A DNA stretch of 64,000 bases from a virus (taxonomy: Duplodnaviria; Caudoviricetes): positions 12,269 to 76,268 of the IMG/VR virus record IMGVR_UViG_3300031992_000079; one strand, given 5' to 3'. The translations under genes were made by a program, and so were the position numbers. The notes below the pieces were generated by a model, which had not been told where the DNA came from, did not search any database, and worked only from the letters and a program-made list of their open reading frames with translations. Positions 1 to 64,000 of the stretch are shown in pieces. Every line of letters starts with the position of its first letter. Position 1 is the first letter of the stretch.

Positions 1-324
1 AGGACCATTAGATACTTCTTCATATCCCAGTAGCAATAACTGGTTTACTACTTCCTCAGGTATAAATTTCCTAATCAATGTAGAAGCAATTAATAGAGTA
101 TCCTTGCTTATGCTATAAATCCTGCAACTGCCTATAGCATTATTGGTGTTGTAATAAAGAGTATAGAAGCTTATTAAATTATCACTATAAACAGCTCGTG
201 CTTTATCCAGTTGTTCAAAACTCTTAATGATACGAAATCCAATACCCTTTAATAATTCTGTTAGTATCTTTAACTCATCTAATGCTTTATCTACAGCAGT
301 CCTATTAAATACTATATGAGTCAT
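1..324 (-). CDS. Small hypothetical protein, paralog family A (partial; runs off the window edge)
   Basis: Not in the ORF track. ATG at 324 overlaps the TGA of 321..656. Open for 108 codons to position 1: MTHIVFNR...LKILTELLKGIGF...IPEEVVNQLLLLGYEE, sharing GIGF and IPEE..NQLLLLGYE motifs with the two neighbours. Confidence 0.8.
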   Translation of the reverse strand, partial: MTHIVFNRTAVDKALDELKILTELLKGIGFRIIKSFEQLDKARAVYSDNLISFYTLYYNTNNAIGSCRIYSISKDTLLIASTLIRKFIPEEVVNQLLLLGYEEVSNGP

Positions 325-656
325 TTTATTTCTCTCTCATAATCAAGCCATTTACCATCATCATTCTCATATCCTAGAAGTAGTAACTGATTTATCATTT
401 CTTCAGGTATGACTCCTGCATTTAATGTAGAAGTGAATAATAAGATGTTATTCATTTTGCGGTAGACATAGCAGTTACCAACTGTCATTCTGTCTAATTT
501 GATGTTATAGCAGTCTACAACATGATACATTGCCTCCATTGCTCTATCTAAGCAATCTTCAATAGTTCTAGTAGTATAGATATTAAAACCTATACCTTGT
601 AATACTGTTCTTAAATACTCTGCTTCTTCCTGTGCTTTATTTGCTAGATTCTTCAT
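321..656 (-). CDS. Small hypothetical protein, paralog family A
   Basis: 111-aa ORF with YLRTVLQGIGF and IPEEMINQLLLLGYE..KWLDYE; overlaps its neighbours. Confidence 0.8.
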   Translation of the reverse strand: MKNLANKAQEEAEYLRTVLQGIGFNIYTTRTIEDCLDRAMEAMYHVVDCYNIKLDRMTVGNCYVYRKMNNILLFTSTLNAGVIPEEMINQLLLLGYENDDGKWLDYEREIK

Positions 657-981
657 TTATTGCTACCTCATATTCAAGCCAGTTATTAGCTTCAACCTCA
701 AAACCAAATAACAATAATTCAGTTATTATCTTTTCAGGTATAGTAGATGGATTTAATATAATATTCACTTTTGCAGGTCTGCTAGATGGAACAAGAAGAA
801 CACATTCACCAATTACATCTTTATCTATACAGACATCAAAAACATGTGTTAGAAAGTAACGTGATGCTCCATCTATAGTAATTTTAATGTCATTAGCTTC
901 GTTAATAAAAGAGAAACCAATACCACCTAATAATTGTTTTAGGAAATTGAGCTCATCCTGCAGTTTCTGCACTATAATCAT
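637..981 (-). CDS. Small hypothetical protein, paralog family A
   Basis: 114-aa ORF with FLKQLLGGIGF and IPEKIITELLLFGFE..NWLEYE. Confidence 0.8.
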   Translation of the reverse strand: MIIVQKLQDELNFLKQLLGGIGFSFINEANDIKITIDGASRYFLTHVFDVCIDKDVIGECVLLVPSSRPAKVNIILNPSTIPEKIITELLLFGFEVEANNWLEYEVAINEESSK

Positions 982-984
982 ATG

Positions 985-1284
985 CTATTTCTTCATTAAG
1001 GTAATTAAACCAGTATTCCATACAGTGTTTTCTTCTGGTTCTATTGTTGTATCAATTATCAATGCAATCATCTTAGCTACTTCTTCTGAAACGTATCTAG
1101 GATTATAAGACCATACTCCTCTGCTTCTACCAGCAGTAACTAGTCTTATTCCATTAAACCTGCCTATTGCATAAGGATCTACAGCAACAAAGTAATGATT
1201 AACTTCTACAACTTCTGGATAGTAACTAAGATGTATATTCTCTCTAAGTACTTTAAGTACTGCATCTAACATTTCCTGGTTCAT
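985..1284 (-). CDS. Hypothetical protein
   Basis: 99-aa ORF, tightly packed in the - strand small-gene array, with an AGGA-like RBS. Confidence 0.7.
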   Translation of the reverse strand: MNQEMLDAVLKVLRENIHLSYYPEVVEVNHYFVAVDPYAIGRFNGIRLVTAGRSRGVWSYNPRYVSEEVAKMIALIIDTTIEPEENTVWNTGLITLMKK

Positions 1285-1640
1285 TCTAATAATTTCCTAT
1301 GCTTGCTTAATCTGCTTAATCCCCATATATAAACATATTCAACTTTAGCTTGAGGTACTATTTGCTGTATCTCATCTATCATACGAGGTGCTACAGCTGA
1401 ATTTACTTTTAGAAAAACATAAAATACTTCTAGCTCATTTGTAATACCTATAGTCATTATTCTGGTTCTTGCTTTTCCTGCATCAAGCAGTAAATCTATT
1501 GTTATAAAGAATTTTGTTTTTGTAGAACGATAAGGATCATTACTTAACATTATTCCTTCATTGTTGAAATACTTATTAATCACATTTGTTATAGGCAATA
1601 TATAAACAGAATACAGAGGTTCATCTAATGGATAAATCAT
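1281..1640 (-). CDS. Hypothetical protein
   Basis: 119-aa ORF with GGAG RBS upstream of the ATG at 1640. Confidence 0.7.
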   Translation of the reverse strand: MIYPLDEPLYSVYILPITNVINKYFNNEGIMLSNDPYRSTKTKFFITIDLLLDAGKARTRIMTIGITNELEVFYVFLKVNSAVAPRMIDEIQQIVPQAKVEYVYIWGLSRLSKHRKLLE

Positions 1641-1656
1641 ATAAACTCCAGAGAAT

Positions 1657-1677
1657 AAAAAAGGTGCCTAAGCACCT
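1657..1677 (-). terminator. Intrinsic terminator-like hairpin
   Basis: On the - strand: AGGTGC-TTAG-GCACCT followed by TTTTT. Confidence 0.6.
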
Positions 1678-1680
1678 ATT

Positions 1681-1702
1681 TCACCAAACCAGCGAAGCTG
1701 GT
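1681..1702 (-). promoter_or_regulatory. Candidate N4-type vRNAP hairpin promoter (hairpin on + strand = template; leftward transcription)
   Basis: + strand TCAC-CAA-ACCAGC-GAA-GCTGGT: 6-bp stem with C-GAA-G triloop, G at -8 and C at +1 by N4 numbering. Confidence 0.55.
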
Positions 1703-2076
1703 CAGAAGTATTCTCTTCCTATTGGAGAGATATTCATAAGCCCTACCCAGAAGCCCATAAGCCTTAACTGCTTTATTACATTGTTACATTTATTCTTTCT
1801 GCGTCTGTCCTTAAGGTCTATCCAGATATGTGATGCTTCATCAGAGTATCTGTTTACATCAACTCCTATACCATCACATGTTATTGTCCTGCCATTGATA
1901 CAAGTTTCATAATTAAAACGCACAGTAACCTTATTGGCTTTAAGAACTTGTTCAATAACTTCAGCTAATGCTTTTGTGGCATCTGCTACCTGCTGGTTTG
2001 TTTCAGTAGCACTAAACATCTTATCAGGTATATAACTAGTCATATGCTTCTTCCTCACCTCGTATGCAGAAACCAA
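1702..2076 (-). CDS. Hypothetical protein (true start may be the downstream MTSYIP)
   Basis: 124-aa ORF; C-terminal QLRLMGF resembles the family A end motif. Confidence 0.65.
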   Translation of the reverse strand: MVSAYEVRKKHMTSYIPDKMFSATETNQQVADATKALAEVIEQVLKANKVTVRFNYETCINGRTITCDGIGVDVNRYSDEASHIWIDLKDRRRKNKCNNVIKQLRLMGFWVGLMNISPIGREYF

Positions 2077-2347
2077 GAAGTTTAGCCATATCTAAAGCAT
2101 TAGGATGTAAATACTTCCTAAGTACCTTGAAAGTATATCCTGAGATACATACTCTTACAGTAGGATGTTCATAGTCTGAATAATCCCTGTCAAAGTAAGC
2201 TATGTATTGGAATATAGGGTCACTCCTATTAGTCCATACAATAAAGCCAGACATGCATCTGTAATTAGTCTCAATCCTTACTTTATCTGGCTCTAGAAAT
2301 AATCCTTTAAGCATAGTCTGAATCTTTTCCCATTCTGCTTTTTTCAT
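2036..2347 (-). CDS. Hypothetical protein
   Basis: 103-aa ORF, ATGA-coupled to the upstream ORF; ends MAKLLGF. Confidence 0.7.
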   Translation of the reverse strand: MKKAEWEKIQTMLKGLFLEPDKVRIETNYRCMSGFIVWTNRSDPIFQYIAYFDRDYSDYEHPTVRVCISGYTFKVLRKYLHPNALDMAKLLGFCIRGEEEAYD

Positions 2348-2589
2348 CTTATATTCACCTTTTTATCTGACACTAATCCAAATGCTCTTATTAAAGCTTC
2401 TCTATCAATATCATAATTAAACTTCTTAAGCCTGTTAATGAATACCTCTATTGAATCCTTTTTCTCTACTGCTACTGTATCAAGATAAAAATCTCCTGTA
2501 GCAGAATAAATGGTCATAGTTTCATTCTCAAATCCCTTCCTTACAGGACAATCTGTAAAACCAGATAAAACACTCTCTATGGTGTCCAT
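2344..2589 (-). CDS. Hypothetical protein
   Basis: 81-aa ORF with GGAG RBS, in the array. Confidence 0.65.
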   Translation of the reverse strand: MDTIESVLSGFTDCPVRKGFENETMTIYSATGDFYLDTVAVEKKDSIEVFINRLKKFNYDIDREALIRAFGLVSDKKVNIR

Positions 2590-2861
2590 GGTACTCCTTG
2601 TATCTCTACATCTGGCAGTGCCAGTGTAACTGCTTTAATAAACTCTGTATTGCCCTTAAATCCAGGGATAAGGACATAGAGACCATCATAGTATTTAATA
2701 ACATTTGCTATTTCAGTATTGTGCTTATGTATAGTATAACTATGTGTATATCCACCTTTAGACAAGGTTATAGTAGTTTTCTCTTTAAATATACATTCAG
2801 CTATCTTATTTATCTTTCTAAGTATATCTACTGTATCTTTATTTTCTAAGTACTTAAACAT
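2577..2861 (-). CDS. Hypothetical protein, distant member of paralog family B
   Basis: 94-aa ORF; C-terminal FIKAVTLALPDVEI parallels LASALKLAYPDAKV of family B. Confidence 0.65.
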   Translation of the reverse strand: MFKYLENKDTVDILRKINKIAECIFKEKTTITLSKGGYTHSYTIHKHNTEIANVIKYYDGLYVLIPGFKGNTEFIKAVTLALPDVEIQGVPWTP

Positions 2862-3114
2862 GTTCTATCGTCCATACTTTTGCATCTGGGTAAGCTAATT
2901 TAAGAGCACTTGCTAATTGCATATCTTTTTCAAAATTGCTAATAGTAACAATAAGTGAGTCATCCTCTAATTCATCTACTGTAATATAAATATCAGGGTG
3001 TGTATCATCATGGAATCTGTATCCACTATGAAGCCGTTCGTATTTAGGTGAGAGATCTAAACCAGTTATCTGGTTTATTATCTTAGTTATATTCTCAATG
3101 TTGTTTATGCACAT
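2854..3114 (-). CDS. Hypothetical protein, paralog family B
   Basis: 86 aa, clearly alignable with 3142..3396 (ITKIINQ.TGL.L.PK, YRF, DIYITVDE, KDMQL..ALKL.YP). Confidence 0.8.
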   Translation of the reverse strand: MCINNIENITKIINQITGLDLSPKYERLHSGYRFHDDTHPDIYITVDELEDDSLIVTISNFEKDMQLASALKLAYPDAKVWTIEHV

Positions 3115-3141
3115 ATAACTATTACCTCTTTTTCTAAATAT

Positions 3142-3396
3142 TTAAGCATATCTTGTCATCCATATTCTTGCATTAGGGTAAACCAGTTTAAGTGCCTTTA
3201 CTAATTGCATATCTTTATCAAACTTACTGATAGTAAAAGAAAGCTCATTATCTTTTATTTCATCTACTGTAATGTATATGTCAAAATGCTCTTCATCATA
3301 AAACCTGTATCTGCTATCCCATTTACACTTAGGTTTAAGATTCAAGCCAGTTACCTGGTTTATTATCTTGGTAATACTTTCAATATCTATACACAT
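3142..3396 (-). CDS. Hypothetical protein, paralog family B
   Basis: 84 aa; recent tandem duplicate of 2854..3114. Confidence 0.8.
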   Translation of the reverse strand: MCIDIESITKIINQVTGLNLKPKCKWDSRYRFYDEEHFDIYITVDEIKDNELSFTISKFDKDMQLVKALKLVYPNARIWMTRYA

Positions 3397-3659
3397 ATAA
3401 TCACCATCATATCTGGGAACATAAGAAGCAAACTACGAAGAAACTGCTTATTCTTATAATAATTCATATTCCTTATCTCAAGCTCTTGACAAGTCTTCTT
3501 GTTTACAAAGCTCATGATTGCTTCACCATTTACAAAGTAATGAAACTCTTCCCACTTCTCATATCCTAACTCCATGTTCTGTCTTACAGTTCTGCATCTT
3601 AGCTTAAAGTAACCTTCTATAAGCTTCTTAACTAGTTTCACATCATAAGGTAGTCTCAT
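3387..3659 (-). CDS. Hypothetical protein, distant member of family B
   Basis: 90 aa; ends FLRSLLLMFPDMMV; GAGG RBS. Confidence 0.65.
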   Translation of the reverse strand: MRLPYDVKLVKKLIEGYFKLRCRTVRQNMELGYEKWEEFHYFVNGEAIMSFVNKKTCQELEIRNMNYYKNKQFLRSLLLMFPDMMVIICV

Positions 3660-3699
3660 ACTTAATCATCCTCAGGAAGGGCACTGTAGGTACCCTAAA

Positions 3700-4035
3700 T
3701 TAAAACAAATCACGTACCCATGTAGGGATGTAGCTCTCTGTTGGTTTTGGTTCAACTACAGAGCTTTTAAGAGTACTTGCTGATAGTTTGCATCCCATAA
3801 GCATTAGTGCATCTATATCATGACAATCTTCTGGATAGGCATCTGTCTTCCATACTGATATTGTATCTCCTTTGTAAGATGACCAGTAGAAGACACATAG
3901 AGTACATACACCACTATCCTTTGGGTAAGCCAGAGTACCTGCTGTTGTTCTGTTATGTTCTAATGTATAACCTCTGCTCATAAGGTACTTAAGACACTTA
4001 GCATAAAGTTGTTTGTAGTCCATGTAATACTCCAA
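3700..4035 (-). CDS. Hypothetical protein, first gene of the small-gene array (likely ATG at 4023)
   Basis: 111-aa ORF; GGAG RBS precedes the ATG at 4023. Confidence 0.65.
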   Translation of the reverse strand: MEYYMDYKQLYAKCLKYLMSRGYTLEHNRTTAGTLAYPKDSGVCTLCVFYWSSYKGDTISVWKTDAYPEDCHDIDALMLMGCKLSASTLKSSVVEPKPTESYIPTWVRDLF

Positions 4036-4047
4036 TTCTTAATAAAA

Positions 4048-4068
4048 TCACAGGAGGGGCGAAGCCCC
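4048..4068 (-). promoter_or_regulatory. Candidate N4-type vRNAP hairpin promoter heading the small-gene array
   Basis: + strand TCAC-AGGA-GGGGC-GAA-GCCCC: 5-bp stem, GAA triloop, C at +1. The predicted transcript leads straight into the RBS and ATG of 3700..4035. Confidence 0.6.
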
Positions 4069-4080
4069 CTAAAAAAAGTA

Positions 4081-4109
4081 TTGACATTCAGTAAATTTAA
4101 CTATATCCT
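4081..4109 (+). promoter_or_regulatory. Sigma70-like promoter, divergent from the hairpin promoter
   Basis: TTGACA-17 nt-TATCCT, preceded by an A tract; no + strand ORF follows. Confidence 0.55.
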
Positions 4110-4169
4110 GCGGATAGCAGGGGTGGTTGGTTGGTTGGGGGAAACCTTTAATAGTATAAGAATACTATA

Positions 4170-4186
4170 AACCCCCGAAGGGGGTT
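4170..4186 (-). terminator. Probable terminator of the lysis cassette
   Basis: On the - strand: AACCCC-C(TTCG)G-GGGTT, a UUCG tetraloop hairpin followed by TTATAGTATT, downstream of the Rz stop. Confidence 0.5.
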
Positions 4187-4234
4187 ATATAGTAAATATA
4201 GGGAGATTAGATAGTAATAGGGTACCCTAAGGGT

Positions 4235-4672
4235 CTAGTTAAGATCCTTTATAGAGCACTGTTTGATAAGGGCGTTATGCTTAAGTACTAGGGAGTCACA
4301 TTCTCTTGCAAGATCCAGAGATCTCTTAATCTGCTCTCGTAGTTGGGTGTCTCTGTAACAAGTAAGATGGGATTTATCTCTACCTGAGGACACTCCCTTA
4401 CTGGCACTGCTGCTGTGCATGCACTTAACAGTGTTAGCAAGCTTAGCATTACTAAGATCTTCATTTCTCTTCTTAAGCTCCTCTATCTGCTTGATGTATT
4501 CCTCTATAGCAGCATTGGAGGCTTCTCTGAGTTTACTCTCCTCTTTACGCAGTTCTGTGTAGTAACTGGTACGATACTCTGTTAAGCCAGAGTTGTAGCC
4601 AGTATTGTAAAGCCAGAGAGAGTAGAATACAAGTACTGTTGAGATACCTGCTATGCTGTAGATTAGGTTCAT
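4235..4672 (-). CDS. rz: Inner-membrane spanin (Rz-like)
   Basis: N-terminal transmembrane segment, coiled-coil periplasmic region with Cys residues, directly after the endolysin, and an embedded lipoprotein gene. Confidence 0.8.
   Translation of the reverse strand: MNLIYSIAGISTVLVFYSLWLYNTGYNSGLTEYRTSYYTELRKEESKLREASNAAIEEYIKQIEELKKRNEDLSNAKLANTVKCMHSSSASKGVSSGRDKSHLTCYRDTQLREQIKRSLDLARECDSLVLKHNALIKQCSIKDLN
4288..4464 (-). CDS. rz1: Outer-membrane spanin lipoprotein (Rz1-like), embedded out of frame in Rz
   Basis: Not in the ORF track. 58 aa MKILVMLSLLTLLSA^CTAAVPVRECPQVEINPILL..., with signal peptide II and LSAC lipobox. Confidence 0.85.
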   Translation of the reverse strand: MKILVMLSLLTLLSACTAAVPVRECPQVEINPILLVTETPNYESRLRDLWILQENVTP

Positions 4673-5091
4673 GATACAAACAAGTCTCTCTCTGCATCTC
4701 TGCGTTTCTCTAAACCTTTAGAGGGTTTATGATTAGCATAGATCCACTTGTTAAACTGCTCTGCTGCTGCTGCATACCAGTTCTTTCTAAGATACTTAAA
4801 CATAGTAGATGTTCTGAATGCTTGAATACCTATATTGAACATAAAGCAAATCAAGGCATCATACTGATTCTGAGAAAGGGCGAAGCCATAAGAATTAAGA
4901 GCATCTTCAAACTTAGATAAGTCCTGCTTAAGTAACTCCTCTGCTTTATCCTGGGTTATCTTATCTCCCTTATTTACTCCTTCAGTATGACCATATCCAA
5001 TAGTCCATACTCCAGCAGGACATAAGTAAGCAGTAAGCTTACAGCCTTCAAATTGTTTAATAAGGTTAATACCCTTCTCACTTATATTCAT
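4669..5091 (-). CDS. Endolysin, GH24 phage lysozyme (T4/lambdoid R21/P1-like)
   Basis: FEGCKLTAYLCPAGVWTIGYGHT gives an E-x8-C-x5-T triad; also FNIG..AF..STM and GL..RR..ER motifs. Confidence 0.92.
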   Translation of the reverse strand: MNISEKGINLIKQFEGCKLTAYLCPAGVWTIGYGHTEGVNKGDKITQDKAEELLKQDLSKFEDALNSYGFALSQNQYDALICFMFNIGIQAFRTSTMFKYLRKNWYAAAAEQFNKWIYANHKPSKGLEKRRDAERDLFVS

Positions 5092-5399
5092 TTGTTCAAT
5101 ATCTCCTGTAAGGAATATATCTTGTTAAGGTCATTCTCTTGGATATGCACTTTACCTGCTAATTGCTCTTTAGAATCTTCATCTTTAAGAGTATAGATAT
5201 TATGGTATCCCTCTACTAGGAAGAACTTGTAATAGCCATTAGCATTAGTTTTATAGGCACTCCTTAAGCCTTTAACACTACCTTTGGAATCAGTAGCTTC
5301 AGCAATAATAGTATAAGACTTTAAGGGATTTTTCATAGGGTCTAATAAGTAACCCTGTAACTGTGCTGTAATAGGATTCTTAGATGTATATGTGGTCAT
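5088..5399 (-). CDS. Stand-alone transthyretin/prealbumin-like domain resembling the N-terminus of lambda Stf-type tail fibres
   Basis: LQGYLLDP..NPL..YTI.A.A...T.ANGYY.F.L.EG.HNIY pattern. Confidence 0.5.
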   Translation of the reverse strand: MTTYTSKNPITAQLQGYLLDPMKNPLKSYTIIAEATDSKGSVKGLRSAYKTNANGYYKFFLVEGYHNIYTLKDEDSKEQLAGKVHIQENDLNKIYSLQEILNK

Positions 5400-5466
5400 T
5401 CTGGTTTCCTTGTTTTACTGGTTTAGTCCGCTATAATAAGATTAAATCAGTTATGGCAAGGAATTT

Positions 5467-5724
5467 ATGGGTAAGAGAAAATACAACATTGAAACAGAGA
5501 GTTATCAATGTAATGAAGTTAATATCTTCTCAGAGTATGATAATGAAGAGGATTTAAGAAGAGCTTACAGAGCATTTGTTAAGGAGAATGGAACCAGTAC
5601 CTTCATTAACAGACACTTTACTCTGAGGATGAATGAACTGGATATGATTTACAATGCTAATGCAAGCTCTAAAGAACTACTGGCTAAAAGAAGAGATGAA
5701 ATAGGTTATACACACCTTAGTTAG
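5467..5724 (+). CDS. Hypothetical protein with its own putative promoter
   Basis: 85 aa; AAGGA RBS; TATAAT at ~5431 with TTGTTT 16 nt upstream. Confidence 0.6.
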   Translation: MGKRKYNIETESYQCNEVNIFSEYDNEEDLRRAYRAFVKENGTSTFINRHFTLRMNELDMIYNANASSKELLAKRRDEIGYTHLS

Positions 5725-6151
5725 TAGAACCAAATCCTCCATCACCTCTGCCTGTAACAGACAGTTCATTAGCTATCTCAATATCTACTTTCTTGAAAGG
5801 TACAATAAGTACCTGAAAGGCTCTTTCACCTCTCTTAAATCTAATAGTATCTCCCCAGGAGTTCTCTCCCTGTTCATCAATTACAATGTGAGCAATCCAC
5901 TCACCTCTGTAATCAGCATCAATAACTCCTACAGTATTCCTAAGAGCAATACCTCTCATACCAGCAGAAGAACGAGGCAGCAACAAGGCTACATGACCCT
6001 CTGGCACTTCAGCAGCAAAGCCAAGATTGATTACTGTATCTCTGCCTACTACCAGTTCTACATCCTCCTGAAAGTAAATATCTAAGCCACCAGAGAGGTC
6101 TCTCTTATACTCTGGCTTAATGAAGTTATCTACTAAAGGCAAAATCTTCAT
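5717..6151 (-). CDS. dut: Trimeric dUTPase
   Basis: Motifs SGGLD, PRSS, GVIDADYRGE, Q, and RGDGGFGST. Confidence 0.95.
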   Translation of the reverse strand: MKILPLVDNFIKPEYKRDLSGGLDIYFQEDVELVVGRDTVINLGFAAEVPEGHVALLLPRSSAGMRGIALRNTVGVIDADYRGEWIAHIVIDEQGENSWGDTIRFKRGERAFQVLIVPFKKVDIEIANELSVTGRGDGGFGSTN

Positions 6152-6172
6152 AAAAAATTTCCTTAAAAATAG

Positions 6173-6202
6173 TTGACATTATCAAAAATGCTTATTTAGG
6201 AT
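6173..6202 (+). promoter_or_regulatory. Sigma70-like late promoter of the portal/capsid operon
   Basis: TTGACA-18 nt-TAGGAT, the same spacing as the candidates at 16945 and 21684. Confidence 0.5.
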
Positions 6203-6229
6203 TCCCAACAATTTTTATGGGAGTCACTA

Positions 6230-8578
6230 ATGGCATTGACTGAATGGAACAATGAGCCATCTGTTTCTATATTACAAGCCGATTTACATAATTGCAAATC
6301 AGCCCATAATGAACAGGTTAGGAAAATTGACCGTTGGTTAAGAGCTTTAGCTGCACCTCCTCTGGAGATTAAAGATCCTACTAGAAGTAAGATAATGCCT
6401 AAGCTCATTAGGAAGCAAGCAGAATGGAGATATGCTTCTTTAAGTGAGCCATTTTTATCTGAACCTAATATCTTTAAGATTAATCCCATATCCTTTGAAG
6501 ACTCCTATGCTGCAAAGCAAAATGAACTGGTATTGAATAATCAGTTCAATACACAGATAAATAAAATCCAGTTGATAGATGAATACATCAGAGATGCAGT
6601 TAATAAAGGTACTGCTATTCTCAGAGTAGACTGGGTTGAGAAAAGAGAAGTAACTGATGTTCCTACTCCTAGATATGAATTACAGGCTGTAGACCCATCA
6701 GATATTAAGGCTGTAAACAGATTCAACAGAATACAGCAAAAATACAATGATACTCTGTATATGCAGAATGTACCTATACAGTGGGTAGATGCTATAGACA
6801 GAGCACAGCAGGAGACACAGCAAAGAGAAGCTCAGATACAGCAAGAGATGCAGATGCGATTACAGCAGATGCAGCAAACTATGCCTCCTGAGGAATTTGA
6901 ACAAATGGCTCAACAAGCTCAGCAGGAAATGCAAGCACAGTTAGAGCAATTACCTCCTATTATGTATGAACCAATACAAGTAGGAATGTTTATAAACCAG
7001 GAAGAAAAAGTAATTAATAAACCTTCTATAAAGGTATGTGATTATAGGAGAGTATTTGTAGACCCTTCATGTGAAGATAATCTAGATGATGCTGAATATA
7101 TCATCTATGCTTTTTCTTCCTGTAAAGCAGATTTAATGGCAGATGGCAGATACCAGAATGTAGAACAAATACCTGATACTGCTACTGTGGATTATGAACT
7201 CTTTAACTATGAAGATGTTCTTAAAGACCCTGCCAGAAAGAAGCTTACTGTATATGAGTATTGGGGTAACTGGGATGTAAATGGTGATGGTAATAAGATA
7301 CCTATTGTTGCCACATGGGTAAGTGATGTAATGATAAGGTTAGAAGAAAATCCTTATCCAGACCATAAACCTCCCTTTGTATTTGTTCCTCTGTTACCTG
7401 TATGTGAGAGTGTATATGGAGAACCAGATGGTGCTCTCTTAGGTGATAATCAGGCTATCAGCGGAGCTGTTACAAGAGGTATTATTGATACTTTTGGCAG
7501 AAGTGCAGCAAGCCAGATTGCTATTACTAAAGATGCTTTAGACCCTATCAATAGAAAAGCATTTCATGAAGGCAGGGATTTTGAAATTAATCCTGGTATT
7601 CCTGCTAATCAAGCTATCTATCAATTTACCTTCCCTGAGTTACCTCAAGCACCATTTGCATTTCTACAGTCATTACAGCAAGAAGCAGAAGCTCTTACTG
7701 GTGTAAAGACTTATTCAGAAGGTATTACAGACCAGTCACTTGGTAATACTGCTACTGGTATTAGAAATGTATTAGATGCTTCTAGCAAGAGAGAGATGGC
7801 TATTCTGCGTAGGTTAGCAGATGGCATTAAGAAAGTAGCAAGAAAGATTATTGCTATGAATGCTCTCTGGCTTAATGACACAGAAGTAATAAGGATTACT
7901 AATCAGGACTTTGTAGAAATACACAGAGATGATTTAGCAGGTAACTTTGATTTAGAGATTGCTATTACCAGTGCAGAAGAGAATGTAGCTAAAGCAGAGT
8001 CTTTGGCTTTTATGCTTCAGACACTTGGTAATACTGTAGACCAAGGTATGACTCAGATGATTCTTTCTGAGATATGTGAACTTAGAAAGATGCCTGAGTT
8101 AGCAGAAAGAGTTAGAAGATTCCAGCCTCCTCCTCCTGACCCTATGCAAGAGCAGATGATGCAGATGCAAATGCAGATGATGCAAGCACAGATAGCTAAG
8201 CTTGAAGCAGAAGTACAGAAAGTACAAGCAGATGCTCAACTCTCTGGAGCTAAGGCTCAGAGTGAAATGGTTGAAGCTCAGTACAAGCCTCAAGAGGTTA
8301 TGGGCAGAGCTGAAGGTGAGATGGCTAAGGCTGAATACACTCGTACTATGGCTAGGAAGCTTGACCAAGAGTATATGGACTCTGTGGCTGGTATTCAGCA
8401 CCAGAGAGATATGGAACTTATGGGAGCACAGGCTAAAGCACAGGCTGATAAATCTATGCAGGAAATGGGAATGAACTATGCACTTGAGATGGAGAAACTG
8501 AAGCAGAAGCGTGAGGACTCCTTACTCAAGTACAGAGCAGCTCAACTCAAGGCAAAAGACAAGAAAGGAAGTCTATAA
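6230..8578 (+). CDS. Portal protein (N4 gp59-like)
   Basis: 782 aa; PKLIRKQAEWRYASLSEPFL, YEYWGNWDVNGDG and RE..ILRRLA.G motifs typical of N4-like portals; synteny. Confidence 0.9.
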   Translation: MALTEWNNEPSVSILQADLHNCKSAHNEQVRKIDRWLRALAAPPLEIKDPTRSKIMPKLIRKQAEWRYASLSEPFLSEPNIFKINPISFEDSYAAKQNELVLNNQFNTQINKIQLIDEYIRDAVNKGTAILRVDWVEKREVTDVPTPRYELQAVDPSDIKAVNRFNRIQQKYNDTLYMQNVPIQWVDAIDRAQQETQQREAQIQQEMQMRLQQMQQTMPPEEFEQMAQQAQQEMQAQLEQLPPIMYEPIQVGMFINQEEKVINKPSIKVCDYRRVFVDPSCEDNLDDAEYIIYAFSSCKADLMADGRYQNVEQIPDTATVDYELFNYEDVLKDPARKKLTVYEYWGNWDVNGDGNKIPIVATWVSDVMIRLEENPYPDHKPPFVFVPLLPVCESVYGEPDGALLGDNQAISGAVTRGIIDTFGRSAASQIAITKDALDPINRKAFHEGRDFEINPGIPANQAIYQFTFPELPQAPFAFLQSLQQEAEALTGVKTYSEGITDQSLGNTATGIRNVLDASSKREMAILRRLADGIKKVARKIIAMNALWLNDTEVIRITNQDFVEIHRDDLAGNFDLEIAITSAEENVAKAESLAFMLQTLGNTVDQGMTQMILSEICELRKMPELAERVRRFQPPPPDPMQEQMMQMQMQMMQAQIAKLEAEVQKVQADAQLSGAKAQSEMVEAQYKPQEVMGRAEGEMAKAEYTRTMARKLDQEYMDSVAGIQHQRDMELMGAQAKAQADKSMQEMGMNYALEMEKLKQKREDSLLKYRAAQLKAKDKKGSL

Positions 8579-8877
8579 TGGAAGACCAAACTAAAGCACT
8601 ACAAGATAGTATTAGACTTGGTGATTTACTTAATCAGCTTAAGACTAATGCTGCTTTTAAAGAGTTAATCCTTAAGGGATATATTGATGATGGTATTGCA
8701 GGTAATATGACTGCATTACCTTTCTCTGGTAATAAAGACCAGAGAGAAAGACTTAATGATAATTTACTGGCTATAGCCAAGTTTAAGAATTACTTAGACA
8801 TGATTGAGCATACAGCAGATAAGGCTAAGTATATGCTAGAGAATCCTGAGGAGGAAGACAATCATGAGTCTGAGTGA
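8578..8877 (+). CDS. N4 gp58-like protein
   Basis: 99 aa between the portal and gp57-like gene; L..N..FK.LIL.GY pattern. Confidence 0.6.
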   Translation: MEDQTKALQDSIRLGDLLNQLKTNAAFKELILKGYIDDGIAGNMTALPFSGNKDQRERLNDNLLAIAKFKNYLDMIEHTADKAKYMLENPEEEDNHESE

Positions 8878-10009
8878 TGAGGAGTTTTCCTCCATTCCAG
8901 TAGATACTGCAATGGAAAGAATTGATGCTGAAGTAGAGAGATATGGTCAGGAATTAGACCAATACAATCAGCAACAAGAACAAGTACAGCAGGATTATGC
9001 TCCTGCTGAACAGCAGAATTATTCAGAACAGGACTCTGGTCAGCAAGTTCAGCCAGAGCAACCTCAGCTTGATCCCAATGTCTATAAAGAGGCTTATGAT
9101 TTTATCATGCAGCCTTTTAAGGCAGCAGGAAAGGAGTTTCAGTTAAGAGACTTCCATGAGGCAAGAGGACTGATGCAGCAGGGTATTGACTATACCAAGA
9201 AGCAGCAACAACTCAAACCTCGGTTAATGGAGATGAGAGCATTAGAGAATAATGGCATGTTAGGTGAAAACCTTAACTATGCTATTGACCTCTTTCAGGG
9301 TAAACCTGAAGCAGTTGCTAAACTCATCAGGGATAGGAAAATTGATTTAAATTCTCTCCAGACAGGCGAAGCCCATGATGAATGGGGTAATCCTACAGGA
9401 GAGGTTAAAGATGAATATGTTCCTACAAACCATAGGCTTACTGAATCTCAGTATGAACTTGAAGACACTATCCAGGAACTGAAGCAGTCTCCTCAGTATG
9501 AGAAACTGTCTAAGTACCTCAATGGAATTGATGATGCATCTGGAAGACATTTCTTCAATAACCCTAAGGATTTAAAGATCCTTCAGAAGATGATTGAGTC
9601 TGGCTACCATGATGAGGTCATTAATGAAATTGACTATCTTCGTGCAGTGAATAATCCTAGTGTAGCTGGGTTAAATGACTATGATGCCTATAACCGTGTA
9701 GGCAGAATGATTGTAGAGCGTAAATATGCTCAGTTGCAACAGCAGCAAGGTATTCCTAACCAGAATGCACCTGTTCCTCAGCAACAGCAATTCTATAACA
9801 ATCAGCAACCACAATTAACTCCTGTACAGCAACAGCAGATGTATCAGCAGTATCAACAGCAGATGCAGATGCAACAAAGGAAGCAAAGTGTAAGTCCTGT
9901 TAGGAATACTGGAAGAATAGCACCTCCAAAGCAATATGACCCGCTGTTCTCCAATGTTTCTGATGAGGAATTTGCTAAGATTGATATTAATGAATTGATG
10001 AGGAATTAA
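8864..10009 (+). CDS. N4 gp57-like protein (probable scaffold; often labelled tape measure)
   Basis: 381 aa, Q-rich; PFKAAGK...LMQ.G.DYTKK motif; directly before the major capsid gene. Confidence 0.7.
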   Translation: MSLSDEEFSSIPVDTAMERIDAEVERYGQELDQYNQQQEQVQQDYAPAEQQNYSEQDSGQQVQPEQPQLDPNVYKEAYDFIMQPFKAAGKEFQLRDFHEARGLMQQGIDYTKKQQQLKPRLMEMRALENNGMLGENLNYAIDLFQGKPEAVAKLIRDRKIDLNSLQTGEAHDEWGNPTGEVKDEYVPTNHRLTESQYELEDTIQELKQSPQYEKLSKYLNGIDDASGRHFFNNPKDLKILQKMIESGYHDEVINEIDYLRAVNNPSVAGLNDYDAYNRVGRMIVERKYAQLQQQQGIPNQNAPVPQQQQFYNNQQPQLTPVQQQQMYQQYQQQMQMQQRKQSVSPVRNTGRIAPPKQYDPLFSNVSDEEFAKIDINELMRN

Positions 10010-10010
10010 A

Positions 10011-11366
10011 ATGCCTGATTATATCTATAATCAAACAGGTTATACTGATACCAATAGCAATACTATCTCTTATGGTATGCAGTATGGTAATGGTGGTCGG
10101 CAAGCTTCTACTGTAGTTGATGCTACCCATGGCTATGTTAATTATGGTACTGGTAATACTACTGACACTGGTACTTATAAGAAGCAACTGGTCAATGACT
10201 ACTGGATTCGTGATGCTCTTATTGAGGCTGCTAAGACACAGGTCTTCCAGAAGTTAGGTACTGTTCGTAACCTTGCTCCTAACAATGGTAAGTACCTGAA
10301 GCAGTATGTCTGGTTCCCTCTGCTGGATGACCGTAACATTAATGACCAGGGTATTGATGCTACTGGTGTTTACTATGCCAATGGTAATATGTATGGTTCT
10401 TCCAAGGATATTTCTACCATTACTGGTAAGCTCCCTGTCCTGAGTGAGAATGGTGGTCGGTATAACCGTGTTGGTTTTACTCGTGCTGTCATTGAGGGAA
10501 CTATCAAGAAGGTTGGTTACTTCTTTGAGTTCACTAAGGATATGCTTCAGTTTGACACTCAAGCTGACCTGCTGCAACACATGAACCGTGAGGCTATGCG
10601 TGGTGCATCAGAGATGGTTGAGGACTTCATCCAACTGGAGTTAATCAATGGTGCTGGTGTTAATTACTACTGTGGTTCTGCTACTACCAATGCTACTATG
10701 ACTGGTGGTACTACAGCACCTTGTGAGCTGACTTATAAGGACCTGCTGAAGCTTTCTCAGATGCTTGTGGATAACAAGGTTGAGAAGTCTTACAAGATGT
10801 TCACTGGTTCTCAGAACACTGATACCAAGACTGTTGCTGGTGGTTGGACTATCTATGTGCAGCCTGAGTTACGTCAGACTCTGATGACTATGGTTGACCT
10901 CTTTAATCAGCCTGCTTTTGTTCCTGTTGAGAAATATGCTGCTGGTGGGAACATCGTTGAGGGTGAAATTGGTAAGGTTCTGGATTTCCGGTTTGTTGAG
11001 GTTCAGGAAATGCTCCGTTGGGAGGGTGCTGGTGCTTCTACTACCCTTACTCCTGCATCTGGTACTGAGGGACAACAAGGTTATACTCCTGCTGTAGTGG
11101 ATGAGGGCTATATTAACAATGGCTCTAAGTACACTGTCTTCCCTCTGCTTATCATAGGTAATGAGTCCTTCTGCAACATTGGCTTCCGTGGTAATGGTAA
11201 GTCTCATAATTTTGAGATTATCCAGAAGATGCCTGGAGCTGAGACTGCTGATATTCATCATGATCCTTATGGTGAGCATGGATTCTGGTCTATCAAGTGG
11301 TGGTATGGAACTATGATTACTCGTCCTGAGCGTCTGTTCTGTATTCATACTCTTGCTAAGGCATAA
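10011..11366 (+). CDS. Major capsid protein (N4 gp56-like)
   Basis: 451 aa; PLLDDRNINDQGIDA, LSENGGRYNRVGF and DPYGE.GF.SIKW.YG motifs; strongly biased codons. Confidence 0.93.
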   Translation: MPDYIYNQTGYTDTNSNTISYGMQYGNGGRQASTVVDATHGYVNYGTGNTTDTGTYKKQLVNDYWIRDALIEAAKTQVFQKLGTVRNLAPNNGKYLKQYVWFPLLDDRNINDQGIDATGVYYANGNMYGSSKDISTITGKLPVLSENGGRYNRVGFTRAVIEGTIKKVGYFFEFTKDMLQFDTQADLLQHMNREAMRGASEMVEDFIQLELINGAGVNYYCGSATTNATMTGGTTAPCELTYKDLLKLSQMLVDNKVEKSYKMFTGSQNTDTKTVAGGWTIYVQPELRQTLMTMVDLFNQPAFVPVEKYAAGGNIVEGEIGKVLDFRFVEVQEMLRWEGAGASTTLTPASGTEGQQGYTPAVVDEGYINNGSKYTVFPLLIIGNESFCNIGFRGNGKSHNFEIIQKMPGAETADIHHDPYGEHGFWSIKWWYGTMITRPERLFCIHTLAKA

Positions 11367-11389
11367 GAGATAATTTTATTAATGATTAT

Positions 11390-11415
11390 GGCTACCTCAT
11401 GTGAGGTAGCCTTTT
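11390..11415 (+). terminator. Intrinsic terminator after the major capsid gene
   Basis: GGCTACCTC-ATGT-GAGGTAGCC-TTTT. Confidence 0.8.
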
Positions 11416-11432
11416 AAGTAAGGAAACAAATC

Positions 11433-11975
11433 ATGGCAACCAAAGAATCAGTAAATTCCGGTGAAATGACTACTGAAGAACTTAGGGCTAAAGCCAAGTC
11501 ATTAGGAATTAGATTTACTAAGAATACCTCAGATGATGTATTACTTGATAAGATTGAAGCAGCAGAGAAAGACCCCAGAAGGGTTATTAACAATGAGACC
11601 TCTGAAAGCAGAAAGGTTTCTAAGGCATTACGCAGAGTAGAAGTAGCTCCTCTTAATCCTATGGAGCAGAATCTTCCTGCTAAGTATATTTCTTTTGCTA
11701 ACAGATACGTTACTGTAAGTAAGGCTGTTCAGTTTAATACTCCTATCTTCTTAGAGAAGTGCATTATTGAAATGCTTAAGGAGCAGAAGTTTTTGTATGT
11801 AAAGGACAATACTGAGAAGCATTCCTTACAGAAGTCACCAGAGAAGGTGTATAAGCCTGCTTATCAGATTACAGAGTTAGGTACTCCTACAGAGGAAGAG
11901 TGGAATAATGACCCTCAGTGGAAGAAGATGAGAACAGATAAGCAGCTTGCTAATCTGGCTAATGAGGGTAAGTAA
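11433..11975 (+). CDS. N4 gp55-like protein
   Basis: 180 aa; N-terminal LRAKAKSLGI small helical domain; synteny after the capsid gene. Confidence 0.65.
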   Translation: MATKESVNSGEMTTEELRAKAKSLGIRFTKNTSDDVLLDKIEAAEKDPRRVINNETSESRKVSKALRRVEVAPLNPMEQNLPAKYISFANRYVTVSKAVQFNTPIFLEKCIIEMLKEQKFLYVKDNTEKHSLQKSPEKVYKPAYQITELGTPTEEEWNNDPQWKKMRTDKQLANLANEGK

Positions 11976-12781
11976 TGGATAAGACTTTAGCTGAATGCCT
12001 AGACTCCTTTACTGAGAATAACCTTCAAGGTAATGGATACTTTGACAGGATAATGGGGTCTATAGAACTCCACATTCATGATGAGTTTGATAAGAACAGA
12101 ATTACTGGTGCTAATTATGCCCAGAGTTATATAGCAGCTATTCAGGCTGCTTTACAGAGTTCTACTCAGTTACTTATTCAAGCTCCTGACTTAGAGTTAA
12201 AGAGAATTCAACTTGAAGAAGCCAAGGTAAAACTAGAAGCAGCTAAAGTTCAATTAGAAATAGCCGGACTGGAGAAGGAAAAGCTCAAGTGGGAAATTGA
12301 AAAGCTTAAGGTGGACTTAGAGATTGCTAAGGTTCAGCTTGAGATTGAGAAAGCAAAGCTTGAGCTTCTTCCTTTCCAGAAAGAGTTATTAAGATGGCAA
12401 GCTGTTAGTGAACAAGCTAACACCTGCGATATAGTTAATAATGAGGAGAGTTGTTATGCTGGAGCTATTACCAATATACATGGCTTATATGGTACGAAAC
12501 TCAAAGCCGAAAACACACAAATAGAGTTATCGGAGAAAGCTGCATATCTTAATGTAGCAGAGAAGTTAGTTACACATCCATTTAGTGTAATTGAATCTGC
12601 TGAAGGAGTAGGTGCTTCTTACTTTGGCTTAAATGGTTCTAATGGTATTGAGATTCTCAATAAGGTTAGAAAAGCTTATGGTATGACTCCTTTAGATACT
12701 ACTACTCATGCAGGTGAGCATGCAGAGTATATGAACACATATGCTCCTGATGCTACTGTAGAAAACAGTGGTGACTCATGA
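11975..12781 (+). CDS. N4 gp54-like virion protein
   Basis: 268 aa; G.GYFD.IM...HI..EF...RITG..YA motif and heptad repeats (LEIAKVQ). Confidence 0.7.
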   Translation: MDKTLAECLDSFTENNLQGNGYFDRIMGSIELHIHDEFDKNRITGANYAQSYIAAIQAALQSSTQLLIQAPDLELKRIQLEEAKVKLEAAKVQLEIAGLEKEKLKWEIEKLKVDLEIAKVQLEIEKAKLELLPFQKELLRWQAVSEQANTCDIVNNEESCYAGAITNIHGLYGTKLKAENTQIELSEKAAYLNVAEKLVTHPFSVIESAEGVGASYFGLNGSNGIEILNKVRKAYGMTPLDTTTHAGEHAEYMNTYAPDATVENSGDS

Positions 12782-15387
12782 GTTGGTGGAATGAAGAGAA
12801 AACTTATGTAAATGTCTCTTCAGCAGCATGTATAGACTGGTGGGATGTTTCCTCTGGTTTATTAGGTGCTGTAATGCAACCTATCTTAAATGAGGGGGTT
12901 GAGTGGATGGATGGCATCCAAGATGCTGCACTCAATTCCCCTTATTGTACATGGCACCATTTAGCTAAAAAGAACACTAAGTCTGAGAAGCTTGGAAAGG
13001 TTATTGGTACTGACTTAACCAATGGTCTTTCCAAGAATTTCATAGAATCTTATATTAGATTAAAAGTATCTAATATCTCTTCTGTAGAATCCTTTGGTAT
13101 TAATGCCTTCCTTCCTCTGGCTAATGTCTACAATGAACTGGTAGACAACTATTCTTTTGACTATACCAGTGGCAGACATACTACTCTTGATGCTACTGGC
13201 TTACATCCAGTAATCAAAGAATATGTAGGTACTATTCAATACCAGAACCAAACTCTCTATGTATCTACTGTAGGTTATGACAATAGAACCAATAAGCAGT
13301 GTTACATCTATGCCTATAAGGTAGAAGAACATGAAGGTACCAGAATGGCTTCTAATTCTGGTAGTGCTTCATATCCTATTTCTTATACCTACACTACCTT
13401 TACTGAAGTAAAGATACCTCTGGCTTTAGAATGGACTCAGGATGAGTTTCTGTATATCTCTTACTATGACCATGATGGTGTTAGAAGAGTCTATGCAGAG
13501 AATATAGTTAATGCCAGTGACATTCTGAAGAATGAATATAAAACCAAGAGAGATATTCAATTCCCTACCTTAGTAGCCAGGAAAGATGCTAAGCCAGTAA
13601 GTACATCAAACCCTGAGTTATATGAAGAAACTCTAAGAGCAAGCCGAAGGCTTAGACTTGAATGGGAGGATATGGTAGCTCAGTTAAATGGAGATTTATC
13701 ATCTCTTAATGAGCCTACTGAAAAAGATAGGAAATACAGTGAATCTATAGATGATAAATGCAAGAGCATCTATACCACTCTGGCTGTAGATATTACTGCT
13801 AATAGCCCTTATGTTAAGGAATACCTTTATAGACTCTTTAGAGCAGTATATTTCAAGAACTCTGGTTTTGTATTAACACCTAATACTGATGGTGGAGAAT
13901 TAACTTACTCCTGTCAGGATTATCATCATTACATCAAGTATGGAAAGATTACCTATCAGAAGCATACTGGAAAGATATGCAATGTAAGCAGATATGCTGC
14001 TAAGTCTGGTAAGCAGACTGAGATAAAAGAGATAAGTACTGGTAATAGTTCTATTAAGATACAAATAACTAAGACCTATTTATTCCTCTATCATCAAACA
14101 ACTAAAGATACCTACTATGAAATTACAGTAGAGAATCCAGTACATTACACAGATGCTTTTGACCAGGATAAGGAAACTTCTTTACCAGAGTTTGATAATA
14201 CTAAGCACTTCACCAAAGCTGAGATTAAGAAGATATTAGCTGAGAGAGAAGGTGAAGATGATGACAGTGAAGAAGATGATCCTTTAGGAGACCCTACTGA
14301 ATTTGTAGTACCTCTCTATCCTGTTATTGTAAGACAGATGGGTTGTATGAGAGGTGGTGCTTTAATTCAGATAGCACAGAGAAATGTCTGGGAGACAAAG
14401 CAAAAGGTAAAAAAGAAATGGTGGCAGTCTACTGCCTTTATGATTATTAGATACATTATCTACATAATCATCATAACCATTAATACCATATACAGTGGAG
14501 GTACTGCTACTGCTCCAACATTTGAAGCACTTTCAGCAATAGAAGTATTATTCCAGGTACTTATTTCTCTTGCTATCAAAATAGCAGTAAAAATCATCTG
14601 TAAGATATTTAAGATAGATGCTAATACTGAATCTTTTATTAATGCCATTATTGATACTGCTAGGATGATGTATGCAGTAAGTTTAGATAATTCAGCAGTA
14701 GAAGCAGCCAGTAAAACAGGTGAGAGTGTGGCAGGTGCTGGTTTAGGTGGTTCTTCTATGGCTCTTGCTACATCAATAGGTAATAGTCTTGGAAGTATGA
14801 TAATTAATAAGAATTTTACCTTCCAAGGCTTCTGTGACATGTTAGGAGGTATTGCTACTCAAGGATTAGCAAGTATAGGTAATCAAGCCTTTAGTGGTGC
14901 TATGTCTGCTGCTACTGCTATTGCTGCTAATGCTTCTATGGTTACTGTATTTACTCTTGCTACATCTCCTAGATTCTATAATGCCTTAAACCAGAGAAAC
15001 TTCTTAGCAGCAATAATGGAAGGAATGATGGCTATTGCTTCTAGTTTCTATCTGGCTGACAGTTACTATACCAGACTCTCTCTAGCAGGTACTTCAGCAA
15101 GTAAAAGTATAGCAAACTTAAATCCTACTAAAGCAATGCTAGAAGAATTTAAGAATGGTGCTAGTAATGCTTTGAATAGTTTCTCTGCTGGTAGGATGCA
15201 AGACTTACAGGTACAAATGGATGAGTATGGAGAGAAGAGTAAAAAGCTATCTCATCAGAATGCCAACTTAGAGAAAGTAAACAGACTTATGACTGCTCAT
15301 AATAACCAAGCTGTACTCAGGATGTTAGTAAACCAGAGTTACTATGAGAATCTTAATGAACTGGCAAGGTTACAATCTTTTGCTTAA
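12778..15387 (+). CDS. N4 gp53-like virion protein with membrane-spanning segments
   Basis: 869 aa; KKKWWQS followed by long hydrophobic and Gly/Ala-rich segments; synteny. Confidence 0.7.
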   Translation: MSWWNEEKTYVNVSSAACIDWWDVSSGLLGAVMQPILNEGVEWMDGIQDAALNSPYCTWHHLAKKNTKSEKLGKVIGTDLTNGLSKNFIESYIRLKVSNISSVESFGINAFLPLANVYNELVDNYSFDYTSGRHTTLDATGLHPVIKEYVGTIQYQNQTLYVSTVGYDNRTNKQCYIYAYKVEEHEGTRMASNSGSASYPISYTYTTFTEVKIPLALEWTQDEFLYISYYDHDGVRRVYAENIVNASDILKNEYKTKRDIQFPTLVARKDAKPVSTSNPELYEETLRASRRLRLEWEDMVAQLNGDLSSLNEPTEKDRKYSESIDDKCKSIYTTLAVDITANSPYVKEYLYRLFRAVYFKNSGFVLTPNTDGGELTYSCQDYHHYIKYGKITYQKHTGKICNVSRYAAKSGKQTEIKEISTGNSSIKIQITKTYLFLYHQTTKDTYYEITVENPVHYTDAFDQDKETSLPEFDNTKHFTKAEIKKILAEREGEDDDSEEDDPLGDPTEFVVPLYPVIVRQMGCMRGGALIQIAQRNVWETKQKVKKKWWQSTAFMIIRYIIYIIIITINTIYSGGTATAPTFEALSAIEVLFQVLISLAIKIAVKIICKIFKIDANTESFINAIIDTARMMYAVSLDNSAVEAASKTGESVAGAGLGGSSMALATSIGNSLGSMIINKNFTFQGFCDMLGGIATQGLASIGNQAFSGAMSAATAIAANASMVTVFTLATSPRFYNALNQRNFLAAIMEGMMAIASSFYLADSYYTRLSLAGTSASKSIANLNPTKAMLEEFKNGASNALNSFSAGRMQDLQVQMDEYGEKSKKLSHQNANLEKVNRLMTAHNNQAVLRMLVNQSYYENLNELARLQSFA

Positions 15388-15440
15388 AAGGTTGTATAAA
15401 TAATACAGAATTGCTTACAAAATAGCAGTTTATTACAGGA

Positions 15441-16100
15441 GTGAATATGGCTTATTACAACGGAGCATTTGATAGTAACTACTGGAGTAGAGGTGGTACT
15501 GGTATAAGGAACAGTGATGGTTCCTATTATGGTTCCTATTACCCTACAGATTACATTGACCCTTTAGCTGGTATAAACAGAGAGTATAGATGGAAGTGGT
15601 CTCCTGCACAGTCTACTCCTCCTCAGGTATCTACTCCTACAGTATCTACACCTCAAGTTGCTACACCTGCTGCACCTACAGTACCTCAAGCTGGTACTCT
15701 TCCTCAGGTACAGCCTAGACAGCACATGGTAAATAATCCTTATTACTATGGCACCTATGATAGGAATGACCCTAATATGGTTAAGGCTATGGGAAATGCT
15801 ATGACTACTGGGGGTAGTTTACAGGATGCTTATGCTAATCAATTAGGTGGTGATAAACCTGGTTTATTTGAATCTATAGGTAATGGCTTATTAGATAACT
15901 TTACATCTAATCCTCTTGGCTTTGCAGGAGGATTATTTAATATGTGGCAAGGTTTCCAGAACTATAAGTACTTAAAGGATAATCTAGCATTACAGAAAGA
16001 TGCTTATGAAACCAATAAGCAGGTTCTCTTAGATAATCAGAGAAGAGCTAATGAGCAATGGGATATGCTCAAGAGACAGAGAGCTTCTTCTAGCTTATAG
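15441..16100 (+). CDS. Putative internal virion/ejection protein (C-terminus gp52-like)
   Basis: 219 aa, Cys-free; Pro/Thr linker; amphipathic C-terminus ending in a coiled coil (QKDAYE.NKQ). Confidence 0.55.
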   Translation: MNMAYYNGAFDSNYWSRGGTGIRNSDGSYYGSYYPTDYIDPLAGINREYRWKWSPAQSTPPQVSTPTVSTPQVATPAAPTVPQAGTLPQVQPRQHMVNNPYYYGTYDRNDPNMVKAMGNAMTTGGSLQDAYANQLGGDKPGLFESIGNGLLDNFTSNPLGFAGGLFNMWQGFQNYKYLKDNLALQKDAYETNKQVLLDNQRRANEQWDMLKRQRASSSL

Positions 16101-16107
16101 GTGATAT

Positions 16108-16929
16108 ATGGCTGATTACTGGATGTATAGGGATAATCCCTTTAATGTAAGTCCTAATCTATCTCCGGGAGGATTACCTGGTTTATTACAGCCTATAGAT
16201 ACATATCAAATGCCTAAGCAGCAATCTACTCCTGTTACTGCTAAGCCAAGGCAACAGTATGATTATCTTAAGGATGTTCAGACATATCATCCTATGATTA
16301 CAGGTGGGTACAATGTACCTGCTCCTATTCCTAGTACTACACCTGCTTCTGCTCCTGTAACACCTCCACAAACACAAACATTAGATACAGTGTTACAACC
16401 AGCAAGAGCTAATGCTGGTTTAGGTGAAGTAATTGACTTAGATAACTTAGCTAAGAGTACTGTATTTATAGACCCTAAGACAGGTAGATATACCTCTGAT
16501 AATGCTGCTGCTAGATACTTTATAAATAGAGAATCCAGTGGTAAAGCTAATGCTGAGAATCAAGGACATTATGGTTTATATCAAATAGGTCCTAGTTATT
16601 GGGGTAGTTATGGTGATAAATCCATTGATTATGTAAAAGGAGCATTAGACCCTGTTACAGCACATCAGGCATTTATTAATGGTACTACAGCAGCAGTTAA
16701 AGCATTACAGAAATGGGGAGTAGACCCTACTATTGGTAATGCCTGGATTATTCATAATCAAGGTATTAATGGTGCTGAGAAGCTTTTCTTAAATCCTGAT
16801 GCTGCACTTACAGGTACAGCTTATACAAATGCTATACATAATCTGGGAAAGAAACAGGCTGCTTATTATACAGCACATCCTGAACTGCTAACTGGTAGAG
16901 CATTTATAGACTACTGGAATGGCAGATAA
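16108..16929 (+). CDS. Virion-associated lytic transglycosylase (SLT/lysozyme-like)
   Basis: RESSG (catalytic Glu-Ser), GLYQIG and HNQG (YNAG-like) motifs after a Pro-rich N-terminus. Confidence 0.75.
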   Translation: MADYWMYRDNPFNVSPNLSPGGLPGLLQPIDTYQMPKQQSTPVTAKPRQQYDYLKDVQTYHPMITGGYNVPAPIPSTTPASAPVTPPQTQTLDTVLQPARANAGLGEVIDLDNLAKSTVFIDPKTGRYTSDNAAARYFINRESSGKANAENQGHYGLYQIGPSYWGSYGDKSIDYVKGALDPVTAHQAFINGTTAAVKALQKWGVDPTIGNAWIIHNQGINGAEKLFLNPDAALTGTAYTNAIHNLGKKQAAYYTAHPELLTGRAFIDYWNGR

Positions 16930-16944
16930 ATTTATAAATTATGC

Positions 16945-16974
16945 TTGCATTTATAAAATCTATTGTTCTAATTT
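16945..16974 (+). promoter_or_regulatory. Sigma70-like promoter of the 221-aa gene
   Basis: TTGCAT-18 nt-TAATTT in an AT-rich intergenic gap. Confidence 0.4.
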
Positions 16975-17026
16975 TCACCTGTACTCTAAGTACAAACCCT
17001 ATCTTTTAATTTTGTAAGGAAAATAT

Positions 17027-17692
17027 ATGTCTGACGTTGAGCATACATATGTTGACACTAACAGTGGTTTAGGTGGTCCTGCTTTAGGTGCTGGTTTTGG
17101 TGGCTTAATCGGTTCTTGGTTTGGTCAAGGCATGAATGGTGGTTGGGGAGGTAATAATAACTGGGCTAATAATACCTTCTTAGCAAATCAGCTGAGTGCT
17201 ATTCAGTCTCAGGCTGTATCTAACGGTTTAGCTAATCAGCAAGCTACTAACAGTGCAGCACAGACTGTTACTGAGGCTGTAAACTCTAATGGCAGAGATA
17301 CTAACAATGCCATCTACCAGTCCAACTTAGCCAATGTACAGGGTCAGGGTAATACTCAGTTAGGTATTTCTAAGCTGGGTACAGACTTTGTTACTGCTGT
17401 TATGGGATTAGGTGCTAATCTGGCTCAGGCTATTGCAGGTGTTAATCAAAATATCACCAACCAAGGTTATGAAAGCAGACTGTCTCAACAGCAATTAGCA
17501 CTGCAACTCACTCAGCAACACAATGAGCTGCTTAAAGCTATTGATAAGGAAGGTTGTGCTAACAGAGAGTTACAGCGTCAGATTCAGACTGAGGCTATTT
17601 CTGGTGCTTTGGCTGATGCTAAGGCTCAGAATGCTATTCTGTTACAGAATCAGTATCTTGTATCTCAATTAAAACCTGCTACTACCGCTTAA
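17027..17692 (+). CDS. Gly/Asn-rich hypothetical protein of a widespread phage family
   Basis: Gly-rich hydrophobic N-terminus (GGLIGSWFGQGMNGGWGG), coiled coil and C-terminal GCANRE...QNQYLVSQLKP; capsid-like codon bias. Confidence 0.7.
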   Translation: MSDVEHTYVDTNSGLGGPALGAGFGGLIGSWFGQGMNGGWGGNNNWANNTFLANQLSAIQSQAVSNGLANQQATNSAAQTVTEAVNSNGRDTNNAIYQSNLANVQGQGNTQLGISKLGTDFVTAVMGLGANLAQAIAGVNQNITNQGYESRLSQQQLALQLTQQHNELLKAIDKEGCANRELQRQIQTEAISGALADAKAQNAILLQNQYLVSQLKPATTA

Positions 17693-17718
17693 TCCTCTCG
17701 GTGTTGTTTGTCATTGTG

Positions 17719-17739
17719 GGGGACTCCGGTCCCCTTTTT
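17719..17739 (+). terminator. Intrinsic terminator
   Basis: GGGGAC-TCCG-GTCCCC-TTTTT. Confidence 0.75.
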
Positions 17740-17749
17740 AGGATAAAAG

Positions 17750-18013
17750 ATGCTGATAATCAGTTGTAAGAAAGATTCTGTAGAAGACTTAGAAGATATT
17801 GAGTTTATGCACAAGTGTCATGAAGTAGATGTATCTAAGCCAGCTACATGGAAGAGGTTTCCCAAAGACCTTAATGGTGCTAATGCTATTCTGAAAATGG
17901 AATATGAAGAATTAGCTAATGCCAAAACTATGGAAGATTGGGAGGAAAACTTGTATCATCTATCTGTAGCATGTTTGCATGCTTGGCGTATCTATAACGA
18001 TAAAGGAATATAA
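17750..18013 (+). CDS. Hypothetical helical protein
   Basis: 87 aa; AGGA RBS. Confidence 0.65.
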   Translation: MLIISCKKDSVEDLEDIEFMHKCHEVDVSKPATWKRFPKDLNGANAILKMEYEELANAKTMEDWEENLYHLSVACLHAWRIYNDKGI

Positions 18014-18015
18014 AT

Positions 18016-19530
18016 ATGGCGGATACTATTGTTTATGACCAAAATGGTACAAGAATTGTAGTAGATTCTAAAGGAAATGCTTGGTCTATTAAGGGAAATC
18101 AAAGAAATAAGCTTCCTAGAGGTAAACTGCGTGAATATGCTAATGCTGTTAAAAACAATCCAAGTGAAGCAAATAGAGCGAAGCTTGGTCAGGCTTTAGC
18201 AACTAGAGGGGGGGCCGGGGGTCCCCTTACAAGTAATAACTCCCCTACTCCTCCTAATTCTCCTAATGGTAGTCCTAGTCCTAAATCTTTAGATAATGTC
18301 CTAAAAGCATCTTCAGCATCAAAACCAAATTTTGTTATTGTTGGTGAGCCCTATGGGGATAATCATGGACGCTTAGTAGGTAAACCTTATTCTACTAATT
18401 ACCCTGTTCCTGCTAGAGGGACTTCTATTGTTCCTGCAAATGGTGTAGCAGCAGCAGAAGCAGCACCTAATTTCACTATGAATGGTGAACCTTATAGCAG
18501 TGAGCCTAACTTCCGTACAGTAGGAAAACCATATACTCCAACAAGTCTTCCAGCAGAGTATGTTGGAACTGATGTAACTCCCTATGTAAATAATGCAACA
18601 GCAAGTGCAGCTCAAAGAGGATTATTTGAGAAATGGTTCCCTAGGTTAGCTGTAGCAGGAGAGACATATGGATATTTCAATCCTGATGATTTAGAAGCTA
18701 TTGCTAATGGTGTGAATCCAGATGATATACATCTAAACACTAATAAAATAGCAAATAGCATGGCAGGAGGCGGTGTATTTGGTGCTGGTTTAGGTGCTTT
18801 ACAAGGAGCACTTGCTGGTACTGGTGCCGGAGCTGGTGCATTAGGGGGATTAACAGCAGGTGCTACTGCTGGACTTGGCTTAGGTGCTGCTGGACTTGGT
18901 GGATATGCTCTTGGTAGAGCCGTTGATAATGCTACTGGTGGAGCACTTTCATCTGGGATGAGTAGAGCTAGCGATTGGGCTACTGGCTTAGATGAAGTAT
19001 ATGATAACCAGAAAAAGGCTCTAACATCTTCAGCAACTACTCCTGAATATTTAAGACAAGTAAAATGGCTTAACCAAAGAAATGACCTAATGAAGAAGTA
19101 TGGTATTTCTAGAATGGAAGCTAACGACATTATGGAAGGTCGTAGACAGCTTCCTTCTACTACTACTACTTCTGAAGAAACTACAGGTACTAGTGTAGAT
19201 ACTTCTGCACCTGCTCAAGAAGCCACTGTAGAATCAGCAGCAACAACATCTACTACTCCTGCTACTACCACTACTCTTACTCCTGCACCTGCAAGAAGAA
19301 GGAGACAAGCAGCTTCTCCTATGGAAACTGCAATAGCAACTCCTTCACCTAGAGAGCAATTAATGGCTAGAAGAGCAGCAGCATTAGAAGCAGCTAGAGC
19401 ACAACAACAGCAAGCAGCAGCACAGTATGCAGCACTTAATGCTCCTAAACCTGGCTTTAATCCTTCTGGGTATGCTACTGGGCATGAAGCTTATTATGAC
19501 CCTTATAAGAGTCAATTATTATTTAGGTGA
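18016..19530 (+). CDS. Putative ejection protein with a Gly/Ala membrane-active segment
   Basis: 504 aa, Cys-free; four PNF..VG(E/K)PY-like repeats; long GAGLGALQGALAG... stretch; Thr-rich linker. Confidence 0.6.
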   Translation: MADTIVYDQNGTRIVVDSKGNAWSIKGNQRNKLPRGKLREYANAVKNNPSEANRAKLGQALATRGGAGGPLTSNNSPTPPNSPNGSPSPKSLDNVLKASSASKPNFVIVGEPYGDNHGRLVGKPYSTNYPVPARGTSIVPANGVAAAEAAPNFTMNGEPYSSEPNFRTVGKPYTPTSLPAEYVGTDVTPYVNNATASAAQRGLFEKWFPRLAVAGETYGYFNPDDLEAIANGVNPDDIHLNTNKIANSMAGGGVFGAGLGALQGALAGTGAGAGALGGLTAGATAGLGLGAAGLGGYALGRAVDNATGGALSSGMSRASDWATGLDEVYDNQKKALTSSATTPEYLRQVKWLNQRNDLMKKYGISRMEANDIMEGRRQLPSTTTTSEETTGTSVDTSAPAQEATVESAATTSTTPATTTTLTPAPARRRRQAASPMETAIATPSPREQLMARRAAALEAARAQQQQAAAQYAALNAPKPGFNPSGYATGHEAYYDPYKSQLLFR

Positions 19531-19536
19531 TGACTT

Positions 19537-21045
19537 ATGAATTTCTCTGCACCTCAAGTACAAGGTACTCTTGATCCATACCAGTATAGCCATGCTCTTG
19601 CTTGGCTTGCTAATACTAACAGGTATGATGGTATTACTAAGTGGTTAGAAGACCAAGGTAAGAGTATTGCTGATAGGAATGCTATTGAAGCACAGGATTA
19701 TTTTAAGAATCTCAGTCTTAATGACATTACCAAAGCTAAAGAGCAAGGCAGAGATATTCTTAAGGACTATGCTAAAGATAGATGGTTCTTTGACCCTACT
19801 AATGCTGCTGTAAGGCAAGCAAGAGATACTCGTTCTCAAGAAGAATCTGATTATGCTTTAGATGAGTTCAAGAAGCAGTTAGTTAAAGAGATGAACTCTG
19901 ATAATGCTAAAGGAGGAGATACTAAGAGAATATGGGATACTCTTGGTTTTAGGAATAGAAAAGCAGAAGAGTATCAGACTGCTGAAGATGCTTTACAGGA
20001 TGCTTGGATTAAGAGATATAAAGATAACTTAATGGCTCAAGCAGGTAATGCTTATCTACAAGACCCTACTGGTGCATTAGCAGCAGAACAATACCAGAAA
20101 GCTCTTAATGATAATAATATCTATAAGCTCTCTGCTGGTGACTTAAACCAAGAGTCAGTTAAACCCTATTTAACCAGAGCTGCTGATGAACAAGTTAATG
20201 ATGTAGCTAGGAGATTAGCTGCATCTAATGATATAAGTATGCAAGACTTAGAAGGCTATAACAGAGGAGCTGCTATGTATGCTCCTTATGCCTCTCCTGA
20301 AGCATTACAGAGACTTACTGGAGAAGTAGCAAGAAGAAAGGGTGGATTAGTTAATCAGGCTATACAGGAAGTATATAGTCAACTGTCTCAAGACCCTCAG
20401 TTTAGAGCAGAGACAGAGAAGCTTGGTTTCCAGCATACAATGCTTAATTATATTATTCCTGCTGTTGCTAATAAGATTGGTGTTACTCCTGAAGAAGTAA
20501 TGAGAATACATCAGAATGATGTTAGTGCTAGAAGTGCATATCTTGGTAGCATGACACCAAGCCAAGGATATGGTGAAATGGTTCAAGCTAGAACAGATTT
20601 TGAAAATGTAAGAGATGCTAACAAAGAAAAGTATGGAGGTGTATATGATAACGTCTATGGTAATACTCGAGTAGACTTTGGTAATGATAATGAAAAAATA
20701 CATACCAGTAATTTTAGAGAAAAAGCAAATCAAGCTTTTAGGAATAGAGGCCTTACTGGTTCATTTGAAAGAATTGGTCGTTTACTTGGAAGGTCTAATT
20801 CTGCAAATCAAATAGGTTATCAGATATTAACTACATTTATGTTGCAACATGGAGCATATGACCCTGATGCAATTATTGCAGCCATAAATGATGGTAATAA
20901 TCCAATATCTAGGCAACTAGAAGAGTATGCTCAACAAATTGCTAAGCAAATAACAGCAGAAAAGAAGTATAAACAAGCTCAAGATGCTTATGAAAAGAGC
21001 AAAATTTATATGATGGATGCTAATTACATTAGTCCTAGATATTGA
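19537..21045 (+). CDS. Putative ejection protein (positionally N4 gp51-like)
   Basis: 502 aa, Cys-free, helical; upstream of the vRNAP gene. Confidence 0.5.
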   Translation: MNFSAPQVQGTLDPYQYSHALAWLANTNRYDGITKWLEDQGKSIADRNAIEAQDYFKNLSLNDITKAKEQGRDILKDYAKDRWFFDPTNAAVRQARDTRSQEESDYALDEFKKQLVKEMNSDNAKGGDTKRIWDTLGFRNRKAEEYQTAEDALQDAWIKRYKDNLMAQAGNAYLQDPTGALAAEQYQKALNDNNIYKLSAGDLNQESVKPYLTRAADEQVNDVARRLAASNDISMQDLEGYNRGAAMYAPYASPEALQRLTGEVARRKGGLVNQAIQEVYSQLSQDPQFRAETEKLGFQHTMLNYIIPAVANKIGVTPEEVMRIHQNDVSARSAYLGSMTPSQGYGEMVQARTDFENVRDANKEKYGGVYDNVYGNTRVDFGNDNEKIHTSNFREKANQAFRNRGLTGSFERIGRLLGRSNSANQIGYQILTTFMLQHGAYDPDAIIAAINDGNNPISRQLEEYAQQIAKQITAEKKYKQAQDAYEKSKIYMMDANYISPRY

Positions 21046-21680
21046 TAAAAGGAGGAAACATGGAAGCATTTACATGGGGTGATTTATTAAAACCAGTTGG
21101 TAATGCTGCTGGTGATGCTTGGGGACAAACTAAAGAATTATTTAGTGACCCCATACTACTTGCCAGTGTATTTAATCCTTTTACTCAAGGTCTGGCATTT
21201 AGAGAAGCAAATAGTAGACATCAAAAAAATAAAGACTTAGCTAAATATGTTGAAATGGCTGCTCCCTTCAAGGAAGACCCAGAAAAATTTAAAGAGTACT
21301 ATGAAAGAGCAGTTAAGAAGTATGGTAAAGAACAGGTAGATAAAGATATAAAGAAAGGTATTTCTCCTAAAGATCTCTTAGATACTCAGCTTCTTTATCA
21401 TGGTTCTCCTGAATATAGAAGTGATTATAAGAATAAAGAATTAGACCCTTATGGTAGACCTGCTTATGCTATGCCTAATTATGGTGCTGGTTTAAGTCCT
21501 GAGAATGTAACAGCACTCATGGACATGTACGAAGCAAAGGACCAAGCAGCAGCAGAAGACAATGCTAGAAAAGAATACTTGATGAATCTGGTTAATAGCT
21601 TCGCTCCTGCTAAGAGAGACTTTAACATTACTCCTCAACTCTCTAATCTGAAACTTTATGAAGGTATATTTGGCAAGTAG
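21042..21680 (+). CDS. Hypothetical protein, putative virion (likely start MEAF at 21060)
   Basis: 212-aa ORF, Cys-free; AGGAGG RBS before the ATG at 21060. Confidence 0.6.
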   Translation: MIKGGNMEAFTWGDLLKPVGNAAGDAWGQTKELFSDPILLASVFNPFTQGLAFREANSRHQKNKDLAKYVEMAAPFKEDPEKFKEYYERAVKKYGKEQVDKDIKKGISPKDLLDTQLLYHGSPEYRSDYKNKELDPYGRPAYAMPNYGAGLSPENVTALMDMYEAKDQAAAEDNARKEYLMNLVNSFAPAKRDFNITPQLSNLKLYEGIFGK

Positions 21681-21683
21681 TAT

Positions 21684-21747
21684 TTGACTTTTACAAAATC
21701 CTTTCTTTAGACTCCCTGCTAATTTACTACAGGGAGTCTTTCTTTTT
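21684..21747 (+). promoter_or_regulatory. vRNAP leader: sigma70-like promoter overlapping a terminator hairpin that contains the RBS
   Basis: TTGACT(21684)-18 nt-TAGACT(21708); stem AGACTCCCTG/CAGGGAGTCT (21709-21739); T-rich tract; ATG at 21748. Confidence 0.6.
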
Positions 21748-24700
21748 ATGGCATCTTACATTCCCAATCCTTATCTTAGCAGAGAACAGCAGCAGGAAAT
21801 TGCTAACATTCAGAGTCAATATACTGATTCTGACTATAAGAATGCCTTAATCTCCTTAATGAATAATGATGCTCTTACTCCTCAGGAAATGGAACAGAGG
21901 AGAATGGAAGAGATTGCTCAGTCAAATGCAAGACTTCAGCAATCAAGAGAGAGCAGAGAAAGCATCTACATGAGAGCCAGTGCTAAGGTGAGAGAACTCA
22001 TCAATAGACCTGAAATCATGACTCCCAATGAGATAGCTGAGGTTGTTACTAGTGACCCAGACTTATCTGTTGCTTATGCTACTGATAATGAGAAATATGG
22101 TTTAGTAAACCAGATACTTCAGGAAAGAAGCAGACTTGCTGACCCTGCAAGAGCATTAGATGGTAAGACTATTTCAGATGAAGAAGATTCCTTCTTAGGT
22201 AGTCTCTGGACTGGTGTTAAACATACCTTTGGCTCTATGGGTCCTAATGCCAGAAAGGCAAAGTCTATCCTTGACCTCAATGAACTGCCTCTTAAAGACC
22301 TTGATAAGATTAAGCGTAAGCAAGAAGTAGCTAATGATATTCAAGCCAAGATGGTGGAAGAGTCTGATAGGATGACTTCTCCTGATATGGCTCAAAGAGC
22401 AGAAGCTCTTAGTAAGTACAAGTACTTCCAGAATGAGTTAAACAAGTTACAGCTTACTCCTGAAGAGCAAAGACTCTGGGATACCTATGGTGAGCAATAC
22501 ACTAATCTGCATGGTGATTTAGACCTTGCCAATGCTCAGCTTTCTGATTTGAATAATACTGTCACTTCTGAAGAAGCTGAAGCATTAATGGCTGATAGAC
22601 AAAGAGACCGTAACTTCACAGCTCTTGGTCAATCAGCTAACTATGATAACTGGGATTATGTACAAGCAACTATTAGTGACAAGATTAAACACTTCTCTCC
22701 TAGTAAGATGCTTGGAGAGATTGCTGCTACTGCCCTTCCTTTCTTTATTCCTGTAGTTGGTCCTGTTCTTGGTACTATTGGTTTCACTGCCAGAGCAGCA
22801 GCTTTTAGCTCTGATGCTTTAGAGCACTTTGCTAATAACTTAGAAGCCTACATGAATGAGCATGGTCAGATACCTGATGACAGAGCTATTGGTATCATGG
22901 CTGCTGCTATTGGTTCTGCTGTAGCAGACTTCTATGGTTCTAAACTCTTTGTAGGTGGTTTAGGTAAAGCAGGTATAGTAAAGAGCATAGAAAATGATTT
23001 CAAGAATGCTCTTGTTAATGTAAAGCCTTTAATTGGTAAAGTAAGCAATAACTCTATGGCTCACGCTATAGCAGCTTCTATGGCTACTCAGCTTTCTAAG
23101 AAGACTGTTAAGAGTGGTGTAGGAGAAGAGCTTTCTACTGCTGAAAGAGCCATTAATAAGATTATATCTGGTAAGGCAGAAGCAATATCTTCTGCTGGTG
23201 TCAGATATGCTAAGAAAGCCAATAAACTTGCCCATGAATACACAGGTACAGGAATACAAGACATAGCATCTGCTGGTGTTAAGCTTGCAGGTGAAAACAT
23301 TGGTTCTACTCTATTTGACCAATTAGCACTTGATAAGTTTGATGCTAAAGCTCTTGTTGATGCTGGTGTATCTGGCTTAATTGGTGGTGCTATGTTCCAT
23401 GGTGTTGCTTCACCTGGAATGGCATTAGCAAGAATGGGTAAGCAACAGGTTCAGCAGCGTATTGGACCTAAGTTTAAGATTGATTCTGAAAAGGATTGGC
23501 AAGCTACTCTTGATAATATGAATCTTCCTGAGAATAGGAAGTACAAAGAACAGTACATTGAAACTTATCAATCTGGCTTAGAGAAGATGGAAGGTGAGAT
23601 TGATGAGACCATTACCAAGGCTGTTGAGCAAGCAACTGACAGATATGGTGAAGCAATAGGGAAGAATGCTGCTGGTGAGTGGATATTCAATGAAAAGAAA
23701 GCTGCTAACCTTACAGAGAAAACCAAGAAGCAAGCTGTTAAGGATGTTAAGAAGCTTAATAAGTTAGAAGCTAATGCTGAAGAAGCTAAACAGGTAATTG
23801 CTTCCAGGAATGAAGCTTTAACTAAGTTACAGCAAGCTACAGTTAAAGAAGATTATGAGGAAACCAAGGACTTAGATTCTGAATTAACTGAAGAAGAAGT
23901 AGAAGCCAGAGAAGAAGCTTTCCATAAATATGCTAGTGATGAGGATAAGGTTAAAGCACTGGTAGAAAGTGAAAAGATTACTGAGGAACAAGCTAAGCAT
24001 ATTATTAATCCTTCTACTTCTAAGATTGCTGTAGATAGTGAATTAAAGCCAGCATTAGAGAAGTATGGTGAAACTACTGCTGAACTGTATGAAGACCTTG
24101 AAGGCAATAAGGAAGTAATACAGGCTCTTAATGAAGCAGATAAGACTAAGTTTGATACCGCTATTGATGACTTGGTTTCTAAGAAAACCATCTCTAAAGA
24201 AAGAGCAGATGTACTTAAAAGCAGATTCACTAAAGAAGAATTTGAAAGAACTCAGAGAACAGATAACGAAGTAAATGAGGAAGGTAAGAATAGAGCAGGT
24301 GAAACAGTACCTTTTAGCAAGTATAACAAACCCTCACAGAAAGATATTCAGGATGCCTTAAAAGTAGATGATACTACTAAGGACTTTGTTAAAGAGAATC
24401 CCTTAAATGCAGGTAAAGACTTATCTCTTGCAGATTTGTCTGATGCTGCTGTCACTCCTTCAATCCGTAAATCATTCTTAAATGATAAGTCTCTTGAAGC
24501 CAACAGACTTGATTTGTTTAATGCTATTAAAGCCAATAGCAAACTTTCAGAGACAGAGATAAATAACTTCCTTAATCCTTTTGTTAAGGAGGTTAAGGAT
24601 GCCTTTAAGAATGCCAATGAAGTAAACAAAGCACTTAAAGACCAAAGAGCTTTTGCCACTGAAGCAGAGGCTAAAGCCTTTATTGATAAAATCAATAAGA

Positions 24701-27700
24701 AGGCAGGATTAGAAGCTTCTAGTCTTGTACCTAAGAAGATAGCAGGAAGATACATTGTTGAAGACATTATTGAGAACATTGATAAGAAAGAACTCAATAA
24801 AGCCAAGACAATAGAAGAAGCTCTTAAATGGTGGGATAGTCATAAGGCTGAGTATGCAAGAGTGCCTTATAAAGCAGGTACTATTGCTGATGTTATTGAA
24901 AAGAAGATTGTAAACAAGCTTAGAAAAGGTGTTAAGGATGAAAAGAAAGATGATGCCTTAAAGACCTTTAAGAATGCTGTAGAATCTGTTGAGAATGCTC
25001 TTGGTGCTGGTTTACAGACTGTTAGCAAAGAGGGTGTTAAGCATGCCTATACCAAAGCTAAAGAAGCCAAAGAATTCATGGAGGAATTTAAGAAACTCCA
25101 GAAGGAAATGGAGGAGACTAACAAAGTAAGCAAAGATATCGCTAAGAAACCTATTGAAGATATTGTTGCTGATATTGAAATAGGATTCGAGTACTTCTTT
25201 AGAGACTTAGGTATAACTGATATTTCTAAGATTACAGAAACAGACCTTGTTGATTTCTTAAAGAATCATAAGCTCACTAGAAAAGATGAGATTAGGTATA
25301 TTGAGTATCACAAGCTTATTACCAATTCTCATATAGATAGGAAAGCAGAGATTCTTGGAAGACTTGAAATTGTCAGGAATCTTATTGAATTAGCTAAAGC
25401 CAATGATGCTTTTGATGATACTCCAGATTTACCTGTAGCAAGACTGTTCTATGGTAGAGGAAGAACAGGTGTTACCTGGGATACTACTACTGACAGAATG
25501 AATGCAGACAAGAGATACAATGCTCTCTATGCAAAGTTCTCTACCATGTATGAGATGGAATACATCAGTAGTGCAGAAATACCTACTGGTGCTATGTCTG
25601 CTACTGCTACTAAAGCACTTGAAGATGATGAACTTAATAGAAAAGGTATCAATGAAGTAGTTCTTGAAAGAGAACTAATGAACTTTGACCAAACCAGAAT
25701 AGACCAGATGGCTGAACTCTTCATGCTTATGAAGAATACTTCATTTGCAGGTAAAGCTGGTTTTGGTGACATGCTTCATAGAGCATTGGATGAATACAAT
25801 GAGAGAGATGCTTCTAAGAAGATAAACAGTACTATTATAGATAATAACGACCTTAGTTCTCTCAAGACTATCAACGCTAGAGCAAGAACTGATTTCTTTA
25901 TTGCTATTGCAAGTACCAATACCTTTAAGAACTTCTTTGGTTTAGTAAACCAGGGTACTAAGCATAAGACTCTGGAAGATTTCATTAAGCATTCTCCTGA
26001 GTACTCTCTTCCTGGTCATGCTAGTGATGTTTTCACTGATAAAACCATTACCAAATTAGGATATTACAATACTGCTACTCATAAGTATGAGTCTTATGAT
26101 GCTCCTACATCTGGTACTTCTGCCTATGATAATCTTGTAGCCTTAGATAACTACTTTAAGCTTAATGGTGCTCTCTATAATCATGTCTGGGATGATATAG
26201 CTCTTTCTAAGAGTAATCCTGCTAATACCTTAATGGGTATCATTAGAGATAGATATGAATTAACTCATGCCAGTGCTAAGAAGTATCTTGGTTTTGGTAA
26301 GGGAGATGCAGTAGACAGAATCAAATCAAACATGGAGGATTTACTTAAGAACCTCAATGTAAAAAAGATTGCTGATGCTACTGTCTTCTTTAATAACTTG
26401 TACCTAATCCAGAAGCAATGGATTGCTCGTGGTAAGGTATTAGTTTCTAATCCTGGTACTAGTGACCCCTTTAGTCAATTCAAAGATAGGCTTAGTAGCC
26501 TTTATACAGGTAAAGAAAATTTTAATGATGTCTTTGATAGAGTCTACAATCCTAGAGGTAAAGACAGAAGTACTGTAAGACAGATTCAGTTCCCCTTAAC
26601 TGCTGCTATTATCAAGAATATAGCAGCTCAGTACATGGAAAATGCTATTGAGCAAAATCCTAAGTTTACTCCTACAGATTTTGAGACTTTCTATAACCCT
26701 GCGAAGCAGGTTTATGACACTACTACTTTCTTAAAGAATACTACCTATGAAAGGTTTAGTGGCTTTAAGGAAATATCTACTGCTTTACAGACTGAGACTG
26801 CAAGACAAGAGTTAGCAGATGTAATCAGGTATAACCTTGTAAGAGGCAAGATTAAGTTACAAGACATTCTGGACTTCAATGCTACTACTGAAGATGAAGG
26901 TGGTGTTAAGGCAGAATGGAGACTTAATGATGAGGGTGTAAATGCTCTTAAAGAGATATTCTCTGATAAAGATAAAGCTGGTTATAACGCAGATGTTGAT
27001 TTAGAACATCAATTTAAAGATATTCCTAATCTTGAGAAGTTCTTTGCTGCTCTAATCAATGCTAAGAAACTGCATAATGTAGTTACCTTTAGAAAGAGTG
27101 GTACTAAAGAGACTCTTGATTCTACAGGTACTTATGAGCATATCGAGAATGATTTACTGAGATATGGTAAGAAAGACTTTGAAATCATTCCTAATGCAGA
27201 GAATATGTCTGTTCTGGCTTCTGATAATTTCATTAAATATAGGGGTCAATTCAATACCAGCTACGCTGATAAAGCCAGATTAGATGAATTCTTACAGGAA
27301 GTATTAAAGCTCTCTGAATCTGCTGGTAAGTTCTCTAAGACTGCTACTAACTTAGCAGACCAAGTATTCATGCGTTCCTATAAGGGAATCCAAGCCTATA
27401 ACAGGGAAGTAGTACATACTATTGCAGGTGTGTTCCTTTCTCATTTACCTAGACTCTCTTCTGGTCAGTCTGAGAAATGGGTAGATAAGCAAGTTACTAC
27501 TGAATACTTTACTCAGAAAGCAGCAAATGTATTTAAGAGGTCTAACTTCATCAGTAAGAATAATCTGGGAGAAGACTTAGGTTCTCAGATGATTACTGCT
27601 TTAGGTATTCGCTCAAGAGGTGATTTTGCTACTCATGATGCTATACCTAGACTTGCTGCTGGCTTAGCTGGTAGAGCATTAGATATGGCTCAGGATAAGG

Positions 27701-30700
27701 GAATTATTAAGATTCTCTACTTCAACAGAAAGACTGGTGATGTTACTGAGACTACTCAAACTAACTCTGACTGGTTCTCTGTTGTTCAAGTTACTCCTAA
27801 TGTTGGTGAAGCTCTGTCTGAAAGAATGAAAATTCTTAATGAGCCTAGACAAACCAGTAAGGGTAATAAGCACTTATTCACTGACTTACTTGGCTTCAAT
27901 GCTGATAATAACAATACTATGACTGAAGAGCAGTTAAAGGAGAAGCAAGATAAGTTAGAAGAAAAATTCAACTCTAATGATGTTAATGGAGAAGACTTCT
28001 CCTATCAGAGAAAGTATAAGGATATTCCCTCTATTGCTAAGGGTATTGGTGCTGCTGCTGATGGTAAAGAGTATGAAGTAAAGATTAATACCTATCACCA
28101 GATAGCAAGAATTAATCTCAGACCTAAAGGTACTGCTGGAGCACCTAGCTATGTCTACTTAAGCAGGAATGAGATTATTAAGAAAGACCATACATACCTT
28201 TCTTATGCAAGACTAGTAGAAAATGCTTTCCAGAATAATACTGGGTATGAAACTGATGTTAAGAGAATCAAGCAAGAACTCTCTTTCCTTAAAGGATGCA
28301 GAACATTAGCAGACCTCTATAAGAAGTATGCTTCTCAGCCTAAGACTCTTGAGAAGTATCTGAAGTATATGGAAGTCACTGTTAAGAAGAAGACATCTGG
28401 TGCATTTGATAGAATTGACCAGACCATGCTTGAAGCTAAGTTCAAAGTATGGGCTGACTTCTATGCAGAGATGACTCCTCTTATTGCAGCAGCAGAGAAA
28501 GCAGGTAAGAGCACTCTTAAGCTGTACTTCCCTCTTATCAATACTATCAATAACCGTGTCTTCATTGATTCATTAGGTATCAATCCTCGTGAGTTCAAGC
28601 CTCTTAGAAACTTCTTTACTCCTGTCTATATTGATGTAGATGGTAAGAGAGTAGGTTCTGAGAATGTAGGTAACTATGATAAGGATGACAAGCCTATTAA
28701 GCGTACTGAAGCACAGAATAAAGTTCTTAAAGCTATTATTGGTTTCAACTTTGGCTTAGATACTGATAAAGCCAGAATGGATGAAATCTCTGATACTGTG
28801 GATGATATTCTTGCAGCCATTAAGAAAGTAATGACTGCTAAGAATAATCCAGACCTTAGCACAATGAGTACTTTAGAAATCATTGATTTGATTGATGAGG
28901 TTAATCAGGAACTAACTGATAAGAAGTACACCACTGTTAATAAGATTAAGGGTGTTGAGTTAGAGAAGCATTCAGAAGCTGTACTGGCTATGAAAGAACT
29001 TACCAGAGCAGCTAATCCTGGAACTCAGGAAACAGTACTGGATTCCATTATCAATGATGATGATACAGTTATAAATAACTTCAAATTGCGTATTGAGGTT
29101 GATGGTCTTACCAATGGTACTGGTATTCATATTTACTCCTCTGGTTGGATGGGTAATACAGATGAATACTCTTATGGCTTATTAGCTGGTGTAGGTATAT
29201 TCCCCGCAGACTTTGGTAAGATGTCTGTAAGAGACTTCGTTAATGCCAAGCTTACTACTAATACAGACGACTCTTATCAGAGATTAGGCAGTACTGCTAA
29301 GGATATGGCTATTACCAGATTCATTAATGAATTAGCTGGTAGTGCTCCTATAGGCAGAGAGCTTAATATGTTTAAGACATTTAAGCAGATTATAGGTGTT
29401 GATGCAGAAGCCAGTATTAAGGAGTTCTTTGATAAGTTCTTTGACCGTGACACCATGAAGTATGTCCTTATGCCTACTTCCTATGGTGCAGGTAAGCCTT
29501 CCTTAATAAACTTCTTACATAATGTTATATCCAGAAAGATTTCTGAGAGAACAGCAAGTCTGTTAGATGCAGATGATATTGCTGCTATACATAATATGTA
29601 TCAGCAATTAGCAAGACTTAATGGTGGTAAGCTGGTTCTTACAGATATTGAGGGTAACTCTGTAGACTATCATAGCTCTATGACTAGAGCTGATTTTGAG
29701 AGATTCTCTGTATTTGTTACTGAAAATGAAGAACTCAAGAGCCAGCTTACTGATTCTCTGTGTGAGCCTATTGCTACTGCTGCTAATAATCTTATCTCTA
29801 TGGCAGACAGACACAGTAAAGCACTTACTGATGGTACTGAAGCATTTGCTCAAGTCTACAATCTGATGCTTTCTCATATCCTTACTTCATCTGACTTTGC
29901 TAAGAAAGGTTTACATCAGCTTACTAATGAGGATGTAGAGAAAATTTCAGGAAGAATAGCATCTGCTATCAACATTGGTCAGGATGCTGCTTCTCTTGGC
30001 TTACTCAAGGATGCTGTAGATAACTCTATTCGTATTCTTATGATTAGAGTTCCTTCATTAATGAAGGAGGGTAAGGGTATTGTTCTTTCTACTAAGAACA
30101 AACTCTCTAAAGAATCTATTGCTTCTGCACTCTCTCCTGAAACCAATCACACTAAAGACTCTGACATCATTAACAGATGCCAAGCTGCAATACGTGAATC
30201 CTTAGGTGCTTTCTTAGGTATTCATGATGCTGTGATGGCTAACTTTGAGCAGATGGCTAATGGTGTTGGTAAAGAGATGAATAAGCAATTTGCTCATACC
30301 ACATTCTATTCTTACAGACCATTACTTCAGTTAAGAAGTATTCTGGCTCAATCCAAGAGTTGGTTAAGACTGCATCAAACTGAGAACTCTTCCTATCACT
30401 ACAGCTCTTTAGAGAGCCAGTTAGACTATGCTATGACTCAGTTAGAGGAAGTAGCTATGTCTCAGATAGCAGGTAGAGTAGATGCCTTTAACAGGGTGAT
30501 TAAAGAGAATAAGCCTATTACTGTAAACCAGTATGCTATTGAGAATGTAACCAGTTATGAGATAACTCCTCAAATTGCTAAAGAGTTCTTAGATACTCTT
30601 ACTGAGGATTTAAGAGTTAATAACATGGTTACTATGGAGCAGTCTGACATTATTCAGTTTAAGTGGTTTGTTCAGAAACAAGTAGGAGGCTTAGACTTCT

Positions 30701-33700
30701 GGAGAACCATTGATAGTCAGGTTAAATCTGCCACTATCAGCAGTATGGTTCAATTAAAGGACTATATTAATAACAAACAGATTGGCTTTAAGAAAGACAC
30801 TATAGACAGGTTTAATGAGCTCTATAATGCCTATGAAGCCACTGTTAAAGGTTCTTATGATTCAAGCTTTATTAAGGTCATGACTGATGCTGTAAGTGAT
30901 TACAGAAGAGCTACTACTATTCATCATCATGAAGTATTAAGAGATTCTACTAACCTCCCGAAGGGAGAACAGAGAGAAGCAGTAAAAGAAGTTCTTGCTA
31001 TTCTGGATACCATTAGAAGCTATGAGAAAGATGGTAATAATGCAGATAAGCTTAACTTTGTAACTAATAATGATGCTGCTAATAGCCTTATAGAGCAGAG
31101 ACTTAGAAGACTCCATGGAAGAATGAGTACTGACTTTGGTACTTTTTCCACTCTCAATAACATTGTTATGGCTACTTCTTCTAACAGAGTAGATTTGCAT
31201 AACATAGAATCTCTCAATGCTTTACTCCGTAGAAGCAAGACTGAGTTAGATGGTGAGTATCTTAATGTCTCTGACTTTGACAGGAATAAGCAGTCTGTAA
31301 TCATTGATGTTGATGAGATTGATTATGCTGGCTTACTTACCAAGATTAGTAAAGACAGCTTAACCAGAAATCTCTCTGAGGAAGAGTTAATCCAGTTCTT
31401 CTATGAGCCTTATATTGGTCAGATAGAACAACAGTTAAAGGCTGCTAAAGATAAGGGTACTCCTATACGTCAGATTGTCTTTGGCATGAATAAGGTAATA
31501 GACAGGATTCTCTTCTCTGCTATAAACAGACAGATAAATGACAGTACCTATGACTCTGTATGGAATGGTTTAACTATCAGTATTGTTCCTAGAATTACAG
31601 ATAAGACTGATGGTGGAGTACAGTCCAGTGTATTCTTCCATAACCAGATGATTGAGCAATTAGGAGAGAATGCTCACTTCTATACTCAGTGTCTTAATAA
31701 TGAGAATAAGGACTTATCTGGCAGGAACTTCCTCTACAGAAACAAATTCACTCATGATTACTTAACCAGTAATTACATGAGCAGAATGCACGAGATGGTA
31801 GATGTATCCTATAACAAGTTAATGGATACTAAAGGACCTCAGAAGAAAGACATATGGGATGTAGCTAAAGATAAGGATGCTCTATCCTTTATTGGTACTG
31901 GAGACAGATTTGGTTATATAAACTATGATGAATTTGACAGTGCCAATAAGGCTACTATTACTGAATACCATATGGCTACTGGCTTTGATAATACATCTAT
32001 CAATGATGATGGCAATGTAAGGAAGTATGCTGGCTTCTCTGAAGATGAATTAGAAACCAGATATGAGACTGCTGTTAATGGCATTGGTGTTATGGATGAT
32101 GGCAGGTTCAGACCTGCTAATAAAGACTGGGAAAAGGATATTAAAGAACATCCTACTATCTATGTAGGCATAATGTCCTCTGGAAGAATCTATGACTCTA
32201 ATGCTTATTCCTTTATTGAGAGTGTACCTGAGTTTAAGCTTGCTTATGAGAAAGCCAAAGGAATACTTCAACATAGGCAGAGACTCTTAGCTAATGGTAC
32301 CTATACCAATAGAGATGCTACTCTTATTCCTGTAACTATTCCTAATGTAAATTACAAGGGATTAAAGGTTAAGGTTAAATTTATAGTTAATCTTGATAAT
32401 GTTTGTACTGTTAAAGAACTTAAAGAGAACATAGTCAATACTGGTAAAGCATCTAACATAGGTAAGATTAATCTTACTATCCGTCCTGATGCTCCTAAGC
32501 GTATTAAGGATATGTTTGGTTTATCTTCAGACAGGATTGCAGATATGACTCTTAATCCTAAGAGCAAGATAACCAAATTCTTATCTCAGTATTACTATGA
32601 TAATAAACCTAATGCAGATAAGAGATATGTTGAGATTCCTGATGAATTAGCTAACAGAGCAAATCTATTAAGTAATAGTCTCAATACTGAGGATGTAAGA
32701 CAGCTTGCTCAGTACAATGTAATCTCCAGTGCTGAAGACTCTTCACAGCAAATCTTCTTAGGTAAAGAAACCAATAGTAAGGGTATCTACAATGGTAATC
32801 AGAACTCCTTTACTATTGACTATACCAATGTAGCTTCTACAGAAGACAATCACAGAAGCTTCTACAATAAGTTTGCTGGTGCTGTATCCAGAATGGCAGT
32901 TAGAAGAGCTGAGAGATTTGCTAGCAGGATACGCGGTTATACCTCTAATAAGAAGCCAGATGACTTAATGACTGATACTGAACTGGCTCTCTATAGGGAT
33001 ATTAACTGTGATGACATCAGGAGAATAGCTAAGTCTCTGGATGATTTAGATAAGCAAAATGGTATAGACAATTCTCATCTCTATGGTGTTCTTGACCAGC
33101 TTATTGATGCCAATATGCTTATCAGATACAGACTGAATAAGTCATTAGGCAGAGATGGTGCTGCTGTTCTTAACAGAGTTAATGGTGTAAGAGTTGGTTA
33201 TGTTACTCATGGTTTAGCAGCTAAAGGTGAAGGCTCTAATCTTGAAACCTTCCAACATGAGCTTACTCACGTACCTCTTGAGTTCTTATCTCTTGACCCT
33301 AGTGCCAATAACAAACTGCTGCAACTCTATAGATATGTGTCCAGTAACATTACTATGGACCACTTTGAATATGGTGATGCTGAAGACAGAAGGATAATGG
33401 ATTACTTATTCAAAGATCCTACTACTTCAGACCCTCATTTAGAGTTCCTGGATTATGCTATTAACAATGCCAGATTTAGAGCTGCTTTAAGAAATCTTAC
33501 CAATGATAAGAATATGGCACCTGAGTTTGAATCCAAGATTAGGTCTATATTCAATAGATTTATAGGCACTCTTAAAGAAGGAAAGAAGCCAGATATTCTT
33601 GATGCTTGTGACAAGATATTTAAGCGTTCTCTTGCTATTGCAAAGCATTACTATAATAAGAATCCTACTGTTCCTGCTGAGACATTTTCACAGCAAAGAA

Positions 33701-36324
33701 CATTACTGGATAAGGCAAATCTTATCTTTGAGGAAGGATTAAATGGTCTACTAACTAAGGTATTTGGTGGTCCTGTAGGTGCTACACAAGACTTGGCTTT
33801 CATGAGTGGTAATCCAGAGATTGCTCCTGAAAGAGCATTTGGCAGAGAAGCAATGCCTGGTAGAGCATCTGAAGTGTTTACTCACTTTGTTGACCTTGCT
33901 CTTAAGGAAATACCTGAAGGAAAGCAGGAATTAGCTAATCAACTGGCTCAATCCTTTAAGGCTGTAGACAGTGATAACTGGGAATATGTGAAGCTCAGAT
34001 TAGGTGCTAAAGAGTGTGTAGATAAGGTTAGAGAAAGAGGAGCCAGTGCTGTTAATAAAGTTATCAGTGAACTGACTAAGAATATCTCTACTAAGACTCT
34101 TAACAACATGACTGAGTATGTTGTTCATGCAGATTTACAGTGCTTAAGAGATGGTAGAACTGCTGATGAAACAATTAAGTTAATCCAAGACCCTACCTAC
34201 AGATACAATGAAATTAAGAAGCTTGAAAAGCGATTAATGGATACTGCTCAAGGTAACTTCTTCATTAACTCTGCTAAAGGCTTATCTAATAAGCTTCTGT
34301 ATGGTGTAAATACATCTGGTATTGGATATAACAATGCCTATGAGATAGCTAATCTCTGTGGTACTAGAGCAGAGACTACTGATAGTCCTAATGTAAGTAC
34401 TATAGACCAGTTAGTTACTCTCTATACTGTACATGAACTTAATAAGAAGAATCCTAAGATATATGATGAACTCACTAAGAGTAAGGGAGTATTACAGGAT
34501 ATTCTTGAGTATCACAGTGGTCTTATAGAACTGGAAAGAAACAGTGTCTATGGAGATTCCTTACAAAAGTACCATATCCCTAAGGGTGAAGTACATGGTG
34601 GTATGTCTAAGAATAGGTTTGAAGTTATTCCTGAAGATGCTTTAGATGCCTATAAATGGGTAGGATACAGAAAGGTTAGAGAAGTTAAATTAGACCCTCT
34701 CTACAAGAGTCTTCTCAAGAAGAAGTATGTTCTTGTTGAAGCTAAGTTTATGCCTGATGTTCCTTTCTCTGATGGTGCTACAGTACTTACTGATATATTC
34801 AAAGGCAGGAATAAGTCTACTGGTTATATTGGTGGTACTAAGGTAGAAGAAGAGAACTTTGATGTATTCTATGAAGAAAAGGGTAAAGAGAAAGTAGTTA
34901 ATTATCTTAATGAACAGGTTAAGAGACTCAATAAACCAGGATTTACACAGCTTAATCCTAAGTCTATTGATGGTGTATTCTCTCCTTCCTTTGGCTTAGG
35001 TGCATCTATTACTGGTTGTGACTTCCTGTTAAATGAGAAAGAAAAGAACCAGAAGCTTGGTAAGAACTTCAAGTTTACATCTGTTCTCGGAGATCATTAT
35101 GGTTCTATCTTAGAGAGAGTAAAAGCTCCTGCATGGAATACTAAAGTAGCTGAAGCTCTTGATGAAGCTTATGAGAAGAGAGCCAAAGAAGCTAGATTTA
35201 CTTGGCTTACTGAGAATGAAGAAAAGAAAGAAAGACAGGAACTCTATAAGCTTATTCCTTTTGAAATAAGAGAATACTTTGAGAATAAGTATCCTGGTAA
35301 AGGTGTTCCTATTGAAGAAGCATATATTACTGGAATACTTGGCTATAGGCATGCTTCTGCATCTGTTCCTGATACTGAGTATAAGGAATTAGAAGCTACT
35401 ACCAAGGACTACATTAAACATATTCTTCACTCTGCTCCTGTGGCTTATGGTGAATCTCTTGCTAAGTACCTTGCTCAGATTGGTAAAGAGAATATTGTTA
35501 TTAAGGGTGCTGTAACCTCTATAAATAACATCATTTCTAACTGTGTATCTCTTGCTATACAGGGACTCTCTCCTGATAAGGTATGCAAGTATCAAGTAGA
35601 AGGCTTAAGACAACTTAAGTCCTATACTGATATGGCAGAGAAGTACAATATGCTGCTTGCTAGGAGTGTCTTAGGTGAAACTTCTAAAGCAGACACTATG
35701 CAAATGAAAGCCTATGAAGATGCTATGTCTCATAGCCCTATAGGCTATCTTGCTGATAAGGGTGCTATACCTCAGATAGCAGAAGATTTAACACAGTCTG
35801 ACAGGCTTACTAAGGACTTAATAGATAAGTACTTACCCAGAAGACTTCAACAATTTGCTCATAATGCTGTAGGAGACCAGAAATCTTGGATGTACAGCAG
35901 ATTAAGTCATCTTGCTACCTTTGGTGATATTACTGCTAAGTATGCCCTGTTTAGATACCTTACAGAAGAGAAGCAACTTAACAGAGATGAAGCTGCAAGA
36001 CAGTGTGTTCAATCCTTTATTGATTACTCTAATCCTCTTCCTAAGGAATTACAGTACATGGATTCTATTGGAGCACTCCCCTTTACTAAGTTCTTAATTG
36101 GTAATCAAACCAACATAGTGAACTCTTTAATGAGGAATCCAGTAGGAGCTATGTCTTGGCTTATGGCTAATAGTTGGATGAATGTATCTGACATCTATGG
36201 CTCTATCTTAGGTGTAGATTCCATTACTAACAGATGGCATATGCCTGGATTTGGATTATGGTATCAATCTCTGGCTTCCTTGCCTATTGTAAGAGCTACA
36301 GGAGCAGCAGCAGCAATCTTGTAA
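21748..36324 (+). CDS. Virion-encapsidated RNA polymerase (N4 gp50-like), 4858 aa
   Basis: Single-subunit RNAP motifs in the correct order: NNRVF..GINP (DxxGR-like), EVDGLTNG (motif A, ~aa 2452), RDTMKYVLMPTSYGAG (motif B, ~aa 2571) and IHDA (motif C, ~aa 2827). HELTH at ~aa 3837. Giant size and N4 synteny. Confidence 0.93.
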   Translation: MASYIPNPYLSREQQQEIANIQSQYTDSDYKNALISLMNNDALTPQEMEQRRMEEIAQSNARLQQSRESRESIYMRASAKVRELINRPEIMTPNEIAEVVTSDPDLSVAYATDNEKYGLVNQILQERSRLADPARALDGKTISDEEDSFLGSLWTGVKHTFGSMGPNARKAKSILDLNELPLKDLDKIKRKQEVANDIQAKMVEESDRMTSPDMAQRAEALSKYKYFQNELNKLQLTPEEQRLWDTYGEQYTNLHGDLDLANAQLSDLNNTVTSEEAEALMADRQRDRNFTALGQSANYDNWDYVQATISDKIKHFSPSKMLGEIAATALPFFIPVVGPVLGTIGFTARAAAFSSDALEHFANNLEAYMNEHGQIPDDRAIGIMAAAIGSAVADFYGSKLFVGGLGKAGIVKSIENDFKNALVNVKPLIGKVSNNSMAHAIAASMATQLSKKTVKSGVGEELSTAERAINKIISGKAEAISSAGVRYAKKANKLAHEYTGTGIQDIASAGVKLAGENIGSTLFDQLALDKFDAKALVDAGVSGLIGGAMFHGVASPGMALARMGKQQVQQRIGPKFKIDSEKDWQATLDNMNLPENRKYKEQYIETYQSGLEKMEGEIDETITKAVEQATDRYGEAIGKNAAGEWIFNEKKAANLTEKTKKQAVKDVKKLNKLEANAEEAKQVIASRNEALTKLQQATVKEDYEETKDLDSELTEEEVEAREEAFHKYASDEDKVKALVESEKITEEQAKHIINPSTSKIAVDSELKPALEKYGETTAELYEDLEGNKEVIQALNEADKTKFDTAIDDLVSKKTISKERADVLKSRFTKEEFERTQRTDNEVNEEGKNRAGETVPFSKYNKPSQKDIQDALKVDDTTKDFVKENPLNAGKDLSLADLSDAAVTPSIRKSFLNDKSLEANRLDLFNAIKANSKLSETEINNFLNPFVKEVKDAFKNANEVNKALKDQRAFATEAEAKAFIDKINKKAGLEASSLVPKKIAGRYIVEDIIENIDKKELNKAKTIEEALKWWDSHKAEYARVPYKAGTIADVIEKKIVNKLRKGVKDEKKDDALKTFKNAVESVENALGAGLQTVSKEGVKHAYTKAKEAKEFMEEFKKLQKEMEETNKVSKDIAKKPIEDIVADIEIGFEYFFRDLGITDISKITETDLVDFLKNHKLTRKDEIRYIEYHKLITNSHIDRKAEILGRLEIVRNLIELAKANDAFDDTPDLPVARLFYGRGRTGVTWDTTTDRMNADKRYNALYAKFSTMYEMEYISSAEIPTGAMSATATKALEDDELNRKGINEVVLERELMNFDQTRIDQMAELFMLMKNTSFAGKAGFGDMLHRALDEYNERDASKKINSTIIDNNDLSSLKTINARARTDFFIAIASTNTFKNFFGLVNQGTKHKTLEDFIKHSPEYSLPGHASDVFTDKTITKLGYYNTATHKYESYDAPTSGTSAYDNLVALDNYFKLNGALYNHVWDDIALSKSNPANTLMGIIRDRYELTHASAKKYLGFGKGDAVDRIKSNMEDLLKNLNVKKIADATVFFNNLYLIQKQWIARGKVLVSNPGTSDPFSQFKDRLSSLYTGKENFNDVFDRVYNPRGKDRSTVRQIQFPLTAAIIKNIAAQYMENAIEQNPKFTPTDFETFYNPAKQVYDTTTFLKNTTYERFSGFKEISTALQTETARQELADVIRYNLVRGKIKLQDILDFNATTEDEGGVKAEWRLNDEGVNALKEIFSDKDKAGYNADVDLEHQFKDIPNLEKFFAALINAKKLHNVVTFRKSGTKETLDSTGTYEHIENDLLRYGKKDFEIIPNAENMSVLASDNFIKYRGQFNTSYADKARLDEFLQEVLKLSESAGKFSKTATNLADQVFMRSYKGIQAYNREVVHTIAGVFLSHLPRLSSGQSEKWVDKQVTTEYFTQKAANVFKRSNFISKNNLGEDLGSQMITALGIRSRGDFATHDAIPRLAAGLAGRALDMAQDKGIIKILYFNRKTGDVTETTQTNSDWFSVVQVTPNVGEALSERMKILNEPRQTSKGNKHLFTDLLGFNADNNNTMTEEQLKEKQDKLEEKFNSNDVNGEDFSYQRKYKDIPSIAKGIGAAADGKEYEVKINTYHQIARINLRPKGTAGAPSYVYLSRNEIIKKDHTYLSYARLVENAFQNNTGYETDVKRIKQELSFLKGCRTLADLYKKYASQPKTLEKYLKYMEVTVKKKTSGAFDRIDQTMLEAKFKVWADFYAEMTPLIAAAEKAGKSTLKLYFPLINTINNRVFIDSLGINPREFKPLRNFFTPVYIDVDGKRVGSENVGNYDKDDKPIKRTEAQNKVLKAIIGFNFGLDTDKARMDEISDTVDDILAAIKKVMTAKNNPDLSTMSTLEIIDLIDEVNQELTDKKYTTVNKIKGVELEKHSEAVLAMKELTRAANPGTQETVLDSIINDDDTVINNFKLRIEVDGLTNGTGIHIYSSGWMGNTDEYSYGLLAGVGIFPADFGKMSVRDFVNAKLTTNTDDSYQRLGSTAKDMAITRFINELAGSAPIGRELNMFKTFKQIIGVDAEASIKEFFDKFFDRDTMKYVLMPTSYGAGKPSLINFLHNVISRKISERTASLLDADDIAAIHNMYQQLARLNGGKLVLTDIEGNSVDYHSSMTRADFERFSVFVTENEELKSQLTDSLCEPIATAANNLISMADRHSKALTDGTEAFAQVYNLMLSHILTSSDFAKKGLHQLTNEDVEKISGRIASAINIGQDAASLGLLKDAVDNSIRILMIRVPSLMKEGKGIVLSTKNKLSKESIASALSPETNHTKDSDIINRCQAAIRESLGAFLGIHDAVMANFEQMANGVGKEMNKQFAHTTFYSYRPLLQLRSILAQSKSWLRLHQTENSSYHYSSLESQLDYAMTQLEEVAMSQIAGRVDAFNRVIKENKPITVNQYAIENVTSYEITPQIAKEFLDTLTEDLRVNNMVTMEQSDIIQFKWFVQKQVGGLDFWRTIDSQVKSATISSMVQLKDYINNKQIGFKKDTIDRFNELYNAYEATVKGSYDSSFIKVMTDAVSDYRRATTIHHHEVLRDSTNLPKGEQREAVKEVLAILDTIRSYEKDGNNADKLNFVTNNDAANSLIEQRLRRLHGRMSTDFGTFSTLNNIVMATSSNRVDLHNIESLNALLRRSKTELDGEYLNVSDFDRNKQSVIIDVDEIDYAGLLTKISKDSLTRNLSEEELIQFFYEPYIGQIEQQLKAAKDKGTPIRQIVFGMNKVIDRILFSAINRQINDSTYDSVWNGLTISIVPRITDKTDGGVQSSVFFHNQMIEQLGENAHFYTQCLNNENKDLSGRNFLYRNKFTHDYLTSNYMSRMHEMVDVSYNKLMDTKGPQKKDIWDVAKDKDALSFIGTGDRFGYINYDEFDSANKATITEYHMATGFDNTSINDDGNVRKYAGFSEDELETRYETAVNGIGVMDDGRFRPANKDWEKDIKEHPTIYVGIMSSGRIYDSNAYSFIESVPEFKLAYEKAKGILQHRQRLLANGTYTNRDATLIPVTIPNVNYKGLKVKVKFIVNLDNVCTVKELKENIVNTGKASNIGKINLTIRPDAPKRIKDMFGLSSDRIADMTLNPKSKITKFLSQYYYDNKPNADKRYVEIPDELANRANLLSNSLNTEDVRQLAQYNVISSAEDSSQQIFLGKETNSKGIYNGNQNSFTIDYTNVASTEDNHRSFYNKFAGAVSRMAVRRAERFASRIRGYTSNKKPDDLMTDTELALYRDINCDDIRRIAKSLDDLDKQNGIDNSHLYGVLDQLIDANMLIRYRLNKSLGRDGAAVLNRVNGVRVGYVTHGLAAKGEGSNLETFQHELTHVPLEFLSLDPSANNKLLQLYRYVSSNITMDHFEYGDAEDRRIMDYLFKDPTTSDPHLEFLDYAINNARFRAALRNLTNDKNMAPEFESKIRSIFNRFIGTLKEGKKPDILDACDKIFKRSLAIAKHYYNKNPTVPAETFSQQRTLLDKANLIFEEGLNGLLTKVFGGPVGATQDLAFMSGNPEIAPERAFGREAMPGRASEVFTHFVDLALKEIPEGKQELANQLAQSFKAVDSDNWEYVKLRLGAKECVDKVRERGASAVNKVISELTKNISTKTLNNMTEYVVHADLQCLRDGRTADETIKLIQDPTYRYNEIKKLEKRLMDTAQGNFFINSAKGLSNKLLYGVNTSGIGYNNAYEIANLCGTRAETTDSPNVSTIDQLVTLYTVHELNKKNPKIYDELTKSKGVLQDILEYHSGLIELERNSVYGDSLQKYHIPKGEVHGGMSKNRFEVIPEDALDAYKWVGYRKVREVKLDPLYKSLLKKKYVLVEAKFMPDVPFSDGATVLTDIFKGRNKSTGYIGGTKVEEENFDVFYEEKGKEKVVNYLNEQVKRLNKPGFTQLNPKSIDGVFSPSFGLGASITGCDFLLNEKEKNQKLGKNFKFTSVLGDHYGSILERVKAPAWNTKVAEALDEAYEKRAKEARFTWLTENEEKKERQELYKLIPFEIREYFENKYPGKGVPIEEAYITGILGYRHASASVPDTEYKELEATTKDYIKHILHSAPVAYGESLAKYLAQIGKENIVIKGAVTSINNIISNCVSLAIQGLSPDKVCKYQVEGLRQLKSYTDMAEKYNMLLARSVLGETSKADTMQMKAYEDAMSHSPIGYLADKGAIPQIAEDLTQSDRLTKDLIDKYLPRRLQQFAHNAVGDQKSWMYSRLSHLATFGDITAKYALFRYLTEEKQLNRDEAARQCVQSFIDYSNPLPKELQYMDSIGALPFTKFLIGNQTNIVNSLMRNPVGAMSWLMANSWMNVSDIYGSILGVDSITNRWHMPGFGLWYQSLASLPIVRATGAAAAIL

Positions 36325-36370
36325 TAAGACACTGAAATACTGTATAGAGACGGTAAACTAAGGAGCTTCT

Positions 36371-37060
36371 ATGGAAGAAATCGGAATTGAAGAATTCAAG
36401 AAATGTTTACCTGTCTCTGTTAAAGGCAGTGTGTCTGATGAGATTAGAGATGCCTTTAATGCCTGTCTAAGTGACCCTGATACCAGAGAGGTTATGTCTC
36501 AGAACCTGTTAGGTTATACAGATGTAATCTCTAAAGGTAAATTCAAATTAGAGAACTACATATCTGCTGTAAGGTACTGTACTTATAAGTCTATGGGTAA
36601 TACCAATGTACTGGCTTATAAGAAAACCTTTCCAGACAGGTATAAACACTATCAAGAGAGTGGTATGCCTGATAAAGACATCAACTCTCTTATCTCTGCT
36701 TATAACAAATCCAAGCTAGTAACTCTTCTCTATCAGACAATGATGATTCCTACATACATTCTTAATCAGGATGTATTTCAGGAAGCTATAAATGTACAAA
36801 GAGAACTAATGCTAGACCCTTCAGTAAAGCCATTAGTAAGGTCACAGGCTGCCAAGGCTTTAATGGATACACTTAAGCCACCTGAGGTAAAGCAGATGGA
36901 ATTGAGTGTATCTGTGAAAGAATCTGAGACTGTAGAAGAGCTTAGAAAGACTACTAATGAATTAGCTAAAGCTCAGTTAAAAGCATTGCAACAAGGAGGT
37001 TCATTAACAGATATTCTTAATGCTCCAATCATAGAGGATGCTCAATATGAAGAGTGTTGA
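36371..37060 (+). CDS. Terminase small subunit candidate (N4 gp69-like)
   Basis: 229 aa; EEFKKCLP, L.GY..V...GKFK...Y..AV.Y and VRS.AA..L...LKPPE motifs; upstream of TerL. Confidence 0.75.
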   Translation: MEEIGIEEFKKCLPVSVKGSVSDEIRDAFNACLSDPDTREVMSQNLLGYTDVISKGKFKLENYISAVRYCTYKSMGNTNVLAYKKTFPDRYKHYQESGMPDKDINSLISAYNKSKLVTLLYQTMMIPTYILNQDVFQEAINVQRELMLDPSVKPLVRSQAAKALMDTLKPPEVKQMELSVSVKESETVEELRKTTNELAKAQLKALQQGGSLTDILNAPIIEDAQYEEC

Positions 37061-38630
37061 TGATTATCTTAATGAAGTCTCCTATAAAGTAGACCCTAAT
37101 TACAGACCTAGTGAGTTTGCTTTAGATTTCATTAACTTTATTAAACTGGTAAACAGAGATAAAGGTGGAGAAGAGAATAAAACTCCTATCATGCATTGTA
37201 GGATGTTAGACAGTTTTATTCATCCCGGTAATACCATAAATCTCTGCTATAGAGGCTCTGCTAAGTCTACAGTAATGGCAGAGTACTTAATCCTCTATCT
37301 TGCTGTATATGGTGAATTACCTGGCTTTGGTGATGTTACCTATATGCTCTATGTTACTGACTCAATGGACAATGGCGTTAAGTCCATGAGAGAGAACCTA
37401 GAGAGCAGATATAACAATTCTAAGTTCCTCCAAGAGTTTGTACCTAATGTAAAGATTACTGAGAATTACTGGCTCTTTACCAATGCTAAAGGGCATGTAT
37501 TAGCAGTTAATGGTTATGGTGCTAATACTGGTATTCGTGGTACTAAGAAACTCAATACAAGACCTCAGATAGCTATCCTAGATGACCTCTTATCTGATAA
37601 GGATGCTAAGTCTCCTACAGTATTAGGAGATATAGAGAATACTGTCTATAAGGCTGTATTCCATGCTCTGCACCCTAATCATAGAAAGGTTATATGGTGT
37701 GGTACTCCATTCAATAAGAAAGACCCTTTATACAAAGCAGTTGAGTCTGGTGCATGGAATGTAAACGTATTCCCTGTATGTGAGAAGTTTCCATGTTCCA
37801 GAGAAGAATTCAGAGGAGCATGGGAAGACAGATTCTCTTATGACTTTGTTAAAGAGCAGTATGACAATGCTATTAAGTCAGGAACCATACAAGCATTTAA
37901 CCAAGAGCTAATGCTTCGTATCATGAGTGATGAAGACAGACTTATTACTCCTACTGAAATCCAGTGGTATTCCTTAAAAGACTTAATGGCTAATAAGGAG
38001 AACTTCAACTATTACATTACTACTGACTTTGCTGTATCTGATAAAGAGAGTGCAGATTACTCAGTAATAACAGTATGGGCTTACTCCAATAATGGAGACT
38101 TCTACTGGGTAGATGGTATTGTTAAAAGACAAACCATTGATAAAACTATAGAAGATTTATTCACCTTTAACTCCTTATACAATCCTGTACAGATAGGTAT
38201 TGAGATAACAGGACAACAAGGAGGATTCATAGACATAATCCAGAAAGAGTGTTTCAGAAGAAATTCTTTCCTGAATATAGCTAGAGAGAAAGGTGCATCT
38301 AAACCAGGTATAAGACCTAATACCAATAAGTTTATTAGATTTAACAGTGTAGTACCTTGGTTTAAGTTACATAAATTCTACTTCCCTGAAGAACTCATGG
38401 AAGACAGTAGAATAAGAGAATTTATAGAAGAAATAACTCTCGTATCTCCTTCTGGTTTCTTATCCAGACATGATGACTGCTTAGATACTATATCTATGCT
38501 GTCTAAGATGAATCTATGGAAACCAAGTACTCCTACTACATTCAGGGTAGATGAGAATAATATCTATTCTATAAGGGAATATGTGGATAACAGTACTGAA
38601 GAGTCCAGATACGCTTCATACATAATCTAG
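37038..38630 (+). CDS. terL: Terminase large subunit (N4 gp68-like)
   Basis: Walker A-like YRGSAKST, Walker B ILDD, RNase H-like nuclease TTDFA...D and HDDCLD. Confidence 0.93.
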   Translation: MLNMKSVDDYLNEVSYKVDPNYRPSEFALDFINFIKLVNRDKGGEENKTPIMHCRMLDSFIHPGNTINLCYRGSAKSTVMAEYLILYLAVYGELPGFGDVTYMLYVTDSMDNGVKSMRENLESRYNNSKFLQEFVPNVKITENYWLFTNAKGHVLAVNGYGANTGIRGTKKLNTRPQIAILDDLLSDKDAKSPTVLGDIENTVYKAVFHALHPNHRKVIWCGTPFNKKDPLYKAVESGAWNVNVFPVCEKFPCSREEFRGAWEDRFSYDFVKEQYDNAIKSGTIQAFNQELMLRIMSDEDRLITPTEIQWYSLKDLMANKENFNYYITTDFAVSDKESADYSVITVWAYSNNGDFYWVDGIVKRQTIDKTIEDLFTFNSLYNPVQIGIEITGQQGGFIDIIQKECFRRNSFLNIAREKGASKPGIRPNTNKFIRFNSVVPWFKLHKFYFPEELMEDSRIREFIEEITLVSPSGFLSRHDDCLDTISMLSKMNLWKPSTPTTFRVDENNIYSIREYVDNSTEESRYASYII

Positions 38631-38637
38631 GAGATAT

Positions 38638-39324
38638 ATGCAATTACAACAAGTAATAGATACTGTTAAGTATGGTGAACTTACCAATATCTCATGGAAA
38701 GCAGAAGACAGAATACCTGCTTTAATCTCTTTCCTTAATCAAGCTCTTACAGACCTGTATAGTAAGTTTCCTCTAATGGAGAAGCAGATAACTATACAGC
38801 AGTATCCTCAAATCTCAATTTATCTGCTTACCAGAGACTTTGCCAGAACTAACTTTAAATCAGAAGAGTTACACAAGTACATACTTGATACTCCTTTTGA
38901 ACCCTTTAAGGATGACATACTTCAGATAACTGGTACTTATGATGAGTATGGACATCCTATTCCTCTTAATGATGACCATAATCCTCACTCCTGGTTTCTT
39001 ACTTCATATAACACTATACAGATACCTAATGCTAATGAGAATGAAGTATCTCTGGTTACTTACAAAGCCAAGCATAGATATATTAAGCCAGATACAGAAG
39101 ATATGGAACAAGAGGTATTCTTACCTCCTTGTTTAGAAGAAGCTTTATTTACATACATAGCATATAAGTGTTTAGTATCTATGGGTTCTCAGGATACTCA
39201 GGCACAAGCACAATTTTATTTGCAAAAGTATGACCAGCTATGCAATACAGTACGGGAATTAAATACACTGGGTAACTATGTAGCACCTAGCAATATCAAG
39301 TTATTAAGAAGGGGGTACAAGTAA
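38638..39324 (+). CDS. Head-tail adaptor (N4 gp67-like)
   Basis: 228 aa; YGEL, LNQAL.DLY.KF.L.EKQ..I and PLND motifs; follows TerL as in N4. Confidence 0.7.
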   Translation: MQLQQVIDTVKYGELTNISWKAEDRIPALISFLNQALTDLYSKFPLMEKQITIQQYPQISIYLLTRDFARTNFKSEELHKYILDTPFEPFKDDILQITGTYDEYGHPIPLNDDHNPHSWFLTSYNTIQIPNANENEVSLVTYKAKHRYIKPDTEDMEQEVFLPPCLEEALFTYIAYKCLVSMGSQDTQAQAQFYLQKYDQLCNTVRELNTLGNYVAPSNIKLLRRGYK

Positions 39325-40610
39325 TGTTACATCCTATGCATGCACCTCTCTTATGTCAGCATCAAGCCAATAGTGCATATGATAAGCTTGCTGTCATAAG
39401 TGAGAATATAGTTAAGCTTCAAGAACTGGAGCAATTTGTATTTGAGCTTAAGCAGTGGCTTAGAGCTTATATGGAAAGACTGAAGGGTGAGTATGATGAC
39501 AGCATTCAAGACCTTCTTGCTGGTGATAATGTCTGGACTGGTAACAATACCTATACTCAGAATATAAGCCTTAATGGTGGTGATATTTACTGGAAGGATG
39601 ACCAAGGTAATACATTAGCTTGGGTTACTTATGACCCTGTAAACCAGTTACTTACATTCCATGCTGGAAATAAAGAAATCACCTTAACCACTACTGGTGC
39701 TACAGCACCTACTACAAATCCTGCTATTACTACTGCTATTGTTACTCTGGATTATCTTACTAATGCTCTAGCAGCTTTAAGACAAAGTATTATCAATGAA
39801 CTTTCTCTTACCTTTGACACAACTCCTACAAACGGTAGTACTAATCCTGTTACTAGTGATGGTATATACGATGCAATAGAAGCATCTAAGATTATCTTGG
39901 ATTCTACTGTTACTGCTAATTCTCAGCATGGAGTTACCAGTAAAGGTATCTATGACTTTGTTACTAATGCCATATCTGGTATTGATTTCCCTGAAACTAC
40001 TTTTCCTATAGCTTCTAAAAGCCAGAAAGGTATTATGCAAGTAGGTGATTATCTTACTGTAGATAATGGTTTAGTCAGTGTAGATATAGATGCTATTAAG
40101 TCTTATTTAGGACTTACTTCCTTTACTGAGGAAGATGTTGATTATGTAAGTACTGGTTTTGAATGGCTTCGTGCTGCTGGATGGGAGTCAAGTAATACAT
40201 CTGTACTTGGTAATTGTTTAGGTGCAGGTAATGTTTTCTTAGAGCCTCATTTTGATATTAGTGTTTCTGCTAATGGAGAATATAGCCTTAATAAGAATTG
40301 GGGTACTACAAGTAAGCCTCTCTACAGAGATGCTGTAGATATAGGAACTAGAATCTACTGTAGAAATACTACTACCCAAGTGACTAAGAGCTATATTCCT
40401 CTTAGAACTGTTATTGTTTATAACGGTACTAGATACTCTGGTGGTGGTACTGAACCAGGTGGAATATATTGGAAAGATGTTCAGATAAGAGCATGGTTCA
40501 AAGCATATGACTATACTCTTACAGCAGAAGATAAAGCTGCTATCAATGCTGATGCAGATGCTTTTGCAGCATCATTACAATTAGGCTATGACACAGGAGC
40601 TATATCATGA
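39324..40610 (+). CDS. Tail-associated protein with an N4-type N-terminal anchor
   Basis: 428 aa; NSAYDKL start module and two D.TPT.GS.NPVTS.GIY repeats. Confidence 0.6.
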   Translation: MLHPMHAPLLCQHQANSAYDKLAVISENIVKLQELEQFVFELKQWLRAYMERLKGEYDDSIQDLLAGDNVWTGNNTYTQNISLNGGDIYWKDDQGNTLAWVTYDPVNQLLTFHAGNKEITLTTTGATAPTTNPAITTAIVTLDYLTNALAALRQSIINELSLTFDTTPTNGSTNPVTSDGIYDAIEASKIILDSTVTANSQHGVTSKGIYDFVTNAISGIDFPETTFPIASKSQKGIMQVGDYLTVDNGLVSVDIDAIKSYLGLTSFTEEDVDYVSTGFEWLRAAGWESSNTSVLGNCLGAGNVFLEPHFDISVSANGEYSLNKNWGTTSKPLYRDAVDIGTRIYCRNTTTQVTKSYIPLRTVIVYNGTRYSGGGTEPGGIYWKDVQIRAWFKAYDYTLTAEDKAAINADADAFAASLQLGYDTGAIS

Positions 40611-41530
40611 TTCATGCACAAGCATTCTTTGATGATATGCTTAGGCAATATCCTAAGCTTAATTCTCCTGCTGTAATAGATGCTCTTTATACCTTTACTC
40701 ATGAACTAATAAGGAAGAGTAATACAGCATTAAATACAGTACCTTCTGAAGATACAGAAACCAGAGCACTTACCTTCAAAGATAAGAATGATACAGAGAT
40801 AGCTCATATATCCTTTACTCAATATGCTAATGCCAATATAGGCATTAATTTTGTTTTAGGGGAGCATACTTTTACTATCAAGGTATCTGATGAAGGACAT
40901 ATTGATTTAAGAAGTTCTTATCCTCTATGTGGTTTCTCTCAGGTAAGTGATGAAGTAGCTACTACAGAATATGTAATACGTTGTGCAGAGCACTATGATG
41001 CTATCTTAGAGAATGCTCTTAAAGAGTATGTAGCAGAAGCAACTAATGATTTAGAGGATGAATTAAAACAGTATTCTGATGAGAAAGATGCTGCTCTTAA
41101 AGTTGATTTAAAAGCTTATATAGATGTTTCTATAGCTGCTCTTAGACGTGAGTTTACTTCATGGAAAGAAGAGATGCTTGGCATTATTGATAATGCTATC
41201 GAAGAGCTTAATGCTTCCATAGCAACATCAATAACACCTAAGATTGGTAAGTATAAGATAGTTAAATCCAGTGAAGATGGAATAGATAGCTATACCTATA
41301 CTGCTTCTACCAGTGGTTTTCTTATGTTCTTTGCTCGTGGCAGATATACTGCTTCATTAGAGATAGGAGATAAAGAAATAACTGATGACTTTGTTGGTTC
41401 AGATGGATATGGCAGAAGAAGGAGACCTGTATTACTTCCTGTATCATCTGGTTCTGAATACAAGCTTACTAACATATGTGGGCCAGTTATATTCTTCCCT
41501 TTAGAAGTTAAGATTAACAGAGGTAGTTAA
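40607..41530 (+). CDS. Tail-associated protein
   Basis: 307 aa; central coiled coil and a C-terminal beta-rich domain. Confidence 0.55.
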   Translation: MIHAQAFFDDMLRQYPKLNSPAVIDALYTFTHELIRKSNTALNTVPSEDTETRALTFKDKNDTEIAHISFTQYANANIGINFVLGEHTFTIKVSDEGHIDLRSSYPLCGFSQVSDEVATTEYVIRCAEHYDAILENALKEYVAEATNDLEDELKQYSDEKDAALKVDLKAYIDVSIAALRREFTSWKEEMLGIIDNAIEELNASIATSITPKIGKYKIVKSSEDGIDSYTYTASTSGFLMFFARGRYTASLEIGDKEITDDFVGSDGYGRRRRPVLLPVSSGSEYKLTNICGPVIFFPLEVKINRGS

Positions 41531-41531
41531 T

Positions 41532-42059
41532 ATGTCTTTCTTTCCTCGTACACTTGCAAGACCAGATAGAAACTCTAATAGTGCTTTTGAAAAGCTTAAG
41601 TTTGTAGAAGAGCACTATCAGGAATTGATGGCTGCTTATCAGGATATTATGGCTCATCTTAAGTTAGTAGGTGATGGTAATAATGATGAGCCTGTAGAAC
41701 TACCAGATAACATAGTATTTTATGATCCTGATAGTTTAAGTGATGCTTATCCTTCTAGTGTTCCTAATTGGAACCAGATTACAGGTAAACCGTATGAAAC
41801 TCTTCATACAGGAGCATCTCTCTTAATAAATGAAGAACCTTATCATTTACCTAAGGGTATTCTCTACTTAACTACTGAGCAATCTAATTACAATACCTAT
41901 CATTTGGTAAGCAGTGATGGTTCTGTGCTATTTAATGTAGATGAATTAATCACATCTAAAATGGTAGGTAATGAAGCCAGTAAGATACCAGTCTATACTG
42001 ATGATGGTCACTTAAAGCTTCCTGATGGTACTGAACTATGGTGTGAAGATGCCGAGTAA
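41532..42059 (+). CDS. Tail-associated protein
   Basis: 175 aa; NSAFEKL anchor module and W.QITGKP motif. Confidence 0.55.
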   Translation: MSFFPRTLARPDRNSNSAFEKLKFVEEHYQELMAAYQDIMAHLKLVGDGNNDEPVELPDNIVFYDPDSLSDAYPSSVPNWNQITGKPYETLHTGASLLINEEPYHLPKGILYLTTEQSNYNTYHLVSSDGSVLFNVDELITSKMVGNEASKIPVYTDDGHLKLPDGTELWCEDAE

Positions 42060-43104
42060 CTATATCAATGTACATGTAGGTAATGAGGTATGCAGAGCTT
42101 ATTCTGTACTACCTGATGCACCAGAATCAAAAGGAATACTTGATTGGGAAGTTGTAGCTAATACTCCTTTTACTTCAACTAATAATAGAACACCTCTTTA
42201 TATTAATGTTCCCTTACAAGGAGTATCTAATTCAACAGTACGTTTAAGACTAAACTGGACTATGTTTAGTGGTGCATACATTCCAGAAATTGGCTATGTA
42301 AATGATGATATTTCAGAAAAGATATTTGAAATAGCTTATGATGAAGATATAGGAGAATATGCTTTAATACACTCTAAGCTACTTACTAATGCAGGATATA
42401 GTACGTATTTTGATATTAGAGCACTAAATGCTGATGTATGGGGATTCACTTCTGAATATGATACCTTAACTGTAGAATACAAATTTAAAATAACTAATAT
42501 GTATGCTAATAGGTATGACCCTACTACTCCTGCTAAATGTGTTGAATTAATTAATTTTGACCATACAAGCGATCCCACTGATAATGCTAATTCTTCAAAT
42601 ATTTATTTATATCCAGATGGGCATATAGCAAGTTGGAGTAATAGTACTATTTGTAAAACTGAAACACAGTATGCTGAGAACTTCACTCTTGAAGCTAATA
42701 CTGTGTATAAAGTAACTATTATAGTTACTCGTGGTACAACTCAAGTGCCTTTTGACCAATATAACAATACTTATCCAGTTACTTATGAAATCTACATAAA
42801 TAATACTTTATTTTATACTGGATATATTCCAAAAGTGCATACAGTAAATACTTTAGAAGAAGGGAGTTTTTATTTTAGTCCCGATTCTTATGAAGGTAAT
42901 TTGATTAAAAACATAGGTAGTATAAAAGCTTATTGGGGTAGACCAGGATTACCACCTTTTAAAAAGATTTCATTATCAAGAAATGGAACAAATTACTACT
43001 TATTAGCTTCTAATCAAGGTGCTTATCCTTCAGAAAGATTTAAAGCCAAGATAGATGGTATTACCTATCCTGTATTACTAAAACATGATTTAGATACGGA
43101 GTAG
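42025..43104 (+). CDS. Putative receptor-binding/tail tip protein (start may be 42049)
   Basis: 359 aa, Y/N/T-rich beta-sandwich composition; tail-fibre-like C-terminus. Confidence 0.5.
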   Translation: MVLNYGVKMPSNYINVHVGNEVCRAYSVLPDAPESKGILDWEVVANTPFTSTNNRTPLYINVPLQGVSNSTVRLRLNWTMFSGAYIPEIGYVNDDISEKIFEIAYDEDIGEYALIHSKLLTNAGYSTYFDIRALNADVWGFTSEYDTLTVEYKFKITNMYANRYDPTTPAKCVELINFDHTSDPTDNANSSNIYLYPDGHIASWSNSTICKTETQYAENFTLEANTVYKVTIIVTRGTTQVPFDQYNNTYPVTYEIYINNTLFYTGYIPKVHTVNTLEEGSFYFSPDSYEGNLIKNIGSIKAYWGRPGLPPFKKISLSRNGTNYYLLASNQGAYPSERFKAKIDGITYPVLLKHDLDTE

Positions 43105-43106
43105 TT

Positions 43107-43949
43107 GTGAATAAGACTATATACTTTAAGAGAGATGCAGGTATAGATGATATACCCTGTATCTATGCTTGGACTCCTTCATATGACTGGAGTATTAATT
43201 ATCCAGGTGTAGCTATGGAACAGGAGTCTACTATCTGGTTTAAGTACACTATAAACAATGCTCCTGATACTGAATGGTATTTTGCATTCTGTTACTTAAA
43301 CCAGAGTACCAATATAGAAGGAGATCATCTAGTAACTACTTCTGATACAGAATACTTAGACTCTTCCTACAATGATGTATCTTCTGAATATGTATCTGTA
43401 ACTCCTCCTGTTATAGATACACCTACTATCCCTCCTTCTGAAGAAGAATCTACCATAATATCTAAAGCAGGTCCTGTCTATCTGGTTTGTTTCAAAGGAA
43501 CAAACATTAAGAGGTCTATCTTTGATAGGCTTGTTCGTATCTTTACTAAGACTAAGTACACTCATGTTGGTTTAACATCTAATCCAGAAGGAGAAACAAT
43601 TACTTACTATGCGGCTAGATATGATGGCGGAGTTAATACTTATACTGAGTCTGCTAGTGATGTGGATTTGTATCTTATCCATTTGAAGAATGGTGTAGGT
43701 ATCAATGAGTTCTACAATGCTACTAAAGGACAGTATGGTTCCTTTGTTAAAGACATTAACAGATGGGACTTAGCAAATACTCCTATAAGTCATTTTGACT
43801 TAATGAAGACTGCTAGAGATTACTGGAGACATCCTGATAAAAGTGAACCAGGATGGGGTAGTGTAGAATGGACTGCTGCTGCTCTTCATCTTGGTTTACC
43901 TCATAGATATACCATAGATAAGCTTATTGAATTTGCCAATATGGAATAA
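43107..43949 (+). CDS. Tail-region protein with a C-terminal permuted papain-like (YiiX/NlpC-P60-like) domain
   Basis: VYLVCFKG...DRLVR..T...YTHVG...YDGGV...F...T.GQYG...SVEWTAAAL matches the permuted papain layout. Confidence 0.55.
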   Translation: MNKTIYFKRDAGIDDIPCIYAWTPSYDWSINYPGVAMEQESTIWFKYTINNAPDTEWYFAFCYLNQSTNIEGDHLVTTSDTEYLDSSYNDVSSEYVSVTPPVIDTPTIPPSEEESTIISKAGPVYLVCFKGTNIKRSIFDRLVRIFTKTKYTHVGLTSNPEGETITYYAARYDGGVNTYTESASDVDLYLIHLKNGVGINEFYNATKGQYGSFVKDINRWDLANTPISHFDLMKTARDYWRHPDKSEPGWGSVEWTAAALHLGLPHRYTIDKLIEFANME

Positions 43950-43951
43950 GT

Positions 43952-44851
43952 ATGGCAGTAAGAGTATCTACTCTTGGTAAGAGTGCAATAATCAACAGAC
44001 AGCTAAACTCTGCTTATGACATAGTAGAGTTTGTTGCTGATAATCTTCCTTTGCTTATAGAGTCCTGTCATAAGATACAGCTCATAGCCAATATAGACTA
44101 TGTTAAAGACCATGTAGACAGGACTGATATACATCTGTCTGAACAAGACAGACAGAGGATAGAAACACTCTTAAACCAAGAGAATGTACAGCAATCTGTA
44201 TATGCCTCAGAAGTGGCTCAGATTCACTCTATTTTGAATGAATTGAGTGAAGCAATAGGATTATACTCTGAGCATATTTCCAATCAAAATATACACGTTT
44301 CTGATGAGGATAGAGAGCTTCTTACAAGGCTTGCTACTGCTCCTGAAGTAATAAGCCAGTTACAGGAAGTAACAAGCAATCATACAGAAGCAATAAACAC
44401 ATTACAGCAACAGGTAACTGGTATCTTAAGTGATGAGTTATCTGATGTTGCTTACTCTGGTTCTTATAATGATTTAACAGATAAGCCAGTAATAGACAAT
44501 GCTTTATCAGATGAGTCTGTTAATGCAGTACAGAATAAAGTACTTACTCAGGCTTTAGGAGAGAAAGCCAGTACAAGAGCATTAAAGCAAGTAGCATTTA
44601 CTGGCTCATTTAATGACTTAAGTAATAAGCCAGTGATAGATAACAGAGTTACATCTACTGGTACTAATGCTGTATCTGGTAAAGCAGTATATGACTTAAT
44701 AGGTGATTTAACTGATGGGAGTATAGCTTCTATTACTTTTGAGAATGGTACTGCTTATATAACTCACTTAGATGGTACTGTTACTACAGAGACATATGTC
44801 TATACAGACAGAATCTCTGAAGATGAAATAGATGCACTATTTCAAGAATAA
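43952..44851 (+). CDS. Tail fibre-associated protein
   Basis: 299 aa; NSAYDIV anchor; two H...DIH.S..DR repeats; two VA.SGSYNDL..KP repeats; ends EIDALF. Confidence 0.65.
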   Translation: MAVRVSTLGKSAIINRQLNSAYDIVEFVADNLPLLIESCHKIQLIANIDYVKDHVDRTDIHLSEQDRQRIETLLNQENVQQSVYASEVAQIHSILNELSEAIGLYSEHISNQNIHVSDEDRELLTRLATAPEVISQLQEVTSNHTEAINTLQQQVTGILSDELSDVAYSGSYNDLTDKPVIDNALSDESVNAVQNKVLTQALGEKASTRALKQVAFTGSFNDLSNKPVIDNRVTSTGTNAVSGKAVYDLIGDLTDGSIASITFENGTAYITHLDGTVTTETYVYTDRISEDEIDALFQE

Positions 44852-44893
44852 TTTCTCTGGTTTTATACACTTTTTCAAGATTAGGAGATACCT

Positions 44894-45304
44894 ATGGCAT
44901 TGAAGTTCTTAGACTTAACTGGTTTAACCTACTTCAAGAGTAAGTTAAATATCCCTTCTACAAGTGATATTCAAGCACTGATAAATACTGCTCTAGCAGA
45001 CTATACTACCAGTGTAGATATTTTTACTGTAGTAAGTACCTTACCTGCTTCTGGTGTAGAGGGTAGAGGTTATTTTGTACCTAATGCTAATGATAGTACC
45101 AAGTATGATTTATATACTTGGGAAAATAATGCTTGGGTATCTAGTCCTGGAGGTAGTATTACTATTACTATAGATGCTACTCCTACACAGGGTAGTTCTA
45201 ATGCTGTATCCAGTGGAGGTGTATATACTGCATTACAGGGTAAGCTGAATACCACTGATTTAGTTGCTATTACCAACTCTGAGATTGATAATCTGTTCGT
45301 CTGA
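44894..45304 (+). CDS. Tail fibre adaptor-like protein
   Basis: 136 aa; starts KFLDLTGL, contains DATPTQGSSNAVSSGGVY, ends EIDNLF. Confidence 0.6.
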   Translation: MALKFLDLTGLTYFKSKLNIPSTSDIQALINTALADYTTSVDIFTVVSTLPASGVEGRGYFVPNANDSTKYDLYTWENNAWVSSPGGSITITIDATPTQGSSNAVSSGGVYTALQGKLNTTDLVAITNSEIDNLFV

Positions 45305-45311
45305 GGTATAA

Positions 45312-47465
45312 ATGTCTCTGAAGTACTTAAATCTCACCGGGCTATCCCGTGTGATTACAAATCTCAAAAACTGGGTAGTATCTCAGATACCCACTAAGAC
45401 TTCAGAGATTACCAATGATTCTGGATTTATCAATAATACTGATAACTGCGTACATAAGACTGGTGATGAAACTGTAGCAGGAGAGAAGACTTTTACAGCA
45501 GATACTTATATTACATCTGCTAGTAGAAAGTATCTTCAAATTAAGAATACTTCTTGGGACTTAGGACAGGCTACTCCTTCTAGTGACAAAGAATTTGGAG
45601 GTATATGCTTTAAGGATAAAGATAACCAGAATGCTTCATACATCATTACTTATGAATATGCTTCTGGGTATGGTTGTTTAAGACTACTTTACAGAACCAA
45701 GTTCTCTAATGGAGAAAAGAGCACTTCTGGCAGTAATGTTGATTCTCAATTTACTATAGGAATTATGCCAGATGGTAAAGTATATTGTGGTACTAATGGC
45801 TATTGGCATACTAATTTAATTCCTACTGTAAATAACAGCATTACTTTAGGAAATTCTACATATAGATGGAAAGCTGTATATGCTAATTCTTACTATCTAG
45901 GTAATACTGCTTTTGGAGATATAGTTACTCACAATGCTAGTGAATTTCTTACTTCTCACCAAACAGTATCTAATTCTGCTCCTACACTAGCATGGGGAGC
46001 TACTGCTACTATAGGTACTATAGGAGGTACTGCTCTTACCGTTAAGATGCCTGCTAATCCTAATACCAATACAACCTATAGTGCTGGTACTGGATTAAGT
46101 TTAAGTGGAACTACTTTCTCATTAGCACTTACTAAAGCTTTAGTTACTGATGCTTTAGGATATACTCCACCTACTACAGATACTAATACTGATACTAAAG
46201 TTACTCAGACTGCTACTACAGGAGATTCTTTCTATCCTGTATTAGCAACTACTACAGCTAATGCGCTTACTACAGAAACAAACACAGCAAGGTTTAACCC
46301 TAGATTTTTGATGAATACAAGATATGGGTATCTTGTTAGTGTTGCCTATAATTCAGATAACTTAAAAGGTGCTACAGCAGGTGGTACTAGAAGTACTGGA
46401 GGTATGTGGTGGCAATCTTATGATAATGCTGAAGTAGGTAGAATATGGAATCATGTAACTAAAGATGGAACTAGAGAAACCTATATAAGAGTAACTAGTT
46501 ACATCACTAATGGGACACTTGCAACAGATGGTACTGCTGTAAATGCTTATTTATCTGTAGGTATTTTACCTACAGGTGCTAAAAGGATAGCCACTGATGC
46601 AGATTGGGCATGCAATCTAACCCCTATTACAACTAATACTTATACTCTAGGTACTTCATCTCTTTACTGGAAAGCTGCTTATGTAATCACTCAGTATATG
46701 GGTGGAGATATTGTATTCAATGGTACCTATAATCTCAGGTCTAATGCAGATAATTCTTATGTAAGGATACAGGGTGGAAGTGGCGAAGGTAAGGGAAGCA
46801 GAATAATACTATCTGGTAAAACCAGAAGTGGTTTACAAGGATATGCTGAAATAGTTGCTACTGATGGTACTAACACCAATACCTTTACAGTTAAACCAAA
46901 TGGAGAAACTCTGGTTAATGGTAATAATCTTGCTGCTACCATAATTAAAGGTTTATCCATAAGTGGCAAAACTATTACCTATACTCAAATCAATGGAAGT
47001 ACAGGTACTCTAACTACTCAGGATACAGTCTATACTCACCCTACTAGTGCTGGTAATAAGCATATTCCTAGTGGGGGTAGCAGTGGGCAGATATTGAAGT
47101 ATTCTTCTAGTGGTACTGCTGCATGGGCTGATACAGATTTTGCTAGAACAATGGCTCAAATAGCTACTAGAACTTCTGTGAGTAATGGTACTTGGACTAT
47201 TACCAGTGAGGACCATCAGTTAATAATGATTGTTATTCATGTTACAGGTACATCTGCATCAACAACACATAAAGTTAGTGTAACACTTTCTAGTGGAGCA
47301 GATGCTCTAGTACCTAATACTGCAAGTTTAGTTGCTTTAAGCTCTACATCAAGTGGTATTTATAATTCTTATTATTGCTTACTCTGGACTACATCAACTT
47401 CTGTAAAAATTACTATTAGTAATGTAACAGCGTTAAACTCCCTCAGTCTTACAGCATATCAGTAA
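45312..47465 (+). CDS. Tail fibre protein
   Basis: 717 aa, Thr/Gly-rich; starts KYLNLTGL; an ~95-aa module ending NL.P..N.....LG.S...WKA.Y occurs twice. Confidence 0.8.
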   Translation: MSLKYLNLTGLSRVITNLKNWVVSQIPTKTSEITNDSGFINNTDNCVHKTGDETVAGEKTFTADTYITSASRKYLQIKNTSWDLGQATPSSDKEFGGICFKDKDNQNASYIITYEYASGYGCLRLLYRTKFSNGEKSTSGSNVDSQFTIGIMPDGKVYCGTNGYWHTNLIPTVNNSITLGNSTYRWKAVYANSYYLGNTAFGDIVTHNASEFLTSHQTVSNSAPTLAWGATATIGTIGGTALTVKMPANPNTNTTYSAGTGLSLSGTTFSLALTKALVTDALGYTPPTTDTNTDTKVTQTATTGDSFYPVLATTTANALTTETNTARFNPRFLMNTRYGYLVSVAYNSDNLKGATAGGTRSTGGMWWQSYDNAEVGRIWNHVTKDGTRETYIRVTSYITNGTLATDGTAVNAYLSVGILPTGAKRIATDADWACNLTPITTNTYTLGTSSLYWKAAYVITQYMGGDIVFNGTYNLRSNADNSYVRIQGGSGEGKGSRIILSGKTRSGLQGYAEIVATDGTNTNTFTVKPNGETLVNGNNLAATIIKGLSISGKTITYTQINGSTGTLTTQDTVYTHPTSAGNKHIPSGGSSGQILKYSSSGTAAWADTDFARTMAQIATRTSVSNGTWTITSEDHQLIMIVIHVTGTSASTTHKVSVTLSSGADALVPNTASLVALSSTSSGIYNSYYCLLWTTSTSVKITISNVTALNSLSLTAYQ

Positions 47466-47467
47466 TT

Positions 47468-47941
47468 ATGATTAGACTATTTCTCTATGACTCCACTTGG
47501 TTTAATGTGGATAATGAAACAGATGCTCAGAACCTCCTAGATAAGGGAGCAGTTGAATATACCTCTGACCAGATTAGAGGTGTAGAAGGTAATGAAACAT
47601 GGGTAAGTAATGACACCATGTTTCAGGATGAGCAAGGTTGGTATTTCCATAAGGAAGAGCCAGTAGTTACTCCTGCACAGCGTATCAAAGAAATACAGGA
47701 TGCAGTACAGAATCTGCTAGATACCAAGGCACAGGAGAAGATGTATGACAATGGCTTTGCTGTCTGCTCCTATGCTACTTCCACTGATGAAACCTTCAGA
47801 AATGAAGCACAGGCTTTTATTGAGTGGAGAGATAAGTGCTGGAGAAAGTGCTATGAAATCCTAGCCCAGTTTGAGTATGGTGAGATTGAAATGCCTAGTG
47901 TTGAGTATGTTATGAGTCAGTTACCTGTCTTGGAGTGGTAA
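47468..47941 (+). CDS. Tail fibre assembly chaperone-like protein
   Basis: 157 aa; LD.KAQE..YD....CSYA.S...F..EA.A...WRD..W..CY...LP...W pattern after the fibre gene. Confidence 0.7.
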   Translation: MIRLFLYDSTWFNVDNETDAQNLLDKGAVEYTSDQIRGVEGNETWVSNDTMFQDEQGWYFHKEEPVVTPAQRIKEIQDAVQNLLDTKAQEKMYDNGFAVCSYATSTDETFRNEAQAFIEWRDKCWRKCYEILAQFEYGEIEMPSVEYVMSQLPVLEW

Positions 47942-48142
47942 ATGGAAGAAAAAATCAAAGAAATGCTAGAGCATATTGAAGAAAATACTAAGTTCCTCTA
48001 TCCTAAGGATGTTTCTAATGAAACACTTAGCCAGAACTTAGTAGGTAGAGGTATCTCCTTTATGCAGAAGCCTAGTAAGCAGACTACAGTAGACCTATGT
48101 ACTCTGGCTTTAGTGTTGTATCTAAGGGCAAAGAATGATTAG
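47942..48142 (+). CDS. Hypothetical protein
   Basis: 66-aa ORF coupled to its neighbours. Confidence 0.55.
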   Translation: MEEKIKEMLEHIEENTKFLYPKDVSNETLSQNLVGRGISFMQKPSKQTTVDLCTLALVLYLRAKND

Positions 48143-48335
48143 AGACCTATTAGCAGGGCTAATTTTAATCAGTTTCTTTGGCTTAATCATATGGGGAGCA
48201 CACCATGAAGCTCCTACAACGATACCAGTAATTAAGCCAATAGAACACAATATAGTTACACATGAGTTAGTCTGTGTAACTGTAAAAAATGATTACTGTT
48301 TCAGGTATGAAGTGAGAAGGATAGTAAAAGAATGA
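48135..48335 (+). CDS. Small single-pass membrane protein
   Basis: 66 aa; N-terminal hydrophobic helix and two C-terminal Cys. Confidence 0.55.
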   Translation: MIRDLLAGLILISFFGLIIWGAHHEAPTTIPVIKPIEHNIVTHELVCVTVKNDYCFRYEVRRIVKE

Positions 48336-48607
48336 GAATCAGCGAATGTTATACAAAGATTAAGAGAACCAAGGATAGTGAAGTGTACAGCTTCACAAAT
48401 AAGAAATTTGTTTGGACTGTACAGATGTTCACTAAGGATTGGACCTTACAGAGAAAGTTCTATAAAGATGGTGATGAAGTGGATGTAGATAGAATACCTG
48501 ATAGGATATTCGCTGCTATGATGCAGAGTGATGAATGGGAATTAAAGAGTCCCATTGAATCCCCAGCTTCTGAGGGTGACATAGTCTCCCTTAAAGAATC
48601 TGAGTGA
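48332..48607 (+). CDS. Hypothetical protein
   Basis: 91 aa; ATGA coupling; last gene of the + strand block. Confidence 0.55.
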   Translation: MRISECYTKIKRTKDSEVYSFTNKKFVWTVQMFTKDWTLQRKFYKDGDEVDVDRIPDRIFAAMMQSDEWELKSPIESPASEGDIVSLKESE

Positions 48608-48862
48608 ATTACGGAGTGCTTGAGTAGTAAAGTCATCATGACCAAAAGCATACTGAGCTAGAAACTCATGTACATGCCTTGTAGTAGTACTAGAGTAATC
48701 CCAGTAGTAGCAAAGTTTCACTTCATTATCTTTAACTGCTGCAACTAGTTCTCCATAAGAATATAAAGCATGTGTAGTTTCATTAAGACTTAATACCTTG
48801 GCTTTACCATAGAAGCTTTTACGAGAAGAGTAGATAGGTTGTAAATAACTAATGTTTTCCAT
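48542..48862 (-). CDS. Hypothetical protein
   Basis: 106 aa; KSFYGKA...LYSY...VA...YS.TT.RH..EF pattern common in phage small proteins; GAGG RBS. Confidence 0.7.
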   Translation of the reverse strand: MENISYLQPIYSSRKSFYGKAKVLSLNETTHALYSYGELVAAVKDNEVKLCYYWDYSSTTTRHVHEFLAQYAFGHDDFTTQALRNSLRFFKGDYVTLRSWGFNGTL

Positions 48863-48897
48863 ATAATACCTCTGTTTGAGAAATGATTCGCATTTTG

Positions 48898-48919
48898 GAC
48901 CCCTTATAGGGGTCTTTTT
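48898..48919 (+). terminator. Intrinsic terminator at the end of the late + strand block
   Basis: GACCCC-TTATA-GGGGTC-TTTTT. Confidence 0.65.
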
Positions 48920-49110
48920 ATTGTTTCAATAATTTCCTTATTAAAGGGCGAAGCCCTTAAATTCATTCTGAAGATGTTAGTCTTCTTATCATGTTCAAAG
49001 CCAGTAAAAGCAATAGTACTGATATGGTCTGGATACTCTATACCCAGAGCTACTTCTATATCATCATCCTTTAACTGGCTTATTGCTTGTTTAAGTTCTT
49101 TAAGCTGCAT
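48904..49110 (-). CDS. Hypothetical protein
   Basis: 68 aa; GGAG RBS. Confidence 0.6.
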   Translation of the reverse strand: MQLKELKQAISQLKDDDIEVALGIEYPDHISTIAFTGFEHDKKTNIFRMNLRASPFNKEIIETIKRPL

Positions 49111-49121
49111 TAATACTCCAT

Positions 49122-49145
49122 AAAAAAGCCCCTTATACAGGGGCT
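49122..49145 (-). terminator. Intrinsic terminator downstream of the tRNA cluster
   Basis: On the - strand: AGCCCC-TGTATAA-GGGGCT-TTTTT. Confidence 0.8.
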
Positions 49146-49175
49146 AAACAGTGGTTACATTAGGAGGATTGAAAA

Positions 49176-49250
49176 TGGTGGTGAGAGTAGGATTCGAACC
49201 TACGACTACTCTTTTTAGGAGTCTACCTTAAGCCACTCAGCCATCTCACC
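49176..49250 (-). tRNA. Atypical tRNA-like gene, anticodon loop CT-AAA-AA (nominal Phe-AAA; possibly a pseudo-tRNA)
   Basis: GGTGAGA/TCTCACC acceptor plus A-CCA; canonical GTAGG-TTCGAAT-CCTAC T arm; class II-like D arm; 4-bp anticodon stem; short variable region. Confidence 0.6.
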
Positions 49251-49254
49251 ATAA

Positions 49255-49329
49255 TGGTGCTGATGATAGGAGTTGAACCTATAACCTACTGTTTACAAGG
49301 CAGTTGCACTACCATTGTGCTACATCAGC
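49255..49329 (-). tRNA. tRNA-Thr(TGT)
   Basis: Full cloverleaf, loop CT-TGT-AA, encoded CCA. Confidence 0.9.
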
Positions 49330-49334
49330 ATAAC

Positions 49335-49410
49335 TGGCGGGGATAGTAGGGATTGAACCTACGACATAGCGATTAACAGTCGCTCGCTCTACCAACTGAG
49401 CTATATCCCC
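49335..49410 (-). tRNA. tRNA-Asn(GTT)
   Basis: Full cloverleaf, AGCGA-CTGTTAA-TCGCT, encoded CCA. Confidence 0.93.
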
Positions 49411-49415
49411 ATAAC

Positions 49416-49443
49416 TGGCAGGGATGTAAGGATTTGAACCTTA
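49416..49443 (-). pseudogene. Orphan tRNA 3' half (T arm + acceptor 3' strand + GCCA)
   Basis: On the - strand: TAAGG-TTCAAAT-CCTTA-CATCCCT-G-CCA. No matching 5' half (AGGGATG) was seen. The TAA is also the HNH stop codon. Confidence 0.75.
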
Positions 49444-49935
49444 ACACTCTCTTAAATTTTGATAATAATTTTCTCTTGTGTACAAGCGATGAATACATGT
49501 TTTTGCTACATTAAACATTTTCGCTAATGCTCTTTGAGAGAGAATATGCTTATTATCAAAAATAAATTTTATGTCTTCTTTTGTTAATTTTCTTTTATTA
49601 CTATTTTTATGGTTATCTAAGTATTTATTTACATTTTCTTTAGGTGTAACCCATTCTAGATTAGAAACTGAACAATTAGTTTTATCCTCATCAATGTGAT
49701 TAACCATTGATAGGTTATTAGGATTTGGAATAAAAGTTTCTGCAACTGCTTTGTGCAATCTTATTGCTTTAGTTTTACCTCTTTGCCCTAATGGTAGATA
49801 TACATATAAATATCCACAATTTTTACGGAAAGACTTTTTATAAACTTTTCCTGTTTTTGTATTAGTTACATTTCCTTCAGTATCAATCAAAAATTGATTA
49901 TATACTTCACCCTCATAAACAAGGGGGAATTGCAT
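49441..49935 (-). mobile_element. Free-standing HNH homing endonuclease (NUMOD4/HNH_3 with C-terminal HTH)
   Basis: LHKAVAETFIPNP....VNHIDEDKTNCSVSNLEWVT.KEN. ATG at 49935; the frame stays open upstream to a GTG at 49998 inside tRNA-Gln. Confidence 0.88.
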
Positions 49936-49937
49936 AA

Positions 49938-50012
49938 TGGCAGGGAGAGATGGAATCGAACCATCCTTACATGAGTCAAAGTCACGTGTAATAACCACTA
50001 TACCATCTCCCT
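49938..50012 (-). tRNA. tRNA-Gln(TTG)
   Basis: Full cloverleaf, CGTGA-CTTTGAC-TCATG, G-CCA end. Confidence 0.88.
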
Positions 50013-50020
50013 AATTAATA

Positions 50021-50094
50021 TGGCAGGCTCTAAAGGAATCGAACCTCTATTCACTGATTTGGAGTCAGTGGTGCTACCATTACACCAAGAGCCT
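50021..50094 (-). tRNA. tRNA-Trp(CCA)
   Basis: Full cloverleaf, ACTGA-CTCCAAA-TCAGT, G-CCA end. Confidence 0.9.
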
Positions 50095-50100
50095 ATAAAA

Positions 50101-50185
50101 TGGTGCCCGTAGAGAGATTCGAACTCACACTGCCTATGGCGAGGGATTTTAAATCCCTTGTGTCTACCAATTCCACCATACGGGC
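50101..50185 (-). tRNA. tRNA-Leu(TAA)
   Basis: 85-nt class II tRNA, AGGGA-TTTAAAA-TCCCT, long variable arm, A-CCA end. Confidence 0.92.
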
Positions 50186-50337
50186 TTAAACTGTTCTAAC
50201 TTTCTTCTAGTATTGTATAAGCGATTATTTCTACACCATACACATGAACCATGATTACGACAGGTTACATCTACTGCTCTTGAATCATGATATGGTTTAC
50301 GGTGTTCTTTACCATGTTCTATTGCTTTTTCTAACAT
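50164..50337 (-). CDS. Small Cys/His-rich protein (57 aa) overlapping the 5' end of tRNA-Leu
   Basis: Not in the ORF track. AGGAG RBS; MLEKAIEHGKEHRKPYHDSRAVDVTCRNHGSCVWCRNNRL..., a motif familiar from small phage proteins. Confidence 0.75.
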   Translation of the reverse strand: MLEKAIEHGKEHRKPYHDSRAVDVTCRNHGSCVWCRNNRLYNTRRKLEQFKPVWWNW

Positions 50338-50350
50338 AGTGTACTCCTAA

Positions 50351-50582
50351 TGGGTGACCTGTCAAATACTTCCAAACGCACAGGTCTGTATGCACTTACA
50401 CCATAGTCCCCTGACCTATAGGGCCCTGGTCTTCCTGAGGACTACCAGACTTTACTGGACTTCCCTTTCGTGAAAAGGAGTACGTGCTACATACTTTTCA
50501 TTGGGGTGTGCATCTGTGGCACCATCTGCTAGCTGACACGTGGCCAGTCGTGGTAATTCAAACCCACTTACACAGATGCACA
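50351..50582 (-). ncRNA. Structured non-coding RNA containing permuted tRNA-like module(s)
   Basis: GC-richer, ORF-free segment between tRNA-Ile2/Met and the small ORF. It has a perfect 12-bp closing helix plus several hairpins whose G-U wobbles all work on the - strand. Confidence 0.6.
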
Positions 50583-50586
50583 AAAC

Positions 50587-50661
50587 TGGTGGCCCCACTA
50601 GGACTCGAACCTAGACTCTTGCAGTTATGAGCTGCTTGCTTCTCCTTTAAGCTATGGGGCC
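50587..50661 (-). tRNA. tRNA-CAT, probably Ile2 (lysidine type) rather than Met
   Basis: Loop CT-CAT-AA; GGCCCCA/TGGGGCC acceptor resembles Ile2 tRNAs. Confidence 0.8.
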
Positions 50662-50768
50662 AAAAGAGTCTTATGCAGACTCCAAAATTATGATTTCAAA
50701 AATCAGGCGAAGATAATCAAGTTTAAGTTAAAAACAAAAACCTGAGGATTGACCTCATCTAGATTGTA

Positions 50769-50930
50769 CTATCTGAATATTCTTTTATCAACACCATAAA
50801 AGACAATAGCACCAAATACCTGTCCTGCTAGTAGATTAAGCCATAGAGGTAAGTATGGTGCTAAACACTGCATAAGAGGGTACATTACTATACCACTGAT
50901 TATCCATCTAATAAGGTATATCCAGAACAT
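50769..50930 (-). CDS. Small two-helix membrane protein (53 aa)
   Basis: Not in the ORF track. MFWIYLIRWIISGIVMYPLM...GQVFGAIVFYGVDKRIFR. Confidence 0.6.
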   Translation of the reverse strand: MFWIYLIRWIISGIVMYPLMQCLAPYLPLWLNLLAGQVFGAIVFYGVDKRIFR

Positions 50931-50941
50931 TCTATATCCAT

Positions 50942-51003
50942 AAAAAAAGGGCCTTTCTCTGGTCCGCTGTACATAGTACTGAAGCGTAGAAAGGCTCGAT
51001 CAC
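50942..51003 (-). ncRNA. Candidate small RNA or long terminator hairpin
   Basis: TATAAT at 51014-51009, then nested stems GCCTTTCT/AGAAAGGC, CGCT/AGCG and GTAC/GTAC, ending in T7. Confidence 0.4.
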
Positions 51004-51017
51004 TTGGTATTATACTA

Positions 51018-51092
51018 TTATTCTGAGCAGAGCAGTAAAAAGATGCAAAGCGGTAGAAACCAAATTAATAGAAAAACCAGTAAGAAAAGCAT
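51018..51092 (-). CDS. Possible 24-aa hydrophobic peptide
   Basis: MLFLLVFLLIWFLPLCIFLLLCSE; weak RBS. Confidence 0.3.
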   Translation of the reverse strand: MLFLLVFLLIWFLPLCIFLLLCSE

Positions 51093-51097
51093 CTACT

Positions 51098-51322
51098 CTA
51101 TTTATCCTTTACTCCTGGATGTAACCAAACCTTTATATACTCATAATCTATAGGTTTTACTCCAACCACATTATACCTACCAAAACCAAGTAGAGCATCA
51201 TCATTCTGCTTTACTGGTTTAGGAAGTAATGTTCTCTCTTCTCCATTACCACTCCAGTCATTCATTACTAATTCTATCTTAGTATTCTCTGTTAGAAACA
51301 GTCTTAACTCTCTGAATTTCAT
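51098..51322 (-). CDS. Hypothetical protein
   Basis: 74-aa ORF with GAGG RBS. Confidence 0.6.
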   Translation of the reverse strand: MKFRELRLFLTENTKIELVMNDWSGNGEERTLLPKPVKQNDDALLGFGRYNVVGVKPIDYEYIKVWLHPGVKDK

Positions 51323-51485
51323 CTTTCACCTCTATTGTAACCAAAGGGCTAGTAGTACCATCTGGTTTCTTCCATTGTAATTCCATTACCCAAGTAGCAT
51401 AGTAATCTGGCTTATCTGAGTAAGAGACACCTTGTTCTTTCTCATAAACCAGTTGCTTAGCATACTCATCAGGGTCATATCTCAT
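51279..51485 (-). CDS. Hypothetical protein
   Basis: 68-aa ORF, ATGA-coupled. Confidence 0.55.
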   Translation of the reverse strand: MRYDPDEYAKQLVYEKEQGVSYSDKPDYYATWVMELQWKKPDGTTSPLVTIEVKDEIQRVKTVSNREY

Positions 51486-51835
51486 TTTGATTCCTTAATA
51501 AGTCTTTCCAGATACCACATAGCTTTCTTTAAATCCTCTGTACCATTCTTATGCTTATACCTCCAGAGATATTTAAGTACATTACCAAGACAGAATGCTT
51601 CTATACCCTTGGCTCCATTACCTTCGGTAATATCTTTAATTACATCAATACATTCATATTTACCATAGGTGTAGTGACTTGGCTTATTTACATTAGCATA
51701 CACCTTGTCATATTCTGTAAGTTCTTTTGTATAGAGTAAATTTGAATTATCTCTTGGTACTATTAATTTGCTTGCTTCAACTTTGCACTCATCATAAGAC
51801 TTTGTCATAATTCTTCTACTCCAAAGGGTAACCAA
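51482..51835 (-). CDS. DUF3310 family protein
   Basis: VNKPSHYT.G..ECID...FCLGNVLKY.WR..HKNG.EDL.KA.WYL.RL. Confidence 0.9.
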   Translation of the reverse strand: MVTLWSRRIMTKSYDECKVEASKLIVPRDNSNLLYTKELTEYDKVYANVNKPSHYTYGKYECIDVIKDITEGNGAKGIEAFCLGNVLKYLWRYKHKNGTEDLKKAMWYLERLIKESK

Positions 51836-52311
51836 TTACCATGTGCATCCTGGTATTCACAATTATCAAACAGCACATTTAAATTGTATCCCCGTCCAAA
51901 GTACACTCTAGGATGTGTTTTTGAATACCCTGTAACACACCTTACTAGAACTTCACCATCTGGTTTATTTCTAATTATTACTGGACTCATTAATGGAAAC
52001 TTATCAATAAACTCTTTTACAGTAAAAGGTCTATACTTCTTTCCCTTAGGTTTTACATTTCTTACAGGAAGAAAGAAAGCATAGTGTACTGGATTATTTT
52101 CTTTTATAGGTCTTGTATAGAATGGATAATCAGAGTTCCAATTAATTTTTTCAAGAAACCCATAGTAGCAATTATCTAAATTGGCAAATGTGCTAAGAGC
52201 ATCAGTAAAGTATCCTTCGAGACCTGTGTATATGTCTTGTTCTGATACATCAACATCAAAGCAAGACCGGATATTATCCTTAGGACGTACTATTCTCTTA
52301 TCATATTCCAT
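51805..52311 (-). CDS. Hypothetical protein
   Basis: 168 aa; GYFTD, KYRPFT and WLPFG motifs typical of gut-phage hypothetical proteins. Confidence 0.7.
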   Translation of the reverse strand: MEYDKRIVRPKDNIRSCFDVDVSEQDIYTGLEGYFTDALSTFANLDNCYYGFLEKINWNSDYPFYTRPIKENNPVHYAFFLPVRNVKPKGKKYRPFTVKEFIDKFPLMSPVIIRNKPDGEVLVRCVTGYSKTHPRVYFGRGYNLNVLFDNCEYQDAHGNWLPFGVEEL

Positions 52312-52314
52312 TTC

Positions 52315-52545
52315 TTATTCCTCATCTTTCACAATGGATACTTCTATGTGTGGATCACCACCATCATTAAAAGGTCCTTGTGCATTAAGACCACTTACTG
52401 TACATTCACCATATTTCTTTAATATGAGATTCCAAATATCATTATTAGAAATGTAATTAGCCTGACCATTAATCCTAATCCAGATACCATAATCTGCCAT
52501 AGGAAGTATGTCATCTAACTGGAGTAAAGTAATCTTATTCTTCAT
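52315..52545 (-). CDS. Hypothetical protein
   Basis: 76-aa ORF. Confidence 0.6.
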   Translation of the reverse strand: MKNKITLLQLDDILPMADYGIWIRINGQANYISNNDIWNLILKKYGECTVSGLNAQGPFNDGGDPHIEVSIVKDEE

Positions 52546-52672
52546 CGTAGAATTTTTCCTCAGGTGTATTAGCAGTTAATCTGCCTACTATAAAACCAAC
52601 AGAAGCAGAAGCAAATAATCCTATAAGAACCAATAGTGAAATTAGGATACTCATATCAAGACTAGATTCCAT
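52535..52672 (-). CDS. Small single-pass membrane protein (45 aa)
   Basis: Not in the ORF track. MESSLDMSILISLLVLIGLFASASVGFIVGRLTANTPEEKFYDEE; GAGG RBS. Confidence 0.6.
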   Translation of the reverse strand: MESSLDMSILISLLVLIGLFASASVGFIVGRLTANTPEEKFYDEE

Positions 52673-52681
52673 TATTTATCC

Positions 52682-53155
52682 TCATTCATTTTTCTCATAC
52701 TCCAAATCATTTATTCTACTAATGAACCAATCAAAATAATAATCAATACTCTTGATTATTTGTTCATTACCATCAAAATCTTTCTTATGAATTTTGTACT
52801 TTACTAGCCATCCTCTTATGTATCCTCTCAATTCAGATAAATCCATAATATCTTCAGGTTTCTCTTCTTTAGTTATTTTCCTATTCACTGCTTCTTCTAG
52901 TGATAGCCCTAGTTCATATAGTCTGTAGTCCATCTGTCTTCTGGATATACCATATGCTCTGCAAATTTCATTCATATTGCTATAGGTATGTCCATTAACA
53001 ACATGTTCCCTAGACCAAGGCTTTTTAGTAAGAGCTTCCTCTATAGAGAGTCCTCTATCCAATCTAGCTGCAACTGTGCTATCTATTACTTTCCATGCTT
53101 TACACATGTCAGAGAAGGATTTATATGTTCTTCCTAAGTGGTCTTTAGCCAGCAT
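52682..53155 (-). CDS. Protein with tandem small HTH-like repeats
   Basis: Two copies of DH.G..Y.S...MC.AW/Y.I......RL..GLS.EEA. Confidence 0.7.
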   Translation of the reverse strand: MLAKDHLGRTYKSFSDMCKAWKVIDSTVAARLDRGLSIEEALTKKPWSREHVVNGHTYSNMNEICRAYGISRRQMDYRLYELGLSLEEAVNRKITKEEKPEDIMDLSELRGYIRGWLVKYKIHKKDFDGNEQIIKSIDYYFDWFISRINDLEYEKNE

Positions 53156-53170
53156 ATCACTCTTTTACTC

Positions 53171-53374
53171 CTATGAAATTAAGCATACCACTTCATCAGC
53201 AGATTCGTCTTCACACTCTTCTTTATTATCTTTTAATTCTCCATAGTCATCATATCCAACAACCATCATGTAGATTGTATGCACATTTCTATAGTCATTT
53301 GCAGTAACAACATCTATATCACCTGTCTGTTCTTTTATCTTCTCAAGGTCTGCAATAAGTTCAGAAATCAGCAT
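53171..53374 (-). CDS. Hypothetical protein
   Basis: 67 aa, acidic. Confidence 0.6.
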   Translation of the reverse strand: MLISELIADLEKIKEQTGDIDVVTANDYRNVHTIYMMVVGYDDYGELKDNKEECEDESADEVVCLIS

Positions 53375-53409
53375 TTGAATCTTCCTCTTCTAATTCATTT
53401 TAGCCATAT

Positions 53410-53432
53410 AAAAAAGCCCCATTTCTGGGGCT
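53410..53432 (-). terminator. Intrinsic terminator
   Basis: AGCCCC-AGAAAT-GGGGCT-TTTTT on the - strand. Confidence 0.75.
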
Positions 53433-53463
53433 TACCTTACTTTGGAGTACAACGATGTGAATC

Positions 53464-54252
53464 CTATATGAGGTTTACAACTGCTATCTTAGCATACTTC
53501 GTAGCTTCATCAATAGCAGCTTGTCTAGATTCTCTATCTACTAAACAATTTACCCATGTTCTGATGTAGTCCAGTATCATCTTCTCCTGTCCTTCACTGG
53601 TTTCAATACCTACTCTATCCATGATTATAGCAGAACCAATACATGCTACTAGTTCTTCCATTGGATAAGGTAGAACTCTGTGGCAAGCATCTATGTTATC
53701 TTTAGACCAATGAACAATTTCATGGATAAGAGTTTCCATGTATCTGGAATAAGTAGCACAGTACTCACTCTTAGGAACATATACTCTGTTCTCATGGGGT
53801 ACATATGATGGCAGAATTAAGCCAGTAATAACTCTTACATCTGGCTTAATGAAATCTGGTTTAAGACCCTGTTCCAACTTGTACTTGGTAAATGGTTCAT
53901 TATCATACCAATGTACAAGACTCATGTTATAGACCTCATAACGCTTAATAATGTTATTACAAGCAAAGGTAATAGTTAAAGCACTTCTAGGGTCTGCTTC
54001 ACCATTGTACTTAGCAATCTGCTTCTCAGTAAGATACCTCAAATCAAGGATATAGTCTTCATCTCCTCTAAGCTCCTGTAACTGAGGCAGATACAGATTC
54101 ATCTGGTTTAATCCTTGATAATTATGCTCAGTACAAGGATTAAATGGTATCATTGCTCTCTTATCAGTAAGTAATGTGGGCTTAATCCAGGTAATAGTAT
54201 TTTCAGGGTCAATGTCATGCAGAGATATGTTGTAAGGGTCGAAAGTTTTCAT
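53464..54252 (-). CDS. ArdC-like protein (ssDNA-binding N-terminal domain + zincin metallopeptidase)
   Basis: N..T.H.YQG.N motif, then Y..TLIHEIVHW (HExxH) and Y..EELVA.IGSA. Confidence 0.75.
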   Translation of the reverse strand: MKTFDPYNISLHDIDPENTITWIKPTLLTDKRAMIPFNPCTEHNYQGLNQMNLYLPQLQELRGDEDYILDLRYLTEKQIAKYNGEADPRSALTITFACNNIIKRYEVYNMSLVHWYDNEPFTKYKLEQGLKPDFIKPDVRVITGLILPSYVPHENRVYVPKSEYCATYSRYMETLIHEIVHWSKDNIDACHRVLPYPMEELVACIGSAIIMDRVGIETSEGQEKMILDYIRTWVNCLVDRESRQAAIDEATKYAKIAVVNLI

Positions 54253-54264
54253 GTTGTATTCCTA

Positions 54265-54426
54265 TTATTTAACTACTGAACAATGATGAGCATCTGTGCA
54301 TTTGATGTAATAAATTACTTCGTTATCTTCTACACTATGAAACAGAATAAATAAAAAGGTTAGAAGAACACACATTACAAAGAAGCCAGTATCACTAAAC
54401 AGGCATCTAAAAATCTTACTAATCAT
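54265..54426 (-). CDS. Small membrane protein (53 aa)
   Basis: Not in the ORF track. MISKIFRCLFSDTGFFVMCVLLTFLFILFH...CTDAHHC; GGAG RBS. Confidence 0.6.
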   Translation of the reverse strand: MISKIFRCLFSDTGFFVMCVLLTFLFILFHSVEDNEVIYYIKCTDAHHCSVVK

Positions 54427-54441
54427 TCGTTACTCCAAAAT

Positions 54442-54464
54442 AAAAAAGCCCCATTACTGGGGCT
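54442..54464 (-). terminator. Intrinsic terminator
   Basis: AGCCCC-AGTAAT-GGGGCT-TTTTT on the - strand. Confidence 0.75.
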
Positions 54465-54493
54465 TCAACTACGAGGTACAATGTCTACGTTGA

Positions 54494-54691
54494 TTAACTG
54501 TTAAATATACCAGAAACTGTGTTGTCTGTCTTGGTTTCTTGCTTAGGTTGTTCAGGTAATTGGCTCTTAAGAGCAACCTCAACCTCTACAGTCTCACCAT
54601 TCCAGTTCAACTCACCATTGATACAGAACTTGTCTACAACATAGTTTTTAACAATGTCTTCAATGTCTTTCTTGGTAATTACAATTTTCAT
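54494..54691 (-). CDS. Hypothetical protein (start MKIVIT)
   Basis: 65 aa; AAGGA RBS. Confidence 0.65.
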   Translation of the reverse strand: MKIVITKKDIEDIVKNYVVDKFCINGELNWNGETVEVEVALKSQLPEQPKQETKTDNTVSGIFNS

Positions 54692-54714
54692 CTTAATATC
54701 CTTAAAAAGAAAAG

Positions 54715-54735
54715 TCAAAGGAACGGCGAAGCCGT
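54715..54735 (-). promoter_or_regulatory. Candidate GAA-triloop hairpin promoter
   Basis: + strand TCAA-AGGA-ACGGC-GAA-GCCGT, immediately after the thyX stop. Confidence 0.45.
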
Positions 54736-55604
54736 CAGTACTGCCAAATTCTCTTACCTAAGCCAGAGATACAATCATAGTAATCTGGTTCTTCAGGTAA
54801 CTCACCAAACTGTTTCCATCTCTCAATACAATGCCTTAACTGTGTAAAACCAGTAAGATTACCAGCAGTATAATCACTATCAGGAATGCATATGTGTTCG
54901 AATGGACTTGCATGTATTCTCTCTCCTTTAAGTAACTGATTAACTATCCTTCTGACAGTATCTTCCTTACTATCCTCTTTCCTGTAGGAAACCTGAGCAC
55001 AAAGAGTAACAGCCTTAAGTATAGTCTTAACATCACTAGCCTTAACATGCTCAAAGAAAGGACAGTGTACTTCATTCTCTTTGAGTTCCCAAGGGACACT
55101 TTCATCTCTCTCATCTCTCATCATAGTAGCTAACTGTCTAATCTCTGGTTGTGCTTCAGGACTAATTCTGAGCTTAAAGAAGTTATCAAACTCAGTACCA
55201 GTAAGAATAGTCTTGATATGCTGAAAAGGCTCTAAGAGCCTATTAGCATTCTGCTTATGAATACCTAAATCAATTAACTTCCTAACTGCTCTAACAGCAT
55301 CATCTCTGGCTTCAAACCAGACATTTCTAGCCTTAAGAGCAGTAATCTGATTATCCATCTCCTTACCTATCATTCCTTTCTGGTTTAGAGTCCATTCAGG
55401 AACAGCAGTATCCTCATAGATTAAATCAATCATCTTCTCAATAGGAATAGCCCTAGATGAAGCAGAATTACGTGAGAATACACGATGAGTTCCTAATTCA
55501 GAATGGATGTACCTTGGATATTCCAATTCAAAGGTAGTAACTCTATGTGGGTCCTCATGCTCATCATAGTAGTAGCTATCACCAATTACTTTTACACTAA
55601 TCAT
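54735..55604 (-). CDS. thyX: FAD-dependent thymidylate synthase
   Basis: THRVFSRNSASSRAIP (RHRxxSxxxxSxR-like), HKQ.ANRLLEPF, AQPEI..LA and HASPFEH motifs. Confidence 0.9.
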   Translation of the reverse strand: MISVKVIGDSYYYDEHEDPHRVTTFELEYPRYIHSELGTHRVFSRNSASSRAIPIEKMIDLIYEDTAVPEWTLNQKGMIGKEMDNQITALKARNVWFEARDDAVRAVRKLIDLGIHKQNANRLLEPFQHIKTILTGTEFDNFFKLRISPEAQPEIRQLATMMRDERDESVPWELKENEVHCPFFEHVKASDVKTILKAVTLCAQVSYRKEDSKEDTVRRIVNQLLKGERIHASPFEHICIPDSDYTAGNLTGFTQLRHCIERWKQFGELPEEPDYYDCISGLGKRIWQY

Positions 55605-55993
55605 ATATCACCCTCTAAAATGGTCTTCAGATTAACTCCAACCTTCAGATAGTAGAATAATTTACCATAAGGAACATTCCAGTGAGCACACATTTCTTTA
55701 ATAGTGTTGAAGCAAGTACCATTATGGTCTTGATACTGAGGTCTGTTATTAATCCACTTGGCTTTAGGATAAGTAGGATTATCAAGGACTCTGTGATACA
55801 TGAAGTAATCACCTTTAGCACCAAAAGTCTTTCTTGCAGCAGTCATAGCCTTTCTAGCCATAACAAAGTCTTCTCTCTTAGTACTATTGTCCTCATGAAT
55901 ACCTAAAGACCATTCCTCAAGACTAAAGAAGTAACCAAGCTTACCATCATTCTTGTAAATAAAAGTACTATATTTCATAAATAGAAACCTCAA
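55601..55993 (-). CDS. Hypothetical protein with a C-terminal HTH-like repeat
   Basis: C-terminal DHNG..F.TI.EMC.HW motif, shared with 52682..53155. Confidence 0.65.
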   Translation of the reverse strand: MRFLFMKYSTFIYKNDGKLGYFFSLEEWSLGIHEDNSTKREDFVMARKAMTAARKTFGAKGDYFMYHRVLDNPTYPKAKWINNRPQYQDHNGTCFNTIKEMCAHWNVPYGKLFYYLKVGVNLKTILEGDI

Positions 55994-56348
55994 TTCTAGG
56001 ATTGTTTTTATCTATACCACCAAATTCATCTATGAATGCACAGCATATATTGCAGTTATCATCTTCAAGAATGCCATAGTCCTGTAAAGCATCACATAAG
56101 AACTTATCCACTACAGTAGTAATGTTTCTCAAATCAAGTCTCCTTTTAGAAGAAACAAAAAGGGTGTACCTAATGCACACCCTTCCCTGTATTGGTTTTA
56201 GTCCTTCTAACTGGCTTCTCATAATCTCCTTAAACTTTCTCTTAAGGTTATTGGAGACCTGATAATGCCAGTTACGGTAATTGTTAAGATTTAAATGATA
56301 AACCTTTTTACCGAGTGTAATACTTGTAGGACATACAAGCTTAATCAA
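55968..56348 (-). CDS. rusA: RusA-like Holliday junction resolvase
   Basis: RRLDLRN...VDKF..DAL...GILEDDN and NPRIEV motifs. Confidence 0.75.
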   Translation of the reverse strand: MIKLVCPTSITLGKKVYHLNLNNYRNWHYQVSNNLKRKFKEIMRSQLEGLKPIQGRVCIRYTLFVSSKRRLDLRNITTVVDKFLCDALQDYGILEDDNCNICCAFIDEFGGIDKNNPRIEVSIYEI

Positions 56349-57063
56349 AGCCTAAGCTTTTAGCAGGAGACTCTGCTTTAGCTGCTTCATTAGTCTCATT
56401 AGGGTCATCAATAGGATCTACTCTAAGCTTCTCATCAATGACCTTACCCTGATACTCCTCAAGCCACTTATTCATGTAGACTGCTGGCTTATCCTGTAAT
56501 GCCTCAATAGCAAGCTTACCATCAGGAGTATAGTACTTATCAACAGTGTTAATAGTCCTAATGGTCTTAGTAGGAACCCAGGAAGTACCAACCTTTACAT
56601 TCTTATGCTTGTTATACTTCTTAATACCTACCTTAATCTTGGCTCCAGTAAGAGCAGGATATACAGGACACTGAGTAGGAACCTGTTTCTTCTGTTCCCA
56701 GTTCCAGACATTAATAGCCTTATACTCAGCATCTCCTAACCTGTCAGGAGTAATACCAAGAGCACAATAGCAAAGACTGTTAAACTGCTTCATACCTGGA
56801 GTAGCTTCCTTCTTACCAGTACGAGCATTGACTCTCAGAGTAGAGCCATCAGAGTACATAAGCCATGCAGTCTCAGCAGCAAACTCTCTGCCATTAATAT
56901 CCAGCACTACATTCAAGCCAGTAATCTTGCTCTCCTTGCTCTCAGTAAGATAAGCATACTTGATAGTAGCGTCATAGACACCAGTATCAAACAGCTTACC
57001 AATGCTGTCTCCCTCAAACAGGTCATTACCCTGAGCACTCATATCAGACCAATTTGTTTTCAT
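56341..57063 (-). CDS. ssb: Single-stranded DNA-binding protein (N4 gp45-like)
   Basis: 240 aa; TGVY...IK.AY, PG...FNSLC, and C-terminal KSLGFD; synteny after the gp44-like gene. Confidence 0.75.
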   Translation of the reverse strand: MKTNWSDMSAQGNDLFEGDSIGKLFDTGVYDATIKYAYLTESKESKITGLNVVLDINGREFAAETAWLMYSDGSTLRVNARTGKKEATPGMKQFNSLCYCALGITPDRLGDAEYKAINVWNWEQKKQVPTQCPVYPALTGAKIKVGIKKYNKHKNVKVGTSWVPTKTIRTINTVDKYYTPDGKLAIEALQDKPAVYMNKWLEEYQGKVIDEKLRVDPIDDPNETNEAAKAESPAKSLGFD

Positions 57064-57066
57064 GAA

Positions 57067-57810
57067 TTATTCTCCATAAAATTCATTAAGACGATTCAAA
57101 ACAATACTAATATCATTATCAATGAAGGTTTCATTCTTCTTCCACATATTCCTATTTTCCCTTAACCGTTCATTTACTGTGTCCTTAGTTAAGCGGGTTT
57201 GGAATACGTTTTTGAAACCCAATTCTAAGTCATCTTCAGTTATGTGTAAATTGTCATTTTTATATGCCTCCAAGTCTTTTATCTTCATCTTCTTAGTGGA
57301 TACCATATTCTCAAAGAAAGCTTCAGCACCTTTCTTGCCTACACTTCCTTTGATTGGAATTGATGTCTCCACTGCAAGTTCAGCCTCATTGTATCTGTCT
57401 GCTACATGAGCAGTTACAATTACATTGGTGCCTACCTTAATTAACCTTGGTATTTCCTGGTTTAACAGATTAATAAAGAAATCTGCATATGTTCCCCATG
57501 CTGCCTGTGTATTGGTAGCAGTCTTAACATACTTGGTTTCGTACATATCCATCAGGAATGTAAGACTGTCAATAACCACAGTGTTAATCTTATCAGGATG
57601 CTTCTCTGCTTGTCTCAGGAAACATCCTTCACCAACTAACTCAGTTAAGGGAGCAGTAATAATCTCCTTCTTAAAATTGTTCTTAAATGGTAAGTTCTTA
57701 CCTGCTTCGCAGTTAAGGTAGAGTACTTTTTCTTGGTCTTTCAAACCAGAAAGACTGTAACTCTTGCCTGTAGTAGACTTACCAGTTATTAATACTAATT
57801 TGCCCGTCAT
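57067..57810 (-). CDS. Sak4-like AAA ATPase (N4 gp44-like)
   Basis: GKSTTGKS Walker A, VIDSLTFLMD Walker B, TAHV and EAFF motifs. Confidence 0.85.
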   Translation of the reverse strand: MTGKLVLITGKSTTGKSYSLSGLKDQEKVLYLNCEAGKNLPFKNNFKKEIITAPLTELVGEGCFLRQAEKHPDKINTVVIDSLTFLMDMYETKYVKTATNTQAAWGTYADFFINLLNQEIPRLIKVGTNVIVTAHVADRYNEAELAVETSIPIKGSVGKKGAEAFFENMVSTKKMKIKDLEAYKNDNLHITEDDLELGFKNVFQTRLTKDTVNERLRENRNMWKKNETFIDNDISIVLNRLNEFYGE

Positions 57811-58259
57811 TCTCTATCCTTAAAAATAACTCCCTTAGGAGTAGGCTTATAGAACCTACCAGGGATATAGCTGCCAAAACAATATACTTTCTTCCCCATC
57901 TTTAATGCTTTATTCATAGCGTCAATAGTGCCATTACCATAGTCACCACAGACAACAAAATCACAGCGTTTAATGATAAGAGTATTCCTCTCATTAAAGC
58001 CCAAACCAGTAGCAACAATGTTATGGTCTTCATTATACCTGTACTTGTCACAGAGTTCTTTATTATGCCATCCAGAAGGTTCATAGACAGTTAAGCAGAT
58101 TTCATTGTTATGGGCATACTCCATACCAAAGCTGTCCATGCCAAATGCACCACCAGTTACAATCTCATCGATTTCATCTTTAATAGAATCAAGATATGCT
58201 GCAACCTTATCCATAGACTGAACTGAAGGACTTCTTGAACCAATAACTGCTATTCTCAT
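57807..58259 (-). CDS. SLOG-fold protein (YspA/DprA-like)
   Basis: IAVIGSR, IVTGGA.G.D, RN..I...D and GT...M..A motifs. Confidence 0.75.
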   Translation of the reverse strand: MRIAVIGSRSPSVQSMDKVAAYLDSIKDEIDEIVTGGAFGMDSFGMEYAHNNEICLTVYEPSGWHNKELCDKYRYNEDHNIVATGLGFNERNTLIIKRCDFVVCGDYGNGTIDAMNKALKMGKKVYCFGSYIPGRFYKPTPKGVIFKDRE

Positions 58260-58282
58260 GTTTATACCTCAAAGTAATGAAT

Positions 58283-58326
58283 AAAAAAAAAATGGTGAGA
58301 TTCCTTAAATTAAAAGAACCTCACCA
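58283..58326 (-). terminator. Long intrinsic terminator downstream of the primase gene
   Basis: TGGTGAG...CTCACCA stem with inner pairing, then T10 on the - strand. Confidence 0.65.
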
Positions 58327-58340
58327 GAAGGGCGAAGCCC
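58321..58340 (-). promoter_or_regulatory. Candidate GAA-triloop hairpin promoter
   Basis: + strand TCAC-CAGAA-GGGC-GAA-GCCC, 8 nt beyond the primase stop. Confidence 0.45.
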
Positions 58341-58347
58341 CCGAAAT

Positions 58348-60528
58348 TCAGACTTCCAGAGACTTTAGTACTGTACTCTCCAGTTCCGAAATACTTAAAG
58401 GTATATCAAACTTGGAATTGAGTTCCAGTATATGCTTTCTAATAACATCATCTTCTAACTGTCTGTCTCTAAGCATAAAGCCGTATCTGGCAAGCATATT
58501 GTTTCTATTACCTTCATCAGTATGGGATAGAAACCATCTGGTGATAGCATCTACATTACCATACTTCTTGTTATCTGCTTTACGCTGCTCATTCTCAGCA
58601 GTATCAGGAATGAATGGCCTGGGGTCTATTAAGTCTCCTTCTACATTCTCAAATACATCACCATTATTAGTATTCCATCCTCTTGCTATATCCTTGGTTT
58701 TCTCATCTAAAACCAGAGGAAGAGACTCATAGAAGTTAATCATAAACTTAGAGTAATCTTCGCTGTTAAGAGATATGGTGTATTTCATAGGAAGAATAAC
58801 CCTGAACCTTTCACATACCTTACCATGCTTCTCTTTGTTATGGTTCTTGCTTGTATAGATAACATACTTAAAGTTCTTAAAGATTTCTCTTACTGTCTGA
58901 ACTGTATCTCCATTATCTAAATCCAGAACTAACAGATTAAATGGTCCAGTAACAAATTCCTGGCTTCGCCTGTTACCTAGAGAAGGATTAACAGGGTCAT
59001 AGGTAAAGTGATGAGCAGACCATATTAAACCATCAGCAGAACCAAGATTCCTTAACTTATTGAATGGTACAGTCTTGTTATCAAACCTGTAGCTAATATG
59101 GTCTGAGATAGAGAGTATCAATTCATTAAGGTCTGTATTCCTATAGGATTCTCCAATAAGGAAATCAATCTTACTTCTGGTAACAGTCTTAATAGTGATG
59201 TTATGAGTATATCCCCATTCTCTGGCTCTCTCTATCAGTTGGTCCTGTGTAGGCTTAGAACCCTTAAAGAATGGAAGTCTCTCAGCCAAATCAGCCTTGT
59301 GCATAGGCTTACCTTCACTGACTAAGAATTTAGCCAGCTTAACATAGGACTTCTCCTGATGGAGTATCTTCCATAAGTCTTTACCAGAGTCTTCTGCTAC
59401 CTTAAATGCAGCAAGAAGATGTTCTTTAGTAATCCTGTCACTGCAATCAATGAAAGCATATGCTCCTGCCAGTCTAAGAGCCTTATATGCTCTAGTCTGG
59501 ATTTCAATCTTATAGGTGCTGTCTGCTTCATTGGTGTACTCTGTAGTTCTCTTAGCACCCCAGAGAAGATACTCATTGTAGAGTAACCTGCCTTCCTTAT
59601 CTAACAGCAGCTTCTTATCATAGTAGTTCTTATTAGCAAGTTTGCTAAGTGCTTCTACAAGACTGTTATTGATGTCTTTGTTAGTACTGGCATTCTGCAT
59701 TTCATACAGTTGTTCAGCAGTAACACTGGAATCAAATTCAGAACTATTACCAATAGCAAAGAACATTCTTCTGGCAAAACCAGATGAAAGGAATGTCATA
59801 AAAGTCTGTTCTGTTTCACTGGCATCAAAGAGTTTAGTAGGGTCTCCCATCCAGAGATAGTTTACAGGAATAGGAATATCTCTCTCTTCATATCTCTGGT
59901 TTTCCTTAGTAGCCTTAGTAATGGATGCTTCAATAGAACCCTTATCAAAGAAGGATAAACCCATGCTATTAAGGTCTGCATTACCAAGGAGATTATGACC
60001 AATCTCATCTACCAGAACATTAAGACTTCCACATCCTGCCAGTTGTACTGCTTTTCTGGCTTGTCTTATTGCTGCTTCAGTACCTTTACCAATTCTCCAT
60101 GGAAACTGACCATAGGAAGAATACTCTTCATTGATAAGGTTCATGGCTTCTTCAAGAGGTAAACCAGTAGAAAGAGACTTGATAGTAGCAAGCTTGTATC
60201 TGAACTCTTCTCCAATATCAAAATAGATTTCCTTACGGAGAAACAGATTCTTAAAGCCAGCACAGAGTTCATCCATAATATCTACAGAGAAATTCTTACC
60301 TGCTCCTGAAGGCATAACACCACAGGAATACATGTTAATGATGTACTTAGTACCAGCATCATCAACAATGGTATTTCTCATATGACCTGCCATCTGACAG
60401 AAGTTATTGGCAATAACAAGCCTGAAGAAGTTATCAGCATTGTAGTTACCAATTCTGTTTCTCATCATATTAAGAATCTTCTCTTGCAGAGGATGATACT
60501 CTGCTTCAGAAATTAACTGCTCTATCAT
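58348..60528 (-). CDS. DNA primase (N4 gp43-like)
   Basis: 726 aa; PSGAGK P-loop-like motif, FLSSGFARR, LVLDLD prim-pol-like motif and C-terminal EG.RNN.L.R primase C-terminal motif; N4 synteny. Confidence 0.85.
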   Translation of the reverse strand: MIEQLISEAEYHPLQEKILNMMRNRIGNYNADNFFRLVIANNFCQMAGHMRNTIVDDAGTKYIINMYSCGVMPSGAGKNFSVDIMDELCAGFKNLFLRKEIYFDIGEEFRYKLATIKSLSTGLPLEEAMNLINEEYSSYGQFPWRIGKGTEAAIRQARKAVQLAGCGSLNVLVDEIGHNLLGNADLNSMGLSFFDKGSIEASITKATKENQRYEERDIPIPVNYLWMGDPTKLFDASETEQTFMTFLSSGFARRMFFAIGNSSEFDSSVTAEQLYEMQNASTNKDINNSLVEALSKLANKNYYDKKLLLDKEGRLLYNEYLLWGAKRTTEYTNEADSTYKIEIQTRAYKALRLAGAYAFIDCSDRITKEHLLAAFKVAEDSGKDLWKILHQEKSYVKLAKFLVSEGKPMHKADLAERLPFFKGSKPTQDQLIERAREWGYTHNITIKTVTRSKIDFLIGESYRNTDLNELILSISDHISYRFDNKTVPFNKLRNLGSADGLIWSAHHFTYDPVNPSLGNRRSQEFVTGPFNLLVLDLDNGDTVQTVREIFKNFKYVIYTSKNHNKEKHGKVCERFRVILPMKYTISLNSEDYSKFMINFYESLPLVLDEKTKDIARGWNTNNGDVFENVEGDLIDPRPFIPDTAENEQRKADNKKYGNVDAITRWFLSHTDEGNRNNMLARYGFMLRDRQLEDDVIRKHILELNSKFDIPLSISELESTVLKSLEV

Positions 60529-61495
60529 CTTTTAATACTCCATTTCTAATAAACTCTTTGTACTGAGAACACATAGAACAACAGTTACAGTACTTACATC
60601 CTACTGGTTCTTGCTGCTTAAGAAGTACCTTACCTTTACCCTTGGTTTGCATATACTTAAGTGCTTCAAGCTTGTTCTCAAAGTTCTTATAAGCCTTAGT
60701 GGATGTCTCAGTAGCAAAGTACTGCCATATAGGCTTATCTATCATAAGAGTATGGTCCTCACATCTGGGTAATTCACTCAGATTTTCAGAGTAATACTCT
60801 ATGTCTCTAATTCTCTTGAGTATCATTTCCTCAGTCTCTTGCAAAGACATTAATGGCACATTGATACTAATAAAAGGATGCTCAGGATAACCATCAATGG
60901 AATGAAGAAAATTCTTATTCCAATTAGTGAAAATATAATGAATAACACCATGCACATCATTTGTAATCAACTCCGGATTAAGCCACCTGTACACAGATAA
61001 CTGAATTGAATAATCCTTAATCTTGTTCTTGTTGATATAGGTATATACAGATGTGGACTTGAAATCATGAATGGTGTCATTCACAACCAAGTCAAACTGA
61101 CCTGTTATATTCCATCCGTTAATCTCCTTAGTTACTCTCTTCTCAAACCAGAGATTAATATCATCCTCATTAGGATTTTCTGGATTAACCTTAATCTTAT
61201 CTAACTTGTTAAAGCCTAATGCTTTAAGTCCTTCCTTAATAACATTCTCATCCTCCCATACAGCCTGTATATCTCTATGCAGAGCAGTACCAATAGAACT
61301 GCTAAGCATAGTACTGATGTCTACAGGGTCTTCATTATTAGTCCTGCTCATAAGTTTGCTTAATACAGTTTGTCTTACACTTCTGACTAAGCCAGATGCA
61401 GAGAGATAATTACCATCATTACTCCCAGTGTAAGTATTGCTTGCTAACCAGCCTGCAATAACCCAGTCTATATTTAAGTCATTTTTTACTTTCAC
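60506..61495 (-). CDS. PD-(D/E)XK / Cas4-like exonuclease (N4 gp42-like)
   Basis: S.IGTALH, TGQFDL...DFKSTS, QLS.Y.WL and a C-terminal Cys cluster (RCE...CKYC.CC..C). Confidence 0.8.
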   Translation of the reverse strand: MKVKNDLNIDWVIAGWLASNTYTGSNDGNYLSASGLVRSVRQTVLSKLMSRTNNEDPVDISTMLSSSIGTALHRDIQAVWEDENVIKEGLKALGFNKLDKIKVNPENPNEDDINLWFEKRVTKEINGWNITGQFDLVVNDTIHDFKSTSVYTYINKNKIKDYSIQLSVYRWLNPELITNDVHGVIHYIFTNWNKNFLHSIDGYPEHPFISINVPLMSLQETEEMILKRIRDIEYYSENLSELPRCEDHTLMIDKPIWQYFATETSTKAYKNFENKLEALKYMQTKGKGKVLLKQQEPVGCKYCNCCSMCSQYKEFIRNGVLKDDRAVNF

Positions 61496-63959
61496 GAATC
61501 ACCTCAATAATTTGTTCTTTAGTAGCACTATTAGGAATCTCTGTACCATGACTCCAGTTAGGATAGAAGATTTCCAAATCACCTCCCAACTTAACTTGGT
61601 CATGTGCTATGTCTGGATGTTCCTGCCATTCCATAGCCTTAATAAGTACCTTATTAAACCATTCAATGACATCCAAATCATCCTTAACAAAGAAGTACAA
61701 AGCATCATGTATCTGAGCTACAGGCAGTATGTCTGTCTTGTATCTACTGTTCCATACTTTCTCCATAACTTCATTAGCACTTCTGGAATTAAGTAAACAC
61801 CATGACTGACCAAGAGCATTACCAACAGTTCTTCTCTCTTTAGCAGCCTGTCTTAAGCCATGAATACCATCAGATACAGCACCTTTAAGCAAGGGTGTTC
61901 TTAATCTAAGGCCGAAGGCCAATGTAGCATATCCATCTTCCTTGGCTTTATCTATCTTGTTCTTAACCCATTCATCACTCTCTTTATACAGTTCATGGTA
62001 TCTCTGTTCAGCCTGTATAGCTTGTTCTTCAGATAGACCACATTCAGTAACAAGAGCAAAGTGAGTACCTGCATAGGTAAGAGCAAAGGTAATACCTTTA
62101 CTGGCTTGTCTTAGTTCTGGATACCTTTTCTTTATTGAATTGATGATTTCTACTTCTTTCTCTGGATTAGCTTCTAGTTCTTTTGTTACATCAGGCATTT
62201 GTTCTTTGAAATAAGAATATGCTCTAAGGCAATGACCATCGAATGAATCGGTATAGACTTTAAGCTTCTGACTGTCTTTAGTAGTCAGAGCACTTATCCT
62301 ATCCTCAAGACTCCTTTGGTCTGCACCAACAAAGATATAACCATTAAGACTACAGAATATCTTCTTTACTGGTTTAGCATAAGGAGAACCAGTAGAAGGC
62401 AGTTGTTGTAGATTAGGACCTGAACTGCTTAATCTTCCTGACCTTGTACCACAGAGATTAAAGTTTCCATACAGTGCTTTTCTTCCATTTACAAGCGGAG
62501 CGTCTATAAAGTTCTTTAAGAAAGCAGTAATAATCTTTCTTACCTTACTGTACTCATAGATGTTCTTAAGAATGTCTTTCACACCATCAGGTGCTTTAAC
62601 CACTAATTCTTGCAGTGTATCTCCATCTACAGCAGGATTACCCTTATCTGTATAGGAGAGTACTGGTAAGCCAAGAAAGTCATATAGGAACTCTCCTAAC
62701 TGGCTTCCTGAGGCTATATTGAACTGGTTAGTTTTGAAGTCTTCTATAGTCTTCTGTTTCTTTTTATGTGTCTTGTTGTACTCTGCTGCATTTCTTTCTT
62801 TAAGCTTATACTCAAACTCCTTAACAATAGGATTACTAAGCACAGCACTCCTAAAGGAATACTCCTTAGAGTTAAGGAAAGCATCCAGAGTATTTATCTC
62901 TGCTTCATCCATCCTCATACCTACTAACTGAGTCTGAGTAAGCACTTTAAGACTGGGAAGCATAAGAGTCTTATACAGTTCTTCCTGCTGGTCTTCGACC
63001 ATCTTTGGATAATAAGTATTGTAGACATACCAAGTAGCCAGTACGTCAGTAAGGTTATAAGGTAACAGTCTTTCAAGAGGAATATCTTCAGCACTATCAA
63101 TATCATCCTGTGCATAATCACCAGTGTATTGATAAGCCAGATACTTTAATTTGAGATTAGCTTTACCAGTAGTATTCAAAGCCAGATAAGCAATAACCTT
63201 AGTATCTTCCAGATTATTGAATACACAATGTAAACCAGTAAGCATTCCATTCCAGTCTTCTAAACCAGACATGAAACACTCATGAATGATAAACATGGTA
63301 TCAAAGGAAGCATTATGAAATATCTTCTTACCCTTGTATTCAAGGAAATATCTCTTGAGCAGAGGATAGTCTTTCTGGCTTATTGTAATAGCAATGCCAT
63401 TATGTATATCCTTACCAAAGGCAATGCTAATCATCTTATCCTTGTAGAATTTAAGACCTGTAGTTTCAATATCTATAGCACAAGCTTCCCATGTAAGAAG
63501 CTCATCTATAATCTCATCAGTTAAGCCAGTAGTACTGTATTTAGCATCATGAATAATGTCACTGCCTATCTCACTGTTAGTACCAGTATTGATATAAGCA
63601 TTAACCTTCTCCATAATGAAATTAAGTCTTTCTTTCTGAGCAGGGTCATACATAATGCTTAAGTAGTTAGGTATCTTAAATGCCTTACCTAGTATGGTAT
63701 TTACTACTACACCATCAGCACCTTTCTCTTTAGTGAGAGACTTAAACAATTCACTGTCAGCAACCAGTACTACCTTAACTGGTTCCAGAATATCATTTAT
63801 CTGTTCAATGAATTCTTTTCTTTCCTTGGCTTTCAAACCAGAAGGAATCCCATAGCATACATAGTTATGCCCATAGTAGAAGGTAAGGTTTTCAGTAACA
63901 ACCTCAGACTCCTTAATAAGGATAGCCTTCTCTGGTGTTCCTTCTGTTACTCTAATCAT
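61479..63959 (-). CDS. DNA polymerase, family A (N4 gp39-like)
   Basis: Exonuclease motifs DIET, HNASFD and YN..D; polymerase motifs SLEDRISA, RQASKGITFALTY and IHDAL; no intein. Confidence 0.95.
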   Translation of the reverse strand: MIRVTEGTPEKAILIKESEVVTENLTFYYGHNYVCYGIPSGLKAKERKEFIEQINDILEPVKVVLVADSELFKSLTKEKGADGVVVNTILGKAFKIPNYLSIMYDPAQKERLNFIMEKVNAYINTGTNSEIGSDIIHDAKYSTTGLTDEIIDELLTWEACAIDIETTGLKFYKDKMISIAFGKDIHNGIAITISQKDYPLLKRYFLEYKGKKIFHNASFDTMFIIHECFMSGLEDWNGMLTGLHCVFNNLEDTKVIAYLALNTTGKANLKLKYLAYQYTGDYAQDDIDSAEDIPLERLLPYNLTDVLATWYVYNTYYPKMVEDQQEELYKTLMLPSLKVLTQTQLVGMRMDEAEINTLDAFLNSKEYSFRSAVLSNPIVKEFEYKLKERNAAEYNKTHKKKQKTIEDFKTNQFNIASGSQLGEFLYDFLGLPVLSYTDKGNPAVDGDTLQELVVKAPDGVKDILKNIYEYSKVRKIITAFLKNFIDAPLVNGRKALYGNFNLCGTRSGRLSSSGPNLQQLPSTGSPYAKPVKKIFCSLNGYIFVGADQRSLEDRISALTTKDSQKLKVYTDSFDGHCLRAYSYFKEQMPDVTKELEANPEKEVEIINSIKKRYPELRQASKGITFALTYAGTHFALVTECGLSEEQAIQAEQRYHELYKESDEWVKNKIDKAKEDGYATLAFGLRLRTPLLKGAVSDGIHGLRQAAKERRTVGNALGQSWCLLNSRSANEVMEKVWNSRYKTDILPVAQIHDALYFFVKDDLDVIEWFNKVLIKAMEWQEHPDIAHDQVKLGGDLEIFYPNWSHGTEIPNSATKEQIIEVIRESKK

Positions 63960-64000
63960 TTATTACTCCCATCATAGATGTAGATGCCTTCTTTGGCTCT

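Follow-up and report, generated by a model that had tools for sequence, protein, structure and literature searches.

Phage tRNA clusters are usually annotated as tRNA genes separated by junk spacers. Two small stable RNAs of the phage T4 tRNA operon, RNA C (species 1) and RNA D (species 2), are not tRNAs; they are presumably matured along with the tRNAs. Among tRNA-like RNAs, the closest described family by arm order is YrlA (RF02553), the tRNA-like Y RNA of bacteria and phages that is bound by Rsr/Ro60 (PMC4201824). In YrlA, a T-like stem-loop, a closed stem-loop and a D-like stem-loop follow one another, the 5' and 3' termini come together in a long anticodon-side helix, and the Ro60-binding helix carries a conserved GNCGAAN0-1G motif (PMC4201824). 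For uncultured phages, a catalogue drawn from IMG/VR holds 10,006 structured RNA candidates that are supported by covariation and unnamed, some of them tRNA-like (Fremin and Bhatt 2023, PMC10690425).

The window analyzed here is a 64-kb stretch (64,000 nucleotides) of the complete 76,268-nt record of an uncultured phage, and one of its tRNA-cluster spacers holds a conserved, covarying RNA gene, called the element below. It is encoded in the sense of the tRNAs, with tRNA-Met before it and tRNA-Leu after it, and its relatives also lie in tRNA operons; in this it is like T4 RNA C and RNA D, from which it differs in being smaller, in having a four-way junction and in being a predicted RNA. No homology to T4 rnaC or rnaD was found by word-11 blastn over 50,697 GenBank phage records, where the matches were to Bacillus and Aeribacillus phages at the level of chance. 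In Rfam, no family matches the element at gathering thresholds or at E <= 10, whether the 64 kb, 2 kb or 96 nt are searched, and no published description was found. No such family is named in the catalogue paper (PMC10690425), although this one may be among its unnamed candidates. As far as these comparisons reach, the family would be new, as the earlier note on this DNA had surmised when it spoke of a new class. We consider it fairly probable that the element is a structured RNA gene (~76-85 nt) of an undescribed family, carried as an optional, exchangeable cassette of tRNA operons and built as a partial, permuted mimic of tRNA; the mimic was probably derived from tRNA sequence.

The tRNA operon and the fold of a single sequence

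The window phage is an N4-like podophage, as judged from its 4,858-aa ORF, family-A DNA polymerase, primase-like protein and SU10-type portal. Seven tRNAs, all on the minus strand between 49176 and 50661, are detected by ARAGORN and by Rfam alike. Read along that strand, the order is tRNA-Met, the element, a second RNA module (unit A), ORF57, tRNA-Leu, tRNA-Trp and tRNA-Gln, followed by an HNH endonuclease gene, an orphan tRNA 3' half, tRNA-Asn, tRNA-Thr, tRNA-Phe(AAA) and a terminator-like hairpin. The features discussed below are, in window coordinates:

50587-50661, minus strand: tRNA-Met(CAT), upstream operon neighbor of the element (ARAGORN and Rfam)
50583-50586, minus strand: conserved 5' spacer GUUU, which separates the element from the upstream tRNA's CCA
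50507-50582, minus strand: the element, 76 nt, beginning 4 nt after tRNA-Met(CAT)
50571-50582, minus strand: closing helix P1, 5' strand UGUGCAUCUGUG, 11 bp conserved, from G 50581
50550-50567, minus strand: hairpin 1, T-arm-like, 5-bp stem and 7-nt loop UURRAUU
50533-50547, minus strand: hairpin 2, 5-bp stem and nearly invariant, self-complementary pentaloop CACGU
50519-50529, minus strand: hairpin 3, 3-bp stem and loop GAUGG (GAAG in the relatives of clade 2, below)
50507-50518, minus strand: closing helix P1, 3' strand CACAGAUGCACA, from the fold, the inverted repeat and the alignment
50500-50506, minus strand: 3' tail CCCCAAT, the end of the cassette relative to the empty site described below
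50351-50499, minus strand: unit A RNA, ~150 nt, non-coding, between the element and ORF57
50164-50337, minus strand: ORF57, 57 codons, a basic, Cys-rich protein (...CRNHGSCVWCRNNR...)
49441-49998, minus strand: HNH endonuclease gene, then the orphan tRNA 3' half (region 49416-50012)
49127-49145, minus strand: terminator-like hairpin at the end of the tRNA operon

The minus strand reads as the earlier note had set it out, from 4 nt after the CCA of tRNA-Met, with a closing helix around three hairpins that it had labeled T arm, closed acceptor (hairpin 2) and D arm (hairpin 3); the last of these joins the 3' strand of P1 without intervening bases. The minimum-free-energy fold of 50502-50586 has the 12-bp helix and hairpins of 4, 5 and 3 bp at -30.7 kcal/mol, and the plus strand folds worse than the minus strand. 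Taken by itself, the sequence does not carry the case. The z-score of the fold is a modest -2.07, with 6 of 200 shuffles folding equally well, and perfect inverted repeats of 12-13 nt with arms less than 120 nt apart occur six times in the window, the other five inside long ORFs; thus, for the single sequence alone, neither the fold nor the helix is beyond chance. Moreover, hairpin 1 of the window copy has a bulged A in its stem and an ambiguous register. The G+C content of the element is 52%, against 37% for the window, and the element is thus G+C-rich, as tRNAs are.

Two other readings of the stretch were rejected. It is not coding: in two close relatives (L012 and L014) a TAG codon interrupts the minus frame that crosses the element, and the plus frame takes non-synonymous changes. 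Nor is it a terminator, no U tract following the helix.

Relatives, compensatory changes and strand

Relatives were found through the neighboring small proteins ORF57 and ORF53, through one metagenome scan and through one scan of a genome collection; of the two covariance models used, R1 was made from the single sequence and R2 later from the family. The element is found in three contexts. Clade 1 consists of close relatives of the window (L012, L014), in which it again comes after tRNA-Met. Clade 2 (L031-L037) is a more distant N4-like group with element matches of E ~1e-17; here the element follows tRNA-Gln via a GUUU spacer and, unit A being absent, leads directly into the ribosome-binding site of the ORF57 homolog. 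The third context is a 79.7-kb contig binned as a Rickettsiales MAG (L041/L045), where the element scores 84 bits (E ~1e-19) and where genes for a large terminase, a tail-sheath stabilizer and a baseplate hub are present. Because of the sheath and baseplate genes, and because this contig has only the element and tRNAs in common with the window and no homolog of the window's DNA polymerase, it is a myophage unrelated to the window phage. Its copy (L041 1100-1225, minus strand, the same as L045 9100-9225) stands at the end of the tRNA operon, after an ORF, and a direct repeat of 11 nt without mismatch, ATAGAGCCTTT, lies on either side of it; despite the unrelated genome, the element is ~90% identical. 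At least two kinds of uncultured phage that are not related to each other thus carry it in their tRNA operons, and since these differ in tail type and replication system, its function would seem to be portable between hosts and phages.

A (G/C/A)UUU spacer comes before the element whether the upstream neighbor is tRNA-Met (window, L012, L014), tRNA-Gln (L031-L037) or the ORF (L041). The tail, taken with the last base of the helix, reads ACC(C)(C)A in six of the seven distinct sequences; the tails in the N4-like groups are ACCCCA, ACCCAA, ACCCAU and ACCAUU, that of L035-L037 is exactly ACCA, and that of L041 is CUCUAA. Beside the myophage copy, UAGAG and CUCUA could lengthen the closing helix, and terminator-like hairpins come next.

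Some lineages do without the element. In three close relatives, L027, L028 and L029, ORF53 and tRNA-Met are kept and the site is empty, reading CCACCA-GTTT-GAAAAAG; the gap is a clean 83 nt that corresponds to 50500-50582 of the window. In L046, a relative of clade 2, a scar at 304-331 joins GTTTAGTG to TGTCATAGATGCAC, with an (A)GTG microhomology where the first 8 nt of the element meet its final 20-odd nt, from which it follows that the element was lost by internal deletion in one clade 2 lineage. From the clean empty site and the deletion scar together, the element is optional and dispensable. In both whole records that were searched it is present as a single copy.

The known distribution is one of uncultured phages. 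Megablast and blastn searches of cultured phages returned only tRNA-Leu and chance matches, and no homolog of the element. Five DNA-pattern scans of IMG/VR gave nothing or chance matches, the first two patterns having taken in positions that are variable in the relatives, and IMG/VR searches anchored on proteins (the 717-aa protein, the primase-like protein and PolA) reached only distant phages with no tRNAs nearby. One match from the metagenome scan (L015) and three from the genome collection (L039, L040, L042) were set aside as chance. A functional link to ORF57 was also considered and dropped: the two co-occur in the N4-like groups, but in the myophage 18 kb separates them, and many homologs of ORF57 are without an element nearby.

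The covariation set consists of seven distinct sequences. Clade 2 differs from the window at roughly 20 of 85 positions, as counted on the alignment, and most of the changes in stems are compensatory. Five pairs change on both sides with pairing kept, namely one in P1 (14-71, G-C to A-U), two in hairpin 1 (20-37 and 22-35, both G-C to A-U) and two in hairpin 2 (40-54, C-G to U-A, and 41-53, U-A to G-C). P1 pair 8-77 is G-C or G-U, and hairpin 2 pair 43-51 is G-U or G-C, with one A.C mismatch in clade 2; in all, three stem changes beyond the five compensated pairs are from G-C to G-U. In the stem of hairpin 3, a G-C to G-U change is the sole variation and nothing is compensated. Three of the four helices are thus backed by compensatory changes, all of which lie on essentially one split, clade 2 versus the rest. 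Over the seven sequences 93% of the cells pair, against 17-50% when the partners are slid by 1-3 columns. In 15 cells both partners are changed; shuffles give 6.4 +/- 1.6, with none of 500 attaining 15, and the slid controls give 0-3. RNAalifold, given the seven sequences, favors a different interior, and that fold has only one covarying pair.

Hairpin 1 depends on the register chosen. In clade 2, AUAGG-UUAAAUU-CCUAU forms a 5-bp stem free of mismatches around a 7-nt loop. In clade 1, in the simplest register, the only variable stem position (column 21: U, A, C) breaks its pair, and a register with a bulged A accounts for this seeming break; in clade 1 and L041 it gives five pairs and the loops UUGAAUU or UUAGAUU. 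The alternative register has its own compensatory pairs, 22-37 and 25-33, and it is supported by the second of these, where U25-A33 becomes C25-G33 in L041.

The strand is clear. Read on the opposite strand, the G-U pairs of columns 8-77, 43-51 and 58-68 would become A.C, and the R2 model scores 99.8 bits on the minus strand versus 15.7 on the plus strand, which bears out the remark in the earlier note that the wobbles work on the minus strand only. Since five pairs covary and the G-U pairs fit only the minus strand, the element is an RNA gene. Thus the note's idea of a discrete structured RNA inside the tRNA operon, and the homolog and covariation check that it had put forward, are answered by conservation with compensatory changes, in relatives from three contexts and at five pairs among seven sequences. 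Its drawing holds in part. The 12-bp closing helix is perfect in the window and comes to 11 bp in the relatives, where the outermost U-A (5-80) is A.A or U.C; and the middle hairpin, its closed acceptor, is present and covaries, though as drawn it needs a bulged A.

Likeness to tRNA, possible roles and rival explanations

The likeness of the element to tRNA (RF00005), or to a permuted tRNA, consists in its tRNA size, a cloverleaf-like four-helix junction, a T-arm-like hairpin, a tRNA-like spacing after the upstream tRNA and, in most members, a terminal helix followed by ACC(A). The conserved GUUU spacer, the G at the first conserved helix position and the ACC(C)(C)A tail together resemble a tRNA acceptor end; this is given little weight because L041 lacks the ACC tail. 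The T arm is the better comparison. In tRNA it is a 5-bp stem with the 7-nt loop U-U-C-R-A-N-N, and the element has 5 bp and UURRAUU without C56, the third loop position ('56') being U, G or A and never C. On a position profile made from 27 distinct phage tRNA T arms of these loci, hairpin 1 of clade 2 scores 13.1 bits and is the top non-tRNA match in its contig; in 128 kb of window sequence, both strands counted, three matches besides the orphan tRNA half reach 13.1 bits or more. Hairpin 1 of the window is unranked on this profile because of its bulge. The T loop of a true tRNA-Gln that stands beside the element in L031, UUUGAAU, has the very letters found in window hairpin 1. For the T arm proposed from the single sequence, the five base pairs, the conserved 7-nt loop and, in clade 2, the score speak in favor, and the bulged A that the original drawing needs and the missing C56 speak against.

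Other tRNA features that had been read from the window sequence are not kept by the relatives. The T8 of the proposed core ('U8') is C in three of the seven sequences, and the GG of the proposed D arm is lost in clade 2, where GAUGG becomes GAAG, in a hairpin that shows no covariation. The permuted order itself stands, in that hairpin 1 precedes the D-like hairpin; the YrlA topology that was read into it finds no match among the YrlA, tRNA and tmRNA models of Rfam, which give nothing on the element in a search of 96 nt. The element is missed by ARAGORN as well as by the Rfam tRNA and tmRNA models, and both approaches detect the seven tRNAs; ARAGORN likewise reports no tmRNA. When the element was un-permuted in silico and given an anticodon loop, ARAGORN rejected it at default settings and drew a poor cloverleaf only at the 80% threshold. 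The element has no anticodon-loop equivalent, and for that reason the decoy for anticodon nucleases suggested in the earlier note is unlikely.

The route that we have in mind for a partial tRNA mimic in a tRNA operon is that it would be transcribed together with the tRNAs and freed by the enzymes that mature them, with RNase P or RNase E cutting at the GUUU spacer and 3' trimming to follow, so as to yield a stable small RNA. Once freed, the RNA would work in trans through its invariant loops UURRAUU and CACGU, whose conservation in the alignment suggests recognition by a protein or an RNA; most likely it would bind a protein that normally recognizes part of the tRNA shape. A 76-nt RNA is easily synthesized, which makes the element a small and tractable addition to the short list of tRNA-like RNAs that are not tRNAs, and, having no Ro60 partner, it could be used to test whether partial tRNA mimicry serves processing, regulation or counter-defense.

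The strongest competitor, which we nonetheless think unlikely, is that the element has no function in trans and is a cis-acting part of the tRNA/mRNA transcript, such as a processing site, a folding insulator between modules or a stabilizer of the 5' end of the downstream RNA. It always lies at the junction of modules (tRNA and unit A, tRNA and the ORF57 ribosome-binding site, ORF and terminators), and in clade 2 its tail enters the ribosome-binding site of ORF57 directly. The sequence of the closing helix is conserved, as the site of a nuclease or other protein would be, and a dispensable element is what this explanation would lead one to expect. However, the loops UURRAUU and CACGU and the junction bases are conserved as strongly as the helix, and three covarying arms are more than a plain processing hairpin would call for. 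Moreover, the ~90% identity is maintained in the myophage despite a different downstream context, with terminator-like hairpins and neither ORF57 nor unit A.

A bolder form of the mimic reading, and one to which we give distinctly less credit than to the mimic itself, is that these are Ro60-independent permuted tRNA mimics that titrate or mislead a host protein which reads the tRNA body, and that they serve as a mobile counter-defense cassette. The target may be a tRNA-sensing or tRNA-cleaving defense, or a tRNA-processing enzyme. If so, an RNA cassette would be traveling between unrelated phages together with their tRNA genes.

Mobility of another kind has to be weighed, namely that the element is MITE-like, a non-autonomous mobile DNA inserted beside a tRNA, with the 12-bp helix as its terminal inverted repeat. 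Several features are those that such a DNA would have: the element is present in some lineages and cleanly missing from its site in others, its ends are 12-nt inverted repeats without a mismatch, phages with no other relationship share it at ~90% identity, and the L041 copy has the 11-nt direct repeat ATAGAGCCTTT around it. The element is, however, single-copy in both genomes searched whole, no target duplication is present at the window's site and no transposase match was seen in the window; its internal hairpins are kept by compensatory changes, and its G-U pairs are sensible only in an RNA of the tRNA sense. Phage tRNA genes are likewise exchanged as cassettes. On balance a MITE-like origin seems very unlikely.

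In its arm order, T-like, closed and D-like with an open long helix, the element agrees with the tRNA-like domain of YrlA (PMC4201824), and some YrlA RNAs are phage-encoded. The differences are several. The D-like arm of the element is tiny (3 bp and a loop of 4-5 nt), the elbow nucleotides of the RNA are not conserved, and the closing helix pairs throughout and lacks the bulges that Ro60-binding stems have. The YrlA model gives no match on the element at E <= 10 in 2 kb or in 96 nt, the only weak match in the region being on a tRNA, 49386-49444. Neither strand of the closing helix has a GNCGAA motif, and GNCGAAG is absent from 50500-50590. A family with the UACAGCAA handle was also considered and rejected, the motif being absent from the tRNA cluster and from the closing helix. 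In the complete 76,268-nt genome, TROVE (PF05731) has no match at E <= 1, control genomes being matched, and VWA has none; thus the earlier remark that no Ro60-binding motif can be seen holds for 50500-50590, and the remark that there is no Ro60 gene now extends from the window to the whole genome. The element fails as a Y RNA in model match, in binding motif and in a Ro60 gene, and it is highly improbable that it is a true YrlA-type RNA whose Ro60 comes from the host or has diverged beyond recognition. Just as hard to credit is a decaying tRNA remnant or a functionless chance fold, a reading that could draw on the z-score of only -2.07, an inverted repeat that is not unusual, the loss of the element in some lineages and the orphan tRNA half in the same cluster, but that is largely refuted by the covariation data, given compensated conservation across three contexts including an unrelated phage, G+C far above background, and 11 bp and three arms kept intact as decay would not keep them.

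Neighboring modules of the operon

Unit A, which lies next to the element in the window, has a fold of its own, in which an 11-bp closing helix encloses three hairpins and is followed by a 7-bp terminal hairpin and ACCCA. An alignment of six sequences shows seven compensatory pairs, and the adjacent 181 nt that contain it match no Rfam family. It was found in the window and in L012, L013, L014, L027-L029 and L038, and is better sampled than the element. Because unit A is present in L027-L029, which have no element, and missing from clade 2, which has one, it is a separate conserved structured module and not part of the element. Two conjectures about it were abandoned. A resemblance to RNase P RNA, through a string like GGAAGUCC, has no support in Rfam, and the hairpin concerned is deleted in L012. 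Homology was also considered for a stretch of L013 and L038 that precedes unit A and looks like the element; both covariance models miss it, and it is analogous at most.

An extra module, unit B, was noted at L014 2977-3070 and L027 641-745. Its terminal hairpin, GACUGGU...ACCAGUC ACCC, is paralogous to that of unit A, and in L014 it is flanked by a direct repeat, CACCCATTA, which suggests that cassettes are swapped at common 3' ends. ORF57 is itself an indel that L027 does not have; the stop codon of this ORF extends into the start of the tRNA-Leu gene. From the unit B paralog and its repeat CACCCATTA, and from the ORF57 indel, the stretch of the operon around the element is seen to be a mosaic of cassettes, and segment-by-segment identities agree. 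ORF57 has no Pfam or PHROGs match; in a word-limited search, 413 homologs are listed among uncultured phages.

The tRNA genes nearby show changes of their own. Between the window and L014, tRNA-Met differs by eight changes that, on reading the sequences, make up four compensatory pairs. Directly 5' of tRNA-Met, at 50666-50683 on the minus strand, is a hairpin GGAGUCU-GCAUA-AGACUC followed by UUUU; it is kept in L012, L014 and L027-L029, with a compensatory-looking change in L027 (GGAGCCU...AGGCUC). In L012 (614-688) and L014 (3399-3472) there is an intact tRNA-Gln(TTG) with a matching AGGGATG/CATCCCT acceptor, which implies that in the window the HNH insertion, a second tRNA-Gln and tRNA-Trp have replaced the 5' part of that tRNA. 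At the position of the window's tRNA-Phe (49176-49250), which has the unusual anticodon AAA, ARAGORN reports in clade 2 a tRNA with a four-base anticodon (aaaa), at L031 1345-1420 and also in L032-L034. The tRNA cluster of the myophage (L045 9770-12050, minus strand) contains five strong T-arm-like 17-mers, of 11-17 bits, outside the ARAGORN calls; these may be missed non-canonical tRNAs or more tRNA-like RNAs.

Two observations concern the wider genome. GNCGAAG occurs at 12 sites in the window where 2.4 are expected, a number reached by 0 of 100 shuffles; the sites are mostly GGCGAAG on the plus strand (for example 50706-50712 and 58331-58337), and the excess may reflect a phage promoter or hairpin motif. 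A DUF2201 (VWA-like) gene is present in the same phage outside the window (G000:C1:2085-2456), and in clade 2 an AAA_5 (MoxR-like) gene is paired with DUF2201 at a distance of about 1 kb downstream from the tRNA-Leu located after the element, the sites noted being L031 2886-4262 and L026 6973-8168.
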